Shown piece by piece: positions 1-13,702 of a DNA stretch of 13,702 nt. The DNA is from Aquificaceae bacterium (GTDB taxonomy: Bacteria > Aquificota > Aquificia > Aquificales > Aquificaceae): NCBI GenBank assembly GCA_037924335.1, contig JAXSMZ010000008.1, forward strand, positions 38,766 through 52,467. The letters are read 5' to 3'. Below the pieces are notes generated by a model. It was not told the DNA's origin and searched no databases. It was given only the letters and a program-made list of their open reading frames with translations. Position 1 is the stretch's first letter, and every line of letters begins with the position of its first letter. A program made the translations under genes and the position numbers.

Positions 1-398
1 TGGAGGGTGAATATCCCGATTACATACCCATAATACCAAAGGAGTTTAACTGCCAGCTTTTAATAAACAGGGCAGATTTTATAGAGAGCCTCAAAAGGCT
101 TTCCTCTGTGGCATCATCTTCAGCTTTTCCAGTGAAGGTCTCCTTAGCCAATAACTTGATGATCCTTGAGATATCAGAGCCAGAGTATGGAGAAGGAAGG
201 GATGAGCTGGAGGTAGAGTACAGCGATGAGCCAGTAGAGCTTGGTTTCAATGGTAGATACCTTATAGAAGCTCTTGAAAGCTTTGATGTGGATAATGTTT
301 GGTTGAAGATAACAGACCCAGACAGTGCAGTCCTCATAGAGTCGAGCGATTTAGAACAAGACCCCTATATCTGTCTCATAATGCCAATGAGGTTGTAG
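1..398 (+). CDS. dnaN: DNA polymerase III beta sliding clamp, C-terminal part (5'-truncated by window edge)
   Basis: The frame is open from position 3: EGEYPDYIPIIPKEF...ELGFNGRYLIEALESFD...ICLIMPMRL*. It matches the beta-clamp domain III motifs (G-x-Y/F-P-D-Y, G-F-N-x-x-Y-L) and the typical C-terminal MPMRL. The ORF-track start at 108 is internal. Confidence 0.96.
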   Translation, partial: EGEYPDYIPIIPKEFNCQLLINRADFIESLKRLSSVASSSAFPVKVSLANNLMILEISEPEYGEGRDELEVEYSDEPVELGFNGRYLIEALESFDVDNVWLKITDPDSAVLIESSDLEQDPYICLIMPMRL

Positions 399-406
399 GT
401 GTTGGG

Positions 407-833
407 ATGAGGGGAGTTTTAGCTCTTCTCCTTATGAGCTTTGTGGCTTATGCTACGGAGACAACAATAACTATGAATTTGACAGAAAGCAGGGAGCTAC
501 TTCCAGACCATCTAAGCATGAATCTTCCTGTTACAGCAAAGGCACAGAAAGAATCTGAAGTTATAAACATATTGGGAAACGTTGACAAGGCTGTTAGGTC
601 TTTAGAGAGTGGAAAAAGAGCTGAGGCTCAGACTAATAGACTCAGCAAAAGAGCTAACAGATAACCTATCTAAAAAGCTGAACAAAGATTGTTTTATACA
701 GACCATGGACTTTACCACGAGGATGCCTCCAATAGAGCCTTATACCATGAGGAAAGGGGTAGAAGCTCTAGAGCCAGGCGTTGAAGGGCAGACCTTAATC
801 GTGGATGCGGTCCTGAGGCTGATATGCAAATAA
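407..833 (+). pseudogene. Disrupted SIMPL/DUF541-like periplasmic protein (frameshift, probable internal deletion near 605-608)
   Basis: ATG at 407, with AGGTG upstream, gives a signal-peptide-like MRGVLALLLMSFVAYA followed by ...RELLPDHLSMNL..TAKAQKESEVINILGNVDKAVRSL. The protein-like sequence continues in the +1 frame from ~606 (RVEKELRLRLIDSAKELTDNLSKKLNKDC...QTLIVDAVLRLICK*). The two halves resemble the N- and C-terminal parts of SIMPL proteins. Joined they give only ~140 aa. Family call is by eye. Confidence 0.6.
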
Positions 834-907
834 TCTTAGGCTTTGTCTTTCTTGCATATAGTTTATCCATGCGAAGAACCAATCGGTACCATGTGATAAG
901 TGATCCA

Positions 908-2350
908 TCATACGCTTTGCTCAAACCTGAGCACTGGCTTTCTGTTTGCTTCTGCCTCCTTTACCCTCTTAACTGGTGTTTTTGTAGGTGCAGACTTTAC
1001 TCCTTGAGGGTTTTCTCTTGCTTCCTTTGCTATCTCTTTTAAGGCTCTGGCAAAAGCTCTTAGCGTATCTGGATTCTCCGTTTCTGTAGGCTCTATCATA
1101 AAGGCATCTTTTACCACAAGGGGGAAGTACACGGTTGGAGCATAAAACCCATAGTCTAAGAGCCTTTTAGCCACATCCATAGGGCTAACTTCATACTTAG
1201 TCAAGGGGGAAAGAGATAGAACAAACTCGTGCATGCAGGGGACATGCTCGTAAGGGTTAAGAAATACACCCTTTAGGAGATGCCTAAGGTAGCGTGCGTT
1301 GAGAACTGCATGCTTGGCAACAGCGTCTATGGAGCTTCCATAGCTCATTATGTAAGCTAATGCTCTTACCATCACAGAAAAGTTTCCATAGAAGGACATT
1401 ATTTTTCCGACGCTCTTGGGTATGTCCCAATTTAGAAAGTACCTTTCTCCATCAAACTCTACCTGAGGTACAGGAAGATAAGATTTTAACTTTTCTGAAA
1501 CCCCCAAAGCTCCACCCCCAGGACCCCCACCACCGTGTGGAGTTCCAAAAGTTTTATGGAGGTTAAAGTGCATTATATCCACACCCCAGTCTCCAGGCCT
1601 TGAGATGCCAACTATACTGTTAAAGTTGGCTCCGTCCATATAAAGGAGAGCATCCACACAGTGCAATTCTTCTGCTATCTGTTTTACTTTCCTTTCAAAG
1701 ACCCCAAGCGTGTTTGGGTTTGTCAGCATAAGGCCAGCCGTGTCTTCACCTAACTTTTGCAGAAAGTCCTTCCAGTTTAGCTCTCCGTTTTCATCACTCT
1801 TTATCGTTACAACTTCAAACCCGCACATGGCTGCAGAAGCTGGGTTTGTTCCGTGTGCCGAATCTGGCACCAAAATCTTCCTTTTTTTTGAGTTTCCTCT
1901 GTCCCTATGGTATGCAAGCGTTAAAAGAAGTCCAAGGAATTCACCATGAGCTCCAGCAGCAGGCTGCAGACTAACATCGCTGAAACCCCCAAGCTCTTTT
2001 ATAATTTCCTTAAGCCTGTACATAGCTTCCAAGCTTCCCTGTGCAAATAGGTCATCCACCATAGGGTGGAGGTTTTTAAAACTGTCTAAACTTGATACTT
2101 CCTCGCATATCCTCGGATTGTACTTCATGCTGCAAGAGCCAAGAGGGTAGAAGTTTGTATCCACCGAATAGTTTAGCTTAGAGAGGTTTGTATAATGCCT
2201 CACAGCATCCAGCTCAGAAACCTCTGGTAGCTTCAAGTCTTTTCTTATGTAGTCTCCCAAATACTCTTCTAAATTCACAGGAGGAGTGTCCAAATTGGGA
2301 AGCTTGTAGCCTCTTCTTCCTTTTTTCGAAACCTCAAAGATAAGTTCCAT
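908..2350 (-). CDS. gcvPB: Glycine dehydrogenase (decarboxylating), glycine cleavage P protein subunit 2
   Basis: Motifs LIFE.S..GR.G, YPLGSCSMKYNP, SLQPAAGAHGE, SAHGTNPASA and the PLP-lysine motif HFNLHKTFGTPHGGGGPG. Start moved from 2368 to ATG 2350 (MELIFE) because it fits the family N-terminus and lies 7 nt after a TATAAT box. Confidence 0.96.
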   Translation of the reverse strand: MELIFEVSKKGRRGYKLPNLDTPPVNLEEYLGDYIRKDLKLPEVSELDAVRHYTNLSKLNYSVDTNFYPLGSCSMKYNPRICEEVSSLDSFKNLHPMVDDLFAQGSLEAMYRLKEIIKELGGFSDVSLQPAAGAHGEFLGLLLTLAYHRDRGNSKKRKILVPDSAHGTNPASAAMCGFEVVTIKSDENGELNWKDFLQKLGEDTAGLMLTNPNTLGVFERKVKQIAEELHCVDALLYMDGANFNSIVGISRPGDWGVDIMHFNLHKTFGTPHGGGGPGGGALGVSEKLKSYLPVPQVEFDGERYFLNWDIPKSVGKIMSFYGNFSVMVRALAYIMSYGSSIDAVAKHAVLNARYLRHLLKGVFLNPYEHVPCMHEFVLSLSPLTKYEVSPMDVAKRLLDYGFYAPTVYFPLVVKDAFMIEPTETENPDTLRAFARALKEIAKEARENPQGVKSAPTKTPVKRVKEAEANRKPVLRFEQSV

Positions 2351-2357
2351 GAGAGAT

Positions 2358-2373
2358 ATTATAAGCATATAAT
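2358..2373. promoter_or_regulatory. Back-to-back -10 boxes for divergent gcvPB and gltX
   Basis: TATAAT on the - strand (2358-2363) lies 7 nt before the gcvPB ATG. TATAAT on the + strand (2368-2373) lies 7 nt before the gltX ATG. No SD precedes either gene. Confidence 0.7.
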
Positions 2374-2380
2374 TTATTCT

Positions 2381-3790
2381 ATGGTAGTCTCACGCTTTGC
2401 ACCAAGTCCGACAGGGTATTTGCATCTTGGGAACGCAAGGACTGCTATATTTAGCTATCTCTTTGCCAGACATCACCGCGGGAAGTTTATCCTCAGAATA
2501 GAAGACACAGACATAGAGAGGTCTACCAAGGAGTTTGAGGATATGCTCATAAAAGACCTCAGATGGCTTGGGCTTGAGTGGGATGAGTTTTACCGTCAGT
2601 CTGAGAGGTTTGAAATATACAGAAGGTACGCTGAAGAACTTTTAGCCTCTGGACATGCGTACGCTTGTTTTTGTATGCCTGAGGAGTTGGAAAGGGAAAG
2701 GCAAGAGGCTGAGAGGAAAGGTGTGCCTTACAGATACTCTGGTAAGTGTAGTGTGTTGAATATAGAAGAAGCAGAGCATCTTAAGAGGCAGGGCAAACCT
2801 TACGCCATACGCTTTAGAGTACCCTATGGCGAGAGCATAGTTTTTGAAGACATGCTCAGGGGACACATATCCATAAACGCGGATGACTTTGGGGACTTTG
2901 TTATAGTTAGAAGTGATGGGACTCCAACATACAACTTTGTTGTAGTTGTGGATGATGCCCTCATGGGTGTTACACATGTGATAAGGGGTGAAGACCATAT
3001 TCCCAACACACCCAAGCAGATACTCATATACAGAGCTCTTGGTTTTCTAATACCAAAGTTTGTTCACCTTCCAGTTATACTTGGGGAGGACAGAAGCAAG
3101 CTCTCAAAAAGACACGGTGCAGTCTCTGTAAAAAATTACAGGGAGGAAGGCTATCTTCCCGAGGCTCTCTTTAACTACCTTTGTCTCCTTGGATGGTCTG
3201 CTAAGGAAGGAAGGGAGATATACTCAAAGGATGAGCTCATAGACCTTTTTGACCTCAAGGACATAAATCTTTCTCCAGCAGTCTTCAGTAAAGAAAAGTT
3301 AAGGTGGATGAACGGTGTGTACATAAGGGAAGTTGTGAGTCTTGAAAGACTTGTCCAGGAGATAAAACCTTTCTTAGAAAAGGCTGGTTACGACGTGAGC
3401 AATGAAGATTACCTTAAAAAGGTTCTCGAAAGGACAAGGGATTCCTTTGAAACTTTAACGGATGCTGTGGATAGACTGGCACCTTTCTTTTTGGACGATT
3501 TTGAGATATCTCCCTCTGCCTGGAACGAGCTTGAGAATGTGAGAGTTTACGAGATCCTATCCACCTTTTTGGAAGAGATAAAGGGTAAAAAGCTCAGCTC
3601 TTCAGCGGTGAAGGAGATAGCCAGTAGTATACAGAGAAAGCTTGGCGTAAGAGCCAAGGATGTTTGGCACTCTCTGAGGATAGCCTTCACTGGAGAGCTT
3701 GAGGGTATAGGTGTGGATATAATATGCGACCTTGTACCTCAGGAAAGGTTAGAAAATAGAATTGTGAAGATTCTAAAAAAGGTCTCATGA
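2381..3790 (+). CDS. gltX: Glutamate--tRNA ligase
   Basis: RFAPSPTGYLHLGN (HIGH), LRIEDTD, Zn-knuckle-type CFC...YSGKC, THVIRGEDH and KLSKRHG (KMSKS). 469 aa, including the anticodon-binding domain. Confidence 0.97.
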   Translation: MVVSRFAPSPTGYLHLGNARTAIFSYLFARHHRGKFILRIEDTDIERSTKEFEDMLIKDLRWLGLEWDEFYRQSERFEIYRRYAEELLASGHAYACFCMPEELERERQEAERKGVPYRYSGKCSVLNIEEAEHLKRQGKPYAIRFRVPYGESIVFEDMLRGHISINADDFGDFVIVRSDGTPTYNFVVVVDDALMGVTHVIRGEDHIPNTPKQILIYRALGFLIPKFVHLPVILGEDRSKLSKRHGAVSVKNYREEGYLPEALFNYLCLLGWSAKEGREIYSKDELIDLFDLKDINLSPAVFSKEKLRWMNGVYIREVVSLERLVQEIKPFLEKAGYDVSNEDYLKKVLERTRDSFETLTDAVDRLAPFFLDDFEISPSAWNELENVRVYEILSTFLEEIKGKKLSSSAVKEIASSIQRKLGVRAKDVWHSLRIAFTGELEGIGVDIICDLVPQERLENRIVKILKKVS

Positions 3791-4839
3791 AGTTTTTCGT
3801 ATCTGGTGGTGGTACAGGAGGGCATTTTTTCCCTGCCTTGGCACTCATTGACTGTATGCTAAAGAGAAATATGGAGGTTCTTTTCATAGGCTCCAAAAGG
3901 GGTATAGAGTACAGGATGAGAGGTCAAATACCATGTCCAAGCATGTTTTTAGACATGAACCCTTTTGTAGGTGTGAGCCTTTTCAAAAAAGCCAAAGCCC
4001 TTCTTAGTCTGACGGTAGGAACCTTAAAGCTTATTGGAAATGTAGGAGAAGCAATAGGTGTGGCTTTTGGGGGTTATGTTAGCTTGCCCGTTGGTCTTGC
4101 CCTTTCCATAAGGGGTAAAAGCCTCTACCTTCATGAGCAGAATTCTGTTCCGAGCCTTACAAACACACTTCTGAGCAAGTTCTCCAAAAAGACCTTTATA
4201 ACCTTTGAGTACTCAAGAAAGTTTTTTCCAAAGGAGAAGGTAGTGAAAACTGGACTTCCAGTGAGGGAGGATGTTCTCAAGCATCTTACCATGAGCAAAG
4301 AAGAAGCGAGGGAAAGCCTTGGCCTCGAGAGAGAGAATACTACTGTGCTTGTAGTGGGTGGAAGTCAGGGGGCTAAGTTCCTCAACGACCTTGCAATGGA
4401 GTTTTTTCATTGCTTTCCAGCACAGGGTATACACATAACGGGCAATAGGGACTACGAGCGTGTAGGGAACTTCTATGCTGAAAAAAAGCTTCCAGTTAAA
4501 GTATTACCCTTCTGCCACCAGATGGGAATCATATACAGAGCCTGCGACGTATCCATAAGTAGAGCAGGGGCAGGAACAATAACGGAGCTTTCCCTCTTTG
4601 GTGTGCCATCCTTGTTCATTCCTTATCCCTTCTCCGCAAGGGACCACCAGTTTTACAACGCGAAGGAGATCGAAGAGCTCGGTGGGGGAATTGTGATAAG
4701 ACAGGAAGAAGCATCCTTAGAGAGTGTAATAAGGGCTGTGGAGCATATTATGACAGAGTGGAAAGCCTTTTCAAAAAACATAAGATCTTTTCATAACCCG
4801 TCCGCCTGCGAGCAGATCATAAAGGAGATATACTATTAG
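3787..4839 (+). CDS. murG: Lipid II GlcNAc transferase MurG
   Basis: [45 protein letters not shown] and DHQFYNA motifs. ATGA overlap with the gltX stop. Confidence 0.97.
4829..4834 (+). promoter_or_regulatory. Putative internal -10 box for glyQ within the last codons of murG
   Basis: TATACT followed by 7 nt and the glyQ ATG (4842), the same geometry as other gene starts in the window. Confidence 0.45.
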
Positions 4840-4841
4840 TT

Positions 4842-7815
<2,974 letters not shown>

Positions 7816-7822
7816 ACATAAT

Positions 7823-7854
7823 AATCTAACATCTCTTCAGGTTTATGTTATAAT
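7823..7854. promoter_or_regulatory. Divergent extended -10 promoters for purF and lysS
   Basis: On the - strand, TGtTAGATT (7831-7823) is followed by 7 nt and the purF ATG. On the + strand, TGtTATAAT (7846-7854) is followed by 9 nt and the lysS ATG. No SD precedes either gene. Confidence 0.7.
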
Positions 7855-7863
7855 TTTTGGCCT

Positions 7864-9570
7864 ATGCAGCAGGAAAGGCTTAAGAAGCTCCAAAGACTGA
7901 AAGAGCTGTCAAACCCTTATCCTCACAAGTTTGAGATGAGCGATTTTATAGGAAGCATAAGGGAAAGGTACGAAAGGGATCCAGAAGAGGAAGAGGTAGT
8001 TCTAAAGGGGACAGTCAAAAGGGTATCAAAAACGGAGAAAGGCTTCTTTTTAAGGTTTGCCGACGAGATGGGTACTGAGATGGTTGTTTTAACACCCCAT
8101 ACTTTCAAACAGGGGGAGGTATACAACGTAAAAGGTAAGCTTTTGAGGCATGAGGGTAAACTTACCCTGTATGATGCAGAGCCGACGCAGGAAGAAGGTC
8201 TTAGCATAAAAGAGGTGAAACAAAAGTACGACTTAGACCCTGGATTTGAGGAGGTAAGTATAGGAGGAAGGATCGTATCTTTGCGCAGTATGGGAAAAGC
8301 CATATTCTGCCATTTGCAGGATGTCACCGGAAAGATACAGGTTTATTTGAGGAAGGACATCCTTGGTGATGAGAGCTTCAAGGTCTTTGATGAGCTCTTT
8401 GACATAGGAGATATAGTAGGTATAAAGGGAAGGCTCTTTAGAACAAGTACAGGTGAGCTTACAGTGGAAGCTCACAGTTTTGTCATGCTTGCCAAGAGCT
8501 TACATCCATTGCCTGAAAAATGGCATGGTCTTAAGGATATAGAGCTAAGGTACAGACAGAAATATCTGGACCTTATCGCCAATGAACATGCAAAAAAAAT
8601 AGCTCTTATCAGAAGCAGACTCATATCAGAGATAAGAAAGTTTCTTGATGAGAGAGGCTTTATTGAAGTAGAGACTCCAGTACTGCAACAGATTGCATCT
8701 GGAGCCAATGCCAAGCCCTTTATCACTTACCATAACTACCTTGAGCAGAATCTATACCTTAGGATCGCGCCAGAACTTTATCTAAAAAAGCTCATAGTTG
8801 GTGGTTTTAACAGGGTTTACGAAATAGGGAAGAACTTTAGGAATGAAGGGGTAGATACGACGCACAATCCAGAGTTTACCATGCTGGAGTTTTACTGTGC
8901 CTATTGGGACTACAAGGACCTTATGAAGTTTACAGAGGAGCTATTCTCCAGTATCATAAAAAAACTTGTAGGGAAGTTAAGCATCAACTATCAAGGCCGT
9001 CAGATAGATTTTACTCCACCTTACAGAACTTACAGATACTTTGACCTTCTTAAAGAGAAAACTGGGAAGGGTGAGAGCTTTTTCCTTGAGGATGTTGATG
9101 GGCTAAGAAGACTTGCCATTGAGCTTGGTATTCCAAAGGCAGAAGAGCTCACCCATGCTAAATTGATAGATAAGGTTTTTGATGTGCTTGTGGAGGATGA
9201 GCTCGTTGGTCCCCTCTTCGTTGTGGACTTTCCCATGCTCCTCTCGCCATTAGCAAAGACACATAGGGAAAACTCCAAGTTGGTTGAAAGGTTTGAGCTT
9301 TTCATTGCAGGTAAAGAGATAGCCAATGCTTACACTGAGCTCAACGACCCCTTTGAGCAGAAAGAAAGGTTTTTGCAACAACTCAAAGAAAGGGAGATGG
9401 GGGATGAAGAAGCTATGCAGATGGATGAGGACTTTCTGAGAGCATTAGAGCATGGTATGCCACCAACTGCAGGGGAGGGAATAGGTATAGACAGATTGGT
9501 AATGGTCTTGGCAGATGTTGATTCCATAAGAGAAGTTATCCTCTTCCCAACTATGAGACAGCAGCCATGA
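7864..9570 (+). CDS. lysS: Lysine--tRNA ligase (class II) with an extra N-terminal OB-fold-like repeat
   Basis: PLPEKWHGLKD, RYRQKYLDL, FIEVETP, YLRIAPELYLK, motif 2 FRNEG...HNPEFT and motif 3 GEGIGIDRL. At 568 aa it is longer than a typical ~500-aa LysS. Confidence 0.98.
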   Translation: MQQERLKKLQRLKELSNPYPHKFEMSDFIGSIRERYERDPEEEEVVLKGTVKRVSKTEKGFFLRFADEMGTEMVVLTPHTFKQGEVYNVKGKLLRHEGKLTLYDAEPTQEEGLSIKEVKQKYDLDPGFEEVSIGGRIVSLRSMGKAIFCHLQDVTGKIQVYLRKDILGDESFKVFDELFDIGDIVGIKGRLFRTSTGELTVEAHSFVMLAKSLHPLPEKWHGLKDIELRYRQKYLDLIANEHAKKIALIRSRLISEIRKFLDERGFIEVETPVLQQIASGANAKPFITYHNYLEQNLYLRIAPELYLKKLIVGGFNRVYEIGKNFRNEGVDTTHNPEFTMLEFYCAYWDYKDLMKFTEELFSSIIKKLVGKLSINYQGRQIDFTPPYRTYRYFDLLKEKTGKGESFFLEDVDGLRRLAIELGIPKAEELTHAKLIDKVFDVLVEDELVGPLFVVDFPMLLSPLAKTHRENSKLVERFELFIAGKEIANAYTELNDPFEQKERFLQQLKEREMGDEEAMQMDEDFLRALEHGMPPTAGEGIGIDRLVMVLADVDSIREVILFPTMRQQP

Positions 9571-9931
9571 CCTCTATTTCTACTTGTGCTTCAAGGGGAA
9601 GGGCAAAGACCCCAACAGTCGTCCTAACTGGTTTTACCCTCACATTCTTAAAGTACTCTTCGTACACTTCATTGAACTTTTTAAACTTGGATAGGTCTGT
9701 CATATAAACAACTACTCTTAAAACCATATTCCTGCTTGTTCCTGAGGATAAAAGTATCTCATCTATGTTTTTGAATATCTGTCTAACCTGATCCTCAAAA
9801 CTTTCCTTAAGCTTTCCCGTACTTGGGTCTATACCTATCTGCCCAGATACAAAGATAAGTTTCTCATAGATTACAGCCTGAGAGTAAGGACCAACAGGTT
9901 TTGGTGCTCTATCCGTAAAGACCTCTCTCAT
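9551..9931 (-). CDS. ridA: RidA family (YjgF/YER057c/UK114) reactive imine deaminase
   Basis: APKPVGPYSQAV, FVSGQIG, FNEVYEEYF, PVRTTVGV (catalytic Arg retained) and LP..AQVEIE. SD AGGAG and ATGA overlap with the yebC stop. Confidence 0.93.
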   Translation of the reverse strand: MREVFTDRAPKPVGPYSQAVIYEKLIFVSGQIGIDPSTGKLKESFEDQVRQIFKNIDEILLSSGTSRNMVLRVVVYMTDLSKFKKFNEVYEEYFKNVRVKPVRTTVGVFALPLEAQVEIEVMAAVS

Positions 9932-10677
9932 AGGGTCTCCTTTAAGACCTCCTCTGGAATGTCAAAGTTTGATATGACGCTCTGAACATCATCGAGCTCA
10001 TCTAATGCATCAAGGAGCTTTAGCACCCTTTTGGCCATCTCTGGGTCCTTTATCTGCACTGTGCTTTTTGGTCTGTAGTTTATTCCAGAGTTCTCAATGG
10101 GGATGTTATTTCTTATGAAGCTTTCCTTTACGCTGTAGAAGTCCTCAGGCCTGGTGTATACAGTATAGGCTACATCGCCAGACTCTATGTCCTCCGCCCC
10201 TGCCTCTATGGCCTTTTCGTATATCTCCTCCTCGCTGACAGCATCCTTTGGAACTTCCATATACCCTACCCTTTCAAACATGTAAGACACGCAACCAGAG
10301 GAGCCAAGGTTTCCACCGTACTTTGTAAATACGTGCCTTACATCCGATGTGGTCCTGTTTCTGTTGTCTGTTGTAGCAAGAACGATCACAGCAACACCGC
10401 CCGGACCATAGCCTTCGTAGATGACTTCTTCGTACGACTCACCTCCAAGTTCTCCAGAACCTTTCTTTATAGCCCTCTCTATGGTTTCCATAGGCATGTT
10501 GGCTTTTCTTGCATTCTCTATAGCTGTTCTCAACCTTGGATTTGCTTCGAGATTTGCTCCACATTCTCTAACTGCAACGGTTATTTCCCTTATCAATTTG
10601 CTAAAAAGCTTACCCTTTTGTATATCTGCCTTAGCCTTTTTATGTTTTATCTGCGCCCAATGACTATGTCCTGCCAT
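9928..10677 (-). CDS. yebC: YebC/PmpR (TACO1) family protein
   Basis: MAGHSHWAQIKHKK, NPRLR, YEGYGPGGVA, TDNRNRT and LDELDDVQSVISN. Confidence 0.97.
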   Translation of the reverse strand: MAGHSHWAQIKHKKAKADIQKGKLFSKLIREITVAVRECGANLEANPRLRTAIENARKANMPMETIERAIKKGSGELGGESYEEVIYEGYGPGGVAVIVLATTDNRNRTTSDVRHVFTKYGGNLGSSGCVSYMFERVGYMEVPKDAVSEEEIYEKAIEAGAEDIESGDVAYTVYTRPEDFYSVKESFIRNNIPIENSGINYRPKSTVQIKDPEMAKRVLKLLDALDELDDVQSVISNFDIPEEVLKETL

Positions 10678-10683
10678 AAGTTA

Positions 10684-10689
10684 ATTATA
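10684..10689 (-). promoter_or_regulatory. -10 box for leaderless-type yebC-ridA transcript
   Basis: TATAAT followed by 6 nt and the yebC ATG. There is no SD at normal spacing and no clear -35. Confidence 0.6.
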
Positions 10690-10729
10690 ACCTATAGTTC
10701 CCCCTTTCATAGAAATCAAGCTCTTTATT

Positions 10730-10896
10730 CCTACCACTGCAGGGGTTTAGGAGGCCCCACTACAACTTTAGACCTCCAAGGCAGCACTATTACAGCCTTT
10801 ATAACCTCTCAAGGTGTCTTTTTACCAACACCTCAAGGGTTTGCTTTTTCGCAGTAGTAGGTTTAGCCCCAGGAGGAACGTCCTCCTAAGGTTTCA
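10730..10896 (-). ncRNA. Candidate structured non-coding RNA of unknown family
   Basis: Five helices folded by eye: H1 10867-10891, closing stem 10851-10861/10730-10740, H2 10803-10841, H3 10778-10799 and H4 10750-10777. Their G-U pairs work only on the minus strand. The element begins just downstream of a TTGACA-17-TATATT promoter and contains no credible ORF. Confidence 0.7.
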
Positions 10897-10902
10897 ATGT
10901 AA

Positions 10903-10931
10903 AATATACCGCAAGATTTCTCCCTTGTCAA
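10903..10931 (-). promoter_or_regulatory. Near-consensus sigma70 promoter
   Basis: TTGACA (10931-10926), a 17-nt spacer and TATATT (10908-10903), with an AT-rich tract upstream. Predicted start ~10895-10896. Confidence 0.8.
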
Positions 10932-10977
10932 GAGGTGAACTTATAAACAATATATCTATATTCTTCTAAAAATTTCT

Positions 10978-10995
10978 ACTAATTTGGTAATTAGT
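10978..10995. repeat. Perfect 7-bp inverted repeat (operator-like or weak hairpin)
   Basis: ACTAATT-tggt-AATTAGT. Confidence 0.45.
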
Positions 10996-11010
10996 TCCTA
11001 ATACTATTCC

Positions 11011-12516
11011 TTACAAGACTTTTACCTCTATCTCGTACAGTTCCCCTTTGTTCTGTATGGGTATGGTGCCTGTTCTTCCGGTAAGAACTAAAAACCTTCC
11101 ATCCTTTGTGAAAACTACAGATTGAATGGCTTCTTCAAGGGAGCCACCCATGAGCTGCTTAAAAAAGATAAGGTCTTTTCTCTGCTCACCCAAAAGGAAA
11201 AGCTCCCCTTTTGAGTACTTTATTATGTCTAAGAACCTCTGGATTTGGCTGCTGTAGTTCCTTATCACAAAAGCTACCCTAAAGCCCAAAAGCTCTCCCA
11301 CAGTACCTTTTGGATTGAAAACATAGTTGATCTTGGCACCGCCAATGGACATCTCCACATAAGAGTAAGAACCTCCAAAGCCCTCATCCGAAGAGAAAAC
11401 CTCGTTGTTTCCATCAAAGATCCTCACTCTGCCAGAAGAATCTGTAAACACAAGATAGTTTCCATAATAAAAGGCACTATCTACTCTAAAACCCCTTGGT
11501 GCTGGAAAAACTCCAACTTCTTTGATTCCATCCCTACCTAGAGATAGTCTGACAACCTTTCCTAACCTGTTTTCAAAGTCGAAGCTCTGTCCCATAAAGG
11601 TCTCTTTAGGTCTGCTCTTGTCAAGTATACCCATTATGTAAGGTATGTCTCCTTGTACTGGCAGAAGGCTATCCCCCACCATCTTCAATATGAGTGAGCT
11701 TGCTTTATCTCCCGATATCATATTGACTGTTATGAGGTCTTTCTCCTCTTGTCCTATCCTACCAACAGATACAGAAACAGGTGTGCCAGCAGGTAAAGAG
11801 TAACTTGCCCTTCTTACTATATCGTTCTTTAAAAGTTCATAAACTTCCACCTTCCCCGAGTAAAGGACCACAAGATAGTCCTTACCGTTACCCATAAGGT
11901 CGCCAACGTCCGCAGATATGGGTATGGAGGGAAGGGATTTTACAAACTTACTTCGAGCTAAAAGCTTAAGGTCCTGCACGCTCGCTTTTTGCAGGGATAC
12001 GCTCGTTTGGCTAATTGGGTAAAAAGCTACAGGTGAGTTCATGAACTCAATGCCGTAACCATCCTTAAACTCTTTGACTGTGTAAGTGCAGCCACTACCC
12101 TTTTTTAGTCCATCAACGAAAGAACTAACCTTAAAAAAGCCCTCATCGGAACCCTCGTAGCATACGCTCGGTGTCAGAAGTTCTACCCTATCCCCAACTT
12201 TTACATCTTTACCCTCCGTTATCCTCGCCTCTGAGAAGTTTTCGTAAACCTTATCCACCCTTAACTTACCAATTACAGAGCTTTCCCTTCCTAATACCTT
12301 TCCAGTTATTGGGTGGATAACCTCTTTTCCTTCCCTCTTAACGATAAACTCTTCTCCTTCTTTCACCTGACCCTTACCCATATCGATAAAAGCTTCGTCT
12401 TTTTCTACTTTAATCACAAAGCCTGTTCTTGAAAAGAATTTCTTTATCCCTTCCTCAAAGCTTTGGGCAAAGGAAAAAGACGCGATAAAAAGAACGATCA
12501 AGCTAACTTTTCGCAT
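11011..12516 (-). CDS. Secreted hypothetical protein: signal peptide, FlgT C-terminal-like domain, FG-GAP/VCBS-like beta-propeller region
   Basis: 501-aa ORF with SD GGAGG and signal peptide [22 protein letters not shown]...[23 protein letters not shown] resembles FlgT_C-like modules. [15 protein letters not shown] resembles an FG-GAP/VCBS repeat. The ORF is solid; domain calls are by eye. Confidence 0.75.
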
Positions 12517-13592
12517 AGCTCCTCCAAAGAAATTATTAGAGCTTGTGTGATCTCCTTTGTACCTACCTTCCTTGTCCCCTCAGTGTATATATCTGGGGTT
12601 CTGTAGCCTTTTCTGAGTACATCTTCAACGGACCTCTCTATAAGTTCTGCCTCCTCTTTTAAGTTTAAGGAGTATCTGAGCATCATTGCAACAGAGAGTA
12701 TTGTGGCTATAGGGTTTGCTATGCCCTTTCCTGCTATGTCTGGCGCTGAACCATGAACTGGTTCATAGAGAGCATGTTTTTCTCCCATGCTCGCCGAAGG
12801 TAGCATACCAAGGCTTCCCGTAAGAACAGCAGCCTCGTCTGATAGTATATCTCCAAATATGTTTCCAGTGACAATGACGTCAAAGGTGGAAGGTCTCCTT
12901 ATCATCTGCATGGCACAGTTGTCTACGTACAGATGCTCCAGCTCTACATCTGGATAGTTTTTTCTTTCTTCTTCCACTACATCCCTCCAAAGGGAGCTAA
13001 CTTCCAGCACGTTGGATTTGTCTACGCTCGTGAGCTTTTTTCTTCTATTTCTTGCCAACTCAAAGGCCTTTCTAACAACTCTCCTTATTTCATCCTCTGT
13101 GTACCTCATAGTGTTTATTCCCACTCTTTTTCCATCCTCCATAAAGATACCCCTAGGCTGACCATAATAAACATCACCCGTTAGTTCCCTCACAACTATA
13201 AAGTCAGTCCCCTTTACTATATCGTCCTTGAGCGGGGATGAATGAACCAATGGCTCATAAACTTTTGCTGGCCTTATGTTGGCATAAAGGTCTAAAGCCT
13301 TCCTTATACCAAGGAGTCCCTTCTCCGGTCTTTTTTCTGTAGGTAGGTTATCCCACTTGGGACCACCCACAGCACCAAGCAATACAGCATCAGACATAAG
13401 ACAGATTTCAACTGTTTTTTGGGGTAACGGAGTTCCCTCTCTGTCTATGGCAGAACCACCTATGAGACCTTCCTCAAAAACAAAACTATGGTTAAACAGG
13501 TACCCTACCTTTTTGAGAACCTCTATGGCAGAATCAACGATCTCAGGTCCTATTCCATCTCCTTTCAAAACGGCTATCTCAAAACTTGACAT
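12498..13592 (-). CDS. leuB: 3-isopropylmalate dehydrogenase
   Basis: [52 protein letters not shown] and [20 protein letters not shown]. Confidence 0.98.
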
Positions 13593-13599
13593 ATTGAGT

Positions 13600-13605
13600 A
13601 TTATA
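13600..13605 (-). promoter_or_regulatory. -10 box for leaderless-type leuB transcript
   Basis: TATAAT followed by 7 nt and the leuB ATG. No SD. Confidence 0.65.
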
Positions 13606-13650
13606 AAACTGTAATTTTTGAAAAATGTGAAACACCCCCACCTTGATTAT

Positions 13651-13690
13651 GGGACATACAGGGACATAGCGGAACATAAAGAAACACAAG
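13651..13690. repeat. Four degenerate tandem 10-bp direct repeats
   Basis: GGGACATACA, GGGACATAGC, GGAACATAAA and GAAACACAAG (core GRRACAYA) at exact 10-nt spacing. Confidence 0.7.
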
Positions 13691-13702
13691 GCTTTGACGC
13701 AT

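Follow-up and report, generated by a model that had tools for sequence, protein, structure and literature searches.

The structured RNA on the minus strand of the analysed window, a stretch of 13,702 nucleotides from an Aquificaceae bacterium, is very probably the omegaRNA (reRNA) of an IS607-type TnpB, carried on a 307-bp mini-element that encodes no protein. The identity of the RNA as a TnpB omegaRNA is the firmest part of this explanation, and we hold it with high confidence. That the RNA is used in trans within the lineage is favoured by a smaller measure, and its use in this particular genome is rather doubtful. The system is of a known kind, a standalone omegaRNA, and its points of variation are an AT or CT core and a glutamine at RuvC-III of the cognate protein. 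The first-pass annotation had proposed an undescribed host RNA or a cis-regulatory leader of yebC and ridA. The former reading was abandoned, as the copies are dispersed with unrelated flanks and correspond to the omegaRNA that lies 3' of tnpB in an IS607-type element.

Boundaries and target of the mini-element

The non-autonomous mini-element occupies positions 10694..11000 (minus strand) and contains no open reading frame; its ends were placed by alignment with full and mini copies. The left end (10932..11000, minus strand) is 73-77% identical to the left ends of tnpB-coding elements and 74-76% to 18 belonging to a second family in the same genome. Roughly the first 50 bases after 11000 are common to the window copy and the left ends of full elements, and because of this match we define the mini unit as the 307 bp from 11000 to 10694. 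At the opposite boundary, conservation stops sharply at the base equivalent to 10694 in 13 copies, whose flanks are unrelated except for one orthologous pair. Contigs from public DNA runs have loose ends that match both boundaries, at 10694 in three of four runs and at 11004 in two of four.

The tetranucleotide GTAT (11001..11004, minus strand) abuts the left end and belongs to host DNA. As the target or TAM motif, it precedes every left end of this type in the genome (19 of 19, the window's included). We infer that its last two bases, AT, form the recombination core. Empty sites are seen for relatives of the element. At the site of a full element in G046, nine of ten orthologues are contiguous and six read GTAT; at that of a 299-bp sister mini (G061:C12), all six orthologues inspected of the 13 returned are contiguous and four read GTAT, while the filled left junction has one extra base. 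The empty sites carry no target duplication, and in G046 and G048 the BLAST pieces share 2 bases. For the window locus itself, no true empty site was found through yebC or the 501-aa gene in congeners, where the neighbours differ. The contigs of the four public runs, which cannot show absence, hold neither a circle joint nor a joint that skips the element.

Many dispersed copies with target duplications had been named beforehand as the mark of a MITE. Dispersed copies were indeed found, with a short shared core in place of the duplication. A classical MITE was rejected on the empty sites without duplication and on the ends, which by inspection are not inverted copies of each other.

The target tracks the element end. 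GTAT is found for seven of ten elements ending in ACTA, and GTCT for nine of twelve ending in ACTC, a count qualified by the recurrence of GTCT within the left end of the latter group. These counts cover 23 elements with a locatable left end, scored in the expected 27-base window (chance 0.11 and 0.06; one element has no end). As exceptions, GTAT occurs in three of the 12 ACTC-ended elements and is missing in three of the ten ACTA-ended ones. The window element's own end reads CTAT.

Promoter and fold of the RNA

A sigma70-type promoter, TTGACA-17-TATATT (10903..10931, minus strand), forms part of the left end. Full elements and the second family have TTGACA or TTGACG promoters at the same place in their left ends, and since the window promoter aligns with these, we regard it as native to the element. 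With 11 of 12 matches it ranks first among 15 promoter-like sites in the window, in line with its earlier description as the window's one full consensus promoter; as a class, such sites are not enriched there (15 found vs 20.1 expected). Transcription is predicted to start at about 10896, and the promoter lies ~5 nt ahead of the first hairpin.

The omegaRNA scaffold (10694..10896, minus strand) comprises about 200 nt, with a folding z of -5.54, and is assigned by covariation and by homology to tnpB elements, where the match spans the final ~60 codons and the right end. All helices described in the first-pass annotation are present in both the MFE and the centroid structure of the minus strand of 10900-10720 (-76.6 kcal/mol, z -6.02, none of 200 shuffles as good). 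The plus strand of the RNA region folds more weakly (z -2.75, two of 200 shuffles as good). The 5' hairpin H1 (10867..10891, minus strand) shows two-sided change at eight of 11 pairs over 31 sequences, in a poor alignment register with 68.7% of cells paired. The closing stem P2 (10730..10861, minus strand), formed by 10861-10851 with 10740-10730, surrounds H2 (10841-10803), H3 (10799-10778) and H4 (10777-10750), all on the minus strand and placed by a coordinate check of the fold. Its inner six pairs are 96.2% paired, five of them with two-sided change; the outer five are 61.2% paired. A count by eye reproduced the nine G-U pairs and three CUAAA motifs reported earlier.

The coordinates of hairpin H3 stood, but what was called its inner stem makes better sense as an open loop that pairs with the last five bases of the element. 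This loop, AUAGU (10786..10790, minus strand), is the 5' strand of a pseudoknot with 10698-10694. The right end (10694..10729, minus strand), recognised from the sharp conservation boundary at 10694 and from helix counts, contributes GGGG (10703-10700), which pairs with CCCC (10745-10742), and the terminal ACUAU, the 3' strand of the pseudoknot. The pseudoknot AUAGU:ACUAU closes the scaffold, with 98.7% of cells paired. Among 31 sequences, one of its pairs is U-A in 19, G-C in the other 12 and broken in none; it switches together with the element end and the target motif (GTAT or GTCT). Of the ~165-nt RNA first proposed, the helices thus hold and the limits do not: the unit does not end at 10730 but is conserved to 10694, and it starts at 11000, upstream of the promoter.

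Across the alignment, 87.4% of cells are paired, compared with 78.2% in shuffled and 38-58% in slid controls, and two-sided change is observed at 34 pairs against 24.4; because the window itself supplied the structure and the sequences share ancestry, these figures are not probabilities. The alignment holds 32 copies, 31 of them distinct. Element ends were located partly by regular expression, and several of the 15 loci without such an end were added by hand. The lack of a recognisable family also held: Rfam (10000-11600, E<=10) gave three matches at E 1.2-5.6, none near the gathering score, four related loci searched at E<=1 returned nothing relevant, RAGATH-18 included, and ARAGORN detected no tRNA or tmRNA.

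The yebC locus and the flanks of the element

Downstream, the host flank begins with a yebC/PmpR-family gene (9928..10677, minus strand), which is followed by a Rid-family gene (9931-9551, minus strand). The upstream host flank carries a 501-aa gene of no listed family (11011..12516, minus strand). These genes were placed by sequence annotation. That yebC has its own -10 box was borne out, TATAAT lying 6-8 bases before the ATG in seven of seven genomes. The gene appears leaderless in the genus (window 10689-10677; L052-L057), with a different upstream neighbour in every one of the six congeners. In one of them (G032, L052), a palindromic stretch ~220-290 bases upstream of yebC may resemble a REP-type repeat. 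The 501-aa protein is secreted-looking, has no Pfam or NCBIfam family and is conserved in five of five congeners.

In these five congeners, the gene next after the 501-aa gene is the gene that lies, in this genome, beyond another copy of the element on contig C17 (flank of G000:C17:35127-35319). Because the 501-aa gene's neighbour lies there, the two flanks of the window copy appear to stem from two insertion sites, and the left flank may have been swapped by recombination between copies or mis-joined. We rate it slightly below an even chance that the 501-aa gene and yebC were brought together by chimeric assembly of two copies instead of by a real flank swap. Besides the congener gene order, contig C17 breaks off within the element, overlapping by 55 bases, no contig of the four public runs spans the element, and in runs X1 and X5 another contig matches the window through 11004 and then diverges, giving a second left flank that is not in this assembly. 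Against a chimera, the window copy has its joint set of left end, H2 and short H4 in common with the G061:C12 mini, whose empty sites are clean, it has no N gap, and the upstream neighbour of yebC differs among all six congeners in any case. The identity of the RNA is independent of the flank question.

Copies and distribution

This genome contains three loci of the RNA (241-base query), the two besides the window both lying at contig ends. The same query matched 17 of 90 family genomes at E<=0.01, nine of them below 1e-8, and one of six congeners. A covariance model built from 17 copies matched 15 of 90 family genomes and one of six congeners, with six copies in G061. Among the 28 model matches examined, tnpB lies directly upstream in 17, a distant fragment in one and none in ten, two of the latter having fewer than 31 bases upstream. 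Phage and plasmid collections gave no match. The promoter-RNA junction of the window mini recurs in three minis of G061, and in G060 with the RNA deleted. A further mini in this genome (G000:C16:35591-35820) has H2-H4 deleted and a different promoter.

Evidence for selection on an RNA without a reading frame

The window copy has stops and frame breaks in the old tnpB frame. When pairs are defined on a coding relative (L033), eight of eight double changes in the window copy retain pairing, and one of 60 pairs is broken where 12.0 are expected (none of 5000 simulations reached this), under a null that ignores relatedness and with part of the divergence possibly predating ORF loss. On the same pairs, four minis of G061 have 2-6 broken; decay in sister minis further includes one broken pseudoknot pair, one -35 box reading TTGCCA and two copies mostly deleted for the RNA. 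Two minis that have one and the same promoter-RNA junction are set apart by double changes in H2 and H4. Unless the minis were mixed by recombination, this suggests that selection acted once the ORF was gone. The persistence of the fold through double changes in an ORF-less copy suggests use of the RNA in trans. Selection on an RNA of the promoter's strand, argued earlier from the G-U pairs, is supported by fold conservation and compensatory changes in the alignment and by the L033-based comparison.

The conserved scaffold is followed by a variable, flank-derived guide that differs at every insertion. By analogy to TnpB systems, the predicted guide of the window copy (10674..10693, minus strand) would be the host flank that covers the -10 box (10689-10684) and start codon of yebC. 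This guide forms a fold of its own, in competition with the pseudoknot. Three guides compared with 14,121 GTAT sites in the genome had no target beyond chance, the longest seeds being 6, 6 and 9.

Cognate TnpB and transposase

In four genomes (G046, G061, G031 and G050), the RNA overlaps the 3' end of an ORF of 471-503 aa. All three full-length cognates tested score above the cut-off of TnpB family NF040570, and the predicted structure (pLDDT 89) matches Cas12f and TnpB structures, including that of ISFba1. The IS607 transposase family NF033518, a serine transposase, is above cut-off in L037, L112 and L120 and lies upstream of tnpB in G050. Loci L112 and L120 encode intact 194-aa IS607 transposases and have GTAT and ACTAT ends as in the window. 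G061 combines minis and an intact 471-aa cognate tnpB in one genome. The titled TnpB relatives come mostly from hot-spring lineages (Aquificaceae, Hydrogenothermaceae, Caldisericum), and one homologue carries the name ISCARN1-type. A 52%-identical TnpB is encoded by a Thermus phage (P0066), a possible transfer route between hot-spring phyla.

The 39-contig assembly of this genome contains no full cognate tnpB, the best match being 51% over residues 19-143 and frameshifted. It likewise has no IS607 transposase above cut-off, and its one weak match is, judging from its sequence, presumably a MerR-type regulator. Repeats in this assembly are broken at contig ends, which limits both absences. A frameshifted, more distant tnpB lies at a contig end (G000:C7:52560-53277).

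The cognate protein is not a canonical D-E-D TnpB nuclease, its triad being D-E-Q. Among the best 120 homologues, D245 is kept in 119 and E329 in all 120, and position 410 is Q in 111, D in eight and a gap in one. The glutamine aligns without gaps with the catalytic-motif aspartate of AsCas12f (NADYN). In a tree of 77 near-full ORFs, the 43 Gln-bearing rows form one clade (support 0.909). Residues D292, E368 and E399 are enriched in this clade and are candidate compensating acidic residues, and the C4 finger is kept. As far as the accessible parts of the two papers go, TnpB branches with a rearranged RuvC-III are described (PMC10691335), and loss of any triad residue is reported to abolish cleavage (10.1101/2023.11.30.569447). 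We favour a rearranged active site because the other two triad residues are kept and mobility continues, and we lean towards the Gln-bearing TnpB retaining some nuclease activity.

Comparison with known systems

The comparisons below rest on the accessible parts of the cited papers. The standalone omegaRNAs and PATE-like elements of PMC10691335 and PMC10055086 are, like the window mini, mobile units without a protein that keep both ends, occur in multiple copies and carry an omegaRNA presumed or shown to act in trans. The published PATE-like cases belong to IS200/IS605 (Y1, hairpin ends), whereas the relatives here encode serine transposases, and the window mini differs further in its near-consensus left-end promoter at the RNA 5' end.

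With the IS607 systems ISXfa1, CboIStron and ISFba1/RAGATH-18 (PMC10711439; 10.1101/2023.11.20.567912; PMC11061315), the family shares a serine TnpA and TnpB, an RNA end at the element's right end, a scaffold whose last bases equal those of the target, and a self/non-self difference just upstream of the core; the terminal pseudoknot is found in ISXfa1 as well. These systems have a GG core and G-rich TAMs, in contrast to the AT or CT core and GTAT or GTCT target of the window family. The window-family TnpB, at 470-500 aa, is nearer to Cas12f in profile and fold, its RNA matches neither RAGATH-18 nor another Rfam family, and there is no intron. The scaffold of ~200 nt also exceeds the lengths reported. 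A GG core with a G-rich target is called typical or strict for IS607 in the available text of PMC13565253. On this GG criterion, the element is filed as an IS607-type variant and not as a canonical member; the supplementary text of PMC10711439 may list non-GG IS607 cores.

The RIIIr branches of PMC10691335 share the replacement of the conserved RuvC-III aspartate with the other two residues kept. The example given there changes Asp to His and has no zinc finger, whereas here Asp is changed to Gln and the C4 finger is kept; the Gln clade may already be classed among the six RIIIr branches of that paper. TldR proteins (10.1101/2023.11.30.569447) likewise combine an altered RuvC triad with a guide RNA, but have at least two triad changes and novel gene associations, compared with the one change, mobile ends and variable guides found here. 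The literature searched, with ISfinder and most subscription papers outside its scope, held nothing on this clade, on a GTAT TAM or on an Asp-to-Gln RuvC-III.

Proposed mechanism and alternative readings

Ends, homology, copies, the fold and, for two relatives, empty sites are read directly from the sequences; the mechanism is modelled on work on ISXfa1, CboIStron and IS605. An internal deletion would have fused the left end and promoter to an RNA that is intact from its start through the right end. By analogy to IS607 and TnpB, a serine TnpA acting in trans would move the mini as a circle into GTAT sites, with crossover at the short AT core. The left-end promoter would then produce an RNA of ~220 nt ending in 16-20 nt of host flank. 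A cognate TnpB, likewise acting in trans, would load this RNA and recognise GTAT plus guide, which is the site emptied by excision. The element's own CTAT end would be spared, so that the mini is retained.

If this explanation is right, one candidate new ncRNA is removed from the annotation and an omegaRNA family without an Rfam match is added. An orphan omegaRNA under structural selection after gene loss would provide comparative evidence on the role of standalone omegaRNAs. The lineage would represent an IS607 type with an AT or CT core in which target, end and pseudoknot covary, and its hot-spring TnpB, with a predicted 4-nt TAM and a D-E-Q site, would be a thermostable nuclease with a rearranged site or else a natural binder that does not cut. 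We also put forward, as a speculation to which we give only a small chance, that in this still-mobile lineage a TnpB without cleavage keeps its guide RNA, that promoter-driven minis are selected to supply guides in trans, and that target, core and pseudoknot switch together. Retention would then proceed by RNA-guided binding and not by cutting, for example if the empty site is marked as a place where the serine transposase can re-insert the element, and the joint switch would run from GTAT/ACUAU/AUAGU to GTCT/ACUCU/AGAGU.

The same origin is also compatible with an RNA that is an inert passenger here, its DNA ends being read by the transposase and its fold a relic. We consider this unlikely, though it is the most serious alternative on function. 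It gains from the missing cognate tnpB, the self-folding guide, the deleted and decayed sister copies, and the minis of the second family, which have variable deletion points. It accords poorly with the compensatory changes in H2 and H4 between same-junction minis, which seem later than ORF loss, and with a near-consensus promoter placed ~5 nt before H1.

An improbable reading is that yebC-ridA has recruited the insertion, which would serve it as outward promoter and structured 5' leader. The window's strongest promoter does point that way, and yebC itself keeps only a -10 box. Since no terminator-like site intervenes before yebC, read-through into yebC-ridA is likely, but as a side effect and not the cause of the fold: the element is absent upstream of yebC in all six congeners, the same RNA occurs at unrelated loci, and its conservation tracks TnpB, not yebC. 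The leader role first suggested for the RNA was given up on these grounds.

Still less probable is a domesticated, TldR-like repressor in which a nuclease-dead TnpB is guided to the yebC promoter or another gene. The clade-wide glutamine at RuvC-III and the overlap of the guide with the -10 box would fit such a role. Only a single triad residue is changed, however, the ends are intact and the guides vary per insertion, all three guides lack a GTAT-adjacent target beyond chance, and CTAT stands before the filled site.

A housekeeping or novel host ncRNA (6S, SRP, an RNase P remnant or a riboswitch), to which the size, a consensus promoter like that of 6S genes and the missing Rfam assignment might point, can be dismissed in view of the patchy multi-copy distribution, the direct homology to tnpB 3' ends and a 6S candidate elsewhere, on contig C4 (E 2.9e-7, below cut-off). 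6S RNA itself was rejected, there being no RF00013 match and no single-copy rod with a central bubble. The available text on 6S RNA in PMC4227106, compared by wording and not by coordinates, ties nothing to this RNA.

Related families and insertion sites

A second IS607-type family in this genome counts 18 left ends, each preceded by GTAT, and 21 right ends; its TnpB bears Asp, and it has minis of its own (217 and 293 bp where free of N). It is present on contigs C2, C4, C7, C8, C10, C11, C12, C15, C18, C19, C20, C27 and C34 and is probably behind many of the contig breaks. One transposase may serve both this family and the mini of the window. The family's omegaRNA is shorter, with the same terminal pseudoknot, and has a longer complementary pair in place of CCCC/GGGG.

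A sister family in genus g7 (L201, L205, L211, L212, L214, L219) has an Asp-bearing TnpB, ~43% identical, and a similarly long RNA with the loop GGAGU and the end ACUCU. Present in several copies per genome, it constitutes a natural active-site control for the Gln clade.

At L033:6852-7262, the element sits at the second codon of a host gene, which we take to be EVE-like, and its right end provides a new in-frame ATG that restores the ORF. At L034, a HAD-family gene takes its ATG from the right end plus flank, behind a G-rich stretch. At L035:4531-6099, the full tnpB element of G061 adjoins the 3' end of a homologue of the 501-aa gene in the other orientation, which may be a coincidence or an insertion hot spot.
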